Source: Escherichia phage ph0011
Sequence record: OP557969.1
Length of the DNA stretch: 64,000 nt
Strand: one strand, 5' to 3'
A model generated the notes under the pieces. It ran no database searches and had not been told where the DNA came from. It saw only the letters and a program-made list of their open reading frames with translations. The position numbers were made by a program, and so were the translations under genes. This document shows, one piece after another, positions 1-64,000 of this stretch; the first letter of the stretch is position 1; each line of letters starts with the position of its first letter.

Positions 1-51
1 AAAGTACACATACAGAGAAGTACTAAAACTTATCTCTATATAAGGTAATAT

Positions 52-240
52 ATGAACAATTTTGAGTACTACTTCAATAAACTAAATTCCATAGAACAAA
101 ATATGCACAAAACATATATTAAGTACTATCAATCATCTGCATCTGGAATTAAAAATATATCAATAAAGATTATCACTAACCGTGTACTGACACCTGAACG
201 TGATATGTATATTGATGTACTGAAACTCATCTCTGTGTAA
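52..240 (+). CDS. small hypothetical protein, divergent FamA-like
   Basis: 62-aa ORF; N-terminus MNNFEYY resembles the downstream KEYYT mini-protein array. Confidence 0.4.
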   Translation: MNNFEYYFNKLNSIEQNMHKTYIKYYQSSASGIKNISIKIITNRVLTPERDMYIDVLKLISV

Positions 241-250
241 GGAATAAACT

Positions 251-430
251 ATGAACAATTTCTATATAGAACACATAAACATTAAAGACCGTTTCATGTA
301 CGACACCTTCGTGAAGTACTACAACCTCGCAACTAACAGTACTAAAAATATTAATCTCAATAGCTGCATACACCAAGCACTAACAAAAGATAATCCCTTC
401 AGGGAAATCCTCGCTCTCGCATCTGTATAA
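251..430 (+). CDS. small hypothetical protein (about 59 aa), FamA-like N-terminus
   Basis: ATG shortly after upstream stop; N-terminus MNNFYIEH; below ORF-track length cutoff; coordinates hand-read. Confidence 0.35.
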   Translation: MNNFYIEHINIKDRFMYDTFVKYYNLATNSTKNINLNSCIHQALTKDNPFREILALASV

Positions 431-441
431 AGGAATCTAAT

Positions 442-1104
442 ATGAAACTTAATCAACACAGCAAACAATACCTTAAGCACTTTAAATACCTCAACAGTAT
501 TCAAGCAGAATCAGTTACATCATCTTATACGTATCACCCGAATATACTAAAGAAACGAAATAAAAAGAAAAAATCCAGAAATGTTCTCGTATCTAAGAAC
601 CTCAAATCGTACTTGAAGAAAAATAATATAGCTCTTGCTTTTATTAGTATCTATAATACTGATTTAAAAGTATTGAGTACTAATACCAGCACAAAAGCAC
701 TAAAGAATGCATCTATCTATATACACATTGATAATATCCCGTGCACTATAATTCTATCTTTCGGGAATGTATACTTCTTCGGGAATTGTAATAGCACCCA
801 TGATATCAGTACTGCACAATTCCAAATCGGAGATATGTACTGCATGGGTTCAGAAAAAATACACGATAACATGCACTTCTTCCAAAAGCAACGTACTAAC
901 GAAACTGATACAGTACTGCAATTCCTCAAAGAACTAGAACACAAAGAATTATCCGACGAAGAAGAATTCATGTACAGTACTGTAATCGATAATCCAGGAC
1001 TCTATAAAAACGCGTACAAACTAACAAAACATGTCCAGGAACTTATCAGTACTGATAAGAAATTTCATCACCTCATTACGTATATAACCTCTACAATGTC
1101 CTAA
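442..1104 (+). CDS. hypothetical protein (220 aa)
   Basis: Long ORF; RBS-like AAGGAA upstream; no recognisable domain. Confidence 0.5.
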   Translation: MKLNQHSKQYLKHFKYLNSIQAESVTSSYTYHPNILKKRNKKKKSRNVLVSKNLKSYLKKNNIALAFISIYNTDLKVLSTNTSTKALKNASIYIHIDNIPCTIILSFGNVYFFGNCNSTHDISTAQFQIGDMYCMGSEKIHDNMHFFQKQRTNETDTVLQFLKELEHKELSDEEEFMYSTVIDNPGLYKNAYKLTKHVQELISTDKKFHHLITYITSTMS

Positions 1105-1125
1105 CTCTAATATATAGATACTAAT

Positions 1126-1317
1126 ATGAAAAATCAATACAAAGAACTATACACAAAATATTTCCCCCAGTACCTGATCGAACACCTGGAACATACCAGA
1201 AACTTAAACACTAAAATTAATAAAGCAAGATTCATTATGTGCACTAAATCAGTAATAGATACTACCAACTATAATAGCGTACTATATCACATCCTGTACC
1301 TAACATTCGTGTACTAA
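1126..1317 (+). CDS. FamA mini-protein
   Basis: N-term KELYTKYFP, central MCTK, C-term LTFVY; tandem array. Confidence 0.55.
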   Translation: MKNQYKELYTKYFPQYLIEHLEHTRNLNTKINKARFIMCTKSVIDTTNYNSVLYHILYLTFVY

Positions 1318-1327
1318 AGAGAACAAT

Positions 1328-1510
1328 ATGCATAAAGAATACTACACAAATAAACTCCCTATGCATCTACAACACCTTATACCAATAAAACCTATTGGCA
1401 TAAAAGATCATGAAAAAATAATGTTCCAACAATGTACTAAGTACACCCTAATAGACGATGACAATCCATATATGCTGTACTATATAATAATGCTAACATT
1501 CAGGTACTAA
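1328..1510 (+). CDS. FamA mini-protein
   Basis: N-term MHKEYYT, C-term LTFRY. Confidence 0.55.
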   Translation: MHKEYYTNKLPMHLQHLIPIKPIGIKDHEKIMFQQCTKYTLIDDDNPYMLYYIIMLTFRY

Positions 1511-1511
1511 T

Positions 1512-1700
1512 ATGAATAACCACAAAGAATACTACACACAATTCCTCCCCAGCATTTTTGAACACTACGCCAGATATAAAGTCCCTCTGGATAACGAGTT
1601 GGCAGTACTCGGATTCAATAACTGCATAGAACGAAGTATAGAAAATAGTAGTACATATGACCAATTGTTTAACACTATCCTACTTATATTCAGGTACTAA
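1512..1700 (+). CDS. FamA mini-protein
   Basis: N-term HKEYYTQF, C-term LIFRY; 1-nt spacer to upstream stop. Confidence 0.55.
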   Translation: MNNHKEYYTQFLPSIFEHYARYKVPLDNELAVLGFNNCIERSIENSSTYDQLFNTILLIFRY

Positions 1701-1701
1701 T

Positions 1702-1890
1702 ATGCATAAAGAATACTACACAAAAGATTTTCCAATGTACCTCAAAACTAATCTATTAGATAAACCCCGCAACATCAATGCTCAAAACGATAAAGTGTAC
1801 TTTACTATGTGCACTAAAGCATGTATACTAGATTTTGATAGCTATCATCGAGTACTGTATCATACCCTGTACCTAGCTTTCGTGTACTAA
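1702..1890 (+). CDS. FamA mini-protein
   Basis: Start moved to internal MHKEYYT (track ORF 1657 reads through upstream gene); C-term LAFVY. Confidence 0.55.
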   Translation: MHKEYYTKDFPMYLKTNLLDKPRNINAQNDKVYFTMCTKACILDFDSYHRVLYHTLYLAFVY

Positions 1891-1900
1891 AGAGGCCAAT

Positions 1901-2107
1901 ATGAACGAACAGAAAGAATTTTACACCAAACACCTCAGTACATCAGAACAAATGTTTCTAAGGAGTGTATCACCTTTACGTTTAGATACACCACACGCCA
2001 GAGATTGCTTTAATAATTGTATACGTATTACTCTAGAAGCTTTAGAAAACAATAACAAAAATATTCAGTACTCAGGCGTAATGGGACTAATATTCTTCTA
2101 TGAATAA
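1901..2107 (+). CDS. FamA mini-protein
   Basis: N-term KEFYTKHLS..EQMF, C-term IFFYE. Confidence 0.55.
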   Translation: MNEQKEFYTKHLSTSEQMFLRSVSPLRLDTPHARDCFNNCIRITLEALENNNKNIQYSGVMGLIFFYE

Positions 2108-2288
2108 CAAAGAATTCTACTTAAACCATCTGGAACTAAACTCCCAAATGCTTATACCACTAAAACCAATAGATATCAAGGATAAGAAAAATACCAAACA
2201 ATTCCACTACCACACACTATGTGCTATCAACCCAGATTATAATACATATAAATTGTTCTACATCATCACCCTAATACTCAGGTACTAA
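2100..2288 (+). CDS. FamA mini-protein
   Basis: N-term NKEFYLNHL, C-term LILRY; overlaps upstream stop. Confidence 0.5.
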   Translation: MNNKEFYLNHLELNSQMLIPLKPIDIKDKKNTKQFHYHTLCAINPDYNTYKLFYIITLILRY

Positions 2289-2289
2289 T

Positions 2290-2475
2290 ATGCACAAAGA
2301 ATACTACACACAATTCGTTAAAGAAAACTACAAACACGCCGTACACATAAAACCATTAAATTCTAATGACCCAAATACCATATTCTTGTTTAAGGACGCA
2401 ACACGTACAGTACTCAATACTAAAGATGAACAGGTGCAGTACGTATTCTTACTATTACTTATATACAGACACTAA
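2290..2475 (+). CDS. FamA mini-protein
   Basis: N-term MHKEYYTQF, C-term LIYRH. Confidence 0.55.
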   Translation: MHKEYYTQFVKENYKHAVHIKPLNSNDPNTIFLFKDATRTVLNTKDEQVQYVFLLLLIYRH

Positions 2476-2480
2476 CTAAT

Positions 2481-2690
2481 ATGAATACAGAACATAAAGA
2501 ATTCTATTCCAAACACCTCAGCCCCTCAGAACAAATGTTTATAAGATCTACACCACCATTAAGTACTGATACATATTTCGGCAGAGTATGCTACAATAAA
2601 TGTGTACAAATGACTTTAAACGCAAACGACAATAATAACAGTACTAACATGTACTCAGGTATAATAGGTATACTATTTCTATATGATTAA
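2481..2690 (+). CDS. FamA mini-protein
   Basis: N-term EHKEFYSKHLSPSEQMF, close paralog of 1901..2107. Confidence 0.55.
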   Translation: MNTEHKEFYSKHLSPSEQMFIRSTPPLSTDTYFGRVCYNKCVQMTLNANDNNNSTNMYSGIIGILFLYD

Positions 2691-2865
2691 AGAACATAAA
2701 GACTTCTACATAAGAAAACTAACATTCGTCCCCGTAAAAATATACAAAGAATGCGACCCAAGATTATACCTGTGGCACTTCAATGAGTGCATAAAAGATT
2801 CTATATACCCTAAGAACTACAAAGAACAATTGTGCTCAGTACTAACACTAGTACTATCATATTAA
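2683..2865 (+). CDS. FamA mini-protein
   Basis: N-term KEHKDFY, C-term LVLSY; overlaps upstream stop. Confidence 0.5.
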   Translation: MIKEHKDFYIRKLTFVPVKIYKECDPRLYLWHFNECIKDSIYPKNYKEQLCSVLTLVLSY

Positions 2866-2878
2866 TAGAGATAATACT

Positions 2879-3082
2879 ATGAATAAAGAACATAAAAACT
2901 TCTATATAAGTAAACTAAAAGAAAATGAACAAGCATGGATTAGAACTATAATAATACTTCCATTTAATAGATACGCACTGAATAGATGTACACAGATTGC
3001 TATAGACCCTTATCCCATTGAAGAGGATGTACAGTACAATCAATACTACTATATCTTAATGCTTATATATAGACCTATATAG
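2879..3082 (+). CDS. FamA mini-protein
   Basis: N-term KEHKNFYISKL, C-term LIYRPI; RBS GAGA upstream. Confidence 0.55.
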   Translation: MNKEHKNFYISKLKENEQAWIRTIIILPFNRYALNRCTQIAIDPYPIEEDVQYNQYYYILMLIYRPI

Positions 3083-3098
3083 GAAATTACACAGGCGA

Positions 3099-3148
3099 AT
3101 TGTTAAAATTCAGCCTGCCATACGTCTGTATTGTTAAAATTCAGCCTG
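3099..3148. repeat. direct repeat ATTGTTAAAATTCAGCCTG x2
   Basis: Two 19-bp copies about 12 bp apart at start of non-coding hub. Confidence 0.6.
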
Positions 3149-3228
3149 GACAAATTCGATCACCAGGATTCTCTCCAGGCTAAACCACGTAACTCTACAG
3201 AGAAGCTATTAGCTTCTCTTTGTCATAT

Positions 3229-3460
3229 GTAGTCATAAGTAATCATATATAAACATTTAAGTAATCATTTATAATCACAGTAGTGAACAGTAGTGAGTAC
3301 TAGAGTACAGGAATGTGCACGTTTAATCAAGAACGTAGCAGTACTGATATGCCACTAAGTAGGCAGAGGAAGTCTGCCGTACTTTGTAGTTTCCAAGCTC
3401 CTTTTCCATTTTGCAAATTACATCAACTGTAATCAAAAGTAATCACATAATGATTAGTAC
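3229..3460. repeat. cluster of short direct repeats (GTAATCA about 5 copies, ACAGTAGTGA x2) and a GGCAGA/TCTGCC hairpin
   Basis: Seen by eye in non-coding sequence. Confidence 0.45.
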
Positions 3461-3489
3461 TGAATTATTACTTTCACCTTAATTTCAAT

Positions 3490-3560
3490 TACCCCTTTAC
3501 CCTTCGGGGTAAATGTATTTTTATCCATTTACCTTTGGGGTAAAATCCCATTACCCCTTG
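3490..3560 (+). other. cluster of consecutive short hairpins (TTACCC-TTCG-GGGTAA and variants)
   Basis: Three tandem GGGGTAA-containing inverted repeats, first with UUCG-type loop. Confidence 0.4.
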
Positions 3561-3744
3561 AGGCTCCAGCAAAAAGTTGGAAAGTACTCCATCGTAAATC
3601 TGGATCGTAAAAATTTTGGAGTACCTATGAAATAAAAGTTGGATCTTCGAAAGTTGAAATTTACGTTGGGACGTTTATGATTTGTGGGATATAATGAGTT
3701 TTGTAGCGATACAGTTTATACGATTTTAGAACTGCATAATGAAA

Positions 3745-3775
3745 GAAAGCTATTGACATTATGATTCAGTACTGT
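3745..3775 (+). promoter_or_regulatory. sigma70-type promoter with no ORF downstream
   Basis: TTGACA, about 16-bp spacer, TATAAT with TG upstream of -10. Confidence 0.5.
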
Positions 3776-4179
3776 ATAATGTTCTACATAGGGTGATGAC
3801 TTGCCGCAAACATTTCATTGACTCTACCTCCTGTCGTGAGACAGTACAGAAAAGATAGTTCCTCCTGTGGTGGTACATCTTTTTGAACCTCATGTAAAAA
3901 AACGTAATAACAGTACTGATATTAACAGAATGGTGTCAGTACTGACTTTAATCTAATACATTATGCCACCAGCACAAGCTGGTGGATTCCCTCTAACAGT
4001 ATTCAGTACTACATGATAGTCTTCATCCTCCTAGGGTAACATAGTGAGGGCTATTGTGGGAGTACTGAATACTCCTTTCAAAAGATAGAATAATGGTATA
4101 GTACCGACGGATTTTGGGCGTAGTTACCCTGGGTGGATTTTGGACGTAGATATGTCTAGCCCTCCAGAAGTCTGGAAGT

Positions 4180-4300
4180 AAAGATGGCTATCTATCTAGA
4201 CGGCTAAACGGCTAGATTTCTAGATGGCTGTATGGCTAGACGTTTGGATGGCTAAACGGCTAGATGGTTACACGTCTGGAAGTATAGACGGCTAAATCAA
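4180..4300. repeat. iteron-like array of GGCTA(GA) repeats
   Basis: At least 8 GGCTA copies at about 8-12 bp spacing, flanked by two GTCTGGAAGTA copies. Confidence 0.6.
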
Positions 4301-4634
4301 AATTTTTATTTTGTTTTTCCAATAGTTCCCCTACCGCGTGAGGATATTTTTCCCCGCAGTATCTGGAGTTAGATTTTTCTGAATCTGGAATCATTATCTA
4401 ATAAACTGGGGGCAATGTCAACCGCCTGGATGAATATTTTTAAAAAAATAATCTAGTACTGAATTTTGGGCGTAACTATGCACCCGGTGGGCTTGAGTCT
4501 TTCTCGACTTGATGGAACTATTATACAGTACTGAAAAAATAAAGCAATACCCTGGAAGCAAAAAAATTTTAATTAATTTGCTTGCTATTCTGGGCCGTAC
4601 TATGGTACTATTAATTCAGTACTGAGAAAGTGCT

Positions 4635-4722
4635 TTTACCTGCTAGGGTGCGGGAGTGTATCCTTTTTAAATTTTATGAATTTTGGGCAGATCTCCGCAC
4701 CCTGTGGGTTAGTGCCTTGTGT
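4635..4722. repeat. inverted pair of GGGTGCG-core element (AGGGTGCGGGAG ... CTCCGCACCCT)
   Basis: Arms about 45 bp apart; same core recurs at about 6530, 13520, 17240, 20520 and 23260. Confidence 0.5.
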
Positions 4723-4992
4723 CCGGCTTATGTAGTAATTATACGCTTTTTCAGTACTGAGTCAATACCTAAAAACAAAATAATTGAAAATAATTTAACG
4801 CGTTTAAACGGCCCGTAAAGCCCTGGAATGATTAGAATGGTGCAAATGTATAGCTTAGGTGTATTAATGCGTTAGAATGCGTCTGAGGCCGTTTTACGGG
4901 GTATAGGGATGATTTAGTGGATTGATTCAGTACTGAATAATAGTACTCCTATATAGAAAGAAAACTATTTTAAAAGTATTTGTAGAAAGTAC

Positions 4993-5051
4993 TTGCACCG
5001 TACTGATAAAAGCGTATAATGTTTTACATCGAGAGCGGGAACACTTCCCGC
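4993..5051 (+). promoter_or_regulatory. early promoter plus 5' leader hairpin cassette
   Basis: AGTACTTGCAC -35, TATAAT -10, GTTTTACAT, then GCGGGAA-cac-TTCCCGC hairpin, then RBS. Confidence 0.6.
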
Positions 5052-5075
5052 TACACATTAAGAGAGATTAAAACG

Positions 5076-5438
5076 ATGGCGACTCAAATCAATAAAATTA
5101 TTGCTAACCTGGTTAACTTCCGTGAAGAGATGAAAGGTCTTCCGGCTGAAACGGTAAAAATTCACATTTCAGCTTATCGGGAACTTATTGCAATGTTACC
5201 GCTTAAGCGTGAACAATACGCCGCTACCGTGATGCTTGATGCGATGATCAATAAGATGATCGCCAGTGATTTAACGATGGTTTATCAGTACATGGGCGAA
5301 AATTTCGCGGTGTCTGGTAAGCCAGTACCAGGGATGGCAACTACTGAGGAATTGCACGGTTTAAATTTAAAACAAGATGCATGGGATAATATGCCTCGTT
5401 TCCTGGTATGGGCTGACAGTGGCAAAATTTACAAATAA
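5076..5438 (+). CDS. hypothetical protein (120 aa)
   Basis: Start at MATQINK after hairpin and RBS AAGAGAG; track N-extension covers promoter. Confidence 0.65.
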   Translation: MATQINKIIANLVNFREEMKGLPAETVKIHISAYRELIAMLPLKREQYAATVMLDAMINKMIASDLTMVYQYMGENFAVSGKPVPGMATTEELHGLNLKQDAWDNMPRFLVWADSGKIYK

Positions 5439-5530
5439 GTTTAATAAAGTACTTGCATACTAAGTTAAAACAAGTATAATACTTTCTATCAGGTGGGGAA
5501 TAGTTCCCCACTATATAAGAGGATTAAAAA

Positions 5531-5770
5531 ATGGCTAAATCAAAAATGTTCTTAGGTCACAAAAACAAAACTCATTGGAATGTAAGCCTTTGGATTAATA
5601 ACGATGAATCATTATACCGGTTGGCCCTGGACTTTATTGCCGCCAATACTAATCGCAATGATGCGGCCCGTCATATGATGTTATTTTTAGAACAGACTGG
5701 ACAAGATAAAACACCGGACGGATTCAAATATAGCACTACTGCGATCCGTGCGGCGATGGTTGGAATGTAA
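5531..5770 (+). CDS. hypothetical protein, paralog of 7569..7808
   Basis: Shared GHKNKTHWNVSLWINN and TPDGFKYSTTAIRAAMVGM; own cassette. Confidence 0.7.
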   Translation: MAKSKMFLGHKNKTHWNVSLWINNDESLYRLALDFIAANTNRNDAARHMMLFLEQTGQDKTPDGFKYSTTAIRAAMVGM

Positions 5771-5860
5771 TAGAATAGAATTTATTTAAAGTACTATCAT
5801 TTTTTGCGATAGTACTTTATAATAGTGTTTTATTCATACACCAACGATAAGGGCAATAGC

Positions 5861-6127
5861 ATGAATATTAAGTATTTTGCGACGCGTGAACAAGCTCGGA
5901 AGGCGGCGAAAGTGGAAGGTGCAACGTTTAAAGATATGGGCATACAATCGGAACGTGGTAAACGTTGGGCCATTGTAAAGCGTAGTACAGCCAGATCATT
6001 ACAGTACTGGTTAGCGGCTTTAAAAAGTCCTGCTAGTGTATCGCGTCGAGTGGTAGAAATAAAGCTCGACCGTAAGGGGAATCGTGTTACCGTGTACCGT
6101 ACTAAAAAGATAGCAGTACTTGAATAA
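5861..6127 (+). CDS. hypothetical protein, paralog of 18547..18942
   Basis: Shared FYATRE..FKDMG..DRKGNRVTVY; start at MNIKY after RBS. Confidence 0.6.
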   Translation: MNIKYFATREQARKAAKVEGATFKDMGIQSERGKRWAIVKRSTARSLQYWLAALKSPASVSRRVVEIKLDRKGNRVTVYRTKKIAVLE

Positions 6128-6130
6128 AAA

Positions 6131-6195
6131 GTACTTGCAAACTATGCTTAAAAGCGTATAATACTTTATATCAGGGCGGGGGAATAGTTCCCGCC
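6131..6195 (+). promoter_or_regulatory. early promoter plus 5' leader hairpin cassette
   Basis: AGTACTTGCAA, TATAAT, GCGGGGGAA-tag-TTCCCGCC hairpin. Confidence 0.6.
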
Positions 6196-6214
6196 TATAA
6201 CCGGGAGTAATAAA

Positions 6215-6445
6215 ATGACTAATATGTATATGACTGAAGTTAAAACCGTAAAAGATACTACCACGAATAAAACTACTTACTTACAGCGGATCTGTGGTGT
6301 CTGGCAACGTATCAGCAAATCAAAGTACTTTAAATTAACATCATATGCCAATCGTTCGGATTCATTCAGTACTGAAATAAAAGGTAATAAAGTACACCAA
6401 TACGGCACTTATTATTATTATAGCCTGGACGCGATTGCAGTATAA
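6215..6445 (+). CDS. hypothetical protein (76 aa)
   Basis: ATG directly after hairpin and AGGAGT RBS. Confidence 0.6.
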   Translation: MTNMYMTEVKTVKDTTTNKTTYLQRICGVWQRISKSKYFKLTSYANRSDSFSTEIKGNKVHQYGTYYYYSLDAIAV

Positions 6446-6730
6446 GTAGTTTACAAATCTTTACAATTGCCGGTATTGACTTAAAATGTCAGTACTGGCA
6501 TAATGTATTCATTGGCAGATAAGCCGTGGCCCATAGGGTGCGGAAGTGTATCTATAGAAAAATTAGTTTAGTACAGTTACAATTGTGCACCCTGTGGGTT
6601 AGCTGTTGTCATGGGGTATATTATGCCAGTACTTGATAATGCTGTCAATACTTTTTTACTATTCAGTACTGAAAACTATTTGATAAAAAGTACTTGCAAA
6701 CTATGTTTAAAGGCGTATAATGTTTTACAT

Positions 6731-6803
6731 CAGGACGGGGAACGAAATAAGTAACTTCCCGTTAAGTAGCCCAGGAGTAAGGCATACGAAAAACTCCCCT
6801 GAT
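6731..6803 (+). other. structured about 75-nt leader element (copy 1), candidate small RNA or regulatory leader
   Basis: Starts at promoter +1 (CAGGACGGGGAACG...ACTCCCCTGAT), followed by a second promoter; near-identical copy at 17354-17424. Confidence 0.45.
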
Positions 6804-6871
6804 AAAATAGTTTGACAATTGTTTTTAAAAGCGTATAATACTTACATCAACTACTGAATGAGGGTTACAAA

Positions 6872-7483
6872 ATGAAAACTATCACTACTACTACTTATGT
6901 TATGGATTTTTCTGAATTGAACGCAGAACAAAAAACGTCAGCTATCGAACTGGTTCGGGAACGTGAAAAAAACTTAAACGACGATTATTTTTCTGAAAGT
7001 GAAATTGAATACTATAAAGAAACAGTACTACCGGAATATGGCATTAATGACGCAGAAATACAATTCAGTGGTTTTTGGTCGCAAGGTGACGGTGCATCAA
7101 TTAGTACTGACCACGTTGACGCAGTGAAGTTTTTACGTAAGGTAAGAGCATTAACTAAGTATCGCTCAATCCGTCACCTGCTGAATGAAGATGATTTGGC
7201 GATGAGTGTAAAGCGTTCTCACTCCCGCTACTCACATGAGAACACTGTAAGCGGGTACATTGAATCGGCTTACACTGATTTAACCGCAAAACAAGAAACG
7301 TTAGTTAATGAGCTTGAGGAACTGCTCACTGATACTATTCGTGAATTGTCACGCAAGTTATACCGTGATTTAGAGAATGCATATGAGGATCAATTCACTA
7401 CTGAAAACATCGTATCACTGATTGAGGGTAACGAATATCAATTCAATGTTATTGATGGCGTAGTAGAATCAATTGCATATTAA
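6872..7483 (+). CDS. hypothetical protein (203 aa)
   Basis: ORF with RBS GAGGG; tandem promoters upstream; no confident family call. Confidence 0.65.
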   Translation: MKTITTTTYVMDFSELNAEQKTSAIELVREREKNLNDDYFSESEIEYYKETVLPEYGINDAEIQFSGFWSQGDGASISTDHVDAVKFLRKVRALTKYRSIRHLLNEDDLAMSVKRSHSRYSHENTVSGYIESAYTDLTAKQETLVNELEELLTDTIRELSRKLYRDLENAYEDQFTTENIVSLIEGNEYQFNVIDGVVESIAY

Positions 7484-7485
7484 AA

Positions 7486-7550
7486 AGTACTTGCAAACTA
7501 AGTTTAAAAGCGTATAATACTTTATATCGAGGCGGGGAATGGTTCCCCGC
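7486..7550 (+). promoter_or_regulatory. early promoter plus 5' leader hairpin cassette
   Basis: AGTACTTGCAA, TATAAT, GCGGGGAA-tgg-TTCCCCGC hairpin. Confidence 0.6.
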
Positions 7551-7568
7551 TCAAACGAGGATTTAAAA

Positions 7569-7808
7569 ATGGCTAGTACTAAAACTTACAACGGTCACAA
7601 AAACAAAACTCATTGGAATGTTTCCTTATGGATTAATAACGGTGAGTCATTGTATCGGCTTGCTCAAAGTTGCATCGCACAATGTAAAACTAAAGATATT
7701 GCGGCCCAATGTATGTACCGCAGATTAAAAGCCAACGGTACTACTACAACGCCGGACGGATTCAAGTATAGCACTACGGCGATCCGTGCTGCAATGGTTG
7801 GAATGTAA
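7569..7808 (+). CDS. hypothetical protein, paralog of 5531..5770
   Basis: Start at MASTKTYNGHKNKTHW after hairpin and RBS. Confidence 0.7.
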   Translation: MASTKTYNGHKNKTHWNVSLWINNGESLYRLAQSCIAQCKTKDIAAQCMYRRLKANGTTTTPDGFKYSTTAIRAAMVGM

Positions 7809-7864
7809 CATTCAGTACTGAATCAATGGCGGGTGTGGTTCCCGCCTTTACTGAGGATTATCTA

Positions 7865-8146
7865 ATGAGTAAAGTAATTAACTATACAGTACTAAGCAAG
7901 TCATTATCTATTAGCCAGTGCACCGATGGTTTTTGGCTGTACGATGAAACGCGTGGTATGAATTTAGCTATGCAGGAGAAAACTCCTGATGCGGCATATC
8001 TTAAAGCACTGGAATACTACCAGAAGCGTTTAACGGAAGTAGAAAACAATTATCAGAATCTCAAAGAGAAAGTAGATAATTTCGTTGGTCAATTCGTTGA
8101 CGATGACGAAGGGCACTACTGCGACCGTTGCGGATCTTACAGTTAA
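7865..8146 (+). CDS. hypothetical protein (93 aa), C-terminal CxxC
   Basis: Start at MSKVINY after GGCGGG..CCCGCC hairpin and RBS GAGGAT. Confidence 0.55.
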   Translation: MSKVINYTVLSKSLSISQCTDGFWLYDETRGMNLAMQEKTPDAAYLKALEYYQKRLTEVENNYQNLKEKVDNFVGQFVDDDEGHYCDRCGSYS

Positions 8147-8163
8147 GTACTAAGGATTATATA

Positions 8164-8367
8164 ATGAGTGATTTAATTGAACGTATCAAAGAGCTTGAAG
8201 AAAAAGAATTACAGCTAATCGGCTTACAGAATAAAATCTATCATGATTTGGGGAGTTTTATCAATGCTTGGGATAGTGGCGATCCTGATGCGTTACCTGC
8301 TAACCGCCAGGCAATGATCAATGATGTGCGTGGTGTCTTTGAGTATGTTTTAAAGCAATTAAATTAA
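8164..8367 (+). CDS. hypothetical protein (67 aa)
   Basis: Start at MSDLIER after RBS TAAGGA. Confidence 0.55.
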   Translation: MSDLIERIKELEEKELQLIGLQNKIYHDLGSFINAWDSGDPDALPANRQAMINDVRGVFEYVLKQLN

Positions 8368-8370
8368 AAA

Positions 8371-8436
8371 AGTACTTGCAATTAGTTTTTAGTACTGTAT
8401 AATGTTTTACATAGAGGGGAGAAAATGGTTCTCCCT
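8371..8436 (+). promoter_or_regulatory. early promoter plus 5' leader hairpin cassette
   Basis: AGTACTTGCAA, AGTACTGTATAAT, GGGGAGAAA-atg-GTTCTCCC hairpin. Confidence 0.6.
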
Positions 8437-8454
8437 AGTAAAGAGGAAAATAAA

Positions 8455-8676
8455 ATGGCTAATATTACTACTCTTTCCCAACTTGAAGCACTGGTTAAAT
8501 CTATGCGGGAACATGCCGACAAAATCGGCGTAAAAGATCCAGCCGTTTGCTTTTGTGACGAATTGAATGATGATACATTGGTAATAGCAGAAGTCCAGGA
8601 CGTTTCTAACTATTCATCGCGTTACACTGGCGGCGTAGCAAATAAAGGTGACTTCTGTTTATACCTTACCAAATAA
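8455..8676 (+). CDS. hypothetical protein (73 aa)
   Basis: Start at MANITTL after hairpin and RBS AAGAGGAAA. Confidence 0.65.
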   Translation: MANITTLSQLEALVKSMREHADKIGVKDPAVCFCDELNDDTLVIAEVQDVSNYSSRYTGGVANKGDFCLYLTK

Positions 8677-8840
8677 CAACGCGGGGAGATAATAACTCCC
8701 CGTTACTTTTTCAGTACTGAATCATTTAATAGACGGATCTATGCACCCGGTGGGTTAGTGACTGTTTCGTCTTGATGTAGTAATTATGCCAGTACTGGAT
8801 GCGGTTGTCAAGAACTATTTTTCAAATACTTTTTACTAAA

Positions 8841-8906
8841 GTACTTGCTAATAGTTTTTAAACGCGTATAATGTTTTACATAGCAAGGGGAAACGGTTTC
8901 CCCTGG
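8841..8906 (+). promoter_or_regulatory. early promoter plus 5' leader hairpin cassette
   Basis: AGTACTTGCTA, TATAAT, GGGGAAAC-g-GTTTCCCC hairpin. Confidence 0.6.
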
Positions 8907-8924
8907 TAACTAAGGAATAAGAAA

Positions 8925-9161
8925 ATGATCGAACAAATCAAATCAACGTCTGCGAATGTAACGGGAACGGTATCACACTTTACTAGTGATGAATCGCGGG
9001 GCGTACCCTATTGTGCTGTACATGTAAACACTGAGGGTAACTACTGGTTTACGGTTTACGGATCATATTCATTTGGACGGCCAGGGCATCAAAAAATTCT
9101 GGATAAAGTACAGCCAACGGGTAAAAATATCACTGCTGAAATGTTTTATAAAAAATCATAA
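8925..9161 (+). CDS. hypothetical protein (78 aa)
   Basis: ATG after hairpin and RBS TAAGGA. Confidence 0.65.
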   Translation: MIEQIKSTSANVTGTVSHFTSDESRGVPYCAVHVNTEGNYWFTVYGSYSFGRPGHQKILDKVQPTGKNITAEMFYKKS

Positions 9162-9162
9162 A

Positions 9163-9228
9163 GTACTTGATAATAGTTTTTAGTATTGTATAATATTTTA
9201 CATCGCAAGGGGGAGCGGTTCCCCCTGG
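9163..9228 (+). promoter_or_regulatory. early promoter plus 5' leader hairpin cassette
   Basis: AGTACTTGATA, TGTATAAT, GGGGGAGC-GGTTCCCCC hairpin. Confidence 0.55.
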
Positions 9229-9245
9229 TAACTAAGGATAATAAA

Positions 9246-9545
9246 ATGAAAATTGCAATCATCGCCCTGGCTTTATCTGTTTCCTCTTTCGCTGTTAATG
9301 CGTCATTAGATGTAAGTAGTGAAAAATTCATTCAGTGCACTGTTGCAATGACCGATGAAAGAACTGGCGAGATTGTATTAAAGGATTTAGAGATCCAGCC
9401 GGAAGCATTTAAAAACGGCCCGTTCCATGAAGAAGACGAAAACGGTAGTACAACAATTTATTATGATGCTAGTACTAAACGCGGTTCGGTCACGGTTATG
9501 GATACTGAGAAAGTAACTCATACAGGCGTTATTAATTGCCGTTGA
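9246..9545 (+). CDS. small secreted or periplasmic protein (99 aa) with Sec-type signal peptide
   Basis: N-terminus MKIAIIALALSVSSFAVNA with AxA-like cleavage site; two Cys in mature part. Confidence 0.6.
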   Translation: MKIAIIALALSVSSFAVNASLDVSSEKFIQCTVAMTDERTGEIVLKDLEIQPEAFKNGPFHEEDENGSTTIYYDASTKRGSVTVMDTEKVTHTGVINCR

Positions 9546-9566
9546 TTGATACTACGGGGTAACATC

Positions 9567-9797
9567 ATGACTAAGCGAATAGTTTTACTTAACGCTGGAA
9601 GTACTACACAACTCCTTAACGCCGTGCATTATGATATTGAAACGAGCGTCAATCTTATCAGTACTGTAGTATTGTTGGACACTGGAAAGGTCGCAAATGA
9701 TAAAGCGATTGCAGGTATACTAACGGATCTTAAACCAGGTTGCAGTACTCCAATAACTTTAAATGATAAAGTGTTTAATATTTTACTAACTGATTAA
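9567..9797 (+). CDS. hypothetical protein (76 aa)
   Basis: ATG 22 nt after upstream stop; weak RBS; intrinsic terminator follows. Confidence 0.45.
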   Translation: MTKRIVLLNAGSTTQLLNAVHYDIETSVNLISTVVLLDTGKVANDKAIAGILTDLKPGCSTPITLNDKVFNILLTD

Positions 9798-9803
9798 GTA
9801 CAT

Positions 9804-9830
9804 AGCCCACCAGGTGGGCTTTTTTGTTTT
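9804..9830 (+). terminator. rho-independent terminator
   Basis: AGCCCACC/GGTGGGCT stem then TTTTTTGTTTTT. Confidence 0.75.
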
Positions 9831-9872
9831 TGTAGTATTGTAGTACTGAGATACTTTGAAAATAGTTTTAAA

Positions 9873-9915
9873 AAAGTAGTTGACATTACCGCAAAAAGGC
9901 GTAGAATGTATTACA
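9873..9915 (+). promoter_or_regulatory. sigma70-type promoter followed by long structured leader
   Basis: TTGACA, 17-bp spacer, TAGAAT; about 100-nt leader related to the 6731 element. Confidence 0.5.
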
Positions 9916-10030
9916 TCAAGACGGGGAGCACTAAGTAGACCGCCAGTAAGTCGAACGAAAAACTGGACACGTCGAGAAAACTTTGATACACTAATAAACG
10001 TAAACTAAACTTTAATTGAGGATTTATAAA

Positions 10031-10513
10031 ATGGCGAATGTAAAATCATTTCTGAAAGCACTGATTTCCAACGATACTGCTATTGCGGCTGAACTGCTGG
10101 CGGATCTGGATAACGATACCATGAAAGCAGTACGCAACAATTTTAACATTGCGTACAGTGAAGCTAAAGAACTGCAAGCCAAAAAGGTAGCAGAACTGGA
10201 AGAACAGAAAAAAGCCCGTGAAGAAGAACTACAAGCAACGATTGAAAGTATTCAGGCGGCAGTTGCTGGGTTGGATCTGGATGTAGTTGTAGAAATGGCA
10301 CATAAAGCCCTGGCAGTTAAGTACGGGGAAGATAAGCCAGTAGCTAAACCTAAAAAATGGATTCAGGAACGCGTAACGGTTGTTCTTGATAATGGCGAAG
10401 AACATTTAATTCCCGTGCGTGGTAACTGCATTGCGGTAGTTCTGGATGCTATCAAAGAAAGCGGATTGACTCGCGAGGAATGGATCGAAGCTCACCGCAA
10501 AATTGAAGCATAA
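10031..10513 (+). CDS. hypothetical protein (160 aa), coiled-coil-rich N-terminal half
   Basis: Start at MANVKSF after RBS GAGGAT; charged heptad-like segment EEQKKAREEELQ. Confidence 0.65.
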   Translation: MANVKSFLKALISNDTAIAAELLADLDNDTMKAVRNNFNIAYSEAKELQAKKVAELEEQKKAREEELQATIESIQAAVAGLDLDVVVEMAHKALAVKYGEDKPVAKPKKWIQERVTVVLDNGEEHLIPVRGNCIAVVLDAIKESGLTREEWIEAHRKIEA

Positions 10514-10534
10514 CAATTAAAGTACTGAATCACT

Positions 10535-10568
10535 AGCCCACTTCTTATAGTGGGCTTTTTTGTGTTTA
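10535..10568 (+). terminator. rho-independent terminator
   Basis: AGCCCAC/GTGGGCT stem then TTTTTTGTGTTT. Confidence 0.7.
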
Positions 10569-10788
10569 TCGTTTACCAGTCCACTAGCACCGCCTAGAGT
10601 CGATTCTAACGCATTAAACTGATTATCTGATGAATAGCCCTAGCTGGTGGCGTTAATGCCGTTAGAACGCGATTGAGGACGTTTAAAGTATTTTGCAAAA
10701 AGTAATAAAAAGTACTTGCACGATTAAGAGATTAGAGTATAATTAATTACATCAAGACAAGACACCTTAACTAACTGAGGATATAAAG

Positions 10789-10941
10789 ATGAATACTTAT
10801 GAACTGGATTGTTTCACTTTACAAGTAATGTCAGTATGCAGTAAAAAAGATTGGTCATCAAAGGAATTTAAAGCAGTTATTGCGTGTGCAAAACACGGCA
10901 AGACTATCAATGAAACGGCATCAATCATTGATAAACTTTAA
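10789..10941 (+). CDS. micro-protein (about 50 aa), Cys-containing
   Basis: Promoter (TTGCAC..TATAAT), RBS GAGGAT, ATG; below ORF-track cutoff; hand-read. Confidence 0.4.
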   Translation: MNTYELDCFTLQVMSVCSKKDWSSKEFKAVIACAKHGKTINETASIIDKL

Positions 10942-11012
10942 AAAATAGTTTGACAATAGTTTTAAGTACTGCGATAATACATACATCAACTACTGAATAG
11001 GAATAAAAAACA

Positions 11013-11240
11013 ATGGCTATCGTAATCACTCGCGTAACTGGTACTACTGGCACTGCTTCAACTGTTGCTGTAATTACTAATAAGAAAGGTGCAGAATTAC
11101 ATTTTGCAATGGATAAATGGGCCGTTAATGAGTTTGGTCAGTGGGCAAGTGTAGAATACATTGAAACCTATCAAGTGCCATCGATTAGCTTAACTGATTT
11201 AGGTGTAGAACGTATCCTTTGCCTGGATGAATTAAATTAA
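11013..11240 (+). CDS. hypothetical protein (75 aa), Thr/Gly-rich N-terminus
   Basis: Promoter TTGACA..CGATAAT upstream; RBS AATAGG. Confidence 0.55.
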   Translation: MAIVITRVTGTTGTASTVAVITNKKGAELHFAMDKWAVNEFGQWASVEYIETYQVPSISLTDLGVERILCLDELN

Positions 11241-11326
11241 AAAAGTACTTGCAAAGTAAATCAAATAAAGTATAATACATTACATCAAGGGGAGAAAATG
11301 GTTCTCCCCACTAAGAGGAAACTAAT

Positions 11327-11470
11327 ATGAAAACTTGTCAATGTGGTAAAAAATCTATTACGGGTTTGAAACGGGGCGTTGCACTTTGCCAGTATCATTA
11401 TAATGCTCAAGTATGGGGTAAAGAATGGGCCGACCAGGTGGAAGCAGCAAAGAAAGCAAAAAGTAAGTAA
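11327..11470 (+). CDS. micro-protein (about 47 aa), possible zinc-ribbon (CxCG ... CQYH)
   Basis: Complete cassette: promoter, GGGGAGAA/TTCTCCCC hairpin, RBS AAGAGGAAA, ATG; hand-read. Confidence 0.45.
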   Translation: MKTCQCGKKSITGLKRGVALCQYHYNAQVWGKEWADQVEAAKKAKSK

Positions 11471-11482
11471 AAATATTATCAC

Positions 11483-11520
11483 AGTACTATTGACATAGAT
11501 TGATAGTACTGGCATAATAG
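11483..11520 (+). promoter_or_regulatory. class-2 early promoter (AGTACTATTGACA ... AGTACTGGCATAAT)
   Basis: TTGACA, 17-bp spacer, CATAAT, AGTACT flanking both elements; same module at about 14366 and 22582. Confidence 0.55.
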
Positions 11521-11551
11521 ATTTTATCAAGACAACTAAGAGGAAATTAAA

Positions 11552-11896
11552 ATGGCTAACATCAATACTATAGCAGCACAAAATATCAACCTGTCTTCTG
11601 TTGAAGTTGTACACATTGCCGCCCGGCGTTGGTTCCAGGCGTCTTATGGTAATACTTATTTCTCTTTAACGGTAGATGTTGAAATCAATGGCGAATTTAT
11701 TGAAGTAGTAAACGTGCCGTTCCAATATGGCTACGGGGATCATTTTGACACTGTAGCAATGGAAGAATTTAGCAAGGTTATTAATATGGAAGGTAAAGAG
11801 TTTTTACGCGGTTCTTATCTTTCCCGTTTTTGCCGTGATAATAATATTACTGTTTATAGTTCTGTTAGTGATGTTAAACGCAAAAAAGATCTTTAA
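11552..11896 (+). CDS. hypothetical protein, paralog of 18128..18451
   Basis: Shared GNTY, YGYG and C-terminal DVKRKKD; RBS AAGAGGAAA. Confidence 0.7.
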   Translation: MANINTIAAQNINLSSVEVVHIAARRWFQASYGNTYFSLTVDVEINGEFIEVVNVPFQYGYGDHFDTVAMEEFSKVINMEGKEFLRGSYLSRFCRDNNITVYSSVSDVKRKKDL

Positions 11897-11976
11897 TTAG
11901 CTTTACTTTATGCAGATACTTTGATATAGTGTCTGCATAGGGGAAAGAAATTAAATCAACTTAAGAGGATAGTAAA

Positions 11977-12246
11977 ATGAAAAATATCAGTACTTTAATC
12001 GATGCAGGTACACATGTTCGTCGGTCTATGGTTGCAACCAGTTCTACAAAACAAGTAGCGAGCGGTTATCTTGTATTTGTGCACGATGGTAAACTCCTGG
12101 AACGTTCAATCAATTTTGATGTTAAAAACAATTGCCGTTTTATTATCTTTCGCCGTGAACAATATAAGATCGACATTCCAGCGAAGCCCATTAGCGGGGC
12201 GTACAACGTGCAATCATTGTTTGAGCGTCAACCATACACCTATTAA
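11977..12246 (+). CDS. hypothetical protein (89 aa)
   Basis: RBS AAGAGGA upstream. Confidence 0.6.
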   Translation: MKNISTLIDAGTHVRRSMVATSSTKQVASGYLVFVHDGKLLERSINFDVKNNCRFIIFRREQYKIDIPAKPISGAYNVQSLFERQPYTY

Positions 12247-12297
12247 TCAAAACAACGTTAGCGGTCGATTTAGGCCGCTTATACTGGGGATTATATA

Positions 12298-12570
12298 ATG
12301 AATACTAATCAAGTACTGAACGAGATTGAAAGCATCATTAAACCGATGAAGCGTACTGATGCAATGTTAACACCGGAAGAATGCCGCTTATATGAGCGTT
12401 ACAGCGTCGAACAAGTACAGGAAATGGCTATGGCTATCCCTGCCGTTCAACAGCCTGAGAACGCAGTACAGGACGTTACAGGGGATTATAACATCAATCC
12501 AGTACTAGGGAAGATTACACCAATTACCGAAGAACAAAAAGACTACTTAAGCCAGTACTTAAAAGGTTAA
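12298..12570 (+). CDS. hypothetical protein (90 aa)
   Basis: RBS GGGGA upstream; acidic. Confidence 0.6.
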   Translation: MNTNQVLNEIESIIKPMKRTDAMLTPEECRLYERYSVEQVQEMAMAIPAVQQPENAVQDVTGDYNINPVLGKITPITEEQKDYLSQYLKG

Positions 12571-12575
12571 TTAAT

Positions 12576-12785
12576 ATGCTTACTGTACAGGATAAGATCG
12601 ACATCTTAAAGGTTAATATGTATGTGATTGATGCCGTACCTGGTAAAGTATTTGCATACGATGACACCACTGTAAGCAATTTCTACTATAGCCAGGAAGT
12701 GGGGGATCTTTCTGTACAGTCGGTTATTGAAAACGTAGTTAATGCAGCGTATGAGCATTTACTTTCAAATAGTACTTGCAATTAG
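12576..12785 (+). CDS. hypothetical protein (69 aa)
   Basis: ATG 6 nt after upstream stop. Confidence 0.5.
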   Translation: MLTVQDKIDILKVNMYVIDAVPGKVFAYDDTTVSNFYYSQEVGDLSVQSVIENVVNAAYEHLLSNSTCN

Positions 12786-12833
12786 TTTTTAAACGCGTAT
12801 AATGTTTTACATGAAGGGGAGAAATAGTACTCC
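12771..12833 (+). promoter_or_regulatory. early promoter plus 5' leader hairpin cassette
   Basis: AGTACTTGCAA, TATAAT, GGGGAGAAA-tag-TACTCCC hairpin. Confidence 0.55.
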
Positions 12834-12853
12834 CACTAATTAAGGAATAGTAA

Positions 12854-13000
12854 ATGAAAGCATCAAAAAAGAGTACTAACAAGAAAGCACGTTCAACTTT
12901 AGATGGGGTATTCCCTTTGCGTTTTGTGGATGAAGTAGTTTCCTACCCGCTGGGCCTTACTCCTGAGATGGTAGAAAGTTTGCGTAAATCTAAAAAATAG
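12854..13000 (+). CDS. micro-protein (about 48 aa), basic
   Basis: Cassette (promoter, hairpin, RBS TAAGGA) then ATG; hand-read. Confidence 0.4.
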   Translation: MKASKKSTNKKARSTLDGVFPLRFVDEVVSYPLGLTPEMVESLRKSKK

Positions 13001-13081
13001 TACTTGCAATTAGTTTTTAGTACTGTATAATGTTTTACATGAAGGGGAGAAATGATTCTCCCCAAGAACAGGAGAAACAAA

Positions 13082-13234
13082 ATGAAACAATACAACGCTC
13101 GGTTTGATGTTACTATCGGCAACGGCAAAGGTCAATTCTCTTTCAGTACTCGTAAGAGTTATACAGAAAACTTCTTGCGTAATTGTGCACTGACCGCCGC
13201 ACAAATTAAACATTATTTTCAGGCTAAAAAATGA
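13082..13234 (+). CDS. micro-protein (50 aa)
   Basis: Start at MKQYN after hairpin and RBS AGGAGA. Confidence 0.55.
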   Translation: MKQYNARFDVTIGNGKGQFSFSTRKSYTENFLRNCALTAAQIKHYFQAKK

Positions 13235-13320
13235 AATCATTAGCTTATTATAGTTCGGCCCTGGTCGGTGCATTGATCGCGGCATTGTTAGTAGCTTATC
13301 TATTCTTTATGGTGATTTAA
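13231..13320 (+). CDS. tiny hydrophobic peptide (about 29 aa), predicted single transmembrane helix
   Basis: ATGA overlap with upstream stop; MKSLAYYSSALVGALIAALLVAYLFFMVI; hand-read. Confidence 0.35.
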   Translation: MKSLAYYSSALVGALIAALLVAYLFFMVI

Positions 13321-13458
13321 ATGAATCCTAACGGTATAATTTACAGTACTCCTAAAACGAAAGCAGATAAAGCCAAAGCACGTAAAGCGAAAGTAAAGGA
13401 GTACATCAAGCAAGGCATGACACGAAAGGCGGCAGTACTGAAAGCTAAAAATAAATGA
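13321..13458 (+). CDS. lysine-rich micro-protein (about 45 aa)
   Basis: ATG directly after previous stop; highly basic; hand-read. Confidence 0.35.
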   Translation: MNPNGIIYSTPKTKADKAKARKAKVKEYIKQGMTRKAAVLKAKNK

Positions 13459-13459
13459 A

Positions 13460-13565
13460 AAAAGTGGTTGACTTCGGTCAGCCATTTTGCTATTATATAT
13501 TCATTGAGAGATAGCTCACTAGCCCACGGGGTGCGGGAGTGTATCTATTATATAAGCATTGAGTA
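13460..13565 (+). repeat. GGGTGCG-core intergenic element with its own TTGACT..TATTATATA promoter
   Basis: Related copies at about 17190, 20460 and 23200. Confidence 0.5.
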
Positions 13566-13606
13566 CTGAAAACTATTTTAAAAGTATTTGTAGAAAGTAC
13601 TTGCAA

Positions 13607-13660
13607 ACTATCTCAATAGGCGTATAATGTTTTACATCAAGGGGGAAACGGTTTCCCCTA
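13607..13660 (+). promoter_or_regulatory. early promoter plus 5' leader hairpin cassette
   Basis: AGTACTTGCAA, TATAAT, GGGGGAAAC-g-GTTTCCCC hairpin. Confidence 0.6.
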
Positions 13661-13678
13661 GTAATAAGGAATAAAATC

Positions 13679-14020
13679 ATGACTATTGCAATTGTACAAT
13701 CTAACTTTGAAAACGAAATCATCGCCCAAGCACTGCGTTTAAATGATGGTCGGGCCGAAATTAATTACGGTTTCAATTCAGGCGGTTGTGAAAAATATCA
13801 GTACTTTATAACTGCTGATGGCGGTGTCCTGGGTATTAATACAGTTATTGTAAACATTCAGAAAATTAATTTCAATGATCCAGACGATAGCCAGTTTTAC
13901 ATTATAGGCGTAGACGTGAACTATGAGGATGACTCACTAACTGATGATTACACTGGCGAGAAGTTAGAAAGTGCATACGGTGAAGATGATTATCAGTCAG
14001 TACCGGAAGATTTTGAATAA
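13679..14020 (+). CDS. hypothetical acidic protein (113 aa)
   Basis: RBS TAAGGA after hairpin; Asp/Glu-rich C-terminus. Confidence 0.65.
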   Translation: MTIAIVQSNFENEIIAQALRLNDGRAEINYGFNSGGCEKYQYFITADGGVLGINTVIVNIQKINFNDPDDSQFYIIGVDVNYEDDSLTDDYTGEKLESAYGEDDYQSVPEDFE

Positions 14021-14143
14021 TATTAAAAAATAGTTTGACAATAGATTATAGTACTGTATAATATTTTACATGAAGGGCAACGGGAAGTTTTTAAAACTTC
14101 CCTATAGGGAGAATAGTTCTCCCACTAACAGAGAGAAAACAAA

Positions 14144-14356
14144 ATGGCTAATATCTGCACTGTACTGAAAAATGCAAAACAAGTTTTATTTTCTGATCAC
14201 GATCATTTAAACAAGGATATTACTGGCGTTCGGAATATCAAAGATGTAAAAAGTGTTATGGGCATCTATTGCAATATGAAACGTGTTGGAACGTTCGGTA
14301 ATAAATTTCTATACCAAGCGGGGGATTACAATTTTACACTGACTATCATTAACTAA
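14144..14356 (+). CDS. hypothetical protein (70 aa)
   Basis: Promoter, double hairpin, RBS AGAGAGA. Confidence 0.6.
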   Translation: MANICTVLKNAKQVLFSDHDHLNKDITGVRNIKDVKSVMGIYCNMKRVGTFGNKFLYQAGDYNFTLTIIN

Positions 14357-14438
14357 AAATATTATCACAGTACTATTGACATAGATTGATAGTACTGGCA
14401 TAATAGATTTTATCAATTACACTACTAAGGAATTAAAA

Positions 14439-14618
14439 ATGGCTATCATCGCAAAAACTGAAATCATCGGCCTGGATTCTATCATCATGACGTTTGAAGA
14501 TCAAAAAGGTATGTATGTAGTTTCCTATGGTGATTATGTTCGGGAGTATGAAACGGTAGACGAAGCCTTTGAAAGTTACATTCGCCAGGTGAATAAAGCA
14601 TACGACGATTACCGCTAA
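14439..14618 (+). CDS. micro-protein (about 59 aa)
   Basis: Class-2 promoter, RBS TAAGGA, ATG; hand-read. Confidence 0.45.
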   Translation: MAIIAKTEIIGLDSIIMTFEDQKGMYVVSYGDYVREYETVDEAFESYIRQVNKAYDDYR

Positions 14619-14731
14619 AATATATTACCAGTACTATTAAAGATATTGACAACGTTTGATAGTACTGGCATAATAAGTTTTATAAACAGTAGTCAAATAG
14701 TAGTTAACTTAACAAAAGAGAGAGAAACAAA

Positions 14732-14875
14732 ATGATCGCACTGGATTCATTCATCGATGCAGTTCTGGCAAAAACTGGCGAGGATCTGACCGCAGAACAA
14801 TACGCGATGATCGAGCAATGCCAGCAAGACGGTAAATCGGTGAAAGATACTGTTAAGATTATCCGCAAGATGTAA
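14732..14875 (+). CDS. micro-protein (about 47 aa)
   Basis: Class-2 promoter, RBS AGAGAGAGA, ATG; hairpin follows; hand-read. Confidence 0.4.
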   Translation: MIALDSFIDAVLAKTGEDLTAEQYAMIEQCQQDGKSVKDTVKIIRKM

Positions 14876-14981
14876 GATTATAAGCCCATTAGTTAACGCT
14901 GGTGGGCTTTAATCATTTACCCTATACAATGCCAGTACTAAACCGTTTATCTCGTTAGAATGCATTACAGGACGTTTGACA

Positions 14982-15179
14982 ATGATTAGCATGAAATCAG
15001 TACAAAAACAAATAGAAACATTATCAAAAATTAAACGTAAACAGTACTCATTAGAATATAATATCAATGGTAACTATCATCTAATGAAAGAGAATAATTT
15101 TATCGTCATTGATGAATCATTGCAAATTATTAGTATAGTACTGAAAGCATTAATTAATGATAGAAAAAGGTTAAAATAA
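14982..15179 (+). CDS. hypothetical protein (about 65 aa)
   Basis: Track ORF begins at a TTG; first ATG chosen; no clear RBS. Confidence 0.35.
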   Translation: MISMKSVQKQIETLSKIKRKQYSLEYNINGNYHLMKENNFIVIDESLQIISIVLKALINDRKRLK

Positions 15180-15436
15180 TGGCAGTAGGATTCGCGAAAG
15201 ATGGAGCCGAGCAAGATGAGATTAACGCAGTTATTCAAGCCGCCGTTAACCACGCTAGAAAGCAAATTAACGCACAAATAGAATCACTGATACATTGCCT
15301 CGACTGCGGCGATAAAATCCCTGAGAATCGCCGACAGGCTGTTAAGGGTTGTAAGTACTGCATAACTTGCCAGGAGGATCATGATAGTACTTTTAAACGT
15401 CCCCCGCGTAATTGTTGGCATAGATCTATGAGATAA
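15179..15436 (+). CDS. TraR/DksA-family C4 zinc-finger protein
   Basis: C-x2-C-GDKIPENRR ... C-x2-C spacing typical of TraR-like proteins; start overlaps upstream stop. Confidence 0.7.
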   Translation: MAVGFAKDGAEQDEINAVIQAAVNHARKQINAQIESLIHCLDCGDKIPENRRQAVKGCKYCITCQEDHDSTFKRPPRNCWHRSMR

Positions 15437-15500
15437 AAAGTAATTGACAGTACTGAAAGATAGTGTATAATGTTTTATATCTTAACTGAGGATAGAAATC

Positions 15501-15857
15501 ATGGGAATACAACATATCACGCGGACCACTGACAATGGCGAGATCACTGGTTATCAAGTACAGGGCAAAGTAGCACAATTGCAGTACTGGTTTGTTAAAC
15601 GTGGAATCATTGCACCGGATCTTGATTATGACCGTGTAGCGTTTATTGATTCTCTTTATGTTGATCCTGATAGTCGGGGCAATGGTGAAGGTAACGAATT
15701 AATGAATGCCTTTATTGATGCCGCCGATGATTCAGATTGTATCATCTTAGAATGCGATACGGGAGAAGATAACGCCTTTAATCTTAAAGAATGGTACGAA
15801 GGTTTCGGATTCGAGGTATTGATAGATAGTGAATATCCTATCATGATTTTATCATAG
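15501..15857 (+). CDS. probable small GNAT-family acetyltransferase
   Basis: FIDSLYVDPDSRGNGEGNELMNAF resembles GNAT motif A; 118 aa. Confidence 0.4.
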   Translation: MGIQHITRTTDNGEITGYQVQGKVAQLQYWFVKRGIIAPDLDYDRVAFIDSLYVDPDSRGNGEGNELMNAFIDAADDSDCIILECDTGEDNAFNLKEWYEGFGFEVLIDSEYPIMILS

Positions 15858-15936
15858 TACTTGCATTTAGTTTTCAGTACTGTTATAGTACTTGCATCAA
15901 GGGGAAACATCTTCCCCTACTAAGAGGAAATAAAAA

Positions 15937-16125
15937 ATGGAAAACTTATCAAGTATTTTAGTACAAGATGATTTCGGTAATCCTGGAAGTGCTATCATTG
16001 TTCGGGGCAATAAAGCAACGTTTGTTATTGCTGGTGGACCCGTACAGCGTAGCATTAAAAATAATGCTGTTACCATTAATAATGTACGCTATCGCTTAGA
16101 TAAAGAATTAATTCATAAACTGTAA
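15937..16125 (+). CDS. hypothetical protein (62 aa)
   Basis: Promoter, GGGGAAAC..TTCCCC hairpin, RBS AAGAGGAAA. Confidence 0.6.
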   Translation: MENLSSILVQDDFGNPGSAIIVRGNKATFVIAGGPVQRSIKNNAVTINNVRYRLDKELIHKL

Positions 16126-16152
16126 TATTAATTTAATAGAGGATAACAATAA

Positions 16153-16476
16153 ATGTACATTCATACTACTGTCACAAAGGAAGTCCGTTGCCAGTTCGAA
16201 AGTATTCCGGGCGTATGTTTCATCACTGGTACGTTTTCCCCTGGTGATCGTGATAATCCAGTACTGTTACAGTTACGCCATCCATTATGGGATAAAGCAT
16301 TTGATCTGCCGTTGAATGAATTCGCAACCACTGCTGATAAGTACATTAAAAATATTCGCGAGAATGATTGCCTATTCATTAATGCTTTTAGTGATGCCGC
16401 GTTAAGTGAGATCCATGCTGTATTGGTTGCAATCATGGAATCAATGGAGAAAACTATATTCAAACAAGGTGAATAA
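16153..16476 (+). CDS. hypothetical protein (107 aa)
   Basis: RBS AGAGGA upstream. Confidence 0.6.
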   Translation: MYIHTTVTKEVRCQFESIPGVCFITGTFSPGDRDNPVLLQLRHPLWDKAFDLPLNEFATTADKYIKNIRENDCLFINAFSDAALSEIHAVLVAIMESMEKTIFKQGE

Positions 16477-16481
16477 AAACT

Positions 16482-16542
16482 ATTGACAATGCAATCCAGT
16501 ACTGTATAATAGTTTACATGAAGGGGAGAAATGATTCTCCCC
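16482..16542 (+). promoter_or_regulatory. early promoter plus 5' leader hairpin cassette
   Basis: TTGACA, AGTACTGTATAAT, GGGGAGAA-atga-TTCTCCCC perfect palindrome. Confidence 0.65.
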
Positions 16543-16559
16543 ACTAAGAGGAAAGAAAA

Positions 16560-16772
16560 ATGCAAGGTCAACTAATCGTTCGTAAATGGTCTGATACTAA
16601 CGAAAAACCGTGGGATGTACAATACATCGCCCCAAATGGTGAATCCAGATATCAACCAGGTGTAACGCATAGTACTGAGCAATTCGCCGCCGCTCATCGC
16701 GAACGTCTGTTACAATCAATGCAGCACGGTTCCGGTGAAAAATTCATTCAGGATCATTGGCTGAAAGATTAA
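16560..16772 (+). CDS. hypothetical protein (70 aa)
   Basis: ATG after hairpin and RBS AAGAGGAAA. Confidence 0.65.
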   Translation: MQGQLIVRKWSDTNEKPWDVQYIAPNGESRYQPGVTHSTEQFAAAHRERLLQSMQHGSGEKFIQDHWLKD

Positions 16773-16858
16773 AAAGTACTTGCACAGTACTGAATAAAGT
16801 GTATAATGTTTTATATCGGAAGGGGAATAGTTCCCCTCCTAACAAAGAGGAAAGTATA

Positions 16859-17032
16859 ATGGTCCAGGTAGAATTAACAGTACTGAAAGATCTGTTTTAT
16901 CGGATTGGTACTACTGGCGAATATCCGAAGGGTGATAATGCAAAACTTTACGTATCACTCGACTTATGGCAACGCGAACAATTAGCAACGGCCTGGCGTA
17001 AAGGCAAAGCAGATAGCGAGGTGAAAGCATGA
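16859..17032 (+). CDS. micro-protein (57 aa)
   Basis: Start at MVQVEL after hairpin and RBS AAGAGGAAA. Confidence 0.55.
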   Translation: MVQVELTVLKDLFYRIGTTGEYPKGDNAKLYVSLDLWQREQLATAWRKGKADSEVKA

Positions 17033-17178
17033 AAGAATTCTTATTTGAAGTAGTGTTTCAAGGTGTCGGTAATAACCAACTGATTCGATCAAGTGGTTAT
17101 AATGTTAACCAGGCATGGAATAACATTAAACAAATGTACCCTAACGCTATCACATATCGCAACCCGAAAGAAGTTTAA
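17029..17178 (+). CDS. micro-protein (about 49 aa)
   Basis: ATGA overlap with upstream stop; hand-read. Confidence 0.35.
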   Translation: MKEFLFEVVFQGVGNNQLIRSSGYNVNQAWNNIKQMYPNAITYRNPKEV

Positions 17179-17189
17179 AAATATTTGAA

Positions 17190-17290
17190 AAAGGGATTGA
17201 CTCCGGTCAGTCCCTTTGCTATTATATACGCATAGAAACAAATCAGCCCACAGGGTGCATAAATGTATCTATTGTTTGCTGGTGGCTAGT
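17190..17290 (+). repeat. GGGTGCG-core intergenic element with own promoter
   Basis: GGGATTGACTCCGGTCAGTCCCTTTGCTATTATATA then AGCCCACAGGGTGCAT; near-identical 5' part at 20460 and 23200. Confidence 0.5.
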
Positions 17291-17353
17291 ACTGAAAACT
17301 ATTTTTAAAAAAGTACTTGCATTGTACTTAGAATCAAGTATAATGTTTTACAT

Positions 17354-17424
17354 CAGGACGGGGAACGAAATAAGTAACCCCGTTAAGTAGTCCAGGAGTA
17401 AGACATACGAAAAACTCCCCTGAT
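17354..17424 (+). other. structured about 75-nt leader element (copy 2)
   Basis: Near-identical to 6731-6803; between tandem promoters upstream of 17494. Confidence 0.45.
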
Positions 17425-17493
17425 AAAATAGTTTGACAATAGAAAGTAAACGAGTATAATACTTACATCAACCACTGATAAGGAAACATTAAA

Positions 17494-17769
17494 ATGCGGA
17501 CTTTACTTACAGCTAACGAAATCGAGCAAGTACTGACTACTAATCTGGAACAATGGAAACGTGAAGCAGATATCCAGGCGGTTCAATGCCTTAACGATAA
17601 GTTAACGCCAGATGACTTAAGCACGATTGTTGATCCACAATTTTATGAAGATATTCACGACACGTCTTTAAGCGTCGAGGATGTACTTGATAAGCACTAC
17701 ATTGATACTGATTTACATGTTTACGGTCGTAAAAACTTTATCACTATTCACGACATTTACAATACTTAA
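17494..17769 (+). CDS. hypothetical acidic protein (91 aa)
   Basis: RBS TAAGGAAA upstream. Confidence 0.65.
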   Translation: MRTLLTANEIEQVLTTNLEQWKREADIQAVQCLNDKLTPDDLSTIVDPQFYEDIHDTSLSVEDVLDKHYIDTDLHVYGRKNFITIHDIYNT

Positions 17770-17772
17770 GTA

Positions 17773-17836
17773 TTGACAAAGTATCTTAGTACTGTATAAT
17801 AGTTTACATCAAGTGAGGGGAAACGGTTCCCCTCCT
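17773..17836 (+). promoter_or_regulatory. early promoter plus 5' leader hairpin cassette (duplicate A)
   Basis: TTGACA, AGTACTGTATAAT, GAGGGGAA..TTCCCCTC hairpin; about 85-bp near-identical copy at 18044-18127. Confidence 0.65.
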
Positions 17837-17857
17837 AACAAAGAGAGAGAAATTAAA

Positions 17858-18040
17858 ATGGCTAAGTGCACTATCTGTAAGAAAGAAATCGTATTAGTTC
17901 CAAGTGCCCGTGAACGTGCCGCTCGGTTCGGTGGCAAAGCGTCAGACTATACAAAAATGTTTACTGCCCATGCAGCTTGTCAAGTAGCAAAACGTTCACA
18001 AGAAAGCGTAGAATTAATGCGTAAACTTTCCAAAAAATAA
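17858..18040 (+). CDS. micro-protein (60 aa), Cys/Lys-rich
   Basis: Start at MAKCTICKKE after hairpin and RBS AGAGAGAGA; start set from track frame. Confidence 0.6.
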   Translation: MAKCTICKKEIVLVPSARERAARFGGKASDYTKMFTAHAACQVAKRSQESVELMRKLSKK

Positions 18041-18043
18041 GTA

Positions 18044-18104
18044 TTGACAAAGTATCTTAGTACTGTATAATAGTTTACATCAAGCGAGGGGAATGGTTCC
18101 CCTC
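18044..18104 (+). promoter_or_regulatory. early promoter plus 5' leader hairpin cassette (duplicate B)
   Basis: Near-identical to 17773-17836. Confidence 0.65.
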
Positions 18105-18127
18105 CTAACAAAGAGAGAGAAATAAAA

Positions 18128-18451
18128 ATGGCTATGATCCTTACCCAGAAAGTAGAACTGAAAATTGTAACCTCCTTTGACATTAAAGTTAATCGGTGGA
18201 CTGATAGCCACGGCAATACTTACCACTCCTGCTACGTGTCCGCATTGATTGGTGATCGCTGGGAAGACCTGGGACACGAAACCTTTACATACGGTTACGG
18301 CACACAAGGCGAGTACACGGGTTTAGAAATCATTAAGGAAACTGTAATAGGTTTCAACCCGAAAGAGAAAGTACTACACAGAATTGAGAAAGAGATCAAC
18401 AAAGAAATTACAGTTCGCTACTACGATGTAAAACGTAAGAAAGACATGTAA
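18128..18451 (+). CDS. hypothetical protein, paralog of 11552..11896
   Basis: Shared GNTY, YGYG, DVKRKKD. Confidence 0.7.
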   Translation: MAMILTQKVELKIVTSFDIKVNRWTDSHGNTYHSCYVSALIGDRWEDLGHETFTYGYGTQGEYTGLEIIKETVIGFNPKEKVLHRIEKEINKEITVRYYDVKRKKDM

Positions 18452-18546
18452 TAGAATCCATTTAAAGTACTATTTGACATTGCCCAGATAGTACTTTATA
18501 ATAGACTCTAACTTGTAGTACTAACTTAACTAATAGGATGTATACC

Positions 18547-18942
18547 ATGATTACTAAATTCTACGCTACCCGTGAAGCTGCCCGTATTGTTGCACGCGAG
18601 GAAGGAGCAGCATTTAAAGACATGGGCAAAGATGCACCGAAAGGTCAACGCTGGGCCGTACAGTTCAAAGAAATCTCTGATATTGTGAATTCACCTGAGC
18701 CAGTACTGACAGCAGCAGAACTAAAACGAGCGGATATGCTGGCGGCAATACTTGACGCACAAGATGAGTTTATCGCTGATTCTGATATCAAAGTACAGGT
18801 AAACCACACCGCATGGACTCACGCGGATCACCTGGCAAACCTTAAGCGTCCAAGTGAACTGATTCGCAACCAGAAAGAGATCCGACATGATCGTAAGGGT
18901 AATCGTGTAACAGTATACAGTAAACGCCGCCAGGTTATCTAA
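18547..18942 (+). CDS. hypothetical protein, paralog of 5861..6127
   Basis: Start at MITKFYATRE (RBS AGGA 8 nt upstream). Confidence 0.6.
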   Translation: MITKFYATREAARIVAREEGAAFKDMGKDAPKGQRWAVQFKEISDIVNSPEPVLTAAELKRADMLAAILDAQDEFIADSDIKVQVNHTAWTHADHLANLKRPSELIRNQKEIRHDRKGNRVTVYSKRRQVI

Positions 18943-18964
18943 TAACTTGCAGTACTAACAACAC

Positions 18965-18990
18965 GGCGGGATCAGTTCCCGCCTTTTTTA
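18965..18990 (+). terminator. rho-independent terminator
   Basis: GGCGGGA/TCCCGCC stem then TTTTTTA; same stem type as leader hairpins but with a U-run. Confidence 0.7.
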
Positions 18991-19003
18991 TAGGACAAAC
19001 AAA

Positions 19004-19258
19004 ATGATTAAGGTTCAACTATATAAAGATAACATCTTACGGGTACACTATAAAGCACCGAAGAGAATCATCACAAAGGCCGTACAGCTTGCTAATGAGT
19101 TTATTAATGGTAACCTATTACCGAGGAAGTTAAGCAACGGGAAACTGCGTGTAATCGATGTGGACACTAACAACAGGATAGTAATCGAGAACACAGGAAA
19201 GATAAACCTTTATGAGCATCAACAATACAATAAGAAAATAAAACTAATATCACGTTGA
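19004..19258 (+). CDS. hypothetical basic protein (84 aa)
   Basis: RBS AGGACAAACAAA. Confidence 0.55.
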   Translation: MIKVQLYKDNILRVHYKAPKRIITKAVQLANEFINGNLLPRKLSNGKLRVIDVDTNNRIVIENTGKINLYEHQQYNKKIKLISR

Positions 19259-19311
19259 CAGTACTCAATTGTTTTAGTATTATGTACACATACCAACACG
19301 GGAGAAACAAA

Positions 19312-19530
19312 ATGAAATTATCTAAAATCGAAAAGAAAACTATTGATGAAGCAGTTAAGCACGGTTATACCTTTCGTAATGATTCACATTTTACCAATTT
19401 TCAACAAGGGTATCGTACTATTAAAAAACTAATTGACAAAGGTTTATTAGTTGAAGTCAATAACGGTAACGGTATCGAGTATCAACCAACACAGGACGCA
19501 TTTTATTTTAAGAAATATAATATTATCTAA
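19312..19530 (+). CDS. hypothetical protein (72 aa)
   Basis: Start at MKLSKIEKK after RBS GGGAGAAACAAA. Confidence 0.55.
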   Translation: MKLSKIEKKTIDEAVKHGYTFRNDSHFTNFQQGYRTIKKLIDKGLLVEVNNGNGIEYQPTQDAFYFKKYNII

Positions 19531-19588
19531 TTGACAGTACTCAAATGTTTTAGTACTATATGTACATACCAACACGGGGGGAAACAAA

Positions 19589-19831
19589 ATGATTACTTTA
19601 GAAAAACGTATCAAAGAAACTACATCGCTGGTGGAACTGTTAACAGTACTCAAATGTAAAACAACACCATTCAGCACGCCGGACTTTATTAATATGGTTG
19701 ATGTTAATGGTCGCTATCGTATCACGGTCGAACAAGGAGCGGCGAAAGTATTCAGTACTAAAAACACGAAGGAAGTGATCCACGCCGTTAATGTTAAAAA
19801 AGTAGTTGCCATTGATAGTAAAGTACTGTAA
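19589..19831 (+). CDS. hypothetical protein (80 aa)
   Basis: RBS GGGGGGAAACAAA; upstream module repeats that of 19312. Confidence 0.55.
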   Translation: MITLEKRIKETTSLVELLTVLKCKTTPFSTPDFINMVDVNGRYRITVEQGAAKVFSTKNTKEVIHAVNVKKVVAIDSKVL

Positions 19832-19862
19832 TATAGTTTCATTAACTCAAGGAGAACATGCA

Positions 19863-20447
19863 ATGCGTAATTATACTAAATTCATCCGTACACTGTCAGA
19901 AATGGAAACCAACAAAGAGATCCTTTCAGCTTGTCGGTTAGCTGGCCTGGAGATCATCGGTGCTGGTTCTTCCCGTATAGTTTTCGCTTTAAATGATCGG
20001 TTAGTGATTAAGGTCGCGAATTGTGATGCGGGTGTAGAACAAAATGAAACTGAATGTAAGGTATGGAATTTTTTAGACTATGACCGCCCTCAATTGAAAC
20101 AGTACTTTGCAAAGGTGCATATGCATTTATGCGATCCTGATAATATGTTTATCGTTATGGATCGGTTGAGTACTGCAAGCAAAGGCAGTGTGAAGCACGT
20201 AAACGCGTGCAATGAATTAAAGTACAATATTAAACGTAATGCAATCGAACGCCAGCACCGCTTTGCTGATGCACTACAACACGTTGATGATACATTATCA
20301 ACACTAACGATAAGAGATATCAGAAAACAGAATATCGGCCAGGATCGTAATGGACTTATTAAAGTACTTGATTACGGTTTAACCAGCAATATCTGGAATC
20401 AGTACTATAAAAAGCGTGATGTGGCAGCAAGTAAGGTAACACGATAA
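19863..20447 (+). CDS. minimal protein-kinase-like protein (about 195 aa)
   Basis: Gly-rich loop IIGAGSSRIVF, Lys motif LVIKVA, catalytic-loop-like IRDIRKQN, DFG-like LDYG in canonical order and spacing; RBS AAGGAG. Confidence 0.6.
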   Translation: MRNYTKFIRTLSEMETNKEILSACRLAGLEIIGAGSSRIVFALNDRLVIKVANCDAGVEQNETECKVWNFLDYDRPQLKQYFAKVHMHLCDPDNMFIVMDRLSTASKGSVKHVNACNELKYNIKRNAIERQHRFADALQHVDDTLSTLTIRDIRKQNIGQDRNGLIKVLDYGLTSNIWNQYYKKRDVAASKVTR

Positions 20448-20459
20448 AAAAGATTAAAA

Positions 20460-20560
20460 AAGGGATTGACTCCGGTCAGTCCCTTTGCTATTATATATCC
20501 ATTGAGAGATAACTCACTGACCCATAGGGTGCGGAAGTGTATCTATTATATAAGTATTCA
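20460..20560 (+). repeat. GGGTGCG-core intergenic element with own promoter
   Basis: GGGATTGACTCCGGTCAGTCCCTTTGCTATTATATA ... CCCATAGGGTGCGGAAGTGTATCTAT. Confidence 0.5.
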
Positions 20561-20667
20561 GTACTGAAAACTATTTTTAAAAAAGTACTTGCATTGTACT
20601 TAGAATCAAGTATAATGTTTTATATCGAGAGGGGGAATGGTTCTCCCTGGCAATAAGGAATAAAATC

Positions 20668-20889
20668 ATGACTACAATGACTTGCATTTACGCTTCTAAT
20701 CTTCTGAATGATGCGGCCTTTAATGTTGATTCAGAATATCAATGTTATCGGGATGAAAATAAAAAAGTTTTTGTAGTTGATAATAATGGTTTCCATATTG
20801 AATTACAATCCGGCTTCACTGGTGTTGATGGTAAATCAGTATGGGGCGTACAGGATGATAAAGGCACATATCATTTTAAACGTAATTAA
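20668..20889 (+). CDS. hypothetical protein (73 aa)
   Basis: Promoter, GGGGGAATGGTTCTCCC hairpin, RBS TAAGGA. Confidence 0.65.
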   Translation: MTTMTCIYASNLLNDAAFNVDSEYQCYRDENKKVFVVDNNGFHIELQSGFTGVDGKSVWGVQDDKGTYHFKRN

Positions 20890-20892
20890 GTA

Positions 20893-20951
20893 TTGACAAA
20901 GTATATCAGTACTGTATAATAGTTTACATCAAGGGGAGAATAGTTCTCCCC
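20893..20951 (+). promoter_or_regulatory. early promoter plus 5' leader hairpin cassette (duplicate C)
   Basis: TTGACA, AGTACTGTATAAT, GGGGAGAA-tag-TTCTCCCC; near-identical copy at 21385-21442. Confidence 0.65.
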
Positions 20952-20972
20952 GATACTAAAAGGAATAAAATC

Positions 20973-21377
20973 ATGACTACTACTAATCAAGCTCGGTCCA
21001 TCGCCAACGATAAAAATCATGCTGCAATGGTCGCTGGTTACATTGAAGCTATGCAATTCAGTACTGTACACAATGAGAACGGCGATTACCTGGAAGATTA
21101 TGAATTATCAGAGCAAGCCCATCAAGCGGCGGTGATTGCATGTTCTCGCTTCATTGAGAAACACGGTAATGATCTGGAAGTAGTTCGCGGTATGTTTATT
21201 GATTACGGTTATGAGCAAGCTGGTCATGATCTCTTTCTTACTCGCGAAGGTCACGGCACTGGTTTTTGGGATCGTGGTTTAGGTCACTATGGCGATGTAT
21301 TCACGAAGTACTGCGAAGAAATCAACGTTTGCGATCCCTATGTAGGCGATGATAATCTAATCTATATGGGCGAATAA
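20973..21377 (+). CDS. hypothetical protein (134 aa)
   Basis: RBS AAAGGA after hairpin. Confidence 0.65.
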   Translation: MTTTNQARSIANDKNHAAMVAGYIEAMQFSTVHNENGDYLEDYELSEQAHQAAVIACSRFIEKHGNDLEVVRGMFIDYGYEQAGHDLFLTREGHGTGFWDRGLGHYGDVFTKYCEEINVCDPYVGDDNLIYMGE

Positions 21378-21384
21378 AAGTATT

Positions 21385-21442
21385 TGACAAAGTATATCAG
21401 TACTGTATAATAGTTTACATCAAGGGGAGAATAGTTCTCCCC
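21385..21442 (+). promoter_or_regulatory. early promoter plus 5' leader hairpin cassette (duplicate D)
   Basis: Near-identical to 20893-20951. Confidence 0.65.
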
Positions 21443-21461
21443 ACTAAAAGGAAACAAAATT

Positions 21462-21734
21462 ATGTCTAGCTACTCCGCAACTATGATCATCAAAGATATG
21501 AATAACAATCCTACCGCCGCTGGTGGATCGTTCGGTAACATTAACCTAGATGGTCGGTTATCCATGCAATCAGCCATCGATGCAGCGAAAGAAGTTTTTA
21601 AGAATGAATGTACTGTTAGTAAGCTGGATTATATGGGTTTCGCTATCGAGAAAACTACTCGTTTTGTGAACTACAAAAATCCACTGATGATTGATACTAA
21701 CCTGAAAGCTAACGAAGTGGGGTACTTATTATGA
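21462..21734 (+). CDS. hypothetical protein (90 aa)
   Basis: RBS AAAGGAAAC after hairpin. Confidence 0.65.
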   Translation: MSSYSATMIIKDMNNNPTAAGGSFGNINLDGRLSMQSAIDAAKEVFKNECTVSKLDYMGFAIEKTTRFVNYKNPLMIDTNLKANEVGYLL

Positions 21735-21922
21735 CAGTAGAAGAAGTTAAAAAAGTACTGGCAGTACTACGATATCATAATCATTGCAAGGTGAAGAATG
21801 ATCCTGATTATCTTGATTCATCCCTGGAGGAAGACACCTTGAACGCTATAAGCCATATGCAGACATTAGCAAAGCGTATGACTGAAAAGAATATGCCGGA
21901 CTATATCGGAAATAAAATTTAA
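21731..21922 (+). CDS. hypothetical protein (63 aa)
   Basis: ATGA overlap with upstream gene. Confidence 0.5.
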   Translation: MTVEEVKKVLAVLRYHNHCKVKNDPDYLDSSLEEDTLNAISHMQTLAKRMTEKNMPDYIGNKI

Positions 21923-22009
21923 AAAGTACTTGCATTGTAGTTAGATTAACGTATAATGTTTTATATCGAGAGGGGGAAATGGTTTCCCCTCAAGTCCAGG
22001 AGATACACC

Positions 22010-22273
22010 ATGAACACTATCGAAATCACTATCAATGCACACGTATACGACAACGTAGTACTGCAAACTACTATGACCGCCAATGATACCAGTACTTTGC
22101 GGAATACTGTTATTAGTGCCGTATGTGCCGCTATCGGTGATGTCGCCCTGGAAAATGCAAAACACGTAAACGATGGTTTCACTATGTGCAAACGTGATAA
22201 CGCAAAACATATCATCGTGGAAGGTTACGGCGGTGTAGAATTTAATGTTTATATGAAAAAAGTACTTGCATAA
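22010..22273 (+). CDS. hypothetical protein (87 aa)
   Basis: Start at MNTIEIT after GGGGGAAA..TTTCCCC hairpin and RBS CAGGAG. Confidence 0.6.
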   Translation: MNTIEITINAHVYDNVVLQTTMTANDTSTLRNTVISAVCAAIGDVALENAKHVNDGFTMCKRDNAKHIIVEGYGGVEFNVYMKKVLA

Positions 22274-22340
22274 TAACTAAAACAAAGTATAATGTTTTGC
22301 ATAGGGGGAGATATCCTCCCCCACTAAAAGGAGTAATAAA

Positions 22341-22565
22341 ATGGCTAACTTTGATGAACTGATGCGGGAAGTAGCTAACCTGGCAGAAGAGAAGAAATCA
22401 TTCGATTCTATCTATAACACCGCTCACCGTGATTCAGTACTGGCATGTAACCAGGATCAAAAAGATGAACTAATCGCCACCTATCATGAAGCATGGAAGT
22501 ACTACCGACAATGGGAGAAAGAAGAAAGTGAGTCTACCATTGACGGCCTCAATAATCTAATCTAA
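22341..22565 (+). CDS. hypothetical acidic protein (74 aa)
   Basis: Promoter, GGGGGAG..CTCCCCC hairpin, RBS AAAGGAG. Confidence 0.65.
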   Translation: MANFDELMREVANLAEEKKSFDSIYNTAHRDSVLACNQDQKDELIATYHEAWKYYRQWEKEESESTIDGLNNLI

Positions 22566-22581
22566 AAGTTTTATTTCAGTA

Positions 22582-22615
22582 CTATTGACATAGCTTGATA
22601 GTACTGATGTAATAA
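22582..22615 (+). promoter_or_regulatory. class-2 early promoter
   Basis: AGTACTATTGACA ... AGTACTGATGTAAT. Confidence 0.5.
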
Positions 22616-22641
22616 CTTTACTAACTACAAGGGGAAACATA

Positions 22642-22899
22642 ATGGATCAGTTCACACAATATCGGGTAAATCCACAAGCTATGGCCTACGTAGAAGACCA
22701 TAAAACGTTACCAGTACTGCAACCAGTTAAAGGCCATATCTATCGTGCAATGTCGTGGTGTACGGCCCAGGATGGCTATAAAACCGTAGCCGTGGGTATG
22801 TATTGCGGTGATGGTGAATGGTTTGATCCAAATAATCCGGTAGCCATTGACAGTACTGAAAAAATGAAATGGGCCGACTACATCGAAGATATTTCATAA
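22642..22899 (+). CDS. hypothetical protein (85 aa)
   Basis: RBS AAGGGGAAA. Confidence 0.6.
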   Translation: MDQFTQYRVNPQAMAYVEDHKTLPVLQPVKGHIYRAMSWCTAQDGYKTVAVGMYCGDGEWFDPNNPVAIDSTEKMKWADYIEDIS

Positions 22900-22989
22900 A
22901 AACTATTTGACAGTACTAACCAGTAATGTATAATGTTTTACATAGAGCGGGGGAATAGTTCTCCCGCCAATAGTTTGGAGTAAAACATT

Positions 22990-23190
22990 ATGTCTATCGC
23001 TATCGCCATGGTTGAAGTACTGAAAGAAGCTAAAGCCAACCAGATCGACGTAAAGATCCAGGAACTACAAAACGGCTTAATCGGCTGTACTTGTACCGCT
23101 GGTGGAGCGGCAGACTATCGAGAACACGAATCACTCGAATCACTGGTTCGGTATCTTACCATGATCGTTGATGATTGGAGAATCATCTAA
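22990..23190 (+). CDS. hypothetical protein (66 aa)
   Basis: Promoter, GCGGGGGAA..TTCTCCCGC hairpin, RBS GGAG. Confidence 0.6.
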   Translation: MSIAIAMVEVLKEAKANQIDVKIQELQNGLIGCTCTAGGAADYREHESLESLVRYLTMIVDDWRII

Positions 23191-23199
23191 CAAAAAAGA

Positions 23200-23330
23200 A
23201 TAAAAAAAGGGATTGACTCCGGTCAGTCCCTTTGCTATTATATACGCATAGACAAAAACTAGCCCACAGGGTGCATAGGTGTATCCAAAATATATAGTTA
23301 ATAACGGTGAGTAACTATCTGCTGGTGGAA
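23200..23330 (+). repeat. GGGTGCG-core intergenic element with own promoter (longest copy)
   Basis: Same 5' part as 17190 copy with an insertion in the central region. Confidence 0.5.
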
Positions 23331-23435
23331 CTAAAACTATTAATAAAAAAGTATTGACAAAGTATATCAGTACTGCAATAATGTATCTCATAGGGCGGCA
23401 ATGGTGCGACGGCCCACAAAGTTAGGAGATTCAAA

Positions 23436-23768
23436 ATGACTACTTCAATCGCTATCGTTAAAGCTTTCATCCGTACTAATGTTTCCTCTGTATTCATCGA
23501 CGGCCTCGACCGTAACGTAGAATACTCAATCATTATCGCACAAACGGCAAACGGTTCTCGGTACATCCTGAATGATAGTGAAGCAAATCACTACTACTTC
23601 ACTAAAGCCACTGGCTTTAAACGCATCGATGCTGATGTAGTATACGCTAAGATGAATAAGCTGGTAGATAAGATTAACGCTAAAGGTACTATAGATTTAC
23701 AGTACTGGACCGAAACCGATCCAGAATATGGATCTCACCGCTACCTGAATCCAGGTATTAAAATGTAA
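23436..23768 (+). CDS. hypothetical protein (110 aa)
   Basis: Promoter, GGGCGG..CGGCCC hairpin, RBS TAGGAG. Confidence 0.65.
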   Translation: MTTSIAIVKAFIRTNVSSVFIDGLDRNVEYSIIIAQTANGSRYILNDSEANHYYFTKATGFKRIDADVVYAKMNKLVDKINAKGTIDLQYWTETDPEYGSHRYLNPGIKM

Positions 23769-23832
23769 AAAGTACTTGCATAGTACTTAGATTCATGTAT
23801 AATGTTTTACATAGAGAGGGGGAAATGGTTCT
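23766..23832 (+). promoter_or_regulatory. early promoter plus 5' leader hairpin cassette
   Basis: AGTACTTGCAT, TATAAT, GAGGGGGAAA-tgg-TTCTCCCTC hairpin. Confidence 0.6.
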
Positions 23833-23857
23833 CCCTCCTAAATTAAGGAGTTTTATC

Positions 23858-24259
23858 ATGACCTTCTCAATCACTTCCTTCGCTGACGTTTTAGTACTGG
23901 CTCGGACTTTTGGTAAAGATGCACTGGAGTACGCTGTAAGTAATGGCACTATCCAACCGGAACAGTGCCGCATCATTGGAAACTGCAAACGTTGGGCGGT
24001 TTCCAATACTATTGCACTGGAAAACTTCCACGATGGCAACAATGAATATTCTGTTGATGTAGTATTCGAAGCCGTTGATCTCGGCGGTATCTATAATACT
24101 AACCTGAATGATGTGCGTATCGTTCGCACTGGGTTCGGTGCTTATGATGTATCTATTCGTGAAGCTATGAACACCGGATACATTAGCAAGGACTTACTTG
24201 CTCACATCATGCAGCTGTGTACGGAACGTAACGAAGCACGCACTATCTTAGGGTTGTAA
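23858..24259 (+). CDS. hypothetical protein (133 aa)
   Basis: Start at MTFSITSF after hairpin and RBS AAGGAG. Confidence 0.65.
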   Translation: MTFSITSFADVLVLARTFGKDALEYAVSNGTIQPEQCRIIGNCKRWAVSNTIALENFHDGNNEYSVDVVFEAVDLGGIYNTNLNDVRIVRTGFGAYDVSIREAMNTGYISKDLLAHIMQLCTERNEARTILGL

Positions 24260-24327
24260 GCGTTACACATCATCAAACATCATAGGCCGCTCTCTAGCGG
24301 CCTTAACTATATCAGGAGTACATACAC

Positions 24328-24537
24328 ATGATCTATACAGTATACAACGTTCTAGGCACTATTGCAGGCGTACATGATAACGTCGATGGTGCTATGCGTA
24401 CAGTACTGCAACAGGTTCCACTAAAGCCTAAGACCATTAAGCAGATGACAGCACGACTAACCAGGGCGACGGCTGGCGTGGAAGTATGGCAGGACTATGG
24501 GGATACACAGATAATCGTAAGCGTAACGAAGGATTAA
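24328..24537 (+). CDS. hypothetical protein (69 aa)
   Basis: RBS CAGGAG; last gene before the FamB array. Confidence 0.6.
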   Translation: MIYTVYNVLGTIAGVHDNVDGAMRTVLQQVPLKPKTIKQMTARLTRATAGVEVWQDYGDTQIIVSVTKD

Positions 24538-24699
24538 TGCGTAAAAGGATTTAGTACTGATTCAGAAAAAAGTCAAGGCGTTTTTAAAATTATGCGTTAA
24601 AAAAATGCATAGGTAATCCCTTGACTTTTTTGAAATAAAAGGGATTGGACTATGGCAAAATGCGTAGGGGGCTAAAGGGCGGGTAACCTTAGCGACTTC

Positions 24700-24750
24700 G
24701 ATAAAGGGGTATTACGAATAAAATGTTATTGACTTTTTATATAAATCGTA
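24700..24750 (+). promoter_or_regulatory. sigma70-type promoter heading the FamB array
   Basis: TTGACT, about 17-bp spacer, TATAAAAT; no further promoter seen for several kb. Confidence 0.5.
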
Positions 24751-24756
24751 TAAAAT

Positions 24757-24984
24757 ATGATTGATAATAATTTTAAGGGAGTCCCTGTGCGTATTTTAAC
24801 TCAAGCAGAACACCACGAAAGACTTATTAACAATATGGCTATGATAATGTATAAGTCACATAAACGTGGTATTGCCTATAAGCATGAATTAGTACTGGAA
24901 CTATTCATTGGGACTAACTATCAGGAAAGGTATGTCAACGATTGGATTTGGTATTTAATTGAAGATATAACGAGTAAACTATGA
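24757..24984 (+). CDS. FamB small protein
   Basis: Motif FIGTNYQERYV; first array member. Confidence 0.55.
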   Translation: MIDNNFKGVPVRILTQAEHHERLINNMAMIMYKSHKRGIAYKHELVLELFIGTNYQERYVNDWIWYLIEDITSKL

Positions 24985-25175
24985 TAATTTTAACTAAAGA
25001 AGAATATCAATCACTGTTACGTAAAAACTACGTAAAGATTTACAATACAGACACACACGTAGAACGAATGGAGTTATACCTTTTGATTACATTGGGAACT
25101 AACTATCAGGAAAGATGGGTGATTCAATATATGGATACATTGAAAAATAAAATATTGTCCACGAGGAAACAATGA
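24981..25175 (+). CDS. FamB small protein
   Basis: LGTNYQERWV; ATGA overlap. Confidence 0.55.
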   Translation: MIILTKEEYQSLLRKNYVKIYNTDTHVERMELYLLITLGTNYQERWVIQYMDTLKNKILSTRKQ

Positions 25176-25381
25176 AAACTATAACACGAACCAAATCATT
25201 AGGTCTTATCTTGAAATACATGGACTTAATGGTGGATATCAGCAAAGACCTTCCTAAAACTGCAATTGAAGTTGCAAGAGCAGAGTACCGTCTATTAGCA
25301 GTACTGAATACTAACTACCAGGATGAATATGTTGACGATTGGATTCTATCATTAAAAAAAGATATAAAGAGTAAACTATGA
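25172..25381 (+). CDS. FamB small protein
   Basis: LNTNYQDEYV; ATGA overlap. Confidence 0.55.
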   Translation: MKTITRTKSLGLILKYMDLMVDISKDLPKTAIEVARAEYRLLAVLNTNYQDEYVDDWILSLKKDIKSKL

Positions 25382-25590
25382 TTTTTTTAACGCCAGAAGA
25401 ATATAAGAAACGTTTCAATTCTGTCCAGATTGACATTTTACTTATATACAATTCAAATGCAGACCTTGGCTTATCAAGGGTATTAGAAAAAGATTTACTT
25501 ATGGGTGCATTTTTGGATACAGACTTTCAGGTGTATTATGTAGGGGAATACTTAATTGCACTTCAGAATTACATTAAGAGTAAACTATGA
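25378..25590 (+). CDS. FamB small protein
   Basis: LDTDFQVYYV; C-term YIKSKL; ATGA overlap. Confidence 0.55.
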   Translation: MIFLTPEEYKKRFNSVQIDILLIYNSNADLGLSRVLEKDLLMGAFLDTDFQVYYVGEYLIALQNYIKSKL

Positions 25591-25799
25591 ATAGCATTAA
25601 CTCAAATCAATATACCGAACGCGTCGCTGCAAGGCAACTTGAAATCCTCATATTATATGAAGAGGCTGATGATTTGAACTTAGCATCAGTATTGGAAAAT
25701 GAAATACTATTGGGTGCATTCCTTGGTACTGACTATCAGGAGCATTTCTTGAATGAGTATATAGTTGCCCTCCAGAAATACATTAAGAGCAAACTATGA
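25587..25799 (+). CDS. FamB small protein
   Basis: LGTDYQEHFL; close paralog of 25378; ATGA overlap. Confidence 0.55.
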   Translation: MNSINSNQYTERVAARQLEILILYEEADDLNLASVLENEILLGAFLGTDYQEHFLNEYIVALQKYIKSKL

Positions 25800-26014
25800 A
25801 ACATTTAAGTAATTACGAGAAGAATAAAATTATCGTTGCTGCAATAAACAAATATTTTACACTTCCTCACACAGAAGGTTTATGTGTAAGGGAACACAGG
25901 ATAAACACCACCGATATACGCATGATGGCTGTACTGGGGACTAACTTTCAGGAAGAGTATGTTGTTGCACACATAGTTGCCCTCACTGATTTAATAAGGG
26001 ACAAATGCAAATGA
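25796..26014 (+). CDS. FamB small protein
   Basis: LGTNFQEEYV; ATGA overlap. Confidence 0.55.
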   Translation: MKHLSNYEKNKIIVAAINKYFTLPHTEGLCVREHRINTTDIRMMAVLGTNFQEEYVVAHIVALTDLIRDKCK

Positions 26015-26229
26015 AAGACATAAACACTCAAGAATATCTTAAACGATTAGAACAAGGGAAGAACTTTAGACTTCAAGTTTACGATGATGAATCACTAACA
26101 TCCAATGAAAAGTATGTTTTACTAACAGACTCATCATTAATACCATTTGTGGGAACGAACTATCAGGAGGTTATGGTAGACAACCACATCACGGCCTTAA
26201 AATGTTATGTCAGGGATTTAGGTAAATGA
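26011..26229 (+). CDS. FamB small protein
   Basis: VGTNYQEVMV; start set at ATGA overlap. Confidence 0.5.
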   Translation: MKDINTQEYLKRLEQGKNFRLQVYDDESLTSNEKYVLLTDSSLIPFVGTNYQEVMVDNHITALKCYVRDLGK

Positions 26230-26483
26230 AACACTTAACACTGGATGAATATGAAACTATAGTTCGTAAACTAACCCCTATAGCAAGGATAGTCTACGAT
26301 GACCCCAGCCTTACATGGAACCAAATGCGAGCTAAAGTTAATGAGCTATGGTTGTTGTACTTTATGGGGACTCAATATCAAGAGAAATATTGTACCGAGT
26401 ATATTGAACAACTAATGAATGTTATACAGGATAAACTAGATGATTATTGGCTCACAAAGCATGAAGATTTTATCAGGGGTTGA
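26226..26483 (+). CDS. FamB small protein
   Basis: MGTQYQEKYC; ATGA overlap. Confidence 0.55.
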   Translation: MKHLTLDEYETIVRKLTPIARIVYDDPSLTWNQMRAKVNELWLLYFMGTQYQEKYCTEYIEQLMNVIQDKLDDYWLTKHEDFIRG

Positions 26484-26727
26484 GTATCAGACTGCCCTCT
26501 TCTCTCTTCTAAACACCCTCCGCACGAACAATAAACTTTATAATTCCAGTACTGCTGATATTGTCAACGCTGATGTATATCTTAATAAATTTATAGGGAC
26601 TAACTATCAAGAACTGTTTGTTTTACGATATATCTCTACATTAAGAAACGAAATATCAGATAAAACCCGTCAAGCCAGAAGAGAATGGAAGAATGCGACA
26701 AAGACTAAATCACAAAATGTATTGTAA
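26461..26727 (+). CDS. FamB small protein
   Basis: IGTNYQELFV; start at internal MKILSGVEY. Confidence 0.5.
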   Translation: MKILSGVEYQTALFSLLNTLRTNNKLYNSSTADIVNADVYLNKFIGTNYQELFVLRYISTLRNEISDKTRQARREWKNATKTKSQNVL

Positions 26728-26944
26728 ACTATTACAGGAACTGGCACAGAAACACTATGATACAATATCTTCCATATTACCCTATGATATCATGCGTTTA
26801 ATTCATAGTGAGGCAGAGATGTTAGTACTGATGACCGGTACTGATAAAATAGCAATCACCAGATCGATAGAGCAATATATTGATGCACACTGTCAATGTA
26901 TTAGAACTGAGATATGGAGGCGAGTAAATGAAAGTACTGAATGA
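26693..26944 (+). CDS. FamB-like small protein (divergent)
   Basis: MTGTDKIAIT in motif position; start uncertain. Confidence 0.4.
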   Translation: MRQRLNHKMYCKLLQELAQKHYDTISSILPYDIMRLIHSEAEMLVLMTGTDKIAITRSIEQYIDAHCQCIRTEIWRRVNESTE

Positions 26945-27143
26945 GTTTCAGTATCATTGGAGGTTACAAGCAATAAGAGGGAAAGTTGTTAGTATTTCTT
27001 TAGACAAGTCTATTGCACAAGAGGACAAATGTGTTATAATAGCTGAAATGAAGTTGGGTGCTTTCGTAGGGACAAACTATCAAAACATCTACACAGACGT
27101 ATTATTAAGTGCCTTACGCAACAAGGTGTTATCCAGAGAATGA
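26928..27143 (+). CDS. FamB small protein
   Basis: VGTNYQNIYT. Confidence 0.55.
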   Translation: MKVLNEFQYHWRLQAIRGKVVSISLDKSIAQEDKCVIIAEMKLGAFVGTNYQNIYTDVLLSALRNKVLSRE

Positions 27144-27358
27144 GAAAATTAATAGGTTACGAATATGTTAAGCTTCTGAAAACCTGTAGTAGTAGCAGGG
27201 TAAAGATTCAATCTGATAAGAGCATCCCTGCCAACCTAAAACATGTAATGATAGCTGAACTCTATGCAGGGGCACTCATAGGGACAAACTATCAACAAAT
27301 GTATATAGACATGTGGGTTGATGCATTAGTCAAGGAGATCCGAAGTAAATGCAAATGA
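27140..27358 (+). CDS. FamB small protein
   Basis: IGTNYQQMYI; ATGA overlap. Confidence 0.55.
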   Translation: MRKLIGYEYVKLLKTCSSSRVKIQSDKSIPANLKHVMIAELYAGALIGTNYQQMYIDMWVDALVKEIRSKCK

Positions 27359-27567
27359 TTAATTTAAGTAAAGATGAATATTATGTTCGTCTTGCAAAAA
27401 CTTATCCAGCACGTAACGCCGTTTATAATAGTAACATTATTGAACGCTCAAAGAAGTTGATCGTAGTAAATGAGATTAAGATGCTTTCAGTCTTAGGAAC
27501 AAACTATCAAGAGAAAGCTGTACTGTTGTTAATTGATGCCCTCAAGAGAGAGATACAAAGTAAATGA
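27355..27567 (+). CDS. FamB small protein
   Basis: LGTNYQEKAV; start at ATGA overlap. Confidence 0.5.
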   Translation: MINLSKDEYYVRLAKTYPARNAVYNSNIIERSKKLIVVNEIKMLSVLGTNYQEKAVLLLIDALKREIQSK

Positions 27568-27800
27568 TTCATTTATCTTACCATGAATATCAAAAACGTT
27601 TAAATGCATCAAGGAATATAAGGATTCAAATCTTCAATAATAAAAGATTGAAATCTGAAGCCAAAAAAATCAAAATGATAGAAGCAGAGTTATGCAACTT
27701 CCTGGGGACGAACTATCAGGATGATAAGGTAACAAACTATCTTAGAGAACTAATGATTAGTATCAAGAGTAAATGCAATGCTTTGGAGAATAAAAAATGA
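27564..27800 (+). CDS. FamB small protein
   Basis: LGTNYQDDKV; ATGA overlap. Confidence 0.55.
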   Translation: MIHLSYHEYQKRLNASRNIRIQIFNNKRLKSEAKKIKMIEAELCNFLGTNYQDDKVTNYLRELMISIKSKCNALENKK

Positions 27801-28054
27801 TCAATTTAAGTAAAGATGAATATACCGAGCGTATGACAAAAATTACGCACAAACGTAATACAATCTATCACAACCAAGAAATTCAACACAGTAAGAAAAT
27901 GATCATGATGCGTGAGTTAAAGATGGGTGTATTCTTGGGAACAAACTATCAAGAGCCAGAAGTAAATCGCTTAATTGCTGAGTTACTAATGGAAATCAAA
28001 GGTAAGCTGTACTTTTATCAAATGACCCAACCACTGAGGTGTACTGAACGATGA
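27797..28054 (+). CDS. FamB small protein
   Basis: LGTNYQEPEV; ATGA overlap. Confidence 0.55.
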   Translation: MINLSKDEYTERMTKITHKRNTIYHNQEIQHSKKMIMMRELKMGVFLGTNYQEPEVNRLIAELLMEIKGKLYFYQMTQPLRCTER

Positions 28055-28311
28055 GTACTATGAGTACTATGAATAAAATTAATAACATCAGATTATCAGA
28101 AAGATTTGATAGAATTGGTGAAGCCAGTAGAAGATACAATAGGGAATATGGTCATTTAAGCTTTTCTTTGGAAAAGAGATATGAACTTGAAGCAGAGTTT
28201 AAAATGCAGAGTCTCTTAGGTACACAGTACCAAGATCATTATGTAGAAAATTGGATTTCACTTCTAATCCAATCAATTTATGTAAGGAGTATTAAATGCA
28301 AAATGGAATGA
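28051..28311 (+). CDS. FamB small protein
   Basis: LGTQYQDHYV; ATGA overlap. Confidence 0.55.
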   Translation: MSTMSTMNKINNIRLSERFDRIGEASRRYNREYGHLSFSLEKRYELEAEFKMQSLLGTQYQDHYVENWISLLIQSIYVRSIKCKME

Positions 28312-28526
28312 TATACTTAACCAACGAAGAATTTCAAGAAAAAATGATTAAATCAGGTAAGATTACTCTTGAACATATACCAAATCAATCAGTATATGAA
28401 GTAGCAGCGAATGTATTGTTTCAGAAGCTACCTTACTTTCTGGGAACAGATAAACAAGAATTTTTGGTACAAAATATGATTGAGCATCTTCTAATGAGTA
28501 TTAGGGAAAAAGTAAATGCAACATGA
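28296..28526 (+). CDS. FamB small protein (LGTDKQ variant)
   Basis: FLGTDKQEFLV. Confidence 0.5.
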   Translation: MQNGMIYLTNEEFQEKMIKSGKITLEHIPNQSVYEVAANVLFQKLPYFLGTDKQEFLVQNMIEHLLMSIREKVNAT

Positions 28527-28776
28527 AATTATATACTTAACACATGATGAGTTAAAAGAAAGACTAGATAAATCCAAAAGACTTACAAATCAACTTCCTC
28601 ACAACCCAAACCAAACCCCAGCGGAAAGGAGTGCAGAAGTTTTATTCCAGTCTTTGTCATACCTTCTTGGAACTGATAGGCAGGAGTATCACGTTGAACG
28701 TATAATTAAATATCTTAAAATTACTATTCAGGAAAAGATATATGAACATCAATATAAAAATCTTGACGGTCAATGA
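28516..28776 (+). CDS. FamB small protein (LGTDRQ variant)
   Basis: LLGTDRQEYHV; close paralog of 28296. Confidence 0.5.
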   Translation: MQHEIIYLTHDELKERLDKSKRLTNQLPHNPNQTPAERSAEVLFQSLSYLLGTDRQEYHVERIIKYLKITIQEKIYEHQYKNLDGQ

Positions 28777-28993
28777 ATATCATAATATTATAATGAAGAC
28801 TAATAGTGCAATTTCTAAAAAATCAAATCCAAAATACATACTGGAGCACACATTTGAAGAACGTCAATTAGCTTTAGTTGAAGCAAAACTTCTTGCACTC
28901 CTAGGAACAAACTATCAAGAAGAGTACGTTAGAAAACTAATATACCTTTTAACTAAACACATCAGGAAAAGAAATGCAGTACTTGACCGATGA
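28742..28993 (+). CDS. FamB small protein
   Basis: LGTNYQEEYV. Confidence 0.5.
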   Translation: MNINIKILTVNEYHNIIMKTNSAISKKSNPKYILEHTFEERQLALVEAKLLALLGTNYQEEYVRKLIYLLTKHIRKRNAVLDR

Positions 28994-29183
28994 CGAATAC
29001 GGTGTTATCATCCTTGATGTTATCAATAAAGAATACCACAGGAAACAACGTTACGCTTGTTATGAAGATAAGCAGCTTTCTATAGCTGAACAACAATTAG
29101 TTCATTTATTAGGAACAAACTATCAAGAACAATGCACTGAACGTTACCTGTATCTTCTGTCGAGGAAAGCACAAAGATTATGA
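28974..29183 (+). CDS. FamB small protein
   Basis: LGTNYQEQCT. Confidence 0.5.
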   Translation: MQYLTDDEYGVIILDVINKEYHRKQRYACYEDKQLSIAEQQLVHLLGTNYQEQCTERYLYLLSRKAQRL

Positions 29184-29395
29184 AAATTTTAAGCCACAGT
29201 GAACAAACAGAATTGTTAATCTTTAATACAAGTAAATTCTTAAACATAACATTGTCTGATATAGATGAGGATGAAAAAGAGTTACTTAGAGCAGATTTAA
29301 GAGTTCTTTTATATATTGGAACTAACTTCCAAGAGCAATTCGTCGAGGACTACATCGATGAACTAAAGTCTGCTATCCAACGGAAATACAAATGA
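29180..29395 (+). CDS. FamB small protein
   Basis: IGTNFQEQFV; ATGA overlap. Confidence 0.55.
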   Translation: MKILSHSEQTELLIFNTSKFLNITLSDIDEDEKELLRADLRVLLYIGTNFQEQFVEDYIDELKSAIQRKYK

Positions 29396-29628
29396 AAATT
29401 CTTTCAAGTTCTGAATACCACGAACTATTAAGTAGTTTAATTCTAAAGTTGTTTATAACAAAAAGCACAAAATTACCGGATGAAGAAGTACGTGTTCTAG
29501 TAAGTGAAGTATATGTTAAAGCTACTCTAGGAACTAATTATCAAGAATGTAATATTAATGATTATATCAATGATCTAAAAAGGTATATACAAAACAAATG
29601 CGAATCATTACCGAAGAAGAATACCTAA
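29392..29628 (+). CDS. FamB small protein
   Basis: LGTNYQECNI; ATGA overlap. Confidence 0.55.
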   Translation: MKILSSSEYHELLSSLILKLFITKSTKLPDEEVRVLVSEVYVKATLGTNYQECNINDYINDLKRYIQNKCESLPKKNT

Positions 29629-29834
29629 CAATCATAAATGGACTATTTTTGAAGTTATTTGCCATTAACACATCAAAAATACCAGATACTGATAAAATTA
29701 TTAAGTTAAATGAAATCTACGTTCAAGCTACTCTAGGAACTAACTATCAAGATGCCAATATGTATAATTACATTAATACACTCAAAAGGGTAATAAAATT
29801 AAAATGTACAAACAGCCAATACACAAACCTCTAG
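29598..29834 (+). CDS. FamB small protein
   Basis: LGTNYQDANM; close paralog of 29392. Confidence 0.5.
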   Translation: MRIITEEEYLTIINGLFLKLFAINTSKIPDTDKIIKLNEIYVQATLGTNYQDANMYNYINTLKRVIKLKCTNSQYTNL

Positions 29835-30034
29835 GAACAGCAGAATACATTGAACTAATGGCAGCAAACTTCTCATCCTTTCAGAAACTGATGCAAGAAT
29901 CAAATAATGATTTAGAATATCATATCAAAAGTTCAGATTTAAGATTGCTACTCACTCTAGGAACAGACAGTCAGTACCAATTCGTACAGGAACATATTAG
30001 AGCACTTTTAAATGGCATCAGGGATAAACTATGA
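29804..30034 (+). CDS. FamB small protein
   Basis: LGTDSQYQFV. Confidence 0.5.
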   Translation: MYKQPIHKPLGTAEYIELMAANFSSFQKLMQESNNDLEYHIKSSDLRLLLTLGTDSQYQFVQEHIRALLNGIRDKL

Positions 30035-30246
30035 AGGTAATATCAAACCAAGAGTACTTGGCACTATTCAGAAAAAATAGTCAAGAATTTCTGAATATTG
30101 ATATGAGGACTGATATAAGTGAACTTCAGAAAAATCTTTTGCGTTCAGAGATGATAGTACTGACACTCTTAGGAACACAGCATCAAGAGAGAACTGTTGA
30201 TTCATATATTGAGATTCTTAAGAAGCTTATACAGGAAAAACTATGA
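30031..30246 (+). CDS. FamB small protein
   Basis: LGTQHQERTV; ATGA overlap. Confidence 0.55.
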   Translation: MKVISNQEYLALFRKNSQEFLNIDMRTDISELQKNLLRSEMIVLTLLGTQHQERTVDSYIEILKKLIQEKL

Positions 30247-30464
30247 GAATCATAACACAAACAGACATATTTAAGTTAGCAAGGGAACATACATCTGAAA
30301 TTGATGCTATAGTATCAAAAAGTTACAATGACCCTTATACACAAGATGTACACTACAATGAATTATGGGTGTATATACTTTTAGGTACAAATTATCAAGA
30401 GTACGCATTACAGAAGTATTTGTTAGCTTTACGTGATGCTACTGCTAATGGAGTGATTGTTTAA
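30243..30464 (+). CDS. FamB small protein
   Basis: LGTNYQEYAL; ATGA overlap. Confidence 0.55.
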   Translation: MRIITQTDIFKLAREHTSEIDAIVSKSYNDPYTQDVHYNELWVYILLGTNYQEYALQKYLLALRDATANGVIV

Positions 30465-30465
30465 T

Positions 30466-30708
30466 ATGAAAGTACTATCTGAATTACAAATGGGACAGAG
30501 ATTTAATAAGTACTATCATTTACTGAAACCTATACAGAGGATTAAATGTTCTTATGATGAGAAACAGGTTTTAATTTATGAGCACAAGTTCTTTGTATCA
30601 TTAGGTACGAATCATCAAGAGTACTATTTGAAGTTGTACTTGATTACATTAATAGATTTAATTCACTATAAAACCAAACAAGCTAATAAAGAGAAATATG
30701 AAAACTAA
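30466..30708 (+). CDS. FamB small protein
   Basis: LGTNHQEYYL; start at MKVLSELQ after upstream stop. Confidence 0.5.
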   Translation: MKVLSELQMGQRFNKYYHLLKPIQRIKCSYDEKQVLIYEHKFFVSLGTNHQEYYLKLYLITLIDLIHYKTKQANKEKYEN

Positions 30709-31042
30709 TATACAACTCAAGGTGTATAAATCCTATGAACATATATATATCAAAAGTAGTCTATGTAGAGATGTAATGGACTACAAGGGTAAGCCATTCA
30801 CAATTACGTATGATTCTTATATTAATGATTTATATATATCATTTGTTAATTACGAAAATAAAATATACAAGCACGTTGATATTAAAGATTTAAGTACTTT
30901 ATCTGAAGAGGAATACTTTCAAGAATCATTAGTATGGGATTTAGAATTTCCTATGCCATTAGTACATAAAATGATAGTACTAATGAAAGAAGCTAAACAG
31001 AAGCCTAATGGTGATTATGAAGAACACATCGTTGAGTATTAA
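30698..31042 (+). CDS. FamC protein (short form)
   Basis: Motif SEEEYFQESLVWD; embedded at end of FamB array. Confidence 0.55.
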   Translation: MKTNIQLKVYKSYEHIYIKSSLCRDVMDYKGKPFTITYDSYINDLYISFVNYENKIYKHVDIKDLSTLSEEEYFQESLVWDLEFPMPLVHKMIVLMKEAKQKPNGDYEEHIVEY

Positions 31043-31258
31043 ATGAAAAGATTATCATACAAAGATTACACCAATCTTATCAGGACTTTACAACCAGAAA
31101 TTAGAAGAATTAATTCTCTTCCTATATCTAATGAAGAATGTTCAGTACTGAAAGATGAGTTAATCTTAAAACACACAGTAGGAACAAACTATCAAGCTGA
31201 TAGTGTTCGATATTTAATTTGGGGGTTGATGTGTCAAATAAAGTCCAAGTGCTATTGA
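31043..31258 (+). CDS. FamB small protein
   Basis: VGTNYQADSV; starts immediately after FamC ORF stop. Confidence 0.55.
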   Translation: MKRLSYKDYTNLIRTLQPEIRRINSLPISNEECSVLKDELILKHTVGTNYQADSVRYLIWGLMCQIKSKCY

Positions 31259-31322
31259 CAGTACTTGACGGAGCTTTTCATTACTGATATAGTACACTAA
31301 CGTTAATCATAGGGTAGAAATT

Positions 31323-31568
31323 ATGTTAAAATTTTTAAATTTCCTTATCGTCTTGTGTATTGTTCTTGGGATTGCACCGTTTGTACTGGTGTATATGGAT
31401 TCAGATGAAATGCAAAAGATGAATTGCACAAGGACAGGACAGAGTAGAGAAGAGACGATTCTTATGCCTGTTACGGTTATTGTTAACAACATGCCCATTA
31501 CAAACATGGTCCCTACCCTAACGACAACGTACCAGTACTCTTGTACAGACGGGGAGAGGTGGAGATAA
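31323..31568 (+). CDS. small membrane protein (81 aa)
   Basis: N-terminal hydrophobic helix LNFLIVLCIVLGIAPFVLVYM; RBS TAGGGTAGAAATT. Confidence 0.5.
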   Translation: MLKFLNFLIVLCIVLGIAPFVLVYMDSDEMQKMNCTRTGQSREETILMPVTVIVNNMPITNMVPTLTTTYQYSCTDGERWR

Positions 31569-31891
31569 TGCGTAAGTTCAATTGTATTGTACGTAAGAAT
31601 TCATGTTATATTGTAGTAGCTGATTTTAATACAGGTTCTGGGTTGAAGATATTTGAGTACAGAAAATGTAATAATTCTTTTCATTGGAAATTAGGTGCAA
31701 GAAAAACAAAAACAATTTCAGTACCGAATTTATGTTCTATCTCTGAAGAAGAAGAGTTTCAGTACATGTTAGTACATGATGTTTCTTTAGGATTTACATT
31801 TGGAGATATGAAGGAAGTACAAAAGCAGATGATTGCACATTGTCATCTTCCAAAGAATTTTGTTCAACACGTATGTGAATTCCACATATAA
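31568..31891 (+). CDS. FamC-like protein
   Basis: SEEEEFQYMLVHD; start at MRKFN after RBS GAGGTGGAG. Confidence 0.5.
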   Translation: MRKFNCIVRKNSCYIVVADFNTGSGLKIFEYRKCNNSFHWKLGARKTKTISVPNLCSISEEEEFQYMLVHDVSLGFTFGDMKEVQKQMIAHCHLPKNFVQHVCEFHI

Positions 31892-31900
31892 GAGAATAAT

Positions 31901-32212
31901 ATGAAATTTAATATAGCAAAAACATCGAGTATATGTATTTTTGGTTATGCAGAAGAGTTAGGTGATATTGACATTCTTTTGTACAAAAAGGATGGTGTTA
32001 TGCATTTCAAGTACCAAGATGAAGAGGCAGACAATTATCCTTTACCTAATTTAGTACAAATACAGGAAGAGGAATTATTCCAGTACAGTTTAGTATACGA
32101 CATTGATATTTGCACGATGCCAGTATTAATTAATATACAAAAAGTGATGCTCGATATGTATGATAAGCTAATACAAGGTATGTCAGGGAGGATCATTGAA
32201 ATCGATATATAA
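31901..32212 (+). CDS. FamC protein
   Basis: QEEELFQYSLVYD. Confidence 0.55.
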   Translation: MKFNIAKTSSICIFGYAEELGDIDILLYKKDGVMHFKYQDEEADNYPLPNLVQIQEEELFQYSLVYDIDICTMPVLINIQKVMLDMYDKLIQGMSGRIIEIDI

Positions 32213-32408
32213 GAATTTACCTAATGCATATATGTTGAAGTACAAAGAGTTTATTAAAGATGTATATGTAGATCCTTTCAATATAAAATTATCAGAGTTC
32301 GATGTATTATTTTATCTAGGGACAATAGTACAGGACCAATACGTTAATAATCTAATAAGGTGTTTGAAAAAGGAGATACAATGCAGACCCAAATGTACAA
32401 AAAAATAA
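32196..32408 (+). CDS. FamB-like small protein (variant)
   Basis: FYLGTIVQDQYV. Confidence 0.45.
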   Translation: MKSIYKNLPNAYMLKYKEFIKDVYVDPFNIKLSEFDVLFYLGTIVQDQYVNNLIRCLKKEIQCRPKCTKK

Positions 32409-32644
32409 ACCGTTATTTGTATGCATCAAAGTACAGGGATTTTTGTTTACAAGGAGGTGAGGACGATTTCGGTCTGAGGTTATCGGAATTTAATATGTTA
32501 TTTTATCTTGGTACATCCGTACAAGAAGAAATGGTTCAGAAATTTCTCAATAACCTTGTACAAAAAATTAATATTCAAATTATGATGCATAAATTACAGA
32601 ATGAGATAAATGAATATGAATCTAGAAATAGTTCAGGATCTTAA
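32381..32644 (+). CDS. FamB-like small protein (variant)
   Basis: FYLGTSVQEEMV; start at MQTQMYKK after RBS AAGGAG. Confidence 0.45.
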   Translation: MQTQMYKKINRYLYASKYRDFCLQGGEDDFGLRLSEFNMLFYLGTSVQEEMVQKFLNNLVQKINIQIMMHKLQNEINEYESRNSSGS

Positions 32645-33005
32645 AAAAGTAATATTTCTTTTGAATACAAGAAGCTCTTTATATAAGGAGTTCAAAGATA
32701 AGGATAGTTCTTTTAAACCAGTATGTATAGAATTCAATGATTTAATTACAGATGCATTGTTTGAATTTTCCGAGAAATATCAAGATACAGTGTTTGGTGT
32801 TAGGAATGCTATTCATCCAATTACAGGCACAAGGAAGATAACGTTATCTCATTTTACATTTGACAATAAAGATTTATTCAGTTATAATCCCAGTACATCT
32901 TTATATTTTATTCCAAAAGGAGACAAGAATAGTCCGATTCATTACGGATGGATTATATCTTATGTAGTGCAAGGAAAGGAGTATCCTATCAAATGGCACG
33001 ATTAG
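32610..33005 (+). CDS. hypothetical protein (131 aa)
   Basis: ORF overlapping upstream stop; no family motif. Confidence 0.45.
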   Translation: MNMNLEIVQDLKKVIFLLNTRSSLYKEFKDKDSSFKPVCIEFNDLITDALFEFSEKYQDTVFGVRNAIHPITGTRKITLSHFTFDNKDLFSYNPSTSLYFIPKGDKNSPIHYGWIISYVVQGKEYPIKWHD

Positions 33006-33145
33006 GACAGGAAGATTATAGTTTAAATATATTATTAAGAAATATTAATGCGGATTATTGTGTATGGGTTAAGAATCGAGACATGATGTATTATGATTTT
33101 TATTTAGATTATGCCATCAAACGCTTTTTAAGAGAAGAATATTAA
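32993..33145 (+). CDS. micro-protein (50 aa)
   Basis: Start at MARLGQEDY with RBS AAGGAG about 10 nt upstream. Confidence 0.35.
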   Translation: MARLGQEDYSLNILLRNINADYCVWVKNRDMMYYDFYLDYAIKRFLREEY

Positions 33146-33321
33146 TGAAAGTGGTTAATACAAAAGCAATAAATGATTTAAATGATTCTTTATTAGTAAG
33201 TATTAAGTTGTATTATAATATTCATTTAAAGGGTGGTATTAACGATTTTAGTTATTACTTAAGTGCAATATCACAAGAGCATTTAAATTATCAAGATCAT
33301 TTATTACATCCAAATCATTAA
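33145..33321 (+). CDS. micro-protein (about 58 aa)
   Basis: ATG overlapping upstream stop; hand-read, frame not verified. Confidence 0.25.
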   Translation: MKVVNTKAINDLNDSLLVSIKLYYNIHLKGGINDFSYYLSAISQEHLNYQDHLLHPNH

Positions 33322-33329
33322 GGCAAATT

Positions 33330-33890
33330 ATGAATGAGATAGAGTTATTATCACACAAGATTAGTACAATAGCTACAGTACTGAACAACAAAAATAAAGT
33401 ACATAGTTCCTTTTTAAGAATTAATAAAGTTGGTAGTAGTTTATATTTGGAAGTAAAAGCGGGTTTTGCAGGACAGTACAATGATAAAATCAAAGAAGAA
33501 GTTAAGGGAAATGAAGATGCTTTCATTGAGGTTTGTGCAACAGTTGGTTCAAATCCAATTTCAGTATCACCGTTAATGCGAAATGAAAATTCAGAATTTG
33601 ATTCCAGTTTCGAAGGTTATTTGTGGTACAATTATGGTGATAATTATTTTATATATCAGAATTCCAAAACGAATTATAGTGAAGAAGGTATAAAATTCAT
33701 TGATCCTTACAATGAAGCAGAAGTATTTCAGAAATCCCTAATATACAATACAAATCAAATGAAGTATCTTATGTTGTTTAGTACAATGCATTTGAATCCA
33801 TTGAAAGATAATTTAAAATTTTTCATTCGTTTAGAATTAGTTGATATTACTTATGATCTTTTAATCCAAGGAAGTAGTTATGAAGTATAA
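33330..33890 (+). CDS. FamC protein
   Basis: NEAEVFQKSLIYN. Confidence 0.55.
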   Translation: MNEIELLSHKISTIATVLNNKNKVHSSFLRINKVGSSLYLEVKAGFAGQYNDKIKEEVKGNEDAFIEVCATVGSNPISVSPLMRNENSEFDSSFEGYLWYNYGDNYFIYQNSKTNYSEEGIKFIDPYNEAEVFQKSLIYNTNQMKYLMLFSTMHLNPLKDNLKFFIRLELVDITYDLLIQGSSYEV

Positions 33891-34194
33891 AATGATGTAT
33901 ACACCATCATTAGTATATGTAGAATTAGAATCAAATGATAATGGGTGGAATTTCATTAAACATATCGATACCAATACATGGTACATGGCTCACTTGGATA
34001 ATAATGTGGTATCAGACCATTTTATGGATTTCAATATCTTAGATGAAGATGAATTTTTCCAAATGCAATTGGTGCTTGACACAAATGGTTTTGATATGGT
34101 ATTATTAAAGAATATACAGAAAGCTGTTGATGAATTAATAGCTGAACATAATTTGAGCGAAATAAGGATTAGTTATGACCTCGAAGTACTGTGA
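33880..34194 (+). CDS. FamC protein (short)
   Basis: DEDEFFQMQLVLD. Confidence 0.5.
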   Translation: MKYKMMYTPSLVYVELESNDNGWNFIKHIDTNTWYMAHLDNNVVSDHFMDFNILDEDEFFQMQLVLDTNGFDMVLLKNIQKAVDELIAEHNLSEIRISYDLEVL

Positions 34195-34525
34195 GTTTGA
34201 AATTAATAAGTTAAGAGAATGGTTTTATAATATTGAAATTGAGGCCATTCCTTATCATACATATGAACAAAGTGATTTACAATGTATTGATATTAGGGAG
34301 TTGTACAAATATTATCAAAGTGCGTTAGAGATGCATAAATTATTTTTGAGTACGGATTTCTTTATGCAGTATAATTTTGAGGAATATAATAATTATAACT
34401 TAGTACAGAAATACGTAGTAGCAAAGTACATGTACATTCAAGGTATTAAAGGTTGTATTGAATTCAATACTGTTCTTGCTTTAGTTGAGGTAATTTTATG
34501 TACAGCATGTGCATATCTAATTTAG
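34175..34525 (+). CDS. hypothetical protein (116 aa)
   Basis: ORF in array context; no FQ motif recognised. Confidence 0.45.
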   Translation: MTSKYCEFEINKLREWFYNIEIEAIPYHTYEQSDLQCIDIRELYKYYQSALEMHKLFLSTDFFMQYNFEEYNNYNLVQKYVVAKYMYIQGIKGCIEFNTVLALVEVILCTACAYLI

Positions 34526-35016
34526 AGTTTAGTTTAGATGCAGCCTTTAAATTTGCACATAAGATAGAAACAATATATAGTTTTTTTAGTGAAGTTTATG
34601 AAGTTTGTGCTAAACGATATATCGATACAATAGACATTAGCAATAAGTTCGATGTATGGCACAAAACAATCCAAAGCAAAAAGCAGTGTGCAGCAGTTTT
34701 TAGTGTTTTATCATTTAATCCCAGCAATTGTTACCCAGAGAAGCATGAACGTTATCCCAATGACGACATGTGGTTTGTGTACAAAGAAGATGCTGATATG
34801 TCGTCATTTGAAGTTCCTGATAATTTTGATATCAGTGATTTAACAGAAGAGTGGTGGTTCCAGCAGAATTTAGTACATGATGATATTGATTTATTTTTCT
34901 ATATCGTGTTCAAAATACTTTATCACAACAATATAGTTAAAGATAGTGTATCGTTTTCATGTCTATATATTGATGAGTTGTTCGAAGATATCAAAAATCT
35001 CAAGCCTGTATCGTAA
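34498..35016 (+). CDS. FamC protein
   Basis: TEEWWFQQNLVHDD. Confidence 0.55.
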   Translation: MYSMCISNLEFSLDAAFKFAHKIETIYSFFSEVYEVCAKRYIDTIDISNKFDVWHKTIQSKKQCAAVFSVLSFNPSNCYPEKHERYPNDDMWFVYKEDADMSSFEVPDNFDISDLTEEWWFQQNLVHDDIDLFFYIVFKILYHNNIVKDSVSFSCLYIDELFEDIKNLKPVS

Positions 35017-35070
35017 GATATGGGCTTTTTTGTTTGACTCAAGTACAAATGAATGGTACAATGTGAAATC
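35005..35070 (+). promoter_or_regulatory. internal terminator-like hairpin with U-run followed by sigma70-type promoter
   Basis: GGGCTTTTTTGTTTGACTC then TTGACT, 17-bp spacer, TACAAT. Confidence 0.45.
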
Positions 35071-35087
35071 ATTTTAAGGAGAACCCT

Positions 35088-35636
35088 ATGGAAAATTTTC
35101 AAATACCACAAGATTACGATACAGCGAAAGAGATGGTACACAAGGTTCATTACATTTTTAATGAATTAATTATTGCAAATTCATCCTGTATGCAAATTGA
35201 GTTAAAGGGTATTAATAGTGAAGAAGTTTTTTTGGCTTCTCCAAGTTCAATTATTCCGTTGTATGGTATGGACCGTTTATGGTTCATGAGAGATGCACCA
35301 ATTGACAGGTACAAAATACAAAAAAAATCAGAGAATGATTTTCTTTATGATTATTTTAATATTTCATTACAAGCACACGATATAAGTACAATGAGTGCAG
35401 AGGAATATTTTCAGCACAGTACAGTGTATAGTCCAGAAGAAATCTTTGTTGTTATGCTTGTTGCAAAATTGAGTACTGTTGATTTTGGGACGTACCCAAA
35501 TAAATCATTCAAGATTATTATTCCTGCATTTGTTGATCTTTATGATTTCATTGTGCACAAGAAAGAAAGTACAGTGTACGATATGCAGCGTTCAAATATC
35601 AGTTTAATTGCAGTAAGTGCAGGGGAATTAAAATGA
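35088..35636 (+). CDS. FamC protein
   Basis: SAEEYFQHSTVYSPEE; RBS AAGGAG. Confidence 0.6.
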   Translation: MENFQIPQDYDTAKEMVHKVHYIFNELIIANSSCMQIELKGINSEEVFLASPSSIIPLYGMDRLWFMRDAPIDRYKIQKKSENDFLYDYFNISLQAHDISTMSAEEYFQHSTVYSPEEIFVVMLVAKLSTVDFGTYPNKSFKIIIPAFVDLYDFIVHKKESTVYDMQRSNISLIAVSAGELK

Positions 35637-36241
35637 ACATAGACCAATTAATGAAGTACAGTAAAAGTACAGTTCCAGTACTAAGTAAAGTGTTAGATGC
35701 CTTCACTGCTAAGTACCCTGAAGGTTCAGAGTTAAATATTCCTTTTACTACACCAGGGATTGATGATACTTACATGGTACACATTGGTAGTTCAGGTATT
35801 GTTTTGAAGCAAAAGTACAGTGATAGTGAATATTATGGTTTGAAACTGGATAAAATTTCAGGAGAGAAGACACCTTTTGAGTTTTGGATTCCGAATAGTA
35901 TTGAATCATGGAATACACATATTAATAAGAGAGACGAAGGTAATATTTCTCTTGTAAATTATAAGGAAAAAAGATTTGACGTATTTTATTATTACAGTAC
36001 AGATACGTTTCCAGAAGAGATTTATTTAAATTCAGAGATGTATGAAGATATTGAATCATTTTTCTTTCAGTTATCATTGGTACATGATATCATGCCATTG
36101 CAAGCGTTCAGGGATGAAATAAATTTAGCGAAAGAGATTTCGGATATGTTACCTGAATTTAGTGTTCTTTATGGTAGTAGAGCTTTACCTGAAAATGTGT
36201 ATATAGAATTTATTTCTTGTGTTCAAGGATTGAATATATAA
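35633..36241 (+). CDS. FamC protein
   Basis: DIESFFFQLSLVHD; ATGA overlap. Confidence 0.55.
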   Translation: MNIDQLMKYSKSTVPVLSKVLDAFTAKYPEGSELNIPFTTPGIDDTYMVHIGSSGIVLKQKYSDSEYYGLKLDKISGEKTPFEFWIPNSIESWNTHINKRDEGNISLVNYKEKRFDVFYYYSTDTFPEEIYLNSEMYEDIESFFFQLSLVHDIMPLQAFRDEINLAKEISDMLPEFSVLYGSRALPENVYIEFISCVQGLNI

Positions 36242-36242
36242 T

Positions 36243-36437
36243 ATGAACGAAGATGATATCAAAAAAAGGCATACGAAGTTTGAACTGCTCCCTGACGAAA
36301 TCCACATTGATATAGTTAATTTTAACATCAAAGCGTCCTTGCATCCTATATCACAAGATGATTTTGACAACAGAGTGCTTAACATAGTGGTGATTTTGTG
36401 CTATAATCATTTCAGTGAATATTTTAACAAAAGATGA
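36243..36437 (+). CDS. small hypothetical protein (64 aa)
   Basis: ORF immediately after upstream stop. Confidence 0.4.
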   Translation: MNEDDIKKRHTKFELLPDEIHIDIVNFNIKASLHPISQDDFDNRVLNIVVILCYNHFSEYFNKR

Positions 36438-36444
36438 GGTACAT

Positions 36445-36966
36445 ATGTATCAGCACACGTACAATACATCATATGAGTATGGGTACAGCATTTTGAAGAT
36501 TATCAAAGCGTTAGAGGGTGGATTGCTTAGTCATAAGTACACCAGAGTAGGTGACAATTGGTTCAGAAATGATGATGATGAGTTCAGAAGTCATAAAATC
36601 GTTTACAGTAATAATTACAGTGCTAATTATCTTCAGGATGTGGTTATGTGCTTTGAATACGTGTTACAGTTCAGGGGTTCCATCAGACCAGAGTTAAGAG
36701 AACACATGTACATTCGATACCTACCAATGCTTGAGGATGAGAAATCAATATTCAATTCAGTACACCACAGAGTACGAGATAGAACATTCAGGAATATTTT
36801 GGAAGATGAAGCTGCCTATTTTCAGCGATCATTGATTGATGCTCCTGATGTGTTACAGATGCAGAATTTGTATAATGTATTAGATGCGAACATCGATACT
36901 GATATCTTTTTTTCCTTAAGTGATTATGAAACATGTTTGGAAGATTTAAAGGAAATAGGATTATGA
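36445..36966 (+). CDS. FamC protein
   Basis: DEAAYFQRSLIDAPD; start at MYQHTYN after RBS GAGGT. Confidence 0.5.
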   Translation: MYQHTYNTSYEYGYSILKIIKALEGGLLSHKYTRVGDNWFRNDDDEFRSHKIVYSNNYSANYLQDVVMCFEYVLQFRGSIRPELREHMYIRYLPMLEDEKSIFNSVHHRVRDRTFRNILEDEAAYFQRSLIDAPDVLQMQNLYNVLDANIDTDIFFSLSDYETCLEDLKEIGL

Positions 36967-37307
36967 GTGGATTTACAGTATATATAGTAAACGTCAGTAC
37001 AGATGGTAGTTTAATTGAATTTGATGTAGTTGATGACGATGATAATGCATATGGTATTAAGGTGCAAGACAATGTTGTGCAGTTCAGTACAAGAACAAAT
37101 TACGAAAATCCAGTTCCTGTTCCTAATTTCATAGAAGACGAAGCTGTACGATTCCAATACGAAACTGCCTTTGACAATATAGCGATGCATATTATTATGC
37201 AACACAGTTTAGTTCAATTAGTTCCTTTATTTAGACAAAATGTATATGTACATGAATTGTCGATTAATAACGTTCAAAGTTCCGTTTTGTTCGGCACAAA
37301 TATGTAA
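36963..37307 (+). CDS. FamC-like protein
   Basis: DEAVRFQYETAFD; ATGA overlap. Confidence 0.5.
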   Translation: MSGFTVYIVNVSTDGSLIEFDVVDDDDNAYGIKVQDNVVQFSTRTNYENPVPVPNFIEDEAVRFQYETAFDNIAMHIIMQHSLVQLVPLFRQNVYVHELSINNVQSSVLFGTNM

Positions 37308-37316
37308 GGAAGGATA

Positions 37317-37859
37317 ATGAGTTTATTAGATACCATAGAAAAAGACAGAAGTGCCATTAAGAGATTAAAAAATCTGGTTCTGTGTATTGTGAACAACGTT
37401 GAAAAGTTTGAAGTCCAAGGAAGAATTGGTGATATTTCACATACAGGAATAAAATCCCTGAAGTCAGATTTATTAATTCATAAGGAAGATAAATTATTAT
37501 TTGTATTGAGTTCAGATTTATTGGTTGCAAGTAATGGTTTCAATTCGGTATCAACACAAGATGGTAGTACTGGATTATATCTATCACAGGGTGTACAGAC
37601 GAATGAACATAAGTGTTTTAGTTCAAGAGTACAGAATCCCTTTAAGTTTAATACAGAACAAGCTACAGAGCTTTTTGAGGCTTCAGAAGAGATGTTATTT
37701 CAGTACAAAATGGTCTATACAGATTTTGAAATACGATGCCTATACGCTGTTAAGCATTATGTACAAGAGTTCGAAGATTTAAATTATCTTTTAGTTCGAA
37801 CGAATACGAAGAACATTGACATATTAGAAGATTACATTTCAACAGTTGTTAGTGTGTAA
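37317..37859 (+). CDS. FamC protein
   Basis: SEEMLFQYKMVYTD; RBS TAAGGAAGGA. Confidence 0.6.
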   Translation: MSLLDTIEKDRSAIKRLKNLVLCIVNNVEKFEVQGRIGDISHTGIKSLKSDLLIHKEDKLLFVLSSDLLVASNGFNSVSTQDGSTGLYLSQGVQTNEHKCFSSRVQNPFKFNTEQATELFEASEEMLFQYKMVYTDFEIRCLYAVKHYVQEFEDLNYLLVRTNTKNIDILEDYISTVVSV

Positions 37860-37863
37860 TGGG

Positions 37864-38034
37864 ATGTTGCTTATGAAGGAGTTATTTGATGAACAGTTCA
37901 ATGTATTAATGGATAATATTCTTTTTTATAGCCTTGGTAGTAAACGAGGAAATCGTGCTTACAATATAGATTACATATTAACTGTGTTGAGTTCACAGTA
38001 CACATATGCTGTGCAGAGGACATATTATGAATAG
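37864..38034 (+). CDS. micro-protein (about 56 aa)
   Basis: Start uncertain between several in-frame Met codons. Confidence 0.3.
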   Translation: MLLMKELFDEQFNVLMDNILFYSLGSKRGNRAYNIDYILTVLSSQYTYAVQRTYYE

Positions 38035-38212
38035 TTATAGTGGTGTTGCTAAGGAGAAGTTAAATTGTAGTTTAGATTTTGGCTTAAATGATTTTCTTAC
38101 GTGCACAATGTTCAGGAATGATGATTATGAACAATCCGTAATTTCGTTGTATAGATATTTTGAAATAATTTACACAAGATACCTTAGAAGGTTAGAGGGA
38201 TTGGAATTATGA
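38027..38212 (+). CDS. micro-protein (61 aa)
   Basis: ATGA overlap with upstream stop. Confidence 0.35.
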   Translation: MNSYSGVAKEKLNCSLDFGLNDFLTCTMFRNDDYEQSVISLYRYFEIIYTRYLRRLEGLEL

Positions 38213-38427
38213 TTTATGAACAAAAAGTACCAAGTGGTTATAGTGTTGATGGTTTTGAATTCATGATGGATTTGGTTTTAAAGAATACATTAGTAGTACA
38301 CCGTGCATTACCGGACCATGTAGATAGTGCGGTTCAACGAATAATGAATGTATACGAGATGACGAGTCGAAAGCTTTGTGCAATGAAAAGGATTGAAGAA
38401 ATCAAGCGTTCTAGGATGAATAATTAG
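38209..38427 (+). CDS. small hypothetical protein (72 aa)
   Basis: ATGA overlap; RBS GAGGGA. Confidence 0.45.
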   Translation: MIYEQKVPSGYSVDGFEFMMDLVLKNTLVVHRALPDHVDSAVQRIMNVYEMTSRKLCAMKRIEEIKRSRMNN

Positions 38428-38567
38428 AGACGTTTCGTATGATGTATTCAAACGTACAATAAAACAATACTATATAACTTTTTATAATTGATATTTTTTA
38501 AAAAATACACAATCACAACGTGCTCCTTTTATTGGAATTTACCTTATTAATTATAGTTGAGGGGAAG

Positions 38568-38945
38568 ATGGAAATGAAATATAAAGATTTTCATATAGGG
38601 ACATGGATGTACACTGGTGAGTTTATTACGTGCTGTAATTTATACAAGCGTGATTTAAACTACTCAAGGGAGAAGGTTATAAAGTTCGCAGATTCACAAT
38701 TTTATTTTATGGAGTTAAGTACTGGAATTCGTGTTAAATCAACCGTTATGCTGGATTATACAGTTCTGGATGAGGCACAATTATTTCAGGAGTCATTAGT
38801 ATTTGATAAGAAGTACAACTGTACATTAGAAGAGATAGTTGAAATCCAGCGTAGGATCAAATTTATTCACAAGGATTGTATCGATAAATGGTGTAAAACT
38901 GGTGAAACTAATTTTAGTAATTATTTCAATCTAGGGGAAGAGTGA
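38568..38945 (+). CDS. FamC protein (DKKY subgroup)
   Basis: DEAQLFQESLVFDKKYNCTLEE; start at MEMKYKDF after RBS GAGGGGAAG. Confidence 0.55.
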   Translation: MEMKYKDFHIGTWMYTGEFITCCNLYKRDLNYSREKVIKFADSQFYFMELSTGIRVKSTVMLDYTVLDEAQLFQESLVFDKKYNCTLEEIVEIQRRIKFIHKDCIDKWCKTGETNFSNYFNLGEE

Positions 38946-39301
38946 TGGAATTTGATTTTGTAATATCAGTACATTCTTTCAAGAATAGTTTTCAGTACTT
39001 TTGTAATTTAAACAAAGGTGATTTAATGCACAGTGCAAATGAGTATATTCATTACACTGCTGGTAAATTTACATTTATTGATTACGATTCATTACAGTAT
39101 CCACATCAGGATATGCCGGACTTTACATTAATGGATGAGGCCGAACTATTCCAAGCTGCATTAGTATTCGATAAGAAGTACTTGTGTACACTAGAAGAAG
39201 TAATTGCCATACAAAATGAAATAAAAGAGTATGCTGCTTTGAATAAATCCAATGTAAGTATTAATCAAGAATACAAATTCAATATAGGAATTACAGAATG
39301 A
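38942..39301 (+). CDS. FamC protein (DKKY subgroup)
   Basis: DEAELFQAALVFDKKYLCTLEE; ATGA overlap. Confidence 0.6.
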   Translation: MMEFDFVISVHSFKNSFQYFCNLNKGDLMHSANEYIHYTAGKFTFIDYDSLQYPHQDMPDFTLMDEAELFQAALVFDKKYLCTLEEVIAIQNEIKEYAALNKSNVSINQEYKFNIGITE

Positions 39302-39663
39302 CATTTGATTATTCGATATACGTTTGCAAGTCCAGAACGGGGTGGGATTTGTGCTGTAATCTTGTCAAGGGTGACTCGGAACATGAGTTGAGTTTATATA
39401 TTCAGTACTCGGATTTGTGTTTTAATTTTATTGATGTATTGTATGATGACTTCGACTATAACTCTGAAAGTATTACAGATTATACAGTACTGGATGATGC
39501 TGAACTATTTCAAGCTTCTTTGGTGTTTGACAAGAATAAGTACTCATGTACAATAGAAGATATGATTTTTATACAAAATGAAATGAAGAGATATGTCAAA
39601 GAAAACACCTTTGATACATCTACACCAACAACAAGTAATTATTATTTCAATACAGGTGAGTAA
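39298..39663 (+). CDS. FamC protein (DKKY subgroup)
   Basis: DDAELFQASLVFDKNKYSCTIED; ATGA overlap. Confidence 0.6.
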   Translation: MTFDYSIYVCKSRTGWDLCCNLVKGDSEHELSLYIQYSDLCFNFIDVLYDDFDYNSESITDYTVLDDAELFQASLVFDKNKYSCTIEDMIFIQNEMKRYVKENTFDTSTPTTSNYYFNTGE

Positions 39664-39664
39664 T

Positions 39665-40006
39665 ATGGAATATGATTTTTCTATTTATATGCCTATAATT
39701 AGTTCACAAGATGTGTATTGTAATCTTAATAAAGGTGATTACGAACACAAAATGGATCAGTACATTAAATTTAATGGTGCGTACTTTAGCTTCATTGATT
39801 ATCAGGCCAAAGGATCAGTTGTAGAAAATATGAAAGACTATACAACAGTACATGGTGAGGCTGAAATATTTCAAGAGTCATTAATATTCGACAAGAAGTA
39901 CTTGTGTACTCTAGAGGAAGTAATTGAACTCCAACAGAAGATGAAAGAATATAGAAGAATCTACACAGAGACTGGTTCCAAAGATAGGTATCGTTTTAAG
40001 CTATGA
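39665..40006 (+). CDS. FamC protein (DKKY subgroup)
   Basis: GEAEIFQESLIFDKKYLCTLEE; start at MEYDFSIY after upstream stop. Confidence 0.55.
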   Translation: MEYDFSIYMPIISSQDVYCNLNKGDYEHKMDQYIKFNGAYFSFIDYQAKGSVVENMKDYTTVHGEAEIFQESLIFDKKYLCTLEEVIELQQKMKEYRRIYTETGSKDRYRFKL

Positions 40007-40188
40007 ATAAAAAAGAACAAATGGAATCATTCATGAATACAATACTTCGACGATTCGTAATTGATATTAGACATAACAACATTACCAGGAATGACATGTG
40101 CTTCGGTACATATAATATTAGTGAATTGTATATAGCTAATATTCACATGGTGTACCGAGATTATATCCAGACACTACACGGGAGTTGA
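40003..40188 (+). CDS. micro-protein (61 aa)
   Basis: ATGA overlap. Confidence 0.4.
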   Translation: MNKKEQMESFMNTILRRFVIDIRHNNITRNDMCFGTYNISELYIANIHMVYRDYIQTLHGS

Positions 40189-40189
40189 T

Positions 40190-40660
40190 ATGAGTTTTGA
40201 AAGAGCATTAGAAATTGCTAAGTTAATTGATGTATGTAAAAAAGAAATAGTGCTCAACAGACTCAATGGGTATCTATTCAAGGAAGGTAAATCTTATTGC
40301 CGAATGATATACGATGACAGTAGTGAATATATTCACATGTATGAAGAAAATCTTGATGAATCTGAAACAACACTCACTGGGTGTGATGTTAATCTGGAAG
40401 ATAATTACATGTACTTCTGTCGTGATGCTGATATTTTAATACAAGAAACATCATATCAAACTGGGAATCCAGAGGTATATCTTCCATATTCAGTACTGGA
40501 TAATGACTGGGGAAGTGAAGAGTTCTACTTCCAGCAGAATACTATCTACGATGAAGATGTACTTGACAAGCTTGTCATTCTGTGGTACTTTAAGAACACT
40601 GATACTCCTAACTTCTATATAGATTTGGATCTACTAAGAGTTATTAATGAGGATATATGA
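40190..40660 (+). CDS. FamC protein (WYFK subgroup)
   Basis: SEEFYFQQNTIYDEDVLDKLVILWYFK; N-term MSFERALEIAK. Confidence 0.6.
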   Translation: MSFERALEIAKLIDVCKKEIVLNRLNGYLFKEGKSYCRMIYDDSSEYIHMYEENLDESETTLTGCDVNLEDNYMYFCRDADILIQETSYQTGNPEVYLPYSVLDNDWGSEEFYFQQNTIYDEDVLDKLVILWYFKNTDTPNFYIDLDLLRVINEDI

Positions 40661-41097
40661 GTTTAGTAAGTGCACTTGAACTGGCACACAAAATACACAA
40701 CTTCCATGATAAAATAAAAAGTGGGTTTTATGGTGATAACGTAAGTGAATTTGGTAATGAGTATTATCTATCAAGTTCAAATACATACGCTGATGATATT
40801 TTACTTATGGGTCATGATAAAGACAATACTATACAGTACTCTTCATGTAGTCAATATGCTAGTTTTATGGTATATATTCCAGGAACTAAGATTACTTTTG
40901 ACACATCAAATACACCTGTTGACTTCGGGGTACTTGATGGTCCATGGGGTACTGAAGAGTATTACTTCCAACAGAGTCTTATTTTTAGCCAAGAGATGCT
41001 TGATACCTTGGTTGTGTTGTGGTACTTTAAAGAATTGAATTTTGAACCATTCTTTCTTGACTGGGGAGCATGTGAGTATTTAAGTTCAGGAGAATAA
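40657..41097 (+). CDS. FamC protein (WYFK subgroup)
   Basis: TEEYYFQQSLIFSQEMLDTLVVLWYFK; ATGA overlap. Confidence 0.6.
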   Translation: MSLVSALELAHKIHNFHDKIKSGFYGDNVSEFGNEYYLSSSNTYADDILLMGHDKDNTIQYSSCSQYASFMVYIPGTKITFDTSNTPVDFGVLDGPWGTEEYYFQQSLIFSQEMLDTLVVLWYFKELNFEPFFLDWGACEYLSSGE

Positions 41098-41099
41098 TA

Positions 41100-41567
41100 A
41101 TGTCATTGCGAAGTGCATTGAAAGAAGCAAAGAAGATCCATAATTACATGATTATGGTACAAGAAGGTTCCGTGCCTGGTGTATATAAAACATCTGATAC
41201 TGAATTTTTCGTAAAAGATCGAGATGATTATGATGAGTCAGAGATATGTGCAGAAACGTTAGTACTGCACATTGATACGGATGATACTGATGACTGTGAA
41301 TATCAGATGCACAATCAATACCTTAGTTATTATAGGGATGAAGATATTATAATTTACACTCCTGATTACGATGATGATAACATAATCATTCCGTATTCAG
41401 TTCTGGAAGGTCCATGGGATAGTGAAGAATATTATTTCCAGCAAAGTACTGTGTATAATGAAGATGTTTTAGATGTTATTGTAATTATGTGGTACTTTAA
41501 AAGTATTGATTCTGACAGTTTCTATTTCGATTATGAATACGTAGAGAATACTGTAGGGGGAAGATAA
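41100..41567 (+). CDS. FamC protein (WYFK subgroup)
   Basis: SEEYYFQQSTVYNEDVLDVIVIMWYFK. Confidence 0.6.
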   Translation: MSLRSALKEAKKIHNYMIMVQEGSVPGVYKTSDTEFFVKDRDDYDESEICAETLVLHIDTDDTDDCEYQMHNQYLSYYRDEDIIIYTPDYDDDNIIIPYSVLEGPWDSEEYYFQQSTVYNEDVLDVIVIMWYFKSIDSDSFYFDYEYVENTVGGR

Positions 41568-42010
41568 TGTCATTACAAAGTGCTCTTGAAAAAGCAAAAG
41601 AACTTCATGCATATATTGAAGATATTAAGGCTGGGAAGTTCGAAGAAATATACAAAGCCGAGAATGGTAACTACTACAAGGATAGTGATTTTGCTACAAC
41701 TACAGTTATTCTTGGGTTGAATTCCAAAAGTCCAGTAGACTTTTCTCAATACAATCCAGATGCAGAATTTATTAGTTATGCTTATGGTGGCGAAATCCGT
41801 TTTTATAATCGCAGCAGACCTTTAAAATTGAACTTTGAAGTACTGAAAGGTCCGTGGGATAGTGAAGAGTACTACTTCCAGAATAGAACTTTGTATGATG
41901 ATGAAGTTCTAGATACTTTAGTTATTATGTGGTACTTTAAAAGTATTGATAGTACAAGATTTTATTTGGATTATGAATATGTACGTGAAGTTTATAAGGG
42001 TAAACGATGA
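41567..42010 (+). CDS. FamC protein (WYFK subgroup)
   Basis: SEEYYFQNRTLYDDEVLDTLVIMWYFK. Confidence 0.6.
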   Translation: MSLQSALEKAKELHAYIEDIKAGKFEEIYKAENGNYYKDSDFATTTVILGLNSKSPVDFSQYNPDAEFISYAYGGEIRFYNRSRPLKLNFEVLKGPWDSEEYYFQNRTLYDDEVLDTLVIMWYFKSIDSTRFYLDYEYVREVYKGKR

Positions 42011-42321
42011 AATTCTTATACAATATTCAGTACATTCCGGGTACAATTAGTTTAATGTATTTCTTCGACCATGATAATTTCCAACATCTTGCAGTTAGGA
42101 GATGTAATGAATCTTTAATGATCGAATATCTTCACGATTGTGATTATCTTCCTGACTTACTTGAATGTGATTACAGAGATGAGCATGAATCATTTCTGTT
42201 TCAGGAATCACTTGTATGGGACAAGAGAATAAATTTTTATGTTTTACTTGAGATACAAAAACAAGTAAAGTACTACTGGGATTACTTAATCACCCAAGAC
42301 TATATAGAGATTGAAATATAA
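42007..42321 (+). CDS. FamC protein (short)
   Basis: HESFLFQESLVWDKR; ATGA overlap. Confidence 0.55.
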   Translation: MKFLYNIQYIPGTISLMYFFDHDNFQHLAVRRCNESLMIEYLHDCDYLPDLLECDYRDEHESFLFQESLVWDKRINFYVLLEIQKQVKYYWDYLITQDYIEIEI

Positions 42322-42764
42322 TGTACGAAAGTGATCTTAAGCACGCTGAAGAATTAGTTAATATAGTAAAGTTCTTTCAAAATAATGTAAAGTACTTAGA
42401 CTATAAAGGGGCTTATATTAGTACTATAAGTGTTGGTACAGATATTCTAGGATTAGGCAATGAATATAAGTACGAGTCCCATGATTATGACTTGGAATTC
42501 AAGTACTTCGTATGGGATTCTGGAACTTTCTATTCTATAGATGAAGATGGCAAATATTTTGAATTCACAGAAGAAGAAGTTCTATTCTTAAATTCAGAAG
42601 ATGCTTACTTTCAATATAGTACTATATACCCAAACGCGGCGTTAAGAGCTTTAGTAGTTTTTAATGCATTTCTGAAAGAGAACTTTAACAATTCTATATT
42701 CATTGATTTAGATTATGTATATGAACTAAATCAGGTGATATATATGGAGTCCAGAAAAGAATGA
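42321..42764 (+). CDS. FamC protein
   Basis: SEDAYFQYSTIYPN. Confidence 0.55.
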   Translation: MYESDLKHAEELVNIVKFFQNNVKYLDYKGAYISTISVGTDILGLGNEYKYESHDYDLEFKYFVWDSGTFYSIDEDGKYFEFTEEEVLFLNSEDAYFQYSTIYPNAALRALVVFNAFLKENFNNSIFIDLDYVYELNQVIYMESRKE

Positions 42765-43216
42765 GTTATGAAAGTGCACTAAAAAAGGCTAATGATATTC
42801 TACGCGTTGTTCAGTTCTTAAAGGACTATCCTGTTTATGTAGATGATGAACGCAGAGAAGTTTCTAATGGCACGAAGATTACAATTGATTCTTTATTTGA
42901 CACTAGCAGCAACAACTGTAGTACTATTGAATTAGCATACGATTATATTTCATTGAACAGAAAATATGATGAAGTTACGATAGAGCGTCATGAGGATGAA
43001 GAATCTTTTAAAATTTCTGATATTTTATCCCTGAGTACTGAAGAAGGGTACTTCCAGGGAAGTACTCTTTATAATGAAGAAACACTTGACAATCTATGTA
43101 CATTTAGTGTACTATATCAGAAGTCAGTACTGGATATATTTTATCTAGACACTGAAAAACTTGATAGGTTAGTTGATTTCGTTACTATAGAAGAGGCATC
43201 CTTTGAGAAAAATTAA
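42761..43216 (+). CDS. FamC protein
   Basis: TEEGYFQGSTLYNEE; ATGA overlap. Confidence 0.55.
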   Translation: MSYESALKKANDILRVVQFLKDYPVYVDDERREVSNGTKITIDSLFDTSSNNCSTIELAYDYISLNRKYDEVTIERHEDEESFKISDILSLSTEEGYFQGSTLYNEETLDNLCTFSVLYQKSVLDIFYLDTEKLDRLVDFVTIEEASFEKN

Positions 43217-43739
43217 CATTAATGATTATGATGCATTACAAGATTTATCAAAAAAGATTCGCACTATCGTACCAGTACTGAAGAAATGCAGTACTGGATT
43301 AATCGATCCTAGTACAGTTATTAGTGAGAAGTACAATTTTCATAAACTGTTACAAGGGAATGGTGCATTCCAGAAGTGTGAGATACGTGAGACACACGTA
43401 ATTGATACATCATTGTTTTCTATTGGTGCACCTGTGTCGAATAATACTATTTTCCTAGACAACGCTGGAAATATTCAACAATTAACATTTAAGAAAAGGA
43501 AAAAGAACAATAACATTGGTGTGTATGCGATGAAGTGGGGTCAACCTGATTTGAAGCGTGAAATTCACATCCCTAAGTACAATTACAATGCATTTGACGA
43601 ACAGTGTTTTCAACTATCGTGTACTGACCCTGACTATGCTATCATTCAGTTCTATATGGAATTGCAGATTGCATTTAACAGTAATTTGTATATTAACTTA
43701 TTGGCGATGAACATCGATGAAGTATTCAAAAACATTTAA
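43203..43739 (+). CDS. FamC-like protein (divergent)
   Basis: FDEQCFQLSCTDPD. Confidence 0.45.
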   Translation: MRKININDYDALQDLSKKIRTIVPVLKKCSTGLIDPSTVISEKYNFHKLLQGNGAFQKCEIRETHVIDTSLFSIGAPVSNNTIFLDNAGNIQQLTFKKRKKNNNIGVYAMKWGQPDLKREIHIPKYNYNAFDEQCFQLSCTDPDYAIIQFYMELQIAFNSNLYINLLAMNIDEVFKNI

Positions 43740-43935
43740 TCGAATTGAATACATGAGAACTGTGAGTGCAGTGTGGGACATATGGTTCACTACTAAACCA
43801 AAAATGGATTACCATGACTTTAAGCTATTGTTCTTCGTTGGCTCTAACAAACAGGATGTTGCAATGAAGGGTTATATTCAGCACTTACAGGAACTAATCC
43901 AGAAGAGAATATATGAAAATAATAGACCAAGATGA
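43717..43935 (+). CDS. FamB-like small protein (variant)
   Basis: FFVGSNKQDVAMKGYI; start uncertain. Confidence 0.4.
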   Translation: MKYSKTFNRIEYMRTVSAVWDIWFTTKPKMDYHDFKLLFFVGSNKQDVAMKGYIQHLQELIQKRIYENNRPR

Positions 43936-44104
43936 TATTGCTAAACTATTCAATATATATTCTTCTAAAATGATGCAAATCGACTCATATAGTACTGAAT
44001 TCAAAGAATTAAAAGTACTGATGTATTTGGGTACACAACATCAGGAACAAGTTGTTAAAGAATATATTGATTCATTACAGAAGGATATACGTTATGTACA
44101 ATGA
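43913..44104 (+). CDS. FamB small protein
   Basis: LGTQHQEQVV. Confidence 0.5.
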   Translation: MKIIDQDDIAKLFNIYSSKMMQIDSYSTEFKELKVLMYLGTQHQEQVVKEYIDSLQKDIRYVQ

Positions 44105-44648
44105 GCTTGACTTAGCATTTGAACGTGTAAAAATCTTCATTGAAACTTATCTTATGCACAAAACTATATTGAAAACAAAAGGAATATGGTTCACTGATAA
44201 ATTTCTTACTATGGCTAAGAGAGATGGAATGGAACATCTTTACTGTACAGATAGTGCCAGAATTTCAGTACTGAATTATGATGAAAGTGTATCATCTGGT
44301 ACTAGTTTAATTTCGACATATAATGATAATATTACTAGTATTATGTATACTAAAAATTGTTCAAATGTTTCTGTATATAAAAACTGTGATAGTTCATTAT
44401 CGTACAATATCGATCAGTACTTTTATCCTAATACAGAAGAAAACATCTTTCAAAATAGTCTTATATTGGATGATACATCTAATAAATGTATATATCTTTA
44501 TAATAAATTAAAAGAGTACATTGATAACAGTTCAATTAGAACTAATACATTCAGTGTTTCTGTTTTAAATTATAATAAGGAAGATGTGTTTTATTATACA
44601 GAAATTGAAAGAATACATACAATGTATAAGGAACTACTATGTTATTAA
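44094..44648 (+). CDS. FamC-like protein
   Basis: TEENIFQNSLILDD; start at MYNELDLAF. Confidence 0.45.
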   Translation: MYNELDLAFERVKIFIETYLMHKTILKTKGIWFTDKFLTMAKRDGMEHLYCTDSARISVLNYDESVSSGTSLISTYNDNITSIMYTKNCSNVSVYKNCDSSLSYNIDQYFYPNTEENIFQNSLILDDTSNKCIYLYNKLKEYIDNSSIRTNTFSVSVLNYNKEDVFYYTEIERIHTMYKELLCY

Positions 44649-45241
44649 ATGCAAATAAATGTTGTAGTGCTGATGTTCATGTATATTTTAAGAAATTAGT
44701 CAATGATATCATCTATATGCAAGAAATCATTTATCACAAAAGAATGGACTTAGAAAAAGCATTAGCTCAGTTCTCTTTTAATCTAGATGGTGATATATCT
44801 TTAGATGGTGATGGGTTACGTATAACATTAGACAGCAATTCCAATAGAGTTTTCTTTTGGATAGATAATAAATTATGTTCCTCAATTTGTCGCACTTTTT
44901 ATAACCCTATTTCGGACTTGTATCAATTGGTTTATTCGAAAGGTGCGGTTGAAGCATCATATGGTGATAGTTTTGCACTAGGGAAGTCCATTCCATATAT
45001 GCAAACATTTGATATTGAATTAGTCAGTACTGATGAAGATGTAATGTTCACAAATGATCTAACGATGCAGCGTGAATCTGCAATGAGATATATAACAAAT
45101 TCAATGCATACCTTCTTTAAAATAGCAGAATTTGATAATGTATATATATCAAATGTAAATATTTTCACTGACTTGTGTCAGTTTTTGAGAAATATTTTTG
45201 ATTTTGATGAAAGATATTCTAAGTTTTATACTGAGGTTTAA
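44639..45241 (+). CDS. hypothetical protein (200 aa)
   Basis: ORF in array context; no clear FQ motif. Confidence 0.45.
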   Translation: MLLNANKCCSADVHVYFKKLVNDIIYMQEIIYHKRMDLEKALAQFSFNLDGDISLDGDGLRITLDSNSNRVFFWIDNKLCSSICRTFYNPISDLYQLVYSKGAVEASYGDSFALGKSIPYMQTFDIELVSTDEDVMFTNDLTMQRESAMRYITNSMHTFFKIAEFDNVYISNVNIFTDLCQFLRNIFDFDERYSKFYTEV

Positions 45242-45246
45242 ATCAA

Positions 45247-45606
45247 ATGAATACCATTAGTATTACGTACTACACAACTAAAAAATACGTTTGTTGTTTA
45301 CTTTCTTTGAAGACTAATGATGATATGTTCAATAATGTGGCATATACATTAGAATTGTCAGAAGATGGTTTTCAATGTCATGAAGCATACTCAAATACAC
45401 GTGAAGATACAATTGATACTACGCTCATGCAAGAGGATGAATTATTTCAAGAAAGTTTAGTATGGGATAAAAAGTACTATTGTGATTTTGATTTTCTATG
45501 TTTAATCCAGAAAGAAATGAAAAGGATCTTCGACAATTATCCAGTGAAGAGATTAAGTTCTGGACCAGAGCAGTACAGGAGGATGATATTCCGATATGAA
45601 GACTAG
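45247..45606 (+). CDS. FamC protein (DKKY subgroup)
   Basis: QEDELFQESLVWDKKYYCDFD. Confidence 0.55.
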   Translation: MNTISITYYTTKKYVCCLLSLKTNDDMFNNVAYTLELSEDGFQCHEAYSNTREDTIDTTLMQEDELFQESLVWDKKYYCDFDFLCLIQKEMKRIFDNYPVKRLSSGPEQYRRMIFRYED

Positions 45607-45931
45607 ATTAGTAAAAGTAATGTATGCTACACATATTAAACTACTTCTTGTGAAATTTGATTATAATAAAAAACACAATGAGTTTTATACTTTAATTCGT
45701 AATGAAGAATCATTTTCATTGAGATGTAATAATATACCAATGAAAATAAACGATTACACCACATTAGATGAGGGAGAACTATTCCAAGAATCATTAGTTA
45801 TTGATAGTAATATAAAAATAGATATAGAAATTATTAAGCAGTACCAGACGTTATTAAACAAAATTATGAATTGTTATCCCTGTAGAATAGAAGGTAATAT
45901 GCAATTTAAATCGAAAATGTACGAGTTGTGA
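45596..45931 (+). CDS. FamC protein
   Basis: DEGELFQESLVIDSN. Confidence 0.55.
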   Translation: MKTRLVKVMYATHIKLLLVKFDYNKKHNEFYTLIRNEESFSLRCNNIPMKINDYTTLDEGELFQESLVIDSNIKIDIEIIKQYQTLLNKIMNCYPCRIEGNMQFKSKMYEL

Positions 45932-45938
45932 GGTTTTT

Positions 45939-46475
45939 ATGTTAGATAAAATAATCAATACTGGAACACCATACAACCATCTTAAGTTGGATACATTTGA
46001 GTCAGCATTAAGTACTGCCCAAGATATAATTGATATTATTAAGTACATTAAAGAAAATAAGATAAAATGTTTAAAAAAGATAAATCATTCAATGTACAAA
46101 GATGACGACATTCATGTATCAGTTCTAAAGCCAAAAGATAAAGTAAATGGGAGAGATTTTTATAATAATAGTGGACAGTATGAATGCGAATATGACCCAG
46201 AATTTCGTGGCGGGTTCATGTGCTACAGTAAAAATGACACATCACATATTGAGATACGTACAATAAACGGTGGTATAACTAGATTGGAGTTCATTGATAT
46301 AGTTTTAAATCAGGAAAATTACTTCCAACAAACATTAATTTATCCTTCTTATTATGTAGGAGTACTATTCATGTACAAGTACTTCTATGTGCACTTAAAT
46401 GAAGATTTCTATATAGACTTAGAAGATTACCAATTAGTATGGGAAGAAATGATAGAACTTCGCAATAACACTTGA
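45939..46475 (+). CDS. FamC protein
   Basis: NQENYFQQTLIYPS; RBS GAGG. Confidence 0.55.
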   Translation: MLDKIINTGTPYNHLKLDTFESALSTAQDIIDIIKYIKENKIKCLKKINHSMYKDDDIHVSVLKPKDKVNGRDFYNNSGQYECEYDPEFRGGFMCYSKNDTSHIEIRTINGGITRLEFIDIVLNQENYFQQTLIYPSYYVGVLFMYKYFYVHLNEDFYIDLEDYQLVWEEMIELRNNT

Positions 46476-46477
46476 CC

Positions 46478-46530
46478 CCCACCAAATCTTTGTGATATAA
46501 TCTCTTTAAATTAATTGTAAAGGGTTATAT
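46478..46530 (+). promoter_or_regulatory. internal sigma70-type promoter
   Basis: TTGACC, about 18-bp spacer, TATAAT with TG upstream of -10. Confidence 0.5.
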
Positions 46531-46534
46531 CGCA

Positions 46535-47008
46535 ATGTCACCAGACCTCAATTTCGATAATGCACAAAAAATCGCACAATATATCATTAAACTTCATAAG
46601 TTTCTCATAACAGTTAAAGAGGATATAATTCTACCCAAAGGTAAACTTTATGTGGGCAAAAATTATTTGTCATATCGTGGAAATTTATTGTATACTACAG
46701 ATGAAAATTTCTGTGGTATTCGTGTAATTGACGATGTACCAACAGGAAACTTTATCTCATATTGTTTCCGTACATCTAGTCGTTTTAAGTACTATCATCC
46801 TAGATATGATGATGAACATGACACATTTGATGTTAGGACAGAAGAAGATTTTTTCCAGAACAGTACTTTACACGATGAGAGAATTGTGTTGAGTTCTACA
46901 ATTTTTACAGTTCTTAAAGATGAACTCAACGACGCAAATGATAGATTCTATATGGATTTAAACTTCGTAGATGAAATTATGGAGTACATGGAGACGAATG
47001 GTTTATGA
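46535..47008 (+). CDS. FamC protein
   Basis: TEEDFFQNSTLHDER; RBS AAAGGG. Confidence 0.55.
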   Translation: MSPDLNFDNAQKIAQYIIKLHKFLITVKEDIILPKGKLYVGKNYLSYRGNLLYTTDENFCGIRVIDDVPTGNFISYCFRTSSRFKYYHPRYDDEHDTFDVRTEEDFFQNSTLHDERIVLSSTIFTVLKDELNDANDRFYMDLNFVDEIMEYMETNGL

Positions 47009-47475
47009 TTACAACAACATATGATTACGATGGTGTTTTGGAATTTGCATCTAACATTCATCGCATTGCTAAGGAGTTCAGAAGTCCCGAACCGTTTGGT
47101 GGAATGTTCCATTATGACATGTTCAGTTCACCCAAAGGAAAACTTGCCTATAAAAATAATAAGGGTAATCAAGTATATGCTGAAATCTTTGACGATAATG
47201 ACTTTCACTACAAAGCCGAATACATTTCATATTGTCCTGGGTCTGATTTGAAGATTTATATTGATAGGGATAAAGAAAATGTATTTGTTCCATATACTGA
47301 TTTAGTCTTCATGTCAGAGGAAATGTACTTTCAGGAATCATTGATTCATGATATAAAAGTTCTTAATGCTATATTATTATATGGTACACTACTTAATTAT
47401 TACAAATACAATCAAAGATTCTTTTTAGATTTAGAAGTATACTATATATGCGTGGATTATTTGAATGCAAAATAA
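47005..47475 (+). CDS. FamC protein
   Basis: SEEMYFQESLIHDIK; ATGA overlap. Confidence 0.55.
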   Translation: MITTTYDYDGVLEFASNIHRIAKEFRSPEPFGGMFHYDMFSSPKGKLAYKNNKGNQVYAEIFDDNDFHYKAEYISYCPGSDLKIYIDRDKENVFVPYTDLVFMSEEMYFQESLIHDIKVLNAILLYGTLLNYYKYNQRFFLDLEVYYICVDYLNAK

Positions 47476-47827
47476 GAAAACAATTCAGTACATCACTGAT
47501 GGCAATGAATACTTTGCTTCAAGATATGAATTCAGTGAGGGTCATTTCGTAACTTATATACCTGAATATAATCAGTTTTATCTCCAGATTTACCAAAAAG
47601 ATTCCAATATAAATGAATTATATACCGAAATAAAAATCCCAGATTATAGTACTTTATCAGAAGAGGAATTGTTTCAGGAGAGCACGATCAGTACTGAAGA
47701 TGTATACGAACTAATTGAATATCAGAAGGTACTTAAATATTTCCATAAATCACATGATATAGAAATGGATATGGTTAAACCGTGGCGTTATAATACATAT
47801 GAGGTAAATTATGTTAGAAATGATTAA
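47465..47827 (+). CDS. FamC protein
   Basis: SEEELFQESTISTED. Confidence 0.55.
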   Translation: MQNKKTIQYITDGNEYFASRYEFSEGHFVTYIPEYNQFYLQIYQKDSNINELYTEIKIPDYSTLSEEELFQESTISTEDVYELIEYQKVLKYFHKSHDIEMDMVKPWRYNTYEVNYVRND

Positions 47828-48224
47828 AATCATACAACGCTGTCTTGTTGACAAATATGGTATATATGGATATAGTTTAAGTGCTCCTATTGACAAAAAC
47901 AAAACAACCTATGTAAGCTATAATGCAGTGCGTGGGTTTGATATATTCATTAGTACTAATCATCAAATTAAACAAGCTAAAGATGTGTCTATGATGGCCC
48001 CTGACGAGTTGTTTCAGTACAGCTTAGTTCTTCCTACATGTATCGATATACATCGTCTAGGAGCTATACAGAAGGTTTTACGTGAACATAAAATACTACC
48101 TAATAAAATTACACACATCCCAGAAACAATCTTCAAAACCATAGAAGTAGAAACCCCTGATTATATGTTAAGTGATGATGAGTTCTACGAGAAGCACTTC
48201 CCTGGTAAAGTTTGGAGAGACTAA
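47811..48224 (+). CDS. FamC protein
   Basis: APDELFQYSLVLPT. Confidence 0.5.
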   Translation: MLEMIKIIQRCLVDKYGIYGYSLSAPIDKNKTTYVSYNAVRGFDIFISTNHQIKQAKDVSMMAPDELFQYSLVLPTCIDIHRLGAIQKVLREHKILPNKITHIPETIFKTIEVETPDYMLSDDEFYEKHFPGKVWRD

Positions 48225-48691
48225 TGAACCGAAAGTACAGAGAAACTATGAAGTTCACTAAGGAGTGTTTAGAGGTAGTTGATTTCATTTTCGATAACAA
48301 AGACTCTCTGGGTCATCACTTCGTAATTACAAAGAAAGAAGATAAGAGATACAAGTGTCAAAGACTAGGATACAGTATTGAGTTCTCCTTAATGAGTGAT
48401 GGAATGATTAACTCCTTATATGAATGTGGGAAGACTGATTACATTTCATTTAGATCATGGAGTGATAATATAATGTTCTTGAGTCCTAATGGAAGTAAAT
48501 ATCCATTTCTTAATGATTTATCAGAAGAAAGTTACTTTCAAAATAGTTTAATTTACACAGAAAAAGAACTCAAGATGCTATTCATTATGTCGTACTTTAA
48601 AAAGTACTGCAAATTTAAATTATTATCTTTTGAGATTTCATCAATGAAAGTATTCATTAAAAATGTAAAAGAATTAAAGAGGGTTTTTTGA
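48212..48691 (+). CDS. FamC protein (YFKK-type)
   Basis: SEESYFQNSLIYTEKELKMLFIMSYFKK. Confidence 0.55.
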   Translation: MERLMNRKYRETMKFTKECLEVVDFIFDNKDSLGHHFVITKKEDKRYKCQRLGYSIEFSLMSDGMINSLYECGKTDYISFRSWSDNIMFLSPNGSKYPFLNDLSEESYFQNSLIYTEKELKMLFIMSYFKKYCKFKLLSFEISSMKVFIKNVKELKRVF

Positions 48692-49233
48692 TGTACATAG
48701 AAAATGATAATGTAAAATGCATTTCTGACATTTGTATAAAATTAATGAAAATTTTCATTAACCCAAAATACAAGACTCGTTTATTACGTCATAACATTGA
48801 TGAACATTGTGTAATTACTATTTTAGGTAGTATGCTTGATGTAAAGTACGATGGAAAAATTCTTTTTGGTATAAGAGAAGAAAAGATTGAAGATTCCTTC
48901 TTTACTCCTAAAGATAAATTTGAACCTTCTGATTATAAAGTAATTATTCGTGATGATACACTATACATTAGTAGTGATTATTCCAACTTTTTGGACCAAA
49001 TATATACTGAAAATGTTGACTACTATCATGAATTATTAGATTTACCAAAAACTGACATAGATATGGAGAGAATTAAATTTTCATTATCATATAATGAGTT
49101 CTTAGGTATACAAACATATTATTCACTCAAAGGAAAGATTCCACCTTCTATGTATATAAGGATTGAGATTGGTAATGTATTCAATGAAAAAGTTCTATCA
49201 ATTGCTGATAAAATATTGAGGGTTGAATTATGA
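48688..49233 (+). CDS. hypothetical protein (181 aa)
   Basis: ATGA overlap; no clear FQ motif. Confidence 0.45.
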   Translation: MMYIENDNVKCISDICIKLMKIFINPKYKTRLLRHNIDEHCVITILGSMLDVKYDGKILFGIREEKIEDSFFTPKDKFEPSDYKVIIRDDTLYISSDYSNFLDQIYTENVDYYHELLDLPKTDIDMERIKFSLSYNEFLGIQTYYSLKGKIPPSMYIRIEIGNVFNEKVLSIADKILRVEL

Positions 49234-49802
49234 ATATTATGAATTTTACAAATTACCAATTTCATAGGCTTGAATTTCGTCATTGTGTTGCATTTGCAAA
49301 AACATTGATGTGTATCATTGACACTCTTTCAAACAAATCATTTCTAAAGGATAATGATTTATTTCTGAAAAAAAATCGTGTGGCATCATCCGATGTCGGT
49401 GTCGAACTATATGTTGAGATCAGTGTTGATACGGAAGATAGTTCAAGAGTGGGGTGTATTGGCACTATTGGTACACATTGTTTTACATGGAATCCAAATA
49501 CAAGTCAAGTTCGTATTGATAGAAACAATTCACGTTGGGTTAATCTTAGTACTGAACCCGATTTAGAATCAGTAATGTTTCAGTTGAGTTTAATACACGA
49601 ACCTAATGAACTTCTTTATATTATTGTATTCAGTTATCTTTCACAAAATTACGATAAACCAACAGGGTTTTTCATAGAATCGGATATAGATGAAATTATG
49701 GAAGAGATTCCTAGTTTAAAGCATATTTTAGTACAGAAAGATTTCTATGAAGACTTCAGAGATTTATATGACATGCACTTAGGGTTATTTAAGAATGGAT
49801 AA
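49230..49802 (+). CDS. FamC protein
   Basis: DLESVMFQLSLIHEPNELLYIIVFSYL; ATGA overlap. Confidence 0.55.
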   Translation: MNIMNFTNYQFHRLEFRHCVAFAKTLMCIIDTLSNKSFLKDNDLFLKKNRVASSDVGVELYVEISVDTEDSSRVGCIGTIGTHCFTWNPNTSQVRIDRNNSRWVNLSTEPDLESVMFQLSLIHEPNELLYIIVFSYLSQNYDKPTGFFIESDIDEIMEEIPSLKHILVQKDFYEDFRDLYDMHLGLFKNG

Positions 49803-50313
49803 AGATGGTATTCTAATTAGACTAATTAAGAGTTTGATGAAGTTCACAAATAATGATGTCGATACATACAAAGTTGGGGATATTGAATTCAAATCATTTG
49901 GTATGTACGGTGAAGCCAAAACATATTATGCATCAATAAAATTACAAGAATCACACGAAATGTTAATATCGTTATCATACGAAGATGTTGACCCAAGATG
50001 GAGTTCCAGTATCTCGTTATCGAGAATGGTAATTCGTAATAATCACCGATACATTTCGTCAAGGAATACTCCTAACTTGTTTGATATTGTTTTGAATGAA
50101 AATACCAACCCTATATCTAAACATGATATCGTACCTTTAACTGATGAAGTTCGTTTTCAGTTGAGCACCATTTGTGACGAAGATGTAATATCATGTATGA
50201 AAATTTACGAGAAGGTTGGGAGTGATATTCCCATGAACTATTACCTAACCATCGATGGAACGTACATCCGAGATGATGTTCTTGTGTACATTGACAGTGT
50301 TTTACCAAAATAA
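49795..50313 (+). CDS. FamC protein
   Basis: TDEVRFQLSTICDED. Confidence 0.5.
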   Translation: MDKDGILIRLIKSLMKFTNNDVDTYKVGDIEFKSFGMYGEAKTYYASIKLQESHEMLISLSYEDVDPRWSSSISLSRMVIRNNHRYISSRNTPNLFDIVLNENTNPISKHDIVPLTDEVRFQLSTICDEDVISCMKIYEKVGSDIPMNYYLTIDGTYIRDDVLVYIDSVLPK

Positions 50314-50340
50314 AGACCCGTATGGGTCTTTTTGTGTTTT
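50314..50340 (+). terminator. rho-independent terminator
   Basis: AGACCC-gtat-GGGTCT then TTTTTGTGTTTT. Confidence 0.7.
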
Positions 50341-50345
50341 AGGCT

Positions 50346-50380
50346 TTACATAAGCATTCAGGTGTGTTATACTTGATTTT
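50346..50380 (+). promoter_or_regulatory. sigma70-type promoter
   Basis: TTTACA, 17-bp spacer, TATACT. Confidence 0.45.
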
Positions 50381-50400
50381 AAATAAAATTGGAGGAATAT

Positions 50401-50964
50401 ATGAGTACTGAATTAATTAAAGAAGTCACATTACTTCTGAAACATTGTTTTAAGTACATTCCTGATACTGGTTCACGCCAGTACATTAAAGTTAATGAGA
50501 AATATAACATTAATGTCTTAAAGAATGAAACCGTTAACAGTTATGCAAACATTGAGTTAGATGTTGAGGACAAATACACAGCATTACACATCATTTCGTC
50601 AGGCGATAGAAAACAAGATTATCGTTCTACATTTTATGATGAGAGTGTTACTGTTGGTTATAACTTTCATAAAAATAAAATTGCGTACAAGAATACATAC
50701 ACACATGAAGTAATTGAAGAGTACAATTATAAAATTAAAAAAGACGAGTACGATGTACTTTTATTCAATGCGAACCTCATACATAATGCTTGCACAGTTC
50801 GCAATCTTATGTTAGCATATGAAATTCCAAAGGTGATAGAAAGAAATGAATTGATAATCTTCAAAACTATTTTAAAATTCAGTACAGAAGAATTAGAAGA
50901 ACTAGTACTGGCTCTTAAGATGTTCATCAATGAATATGTGCCTGTTAAATTAGAGGACTTATAA
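50401..50964 (+). CDS. hypothetical protein (187 aa), possibly divergent FamC
   Basis: Start at MSTELIK after RBS GGAGG (track ORF begins at a TTG). Confidence 0.55.
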   Translation: MSTELIKEVTLLLKHCFKYIPDTGSRQYIKVNEKYNINVLKNETVNSYANIELDVEDKYTALHIISSGDRKQDYRSTFYDESVTVGYNFHKNKIAYKNTYTHEVIEEYNYKIKKDEYDVLLFNANLIHNACTVRNLMLAYEIPKVIERNELIIFKTILKFSTEELEELVLALKMFINEYVPVKLEDL

Positions 50965-51548
50965 TGCAAGCTGAACACATTCAAATTATGAATTTGATGC
51001 ATGACATTGCGGAACTATCTGATAAGTACGATATTACTGTTCATGAGTCTATTGGAAATTATCGACTTAAAGTTGAAAACAAATCACCACATCGTTTTGG
51101 TTCTGTGACACTGGAGTCTTATAAAGATTACGGTTATGGAACGGCAAAAAAGGGTTTCTGGGATACTATGGCAATGTATATACGTACATCAAGACGTAGA
51201 GAACAAATCGGTTCAATTACGCCAAATATGATATTTGTCAATGCTGTACACAGTGATATTAATCGAATTGTTGAATCTAATTTTGGTGACGTTGAGAACG
51301 ATACATATTTGGAAATTCCACCAGAACTAGACCAATGTGAAGACATTCGTGAAGCATACATTTTCCAGAGATCATTACTTAACAACTTCAATGAGTTTCA
51401 GTACTTGATGCTTTGTTATGAAGCTGCAAAAGCTATTAAGACTGGTGAATTGGTAATGTATAATAATTTCATTAACTGCAAATCCGATACACTTAAAGAG
51501 TTACACACTGCCATCAAAAACATCAAGGATACATATGAACGCTTATAG
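50964..51548 (+). CDS. FamC protein
   Basis: REAYIFQRSLLNNFNEFQYLMLCYE. Confidence 0.55.
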   Translation: MQAEHIQIMNLMHDIAELSDKYDITVHESIGNYRLKVENKSPHRFGSVTLESYKDYGYGTAKKGFWDTMAMYIRTSRRREQIGSITPNMIFVNAVHSDINRIVESNFGDVENDTYLEIPPELDQCEDIREAYIFQRSLLNNFNEFQYLMLCYEAAKAIKTGELVMYNNFINCKSDTLKELHTAIKNIKDTYERL

Positions 51549-52113
51549 TTATATGACAGAACGTCATCAGATATTATATGATATCAGTACTAAAATGTTA
51601 TCAATCGTTAATAGTGGAAAAGAAATTGAAAAACAATACCTCATCCGTGATGTAGCAATTTCATCTAAATGTTGGTCCAATGAATATTACAACCACGGTA
51701 TTCTTACGATTTCTGGTGCTAGAAATATTTGTATTGTAAAAAATAAAAACAAAAGTAATGAAGAGTGTGAGATTAGAACCGATATACAAATTAAGGATGA
51801 TGGAAGTTTTTCACACTACCCATTTCATATTAGTACTATTGGTGTTTTATATAATATTAAAGTACTATTCGGTGATGAAGAGTATAAGTTAAAATATATC
51901 GACCCAGAATCGAGTACAGTCCAAGAAGACCTGTTTCAGATGAGCACAATTATGCCCGAAGAAGTTCTTAGTACTGTTGTTTTTTGTAGTTTAATTTATC
52001 ACGAATACAAAAAGAACCAATTCGATTTCCACATGATAGGAACGTACATCTTCAATAATTTGAATGTAGATCGTTTAAAAGCATTAAATTCAGCAATGGA
52101 TAAGGTGCTATAA
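51535..52113 (+). CDS. FamC protein
   Basis: VQEDLFQMSTIMPEE. Confidence 0.5.
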   Translation: MNAYSYMTERHQILYDISTKMLSIVNSGKEIEKQYLIRDVAISSKCWSNEYYNHGILTISGARNICIVKNKNKSNEECEIRTDIQIKDDGSFSHYPFHISTIGVLYNIKVLFGDEEYKLKYIDPESSTVQEDLFQMSTIMPEEVLSTVVFCSLIYHEYKKNQFDFHMIGTYIFNNLNVDRLKALNSAMDKVL

Positions 52114-52541
52114 TGACAAGAGATGATTGTTTGTACATATGGGATGTAGTTGAAAATACACTTTCAAATCCAGAAAAATATAAAACACAAAAAAGACAGC
52201 GACATAAAACATGGATAGATTTGTTCGTTGAGGACATACACGCAGTGACTATTTGGGATTCACCGAGGGCATCAGCATCTACTCTATTGGACAATGAATG
52301 TATTGATTGCATTAATTCCACTTTTCATCTACACGGTTCTACAATTTTCGGTACATTTCTGGATATTGAAAATAAAGATGATATTGATTCACTTGCGTTA
52401 CAATATCAAGTACTGTATAATACTAAATTAATTTATGATTTAGTTCTAGCTTCTTATGTGTATAAATTAATGAAGAAATATAATTATATTTCTGTTTCAG
52501 TTTATACTAAGGATATTCTTTCATTAAGAGACAAAACATGA
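52113..52541 (+). CDS. hypothetical protein (142 aa)
   Basis: ATG overlapping upstream stop; no FQ motif. Confidence 0.45.
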   Translation: MTRDDCLYIWDVVENTLSNPEKYKTQKRQRHKTWIDLFVEDIHAVTIWDSPRASASTLLDNECIDCINSTFHLHGSTIFGTFLDIENKDDIDSLALQYQVLYNTKLIYDLVLASYVYKLMKKYNYISVSVYTKDILSLRDKT

Positions 52542-53047
52542 ATTTATTAAATGCACGCGAATTGGTTGAGATGTATGAGATATTGTCTACATATAAAAAT
52601 TCACCTGACGATGTAATTATCAACAAAAAGTTCCATGTCAGTGTTGATCATATGACAAATATAGATATGATTTCTTTGGTTGAAAGTAATAAGTCAGGTC
52701 TTGAACGTGATATCATGCGTTTGATTTATATTCCCAAACCATCATATCCTAATGATAGTTCAATTAGTAATGAGACTTTTATATATAATCCTTATACTGA
52801 TTGTACTTTAGTTTCGGTATCGAATCAGAAACAAGATACTTTTCAATTCATCTATACCAGTACTGATAACCTTGAAGAAATCGAATTCCAAAATAATACA
52901 TTAAGTCCATGTGGAAGTATTATTGCATTCATGTCATATCTGTGGTCAATCAAATCAGATACCATAGTATATAGTTCAAATTATACACAGGATTGTATTG
53001 TTGAATCATTTAAAGTTCTAAAGGAATACTATGAAAATAACAAATGA
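52538..53047 (+). CDS. FamC-like protein
   Basis: LEEIEFQNNTLSP; ATGA overlap. Confidence 0.5.
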   Translation: MNLLNARELVEMYEILSTYKNSPDDVIINKKFHVSVDHMTNIDMISLVESNKSGLERDIMRLIYIPKPSYPNDSSISNETFIYNPYTDCTLVSVSNQKQDTFQFIYTSTDNLEEIEFQNNTLSPCGSIIAFMSYLWSIKSDTIVYSSNYTQDCIVESFKVLKEYYENNK

Positions 53048-53612
53048 TTTTATTAAAAGTTTAGTACACCCTATGCTTAGTGTTATGAAAAAATCACAGT
53101 CTCTACCTGAAGATAACGATTACAAGTATAATCGTTTTGATTCAGATGTGTTTTGTATTGAAATGGAAATTAATAACAATCGTGATTTTTATTTAAAATT
53201 CAAAGAATCTTCAAGTTCGTACTACAATTTTGACATGAATTTCAAAATGGACACAAATATTGAAGAAAACGCAATTTCAAATCATATTAGTAGAAATGGT
53301 TTTATGTATAGATCTAATATGCATAATAATAAAAAAAGTGTTAGATCTAAATGGAACCAGCAATTCACTAAAATTTGTGAAATTGATAGCAGTACTTTTG
53401 GTGAAGAACAATATTTTCAATTAAGCACAATTCATGAACTACCACCATATGATTTTGTTAAAACATGGTTTGATATTCATAATATAATTGATGAAACAAT
53501 TGAACTTCCATTTAGTTTATCAATATCATATACTGCAACTAAAACGTTTATTTTTACTGAAGATATGATTATGAAAAAAATATGGGCAATGCTCCCTCTT
53601 ATGAGTGATTAA
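53031..53612 (+). CDS. FamC protein
   Basis: GEEQYFQLSTIHEL. Confidence 0.5.
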   Translation: MKITNDFIKSLVHPMLSVMKKSQSLPEDNDYKYNRFDSDVFCIEMEINNNRDFYLKFKESSSSYYNFDMNFKMDTNIEENAISNHISRNGFMYRSNMHNNKKSVRSKWNQQFTKICEIDSSTFGEEQYFQLSTIHELPPYDFVKTWFDIHNIIDETIELPFSLSISYTATKTFIFTEDMIMKKIWAMLPLMSD

Positions 53613-53624
53613 CGGAGAAACTAC

Positions 53625-54176
53625 ATGAATCAAAGTCATGATCTTTTTAAATTATGTGCATCCAAAGATGTTGAAGGATGGACAGATAAAGTCAATACAA
53701 TCATCAATAGATTCCGAGTCTTTAGTGCTCGTGCACGAAGTGATGGTTCTATGAATTTCAAATATTCAATGACAATTGATGGTGTTGTAATTCATGTAGA
53801 TGAAGAAAAACTATCTATTAATCTACATGATTCATGTGTATTTGCTATTCATCAAAAGATGGGTTCAGGATGGGGTTGCAACAACATGAACTCAAAAGCA
53901 TTCTTTTGGGTTGGTCATTACAATACAGTTCTTGATCCTTCCATCAAATCCAATCTATTAGTTAATAATATCGTTTATGATTTATCGTATCCAGAAGAGT
54001 CACATTTTCAATTGAGTACATTACATAATTTAGTCAAATATGAAGATTGTGTCAAAGCATTAGAATTATGTCATTCAATTGATCTTAAAGATAAGTTGAT
54101 ACAAATTTACCCGTTGTTCTTCCATGAAGAAGTACAATGCACACTTGAACATATTTTATATGGGTACGATAAATGA
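53625..54176 (+). CDS. FamC protein
   Basis: PEESHFQLSTLHNL; RBS ACGGAGAAA. Confidence 0.55.
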   Translation: MNQSHDLFKLCASKDVEGWTDKVNTIINRFRVFSARARSDGSMNFKYSMTIDGVVIHVDEEKLSINLHDSCVFAIHQKMGSGWGCNNMNSKAFFWVGHYNTVLDPSIKSNLLVNNIVYDLSYPEESHFQLSTLHNLVKYEDCVKALELCHSIDLKDKLIQIYPLFFHEEVQCTLEHILYGYDK

Positions 54177-54775
54177 GAAAAAGTTACCAAGAAGCTATTG
54201 ACCTAATTCGAGAAGTTATTAAGGTTGCACCAGGTGCAATAGCATTCAAGAAGTCTCTATATAAGAAATATGGTCCCATGTCAAGTATGTGCTGTCAAAA
54301 GAAACGTAGTAAATTCACTACGCAGTACTGGCATGACTCTATTATCTTGAGTAATGAACATCAGCGTATTTTAACAATCGAATCAGTAGATAATCAATAT
54401 GGGGAAGGATTGATTTGTATTCCTGACTATGATGAAATTAATTTCAATTGTGGGGATTATGAGACAACATTATTATTACACGAGGGTTATCCTGAAGGTG
54501 ATGTAATGGCAGAGTATAATCCAAAAACAAAAATACTGAAACGTGGTATACAGTTCAAAATCGATAACAAAGATGATGTGGAAGCTGCACTAATGCAACT
54601 GAGTACAAGCGAACCTATCTCTATTGATGTAGAAGAGTTATGGGGAATCATTTCAGTACTTAATGAGTGTTATAAAATTAAATCATTGCATAAGTACTCT
54701 ATAATTTTACATACTAATTGTGCAATGATAAAATGTAAGAACATACAAGAGATGGTGGTTCCAGATGAACTTTAA
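54173..54775 (+). CDS. FamC-like protein (divergent)
   Basis: EAALMQLSTSEP; ATGA overlap. Confidence 0.45.
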   Translation: MRKSYQEAIDLIREVIKVAPGAIAFKKSLYKKYGPMSSMCCQKKRSKFTTQYWHDSIILSNEHQRILTIESVDNQYGEGLICIPDYDEINFNCGDYETTLLLHEGYPEGDVMAEYNPKTKILKRGIQFKIDNKDDVEAALMQLSTSEPISIDVEELWGIISVLNECYKIKSLHKYSIILHTNCAMIKCKNIQEMVVPDEL

Positions 54776-55349
54776 AGAAATAGAAAGTAAAATTAAGTAC
54801 TTCAAAGATATCAAAAAACTTTGGGAAAAGTATAAAATTGTTTATCAATTCCAAGATGATGATACTGTTCAAACCATTGATATTAGTATTCGTGTGAAGT
54901 TCAAGAATGGTAGTTATGGTGAAGTTAAATTGAATTCTATGGGTGTATATCTTAGAGACTATGATGGTTCCACTCTTGCACAATTTGACTTCACACCTGA
55001 CCCTGATGATATGTTACTGAGTGAAATCAATGCGTATGACCTTGAGATGTTTGGTGGGAAACCTTTATTATTCCGCTTATCAGATGAATGGGATGAGGTT
55101 TACTACACATACAAAGATGGAGTGATTCGAGACGTGAATGATGAGGTTGTAAATGATATGGAAGAACGTCTATTCCAAGAATCATGTGTGTCATCTGAGT
55201 CATATACATACCAATACCTACTTGACATGTTCGATTTGTATAGTAAAATAGATTCAGAAATGGGTACATTGGGTATTCATTATCTCACAATAAATGACTA
55301 TGCTCAACTCGAAACCGCAGTGAAAGCATTATCTAAAGTTCTGAAATAG
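54765..55349 (+). CDS. FamC protein
   Basis: MEERLFQESCVSSES. Confidence 0.5.
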   Translation: MNFKEIESKIKYFKDIKKLWEKYKIVYQFQDDDTVQTIDISIRVKFKNGSYGEVKLNSMGVYLRDYDGSTLAQFDFTPDPDDMLLSEINAYDLEMFGGKPLLFRLSDEWDEVYYTYKDGVIRDVNDEVVNDMEERLFQESCVSSESYTYQYLLDMFDLYSKIDSEMGTLGIHYLTINDYAQLETAVKALSKVLK

Positions 55350-55358
55350 GAATGAATT

Positions 55359-55772
55359 ATGAAACTGTATCATGCGAGTACTGTAAAAATTGATAACTTT
55401 TATATCCCGTATGGTGGCCTTCATATGGGAGGTAAACACAGTGCACTTGAAGCTGCATTACGCAAGCTAAGAAGCCCACTGAACGTTGTTGCCGCTGATA
55501 CAGTATACTTGCATACTTTAGAAGTTGATGTTGACAACGTGCTTCTATGGGAGGATTTGGGTAGTGATGATGAGTGGCGTTCACTAATTGAACATTGTAA
55601 TTCTAAAGGTTACGATGCTGTTCAATACACAAATGAATACGAGCCGGATAATGTTCCTAGTTATATGATTTGGGATACGTCTAAGGTTCGCATTGTCGAA
55701 GTTGATGCTATGCATATGGATGATGCAGAAATGATCATCGAAGATTTCCTTGATGAATATGAAGGTGTATAA
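55359..55772 (+). CDS. hypothetical protein (137 aa), not FamB/FamC
   Basis: RBS TAGGAATGAATT; distinct composition (LYHAS, GLHMGGKH); no confident family. Confidence 0.55.
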   Translation: MKLYHASTVKIDNFYIPYGGLHMGGKHSALEAALRKLRSPLNVVAADTVYLHTLEVDVDNVLLWEDLGSDDEWRSLIEHCNSKGYDAVQYTNEYEPDNVPSYMIWDTSKVRIVEVDAMHMDDAEMIIEDFLDEYEGV

Positions 55773-56290
55773 TGATTGAACCTATGACAGTACTAGCACG
55801 TACTAAATTATTATTGAAGATTGGTGAGATATTAACTGATATTTTGTACAGTGAGATTGATATACATGAATTATGCATTATACAACCATGGGAATTAACC
55901 AAATTCTCTGCGTTCTATCGTTTATCATATAAAGGGGAAACAGTTCTGGACTGGAACCCCAAAGCCAGATTTATGGAGTATGCAGCTTTATATGGAACAT
56001 GTGGTGGAATAACAAATGATTTTAAAGAAATTAAAACTCAAACAGCGTCACATGAATTTAATGATTTATTATATCCAGAATTTAAGTTAACAGAAGAATC
56101 ATTATTCCAGCACTCATTAATTTTAAAAGATCTTAATGATTTAGAGTACTACAAAGAATTAGTAGATATTTTTATGAATACACGACTTTCAAAAGATATT
56201 GTGATATTCTGGTATACAGAGCATGTTACGGAGGAATTGCTTACTGAATTTCTTCTAAATATGACAGCTATAAAGGAGAAGTTATGTTAG
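55772..56290 (+). CDS. FamC protein
   Basis: TEESLFQHSLILKD. Confidence 0.55.
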   Translation: MIEPMTVLARTKLLLKIGEILTDILYSEIDIHELCIIQPWELTKFSAFYRLSYKGETVLDWNPKARFMEYAALYGTCGGITNDFKEIKTQTASHEFNDLLYPEFKLTEESLFQHSLILKDLNDLEYYKELVDIFMNTRLSKDIVIFWYTEHVTEELLTEFLLNMTAIKEKLC

Positions 56291-56757
56291 ATATTTTAGG
56301 AAACATCGATACTGCAAATTATTTTATCCAAGACGCACTGTTTAATACACTACAAAAAGGTTTAGAAGTTCGTCACAATGTATACCAAGGTGATGGTTAT
56401 TTCGTTGATATTATTGAGGCACGAAAGAATACGTTTAATCTTAACGTTACGACGCTTGGAAGACAGAACATTGCACGAATTTTAGTAAGTAAAGATGAAA
56501 TTGTATTAAGATACAGTGCTAAGTTTATGCTGACTTACAAGAAAAAAACTGACATGTTCAGTACTAATTTATTTGATGAGCCATTTGACCTTGAAGATAT
56601 TGAAGCTACTTTCTTCACTCAAAGTACTATGGTAAAATACACTGATGTTCAATTTTCAGCAGACGTTATGTCTGAAACATTACAAATGATCAAGGTATTA
56701 TTTTATGCTTTTGAGCAATTTAGAGAAGAAAGAAATAAGGTTAACAACCACAGATGA
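56284..56757 (+). CDS. FamC-like protein
   Basis: IEATFFTQSTMVKY. Confidence 0.45.
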   Translation: MLDILGNIDTANYFIQDALFNTLQKGLEVRHNVYQGDGYFVDIIEARKNTFNLNVTTLGRQNIARILVSKDEIVLRYSAKFMLTYKKKTDMFSTNLFDEPFDLEDIEATFFTQSTMVKYTDVQFSADVMSETLQMIKVLFYAFEQFREERNKVNNHR

Positions 56758-57118
56758 ACTAATAGAGGCGATTACTAAGGATTCAAAATACCATAAAGGG
56801 ATTCGTCTATACTTTATAGATACTGGCTCAATGGAAGGTACATACATTTATGGCTCACAATCTTTGTCTTATGTTGTAATACCAAATAAAAATGTAAAAA
56901 TCTTTTTAGGTTCAAGTAAAAAAGCGTTCTTGACAGTTAATGACAACAGTGTTATTATGAATTCCTTGGGTCATGACAAGGTAGAAATTGATCTAAACAC
57001 ATTAGAAGAAATGGATTTTTTTCAGTACGAGTGTTTAGGCGTTGACTTACATGGTATCAGTAGTGATATGATAAAATCATTAATTAAATATTTCAAGGGT
57101 GTTTATAAATGTATCTAA
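56705..57118 (+). CDS. FamC-like protein
   Basis: LEEMDFFQYECLG; start uncertain (53-nt overlap with upstream ORF). Confidence 0.4.
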   Translation: MLLSNLEKKEIRLTTTDELIEAITKDSKYHKGIRLYFIDTGSMEGTYIYGSQSLSYVVIPNKNVKIFLGSSKKAFLTVNDNSVIMNSLGHDKVEIDLNTLEEMDFFQYECLGVDLHGISSDMIKSLIKYFKGVYKCI

Positions 57119-57606
57119 CAAAATCGATGAAAAATTCATTTGATAAGATCAAGAGTGTTCTTGGTGGTGAGCATATTACTAGTGTGACTCAAACGGCTGA
57201 CCAAATTCAATGCAGTTCAAATGATTATACTGTAATTCTAGGTTTACATAGTCTACGTTTGACAATAGTAAATAATATTGACAACACTGCAATTGTAATA
57301 ACACCATGCCATATCAAAAATGAAAATGGTGTATATCTTCATCATATGGGAACAGTATTTCATATTTTTAATACAAATGAAAATATTGTTAAAGAATACA
57401 ATACACTTAATATTGATTCAGGTGAATTATTTCAAATGAGCACGTTGTACTCATGTAATTTTACAGATACTTCACGTATTTTACCATTCTTCTTAGAAAT
57501 TATTAAGAAAATGGAAAATTTAAAACGTGAATACAATAAAGAAATGGTTCCTGAAGCTATATTAAATATTACTAATGCTATAGAGAAGTATAATTCAGTG
57601 ACTTAA
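57109..57606 (+). CDS. FamC protein
   Basis: DSGELFQMSTLYSC. Confidence 0.5.
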   Translation: MYLTKSMKNSFDKIKSVLGGEHITSVTQTADQIQCSSNDYTVILGLHSLRLTIVNNIDNTAIVITPCHIKNENGVYLHHMGTVFHIFNTNENIVKEYNTLNIDSGELFQMSTLYSCNFTDTSRILPFFLEIIKKMENLKREYNKEMVPEAILNITNAIEKYNSVT

Positions 57607-57648
57607 TAAAAACGCACATGGAGTGCATGAGAAGATCAAGGATAGATC

Positions 57649-58122
57649 ATGGAGATTAAAACCGTTGAAAATGGGGAAATTGATGACATTTTAGAGTTGG
57701 ATGCCTTCAAAGTTCATGATATAATGTTCAATGTGAAAGACATTATTCAATGTCTGTTTTTGTGCAGCAAGACTATGCATGACTTTTTTCACAACCCAAA
57801 TACAAATGTTTTTATACTAACAATCAGTACTGAAAGCTCGTTCATCATGGGTATGCCTATGAGTACGAATGAACAGTATATTGATTGTGTTATTCGCAAT
57901 AACGATAGTATTACACCTCAATCTGAAGTACGTAAAAAGAAAAACACTTACACAATCAAAGATGATAAAATTATGATGTGCTGTAGTAAGGGGTTTATAT
58001 TAGATAATTTTATTGTCAAAGATAGTTATCATGACTTTAAAGTTTCCGAAAACCAATCTAATGTAGTTCTTTATGCAAGTGACATAGAAAGTCTAACAGT
58101 AAAAGATCCCAGTTTGGAGTAA
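57649..58122 (+). CDS. hypothetical protein (157 aa)
   Basis: RBS AAGGATAGATC; no clear FQ motif. Confidence 0.5.
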   Translation: MEIKTVENGEIDDILELDAFKVHDIMFNVKDIIQCLFLCSKTMHDFFHNPNTNVFILTISTESSFIMGMPMSTNEQYIDCVIRNNDSITPQSEVRKKKNTYTIKDDKIMMCCSKGFILDNFIVKDSYHDFKVSENQSNVVLYASDIESLTVKDPSLE

Positions 58123-58124
58123 TT

Positions 58125-58256
58125 ATGTCGAAGAAAGTTAATAATTTCGTACAGAAACACATGAATGAGTTTAATAAACCTCAAACACATGTGGATCGTA
58201 AAAAAGAAATGAAAAATGGTAAAGTAAAACATAAGTCGAGATTTATTCTCGACTAA
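58125..58256 (+). CDS. basic micro-protein (about 43 aa)
   Basis: RBS GGAGTAATT; C-terminus runs into terminator hairpin; hand-read. Confidence 0.3.
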   Translation: MSKKVNNFVQKHMNEFNKPQTHVDRKKEMKNGKVKHKSRFILD

Positions 58257-58262
58257 TTTTTT
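58235..58262 (+). terminator. rho-independent terminator
   Basis: GTCGAGA-tttat-TCTCGAC then TAATTTTTT. Confidence 0.55.
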
Positions 58263-58285
58263 GTCCAAATTTATGGAGATTGTAT

Positions 58286-59134
58286 ATGTTAGATAGTACA
58301 GAATTTCGCAACTTCAAAAAGTATTCAGTACTTGAACATATCAACGAATTTCTGAATTCTCCAACACCATTTGGTATCAGTACATCAGATTCATACGATG
58401 GATATAGAATCTTCACATGTAATGACTTTCAAATTTCTGTCAAAAAAGGTACTTCAAAAGAAGTTGCAATTCGTGATGTAGTACTGTATAGCGATTCTTC
58501 CATTTCTTACTGTCATGATGTGAACAATTTTGAATCTCTTTCAACACCTAATTGTTCATACTACAAATCCCATGACACGATGATGTATAAAGAACAACAT
58601 ATCAATGGCGTTTCGTTCTATAAAACTAGCAGTGATAAATCATATACATCTAGAGATGATTTTGGAAAATACACATGTACTATGTACACGGATAATGAAA
58701 AAACAAATTACACTCATTCATTCGAGTCCAAATTCAAAGAAAGTGAAGTTTCAAATATCACTATACAAGAACAGGTATCAGAAGGCATTGTTTATCGTAG
58801 CACTGCATTCTTTCGCATGAAAGATATTGAATCTGGTAGGCCAATGATGTATAATATTGATATATACATGCAAGGTGAAATATCTGAAGTAGTGATTAGT
58901 GTTGGATATCGTACTAGCTTCACATTTACGATAAACTCACCAGATGCATCATTGGTACACCTCTTTGACAAATTGTATACATTCCAAGTTGAGTTTTGTC
59001 TCAATTCAAACGAATATCAAATATTCGATATATTAAAAAGTAATATCATTAATAAATTAGAATATTACTATAAGTTGGGTGGGAAGATGAGTATAGTTAA
59101 TACAATGATACATAATATAAAAGAAACATTATAA
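58286..59134 (+). CDS. hypothetical protein (about 283 aa)
   Basis: Start at first ATG after RBS GGAGATTGTAT (track ORF begins at a TTG). Confidence 0.6.
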   Translation: MLDSTEFRNFKKYSVLEHINEFLNSPTPFGISTSDSYDGYRIFTCNDFQISVKKGTSKEVAIRDVVLYSDSSISYCHDVNNFESLSTPNCSYYKSHDTMMYKEQHINGVSFYKTSSDKSYTSRDDFGKYTCTMYTDNEKTNYTHSFESKFKESEVSNITIQEQVSEGIVYRSTAFFRMKDIESGRPMMYNIDIYMQGEISEVVISVGYRTSFTFTINSPDASLVHLFDKLYTFQVEFCLNSNEYQIFDILKSNIINKLEYYYKLGGKMSIVNTMIHNIKETL

Positions 59135-59150
59135 ATCTGGAGGATTTGGT

Positions 59151-59444
59151 ATGGATACTAAATTCAAAATTATTTTTAAAACGAAGCCGTATATACCATA
59201 TACTGCCGAACGTTTTATACCACCTGGTGCAGAGGAAATTATTCACCAAGATGGTACAAAGTTATATCTAGTTCCATGTTCATATGAACGTGCAGTAGAA
59301 ATGCTACTCATGAATTCTAAACTATGCACAAATAAGTATATTAGTTACCTATATAATGAACATATCTTAGAGTTCAATGATGAAAATATGTTTATTCTTG
59401 CAATTGAAGATTTTAATAAATGGTTTGAATTTATTAAAGTCTAA
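59151..59444 (+). CDS. hypothetical protein (97 aa)
   Basis: RBS CTGGAGGATTTGGT. Confidence 0.6.
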   Translation: MDTKFKIIFKTKPYIPYTAERFIPPGAEEIIHQDGTKLYLVPCSYERAVEMLLMNSKLCTNKYISYLYNEHILEFNDENMFILAIEDFNKWFEFIKV

Positions 59445-59455
59445 TGAAAAAAATA

Positions 59456-59500
59456 ATGTGGACAAATTAAATCCCTGTGATATAATGTTCGCATCTTTTT
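59456..59500 (+). promoter_or_regulatory. sigma70-type promoter
   Basis: TGGACA, about 16-bp spacer, TATAAT with TG upstream of -10. Confidence 0.5.
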
Positions 59501-59516
59501 GATAACGGAGATATAG

Positions 59517-59903
59517 ATGAATACAAGTTCAATCCTAAAAGCAATTGGTGGTGTTTTACTCATTGAGGTGAAAGGTGAACCAAAACTATGCTGTTTAGAA
59601 GATATGAAGAACACAAAACACTTCAGTACTGGTCAGATTTTCAATGCAATTCGCGTTCTGAATGACAAATCCATTGCTGATTATGGTAAAGTTTGGCCTG
59701 TATATCAAAATTCTGATGGTGAGATCAGTTCTGATTGGAAAACAATTGAAGAAGTTCGACAAAATTGTGATTGTGATTGGGACTTTATCGTTGAAGTATG
59801 TGACCAACTACAAGAAGATGTACCAGAAATCGTAGAACGAAAGGAAGTTCTGGCAAATCTAGAAAAATTCCGTAATGGAACACTCCAATACGACACAATC
59901 TAA
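59517..59903 (+). CDS. hypothetical protein (128 aa)
   Basis: RBS AACGGAGAT. Confidence 0.6.
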   Translation: MNTSSILKAIGGVLLIEVKGEPKLCCLEDMKNTKHFSTGQIFNAIRVLNDKSIADYGKVWPVYQNSDGEISSDWKTIEEVRQNCDCDWDFIVEVCDQLQEDVPEIVERKEVLANLEKFRNGTLQYDTI

Positions 59904-59952
59904 TCTGCTTATTTAAAAATAGCTAGTTAACATTATATAAAAGGAATTTAAA

Positions 59953-60258
59953 ATGGAAGACAATGGAATGAAATTTGATATGTTTGAGGGTGTGCCTGAG
60001 TTTGATTTTAACAAACTTGAAGAAGGTGAAGCCACTGAACTTGTCAGTGTTACGCTTAAAGCTGATACTAAAAAGAAATATTCACCATCAGTTCGTGCAC
60101 GCTCAAAAGAAGAATATGAAACATTTATTGAGAGTATTCATTATGAAACATTCTATCACAAAGATGGAACTCCATATGAAGTACGTGTAACAGTTCTGAA
60201 GCCTGAAGTAAACCCAATGGAAAATCTACGTCCTGTTTACTGCTGGGCAAGCCACTAA
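59953..60258 (+). CDS. hypothetical protein (101 aa)
   Basis: RBS AAAGGAATTT; terminator follows. Confidence 0.6.
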   Translation: MEDNGMKFDMFEGVPEFDFNKLEEGEATELVSVTLKADTKKKYSPSVRARSKEEYETFIESIHYETFYHKDGTPYEVRVTVLKPEVNPMENLRPVYCWASH

Positions 60259-60267
60259 TAAACCATA

Positions 60268-60298
60268 GGACGGGATATAATATCTCGTCCTTTTTTTT
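60268..60298 (+). terminator. rho-independent terminator
   Basis: GGACGGGA ... TCTCGTCC stem then TTTTTTTT. Confidence 0.65.
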
Positions 60299-60310
60299 GT
60301 CTGGAGATAT

Positions 60311-61159
60311 ATGAAACTTTATCTAATCGTTGACTACAGTAAGGGTTATTATGACTACGCAGAAGAATCTGAAGGGTATTGCTCGTCTACTAATGTCAAT
60401 GTACGCACCAGTAGTACACATGAGCATGAATCTATTACAAATCTAAAAGATTTTATTGCATATCGAGCATTTGAAAAGAATTTCTGTCGTAGTAGATATT
60501 CGAAGTTTGAGTACCCGTTAATTGATGTTCCTGATGAATTGATGTTCCAGTTAATGCTCACTGGAGTACAAGATTATGATTACATTGCGTACAATCACAT
60601 TACTAAGAAAATTTATATCGGTACGTCAACGCATGACATTTCTATGTATGCATCATGCCCCGATGATCGAATGAATGATAGAAAATCATACTATAGTGGT
60701 TCAGTTGGTTCAAATGTTCCATCAAATAAAAATTTATTCTTTGAGTACGAGTTTGATAATCATCGAGGGAAAACAGACCGAGAAGATTATTGTACTGAAA
60801 TTAATAGTTCAAATGGATATGAAGAAGTGAAAGAAGCAATAATGCCATATATCCTAGACAAGTACTACAAAGATTTTCAGTACTGTAGTAATTTTCTAAT
60901 CCGAAATTCTATCAAAATCGGTCGTCAAAGCACTGCATTCTCTAAGTACTACAATGATTCCCCTGTTGCTGAAAATGAATACTGTAATGTTCTCTCAATC
61001 CCACGTGAAGATATGGTATTCATGTTCACATCTTTCATTGAAGATGATGAGTTGTATGTAAAAAACAAGCACAGGTTCATGCTAAGTAATATTGAGGTTA
61101 TGAGAAGCTTAAGTGCAGATATATTAACGAATTTCACTGAAAAAACAGAATACAACTGA
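60311..61159 (+). CDS. hypothetical protein (282 aa), possible distant FamC relative
   Basis: RBS CTGGAGATAT; contains DVPDELMFQLMLTG resembling the FamC motif. Confidence 0.6.
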   Translation: MKLYLIVDYSKGYYDYAEESEGYCSSTNVNVRTSSTHEHESITNLKDFIAYRAFEKNFCRSRYSKFEYPLIDVPDELMFQLMLTGVQDYDYIAYNHITKKIYIGTSTHDISMYASCPDDRMNDRKSYYSGSVGSNVPSNKNLFFEYEFDNHRGKTDREDYCTEINSSNGYEEVKEAIMPYILDKYYKDFQYCSNFLIRNSIKIGRQSTAFSKYYNDSPVAENEYCNVLSIPREDMVFMFTSFIEDDELYVKNKHRFMLSNIEVMRSLSADILTNFTEKTEYN

Positions 61160-61189
61160 GACATACCATAAGTTTATGATATAATATAA

Positions 61190-61218
61190 GGTGACAGCAG
61201 AATATGTTGTCACCTTTT
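61190..61218 (+). terminator. rho-independent terminator
   Basis: GGTGACAG ... TGTCACC stem then TTTTTT. Confidence 0.7.
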
Positions 61219-61762
61219 TTAATCCTGAAAGGTTCCTTTAAAGGAAACGTTTAAAACCTAATCCACTCGAAAATGTAGAGGGTAGATGAGTAGTCCTTTC
61301 AGTACGAACAGCAGATGAAACCCGTTAGATGATGGCATAGTTTGAACCACTCACGGCAATGCGGCTGTATAAAGAACTCCAATAGGATAAAGAGAGTTCC
61401 TCGATAGACATATAAGGATCGCACCTTACCAATTATCTAAGGGAGATTTCATGAGAAATATGCGGTCGGAATTATACAATATAGTTGCGTCCAAATTTTG
61501 TGAAATCAAATACAAGTACTGGTCATATGGTATTTGTATTATGTGTTGGGATGTTTAAGACCAACGACCGTTGCTACAAGAACCGCGATAGAGAGAAACC
61601 GAGCAACCCGCTTTCGTCTCGTATGAGAATTCGTGATATGAACTATGTGAAGACCACCAGCGTCAAATTTTTTTGTTCTTTCCCCTGCGGGGGGATGAAA
61701 TATGCTCAAACAAACCTCGTCAATATTAATTAAAAGAATTATTATTACTTGTAGAATTTGAC

Positions 61763-62386
61763 ATGCGTAGCATGGATAATTCTACTGGTGTTGATGTAAT
61801 CAACATCACGTATATATTCATTGAAGTTTCCACAGGAATAATGATGGCATTTATTAAAAAACAAAAAACATTTACCTATAAGACTTTGGATTTTATTGAT
61901 TGCGAAAATCAAACACAGAATGAAGATAACTTTACTGGATTTGTTGTTATTAAAGAAAAAGGATGTATTTCGTATATCAAGGAATTACAAAATGGAATTG
62001 AAGTAACGTCGGTTAAATTACTTCCTACACAAAAGCCAACAATATCCAAAGCACAATATGGTAATTATTTTGAGGAAAGATATAGTAATAATTTAATAAG
62101 TGTTAAGGCTCATATTATAAAAGGAGAACTAGAAGGAGAATATAGAAAATTCAATCCACAAGGAAAATGTGTTTGGGTTAAATACTTCAATTCAGGAAAT
62201 GATGTAACATCTGAAATAATTGAGTTTTTAGGTTTAACATGTACCCCTGAAACTCTTCATGACTACAAATTTAATGCTGAAGAAGAGTTTAATCTGATGA
62301 TGCGTTATGGAACACATTTTAAATTTTTATATGAATATAACATTGACAGTGGTGTTTTTGATAGGATAGTACAAAACTGTCTTTAA
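61763..62386 (+). CDS. hypothetical protein (207 aa)
   Basis: Long ORF after promoter-like TTGACA; no clear RBS; no confident family. Confidence 0.45.
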   Translation: MRSMDNSTGVDVINITYIFIEVSTGIMMAFIKKQKTFTYKTLDFIDCENQTQNEDNFTGFVVIKEKGCISYIKELQNGIEVTSVKLLPTQKPTISKAQYGNYFEERYSNNLISVKAHIIKGELEGEYRKFNPQGKCVWVKYFNSGNDVTSEIIEFLGLTCTPETLHDYKFNAEEEFNLMMRYGTHFKFLYEYNIDSGVFDRIVQNCL

Positions 62387-62402
62387 CAAAAGGATTTATA
62401 AC

Positions 62403-62927
62403 ATGTCGAAGAAGGATACTTCGAAGAAAAAGCAATCAGTACATTTCAGTACTGGAAAAGATAACTGGACAACTCCAAAGGATTTCTTTGAAGAGTTGGA
62501 TGAGTTATGGGGATTCACACTTGATGCTGCTTGTGTTGATGAGACGGCATTATGTGAAAATTATTTTACACCAAATGACGATTCTCTATCACAGGATTGG
62601 GGAAAGAATATAGTTTGGTTAAACCCGCCATATAGTGATTTGAAAACATGGTTATCTAAAGCAGTAGATGCGTATAATAAAGGAGCAACAGTCGTAATTC
62701 TAGTTCCATCACGAACTGATACAATAGCCTTCCATGAATATGCTGCAAAAGTTTGTGATTGTATTTGTTTCATTAAAGGAAGATTACGATTTGGTATCCC
62801 AGAAGAACCAGAGAAGAAGACAGATTCAGCACCATTTCCTTCATGTCTTATAGTTCTTGATAATTACTTAACTACTGCTAAAATAAATTATCTTAAATCT
62901 ATTGGGTTGGTAATGAAGAAACTATGA
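62403..62927 (+). CDS. phage Dam-type DNA N6-adenine methyltransferase
   Basis: N-terminal W-x-TP...F..L......FTLDAA and catalytic NPPY motif, as in phage Dam-family MTases; RBS AAAGGA. Confidence 0.75.
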   Translation: MSKKDTSKKKQSVHFSTGKDNWTTPKDFFEELDELWGFTLDAACVDETALCENYFTPNDDSLSQDWGKNIVWLNPPYSDLKTWLSKAVDAYNKGATVVILVPSRTDTIAFHEYAAKVCDCICFIKGRLRFGIPEEPEKKTDSAPFPSCLIVLDNYLTTAKINYLKSIGLVMKKL

Positions 62928-63457
62928 AAGAAACATGTATTTTATCATTTATGAGATGTAACCCTGTACATAATGGACATGGTTTAGTTTTTGAAAAGGC
63001 CAAAACATTACAAGAACAGTACAATGCTGATTTGAAAATATATCTAAGTACCAGTACTGACAATATAAAAAACCAACTCCCACCTGAACTAAAAATGTAT
63101 TATACAGAGGGATTTTATCCTTCAGTACAAGAGAACATCTACACCGAAGACAATCTATTTGATATAATGAGAGAACTGGATGGAAAATACTTAGATGTAT
63201 TTTTCATATGTGGTTCAGACCGTATTGAATCTTTTCAGAAAACTCTTGACAGTTACAATGGGAAATTATATAATTTTTGTAATATAAAAGCAATTCAAGC
63301 AGGTATTGATCGCCAATCAAGTCAATATAGTTCAACACAAATGCGTAACTTCGCAAAAAATGAAGATTTTGATAATTTTCGAGAATTTTTACCAGGTAAT
63401 GATGAGGACTTAAAAATTCAATTATTTGAAGATGTTATCAAATACATGAGGAAATAA
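62924..63457 (+). CDS. HxGH-motif nucleotidyltransferase (NMNAT/NadD- or PPAT-like)
   Basis: N-terminal CNPVHNGH (H-x-G-H) and later SSTQMR (ISSTxxR-like); ATGA overlap with MTase. Confidence 0.6.
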   Translation: MKETCILSFMRCNPVHNGHGLVFEKAKTLQEQYNADLKIYLSTSTDNIKNQLPPELKMYYTEGFYPSVQENIYTEDNLFDIMRELDGKYLDVFFICGSDRIESFQKTLDSYNGKLYNFCNIKAIQAGIDRQSSQYSSTQMRNFAKNEDFDNFREFLPGNDEDLKIQLFEDVIKYMRK

Positions 63458-63459
63458 CT

Positions 63460-63753
63460 ATGACAGTACTGTTCAAAACTAATCCAGTTCTTTGGGAACA
63501 AAATGAGCAAGCAGGATTCCGTTCTATCCATGTTGAATACAAGGGTAACACGGTAGTTGCAATTATTGCTAATAAAACTTTAGGAAAATGGACTGCACAA
63601 GTTGTTCCTATGGGATATTCTTATACATCTGATGAGGTAGAATTTTTGGCTGATCTTTATCGTCAAATGCCTTTTATCATTAATGTTCTAGAACAAAGTG
63701 ATACATTAACACATGAAGATGTAATCAACTTTCTTGGAAACTTACATGTGTGA
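63460..63753 (+). CDS. hypothetical protein (97 aa)
   Basis: ORF 2 nt after upstream stop. Confidence 0.5.
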   Translation: MTVLFKTNPVLWEQNEQAGFRSIHVEYKGNTVVAIIANKTLGKWTAQVVPMGYSYTSDEVEFLADLYRQMPFIINVLEQSDTLTHEDVINFLGNLHV

Positions 63754-64000
63754 TGTGATTAATCTTACTGGATATTTTTTACAAGAATCAATGATTAAAT
63801 TTAGTGAACACTTTCCAGTACTGGATGGTATAGAAATGTGGCATGTTAAGCCACTTTTCAACTCTTTCAGTAAAGAGCACAAAATGTTATTGACAGAAGC
63901 GAGTAAATCTAATAACATATGTGAAATCAAGATTGGTGTGAATGTCTATAAAGGGTTGGTAATCTTTTTTGACAATAACAGCAATTATTTTTATATTGTT
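63746..64000 (+). CDS. hypothetical protein, 3'-truncated by window end
   Basis: ATG overlapping upstream stop; open frame to window end (MCDVINLTGYF...). Confidence 0.4.
   Translation, partial: MCDVINLTGYFLQESMIKFSEHFPVLDGIEMWHVKPLFNSFSKEHKMLLTEASKSNNICEIKIGVNVYKGLVIFFDNNSNYFYIV

Follow-up and report, generated by a model that had tools for sequence, protein, structure and literature searches.

The window analysed here is a 64,000-nucleotide stretch of DNA from Escherichia phage ph0011 (sequence record OP557969.1), an Asteriusvirus belonging to the Rak2-like clade of jumbo phages. Two adjacent genes on its plus strand are the subject of this work: an orphan N6-adenine DNA methyltransferase of the phage 'Dam' family (62403..62927, 174 amino acids, PF05869) and a stand-alone nucleotidyltransferase of the HIGH superfamily (62924..63457, 177 amino acids, T4-GC190 / phrog_3041 / phrog_395). 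Matches to family profiles indicate that both are real genes and not chance open reading frames. They are already named in the GenBank records of ph0011 and about 30 relatives, the latter annotating them as "DNA methyltransferase" and "cytidyltransferase". As it stands, the pair is a matter of routine annotation, and the overlap of the two genes tells little.

The pair is located 5' of RNA ligase and polynucleotide kinase genes, in a dense polycistronic stretch. Its upstream neighbour (61763..62386, plus strand; phrog_16210, E 3e-86) codes for a hypothetical protein and is the first gene of a syntenic block composed of hypothetical protein, methylase, nucleotidyltransferase and small protein; a gene of 172-215 amino acids holds the same position in phages 121Q, GAP32, SE_PL, Yen9-04, XaC1 and KP13-7. 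The downstream neighbour (63460..63753, plus strand; phrog_14956, E 1.2e-45) codes for a hypothetical protein of 97 amino acids, starts 2 nt past the stop codon of the nucleotidyltransferase and has its own Shine-Dalgarno sequence, GAGGAA. Its counterparts in 121Q, GAP32, SE_PL and Yen9-04 have 94-104 amino acids. The list of open reading frames and a profile search revealed no restriction-enzyme gene in the methylase block, and PADLOC models matched neither the nucleotidyltransferase nor its two neighbours.

A structured RNA of about 480 nt with strong covariation lies just upstream of the pair (about 61240-61740) and is present in 4-5 copies per genome. It matches no Rfam family, ARAGORN was also negative, and no homology to the PA5oct lncRNAs was detected with nhmmer. 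As a side finding, this RNA is more notable than the gene pair itself.

Methyltransferase gene

The original prediction of a Dam-type methyltransferase is supported by Pfam family PF05869, which matches residues 17-157 with 114.1 bits (cut-off 28.1, E 7.2e-33) and is present in all 120 homologues of the methylase. Further matches were obtained to phrog_111 (E 1.2e-57) and to the PADLOC 'orphan methyltransferase' (E 6.7e-35), while the score against NCBIfam TIGR01712, 95.9 bits, is slightly under the equivalog cut-off of 97.05. The N-terminal block TPKDFFEELDELWGFTLDAA (residues 24-43) begins with TPKDFF (residues 24-29) and ends with FTLDAA (residues 38-43, nt 62514-62531); the catalytic NPPY occupies residues 74-77 (nt 62622-62633). 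All of the motifs first cited, TP..F, FTLDAA and NPPY, are present, only the spacing given for them was off by a residue or two. Residues W22, T24, P25, D41, N74, P76 and Y77 are invariant among 35 homologues. The start codon is preceded by a good Shine-Dalgarno sequence, AAGGA, 9 nt upstream.

Neither a single-sequence search of the PDB nor a family-profile search found a solved relative of the methylase. In its AF2 model (pLDDT 88.7), the closest solved fold is not E. coli Dam but the adenosine-N6 methyltransferase domain of PCIF1/CAPAM (TM 0.67); PCIF1 is an RNA cap adenosine methyltransferase, the m6Am writer. PF05869 is among the Pfam families represented in the REBASE gold-standard DNA methyltransferases (PMC7248222), and we infer that the target of the methylase is DNA. 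Using S-adenosylmethionine and NPPY, the enzyme would modify adenines within a short specific site of phage DNA, most likely for protection from host restriction. EcoRI, HindIII, NsiI, ClaI and others give the predicted cuts in virion DNA of fEgEco12, a close relative (PMC13070987), so that methylation should be site-specific and not global. A non-specific methylase similar to Hia5/M.EcoGII was considered and rejected: those are Dam-related enzymes of 281 amino acids with DPPY/FxGxG, which form another family (PMC3299994), and several m6A-sensitive enzymes cut fEgEco12 DNA normally (PMC13070987).

GATC is only mildly depleted in the window (134 occurrences against 197-232 expected). AGTACT was originally noticed as over-represented, and correctly so, with 248 occurrences against 21 expected, which is about 12-fold enrichment. 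Its connection with the methylase is not supported. The clade with the gene pair is exactly the one in which AGTACT is enriched about 10-fold, but it has hundreds of other genes to itself, which makes the correlation uninformative; nothing on AGTACT in jumbo phages was found in the literature.

Nucleotidyltransferase gene

The second gene product is 100% identical to a ph0011 protein annotated as 'putative cytitidyltransferase' and matches phrog_3041 (E 9.4e-53) and phrog_395 (E 1.3e-20). Both motifs on which an HxGH nucleotidyltransferase had been proposed are in place: NPVHNGH, with HNGH at residues 16-19 (nt 62969-62980), and SSTQMR at residues 136-141 (nt 63329-63346). Together they give the signature of the HIGH superfamily, HxGH plus a C-terminal (I)S(S/T)xxxR. 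KNQL, corresponding to KNPL of the family, is found at residues 49-52 and GSDR at residues 97-100. Among 39 diverse members, H19, N50, R100, N112, S136 and R141 are invariant and G10, R11, P14, G18, K57, G97 and D99 nearly so. Judged by its HxGH...SSTxxR set, the enzyme is catalytically intact.

The fold is Rossmann-like and nucleotide-binding, as in phosphopantetheine adenylyltransferase (PPAT), NMN adenylyltransferase (NMNAT) and class I aminoacyl-tRNA synthetases. Pfam PF01467 scores 16.4 bits against the ph0011 protein, under the gathering cut-off of 21, and is matched at E <= 0.001 by 51 of 71 longer members of the family. A single-sequence search of the PDB gave no matches. PPAT and NMN/NaMN adenylyltransferases are nevertheless the nearest solved folds, in agreement with the resemblance noted at the outset. 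In the manner of PPAT and NMNAT, the enzyme most likely takes AMP from ATP and attaches it to a phosphorylated small molecule (X-P + ATP -> ADP-X + PPi); both the donor, ATP, and the small-molecule nature of the acceptor are inferred.

PPATs deliver the best matches in the PDB profile search and the only full-length ones (H. pylori, E 5.8e-6, positions 2-150), with the HxGH, KNP[LM] and SS..R segments lined up with their counterparts. The size of 177 amino acids also fits PPAT (about 160), and a relative in phage Turkey5 is annotated as PPAT. The protein could accordingly make dephospho-CoA or adenylylate a related phospho-metabolite. We consider this improbable, as identity to PPAT is only 12-17% with TM of 0.6-0.66, none of the PPAT-specific Pfam and NCBIfam models is matched, and the family-invariant GSDR and YNG have no identical counterparts in the alignment with H. 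pylori PPAT. Moreover, extra CoA synthesis answers no obvious need of the phage, and no other gene of the CoA pathway is nearby. Conserved GSDR and YNG mark the nucleotidyltransferase as a member of a family distinct from both CoaD and NMNATs.

This family, T4-GC190 "cyanophage cytidylyltransferase" (phrog_3041/395), is phage-borne and comprises about 3,600 sequence clusters. A tblastn search with the ph0011 protein matched 546 phage records, of which 369 are Synechococcus phages. The family is widespread in marine T4-like cyanophages, where it belongs to the core genes whether or not NAD genes are present. Cyanophage members have been repeatedly detected in virions (PMC9146016, PMC9602691); as for Asteriusvirus, the structural paper on phAPEC6 has no nucleotidyltransferase term in its main text. 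In other phages the domain is fused to large proteins, DUF5824, Zeta-toxin/AAA_33 P-loop kinases, ParB_N or an intein. Both the virion detection in cyanophages and the fusions elsewhere are odd for a simple enzyme of cofactor synthesis.

Genomic context did not help to assign a function. None of the fusion partners settles it, and Pfam matches are lacking for most extensions; the neighbours are uninformative as well, being Kelch and laminin-G-like proteins in Pseudomonas phage 30-3 and proteins of unknown function in P-SSM2. The literature on the family goes no further than 'function unclear'. The role of this widespread 'cytidylyltransferase' family is the question worth keeping, and the stand-alone version of 177 amino acids, coming from an Asteriusvirus infecting E. 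coli, should lend itself well to purification and assay.

Arrangement of the two genes

The two genes overlap by ATGA at 62924..62927, as originally described, the ATG of the second gene lying over the TGA of the first. The ATG of the nucleotidyltransferase is preceded only by a weak purine-rich GAAGAA. An overlap of stop and start codons combined with a weak independent ribosome-binding site is what translational coupling calls for at the sequence level, and the junction is compatible with coupling by termination and reinitiation. Ribosomes finishing the methylase would probably reinitiate on the nucleotidyltransferase via ATGA, so that translation of the two genes is presumably coupled.

As a sign of joint function, the overlap carries little weight. 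In the annotation of 121Q, 27 of 58 neighbouring gene pairs overlap, 11 of them (19%) by exactly 4 nt, and because 4-nt overlaps are so common in this genome, ATGA is no special sign of co-function. The junction also varies: it is ATGA in 121Q and KP13-7 but differs in SE_PL, GAP32 and Yen9-04, and relatives show either an overlap of 8 nt or a gap of 3 or 8 nt. In phage XaC1, the methylase and the nucleotidyltransferase have four genes between them. Outside the Rak2-like clade, none of 80 IMG/VR loci has this methylase within 4 kb of a member of the nucleotidyltransferase family, nor does it adjoin the family in P-SSM2 or Pseudomonas phage 30-3.

A sigma-70 consensus promoter, TTGACA-17 nt-TATAAT with 12/12 matching positions, lies inside the nucleotidyltransferase reading frame (63246..63274, plus strand). 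It overlies the conserved LD.YNG.LYN motif and points at the downstream genes. Perfect sites of this kind occur three times in the window against 0.06 expected; the present one is kept in 121Q, SE_PL and KP13-7 and is missing from GAP32, Yen9-04 and XaC1. We count this conserved promoter in favour of independence of the two genes.

Within the clade, the pair is adjacent in Asteriusvirus, Alcyoneusvirus, SE_PL-like phages, Mimasvirus and Eneladusvirus, with proteins 33-66% identical. Adjacency kept across five Rak2-like lineages could point to a functional link and not to general collinearity, and the two proteins might then form one functional module. The methylase might mark the hugely over-represented AGTACT/GTAC sites, whose enrichment follows the clade carrying the pair. 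Alternatively, both enzymes might act on RNA, a PCIF1-like adenosine methylase working alongside a maker of adenosine-containing cap precursors such as NAD or dephospho-CoA; the fold of the methylase, nearest to the cap m6Am writer, and the large structured RNA directly upstream of the pair in all these phages would suit such a role. In either version the module is very improbable. The whole region is collinear among Rak2-like phages, so common descent already predicts adjacency of the pair; in XaC1 the two genes are apart, and the 80 loci from outside the clade offer no parallel. As for RNA, members of PF05869 are DNA methylases (PMC7248222), and further copies of the upstream RNA adjoin unrelated genes.

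We therefore lean towards the view that two independent accessory genes, an orphan PF05869 DNA methylase and a T4-GC190 HIGH nucleotidyltransferase, stand side by side. What the analysis shows directly is which genes these are, to which families they belong, their folds and conserved catalytic residues, and how they are distributed among taxa and placed in synteny. The ATGA overlap would then represent ordinary gene packing of this genome and give no evidence of a shared pathway. A more speculative proposal, to which we give little credence, is that the nucleotidyltransferase is a minimal phage-specific enzyme with an undescribed activity, which in the Rak2-like clade may partner the adjacent PCIF1-like methylase. 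Such an activity might yield an adenylylated metabolite or a cap precursor of an unusual kind, delivered or used early in infection, and the target of the methylase could be the about 12-fold over-represented AGTACT/CAGTACTG motif or RNA instead of GATC in DNA.

Possible link to NAD salvage

Phage enzymes of NAD salvage exist, as had been pointed out from the start (bioRxiv 10.1101/2024.02.11.579819). If the nucleotidyltransferase were an NMN/NaMN adenylyltransferase, it could keep NAD+ up during infection and, drawing on NMN from the host, act as a NARP-like counter-defence in minimal form or as a booster of metabolism. Several similarities point in this direction. Its first 60 residues can be aligned to NadM-type NMNAT from phage CBB (hhalign probability 82%), GRFQ..HSGH...KNPF of the latter corresponding to GRxNPxHxGH...KNPL, and NCBIfam NadD models match weakly. 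A cyanophage homologue carries the annotation NMNAT (PMC9602691), fusions with P-loop kinases in the family recall NadR, and the phage also encodes Sir2 and a Nudix protein.

The likeness to NMNAT is, however, confined to the generic nucleotide-binding N-terminus, the first 60-70 residues in both the PDB profile search and hhalign, and the NadD scores of about 20 bits fall far below the cut-offs of 112-150. The presence of the family in T4-like cyanophages regardless of NAD genes also speaks against it. Furthermore, Rak2-like relatives with the same small gene already have a canonical pair of Nampt and NadM-Nudix NMNAT, encoded separately about 23-29 kb downstream. By tblastn, Nampt and NadM are absent from the window, from 26 kb of 121Q and from the syntenic 49 kb of JP4, and Asteriusvirus is absent among the 60 best phage matches to CBB Nampt, where other Rak2-like genera are present. 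The Asteriusvirus stretches searched would therefore offer no phage source of NMN. With a separate pair in the relatives and none at the syntenic site in Asteriusvirus, which nonetheless keeps the small gene, there is no recognisable module of NAD salvage to which this gene would supply NMNAT. A dedicated role in NAD salvage is unlikely, and we regard identity with NMN/NaMN adenylyltransferase as doubtful.

Comparison with known systems

The phage-encoded pathways NARP2 (Nampt and Nmnat, KVP40 type) and NARP3 (PnuC and NadR) employ an adenylyltransferase of the HIGH type, as is the ph0011 enzyme. NARP2-type genes occur in Rak2-like relatives (CBB_113 and CBB_115), but their Nmnat is a NadM-Nudix protein of 365 amino acids and not the protein of 177 amino acids described here. 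Unlike in NARP2 and NARP3, the ph0011 nucleotidyltransferase is not beside Nampt or PnuC and has no kinase or Nudix domain. Compared with CoaD and with NadM, NadR, NadD and archaeal NMNAT, it shows 12-18% identity, no family-specific model above threshold and no pathway partners nearby.

Phage Dam enzymes (PF05869/TIGR01712) have the TPxxxF...FxLD(P/A)(C/A)A...NPPY layout in common with the ph0011 methylase. Like it, they are about 170 amino acids long, lack a separate target-recognition domain and are coded for by orphan phage genes. Those of Stx phages and T1-like phages are 31-37% identical to the ph0011 methylase, which differs in belonging to a Rak2-like subclade with 43-95% identity within it. 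Characterised Dam enzymes, such as those of phages T1, VT-2/933W and HP1, are GATC-specific.

The cyanophage T4-GC190 proteins, such as P-SSM2 gp194, S-SZBM1_140 and S-SCSM1 ORF91, belong to the same family as the ph0011 nucleotidyltransferase. They are 30-36% identical to it and share the GRxNPx(H/T)xGH, KNPL, GSDR, YNG and S(A/S)(S/T)xxR motifs. Whereas the domain stands alone in ph0011 (177 amino acids), 77 of the 80 loci from other viruses have it inside proteins of 225-1,070 amino acids.

The methyltransferase and nucleotidyltransferase genes

Two plus-strand ORFs of Escherichia phage ph0011, a methylase of 174 aa (62403-62927) and a nucleotidyltransferase (NTase) of 177 aa (62924-63457), lie in a dense series of small plus-strand genes, hypothetical for the most part, with RNA ligase and polynucleotide kinase genes 7-9 kb downstream. 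Both the ORF listing and the sequence bear out the original prediction of two genes joined by an ATGA overlap (62924-62927, plus strand), where the ATG of the NTase overlaps the TGA of the methylase. The predicted motifs are present as well, TPKDFF...FTLDAA (residues 24-43) and NPPY (residues 74-77) in the methylase and HNGH (residues 16-19) and SSTQMR (residues 136-141) in the NTase, and the gene families had been named correctly. Because the methylase matches PF05869 (E 7.2e-33) and phrog_111 (E 1.2e-57) and the NTase matches phrog_3041 (E 9.4e-53), both ORFs are genuine genes. The DNA of the window is 89-91% identical to that of Asteriusvirus jumbo phages (UB, slurp01, 121Q, PBECO4 and others), existing records of this genus name the two products "DNA methyltransferase" and "cytidyltransferase", and the ph0011 "putative cytitidyltransferase" is 100% identical to the NTase of the window. 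The pair is ordinary and has been annotated before.

Conservation of the gene arrangement

The ATGA overlap had been read, on weak grounds, as a sign of co-expression. In Asteriusvirus the junction is this overlap; in other Rak2-like phages it is a 4-nt overlap (Alcyoneusvirus KP13-7), an 8-nt overlap (Salmonella phage SE_PL), a 3-nt gap (Mimasvirus GAP32) or an 8-nt gap (Eneladusvirus Yen9-04). The pair belongs to a four-gene syntenic block in these five lineages. In Xanthomonas phage XaC1 the two genes stand four genes apart, and no methylase of this kind is found within 4 kb of the NTase in P-SSM2 and Pseudomonas phage 30-3, both from outside the clade, or at 80 IMG/VR loci. Overlaps are common: of 58 neighbouring gene pairs at the 121Q locus, 27 overlap, and in 11 of these the shared stretch is exactly 4 nt. 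The split in XaC1, the non-adjacency elsewhere and the commonness of overlaps all argue against a functional unit. Furthermore, a perfect TTGACA-17-TATAAT promoter (63246-63274, plus strand), conserved in 121Q, SE_PL and KP13-7, is located inside the NTase ORF, where it is formed by codons of the conserved LD.YNG.LYN motif, which implies that transcription units are not matched to gene function here. Two further perfect sigma-70 consensus promoters (18474-18502 and 32860-32888) bring the number of such sites in the window to 3, against 0.06 expected. Judged from the sequence, translational coupling is mechanically plausible; functional partnership is not supported, and clade-wide collinearity best explains the adjacency.

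The methylase

The methylase is a typical representative of PF05869, the phage "Dam" family; the domain is present in all 120 homologues found and is among the Pfams represented in the REBASE gold-standard DNA methyltransferases (PMC7248222). It scores 95.9 bits against the TIGR01712 equivalog model (cut-off 97.05) and matches the PADLOC "orphan methyltransferase" model (6.7e-35). Its relatives occur in 2,153 phage records, with 37% identity in Stx phages and 31-34% in T1-like phages. A sequence-profile search for solved structures detected no relative. The nearest solved fold to its AlphaFold model (pLDDT 88.7) is the catalytic domain of PCIF1/CAPAM, an mRNA cap adenosine-N6 methyltransferase, with a whole-protein TM of 0.67; the match to E. 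coli Dam is only partial. The model is read as a minimal adenine-N6 methyltransferase core that would have no separate target-recognition domain, and the likeness to PCIF1/CAPAM is not taken as evidence of an RNA substrate. A non-specific enzyme of the Hia5 type was considered and rejected, as the enzymes of that type form a separate family, 281 aa long and with DPPY/FxGxG motifs (PMC3299994). In the related phage fEgEco12, virion DNA is cut as predicted by EcoRI, HindIII, NsiI, ClaI and other enzymes (PMC13070987), which argues against blanket adenine methylation.

Word biases in the window

AGTACT, whose over-representation had been given as a reason to determine the methylase specificity, is indeed extremely enriched (248 occurrences against 21 expected), and CAGTACTG occurs 60 times against 0.6 expected. 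Genes contain 157 copies of AGTACT, spread over all three codon phases, whereas synonymous-codon shuffling gives 44.6 +/- 5.5; the density of the motif is higher still in intergenic DNA. Density peaks at 1-24.7 kb of the window, a zone whose end coincides exactly with the limit of homology to the fEgEco12 direct terminal repeat. Roughly 10-fold enrichment is common to 121Q, GAP32, SE_PL, Yen9-04, XaC1 and KP13-7 and is lacking in Pseudomonas phage 30-3 and P-SSM2. This clade-specificity is uninformative for the methylase, because hundreds of genes are equally clade-specific, and nothing ties the motif to the enzyme. The literature searched holds no mention of the motif.

GCGC is absent from the 64-kb window (about 51 expected; 31 +/- 4 under synonymous shuffling) and from every Rak2-like locus examined, with hosts ranging from E. 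coli to Xanthomonas. It is likewise absent from the 7.5-kb P-SSM2 locus; Pseudomonas phage 30-3 does not lack it totally. Many 6-bp palindromes, including CTGCAG, GGATCC and GAGCTC, also have no occurrence in the window. The absence of GCGC suggests strong selection across the clade against a nuclease, of host or phage origin, that cuts GCGC. TAAATA is strongly depleted in the window as well (13 against 97 expected). The T4-like late promoter ATAAATA has been reported in CBB and GAP32 (PMC5259590), and the depletion is consistent with its avoidance in a region of small function-unassigned genes.

The nucleotidyltransferase and NAD salvage

By sequence the NTase is firmly placed in the phage "cytidyltransferase" family phrog_3041/phrog_395, the cyanophage gene cluster T4-GC190. 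Its match to Pfam CTP_transf_like is weak (16.4 bits, cut-off 21), and "cytidyltransferase" is an inherited Pfam-style label. Tblastn retrieved 546 phage records, 369 of them from Synechococcus phages, and an exhaustive profile search 3,624 representative clusters. The motifs GRxNPx(H/T)xGH, KNPL, GSDR, YNG and S(A/S)(S/T)xxR are invariant or nearly so among 39 diverse members, indicating that the HIGH-superfamily residues for nucleotide binding and catalysis are intact.

The proposed resemblance to NMNAT or PPAT holds in so far as the protein falls in the adenylyltransferase branch. Against the PDB, the family profile matches PPATs from end to end (E 5.8e-6), a KNP(L/M) segment among the aligned parts, whereas its match to NMNATs is confined to the first 60-70 residues; hhalign with the NadM-Nudix NMNAT of phage CBB likewise aligned only the N-terminus (probability 82%). 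These matches point to a family of its own within that branch, whose activity may be that of an NMNAT, that of a PPAT or a new one. The domain forms part of a larger protein (225-1,070 aa) at 77 of 80 viral loci elsewhere; among its fusion partners are DUF5824 (15/71) and Zeta-toxin/AAA_33 P-loop kinases (4/71). Cyanophage members have been found repeatedly in purified virions, and the authors of those studies call their function unclear (PMC9146016, PMC9602691). The substrate of the family is a testable question.

The suggested role in NAD salvage is weakly founded. Rak2-like relatives carry a canonical pair of the NARP2 type (phage Nampt and Nmnat, a NAD+ reconstitution pathway; bioRxiv 10.1101/2024.02.11.579819), namely Nampt (CBB_115) and NadM-Nudix NMNAT (CBB_113) (see also PMC5259590). 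In GAP32, SE_PL and KP13-7 this pair is located some 23-29 kb downstream from the methylase and NTase; CBB, Yen9-04 and XaC1 likewise have a Nampt gene. Asteriusvirus is missing from the 60 best phage matches to the CBB Nampt, which reach down to 36% identity, and tblastn searches of the window, of 49 kb of the Asteriusvirus phage JP4 and of the 121Q locus detected neither Nampt nor NadM-Nudix. At 226-232 kb of JP4, syntenic with CBB 53-63 kb, genes for a protease and an HslV-like peptidase replace the NadM-Nudix and Nampt genes of Mimasvirus, in what looks like a lineage-specific exchange of the NAD module. A Sir2-like gene is retained there, followed by a stand-alone Nudix hydrolase. The NTase is thus kept with and without the NARP2-type module, which argues against its being the NMNAT of that module; it may nevertheless use NMN. 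NARP3 (PnuC and NadR; PMC13464706) does not fit the NTase.

A candidate structured RNA upstream of the block

The "intergenic" gap of ~600 bp upstream of the block (61160-61762) contains a candidate structured RNA core of ~480 nt (about 61240-61740, plus strand). Between the stop of the preceding gene (60311-61159) and this element, a conserved extended -10 box TGnTATAAT (TGATATAAT; about 61177-61185, plus strand) is directly followed by a strong intrinsic-terminator-like hairpin of 12 pairs and a T-run (61188-61216, plus strand). Box and hairpin are retained in six aligned phages of five host genera, less cleanly in XaC1.

The element is conserved in nucleotide sequence across Rak2-like genera, where the flanking proteins are merely 40-65% identical; within Asteriusvirus its identity is 95-97%, against 82-91% for flanking genes. 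It has 4-5 copies per genome in each of the 61 Rak2-like records matched, and the other copies adjoin unrelated genes. From 20 orthologous and paralogous copies RNAalifold predicted 57 pairs in 13 helices. Standard pairs are formed in 98.2% of cells (38-47% in slid-partner controls), in 31 pairs both partners show compensatory changes (controls 2-8), and the covariation score is 0.478 (controls 0.06-0.10). G-U alternations identify the plus strand as the RNA strand.

In GenBank records the element is left without annotation or covered by spurious small ORFs. Searches against Rfam 15 and with ARAGORN gave no match, and no homology is detectable to the lncRNAs of the distant relative PA5oct (PMC7318152). 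It looks like an undescribed family of large structured RNAs, of greater interest than the methylase and NTase pair downstream of it.
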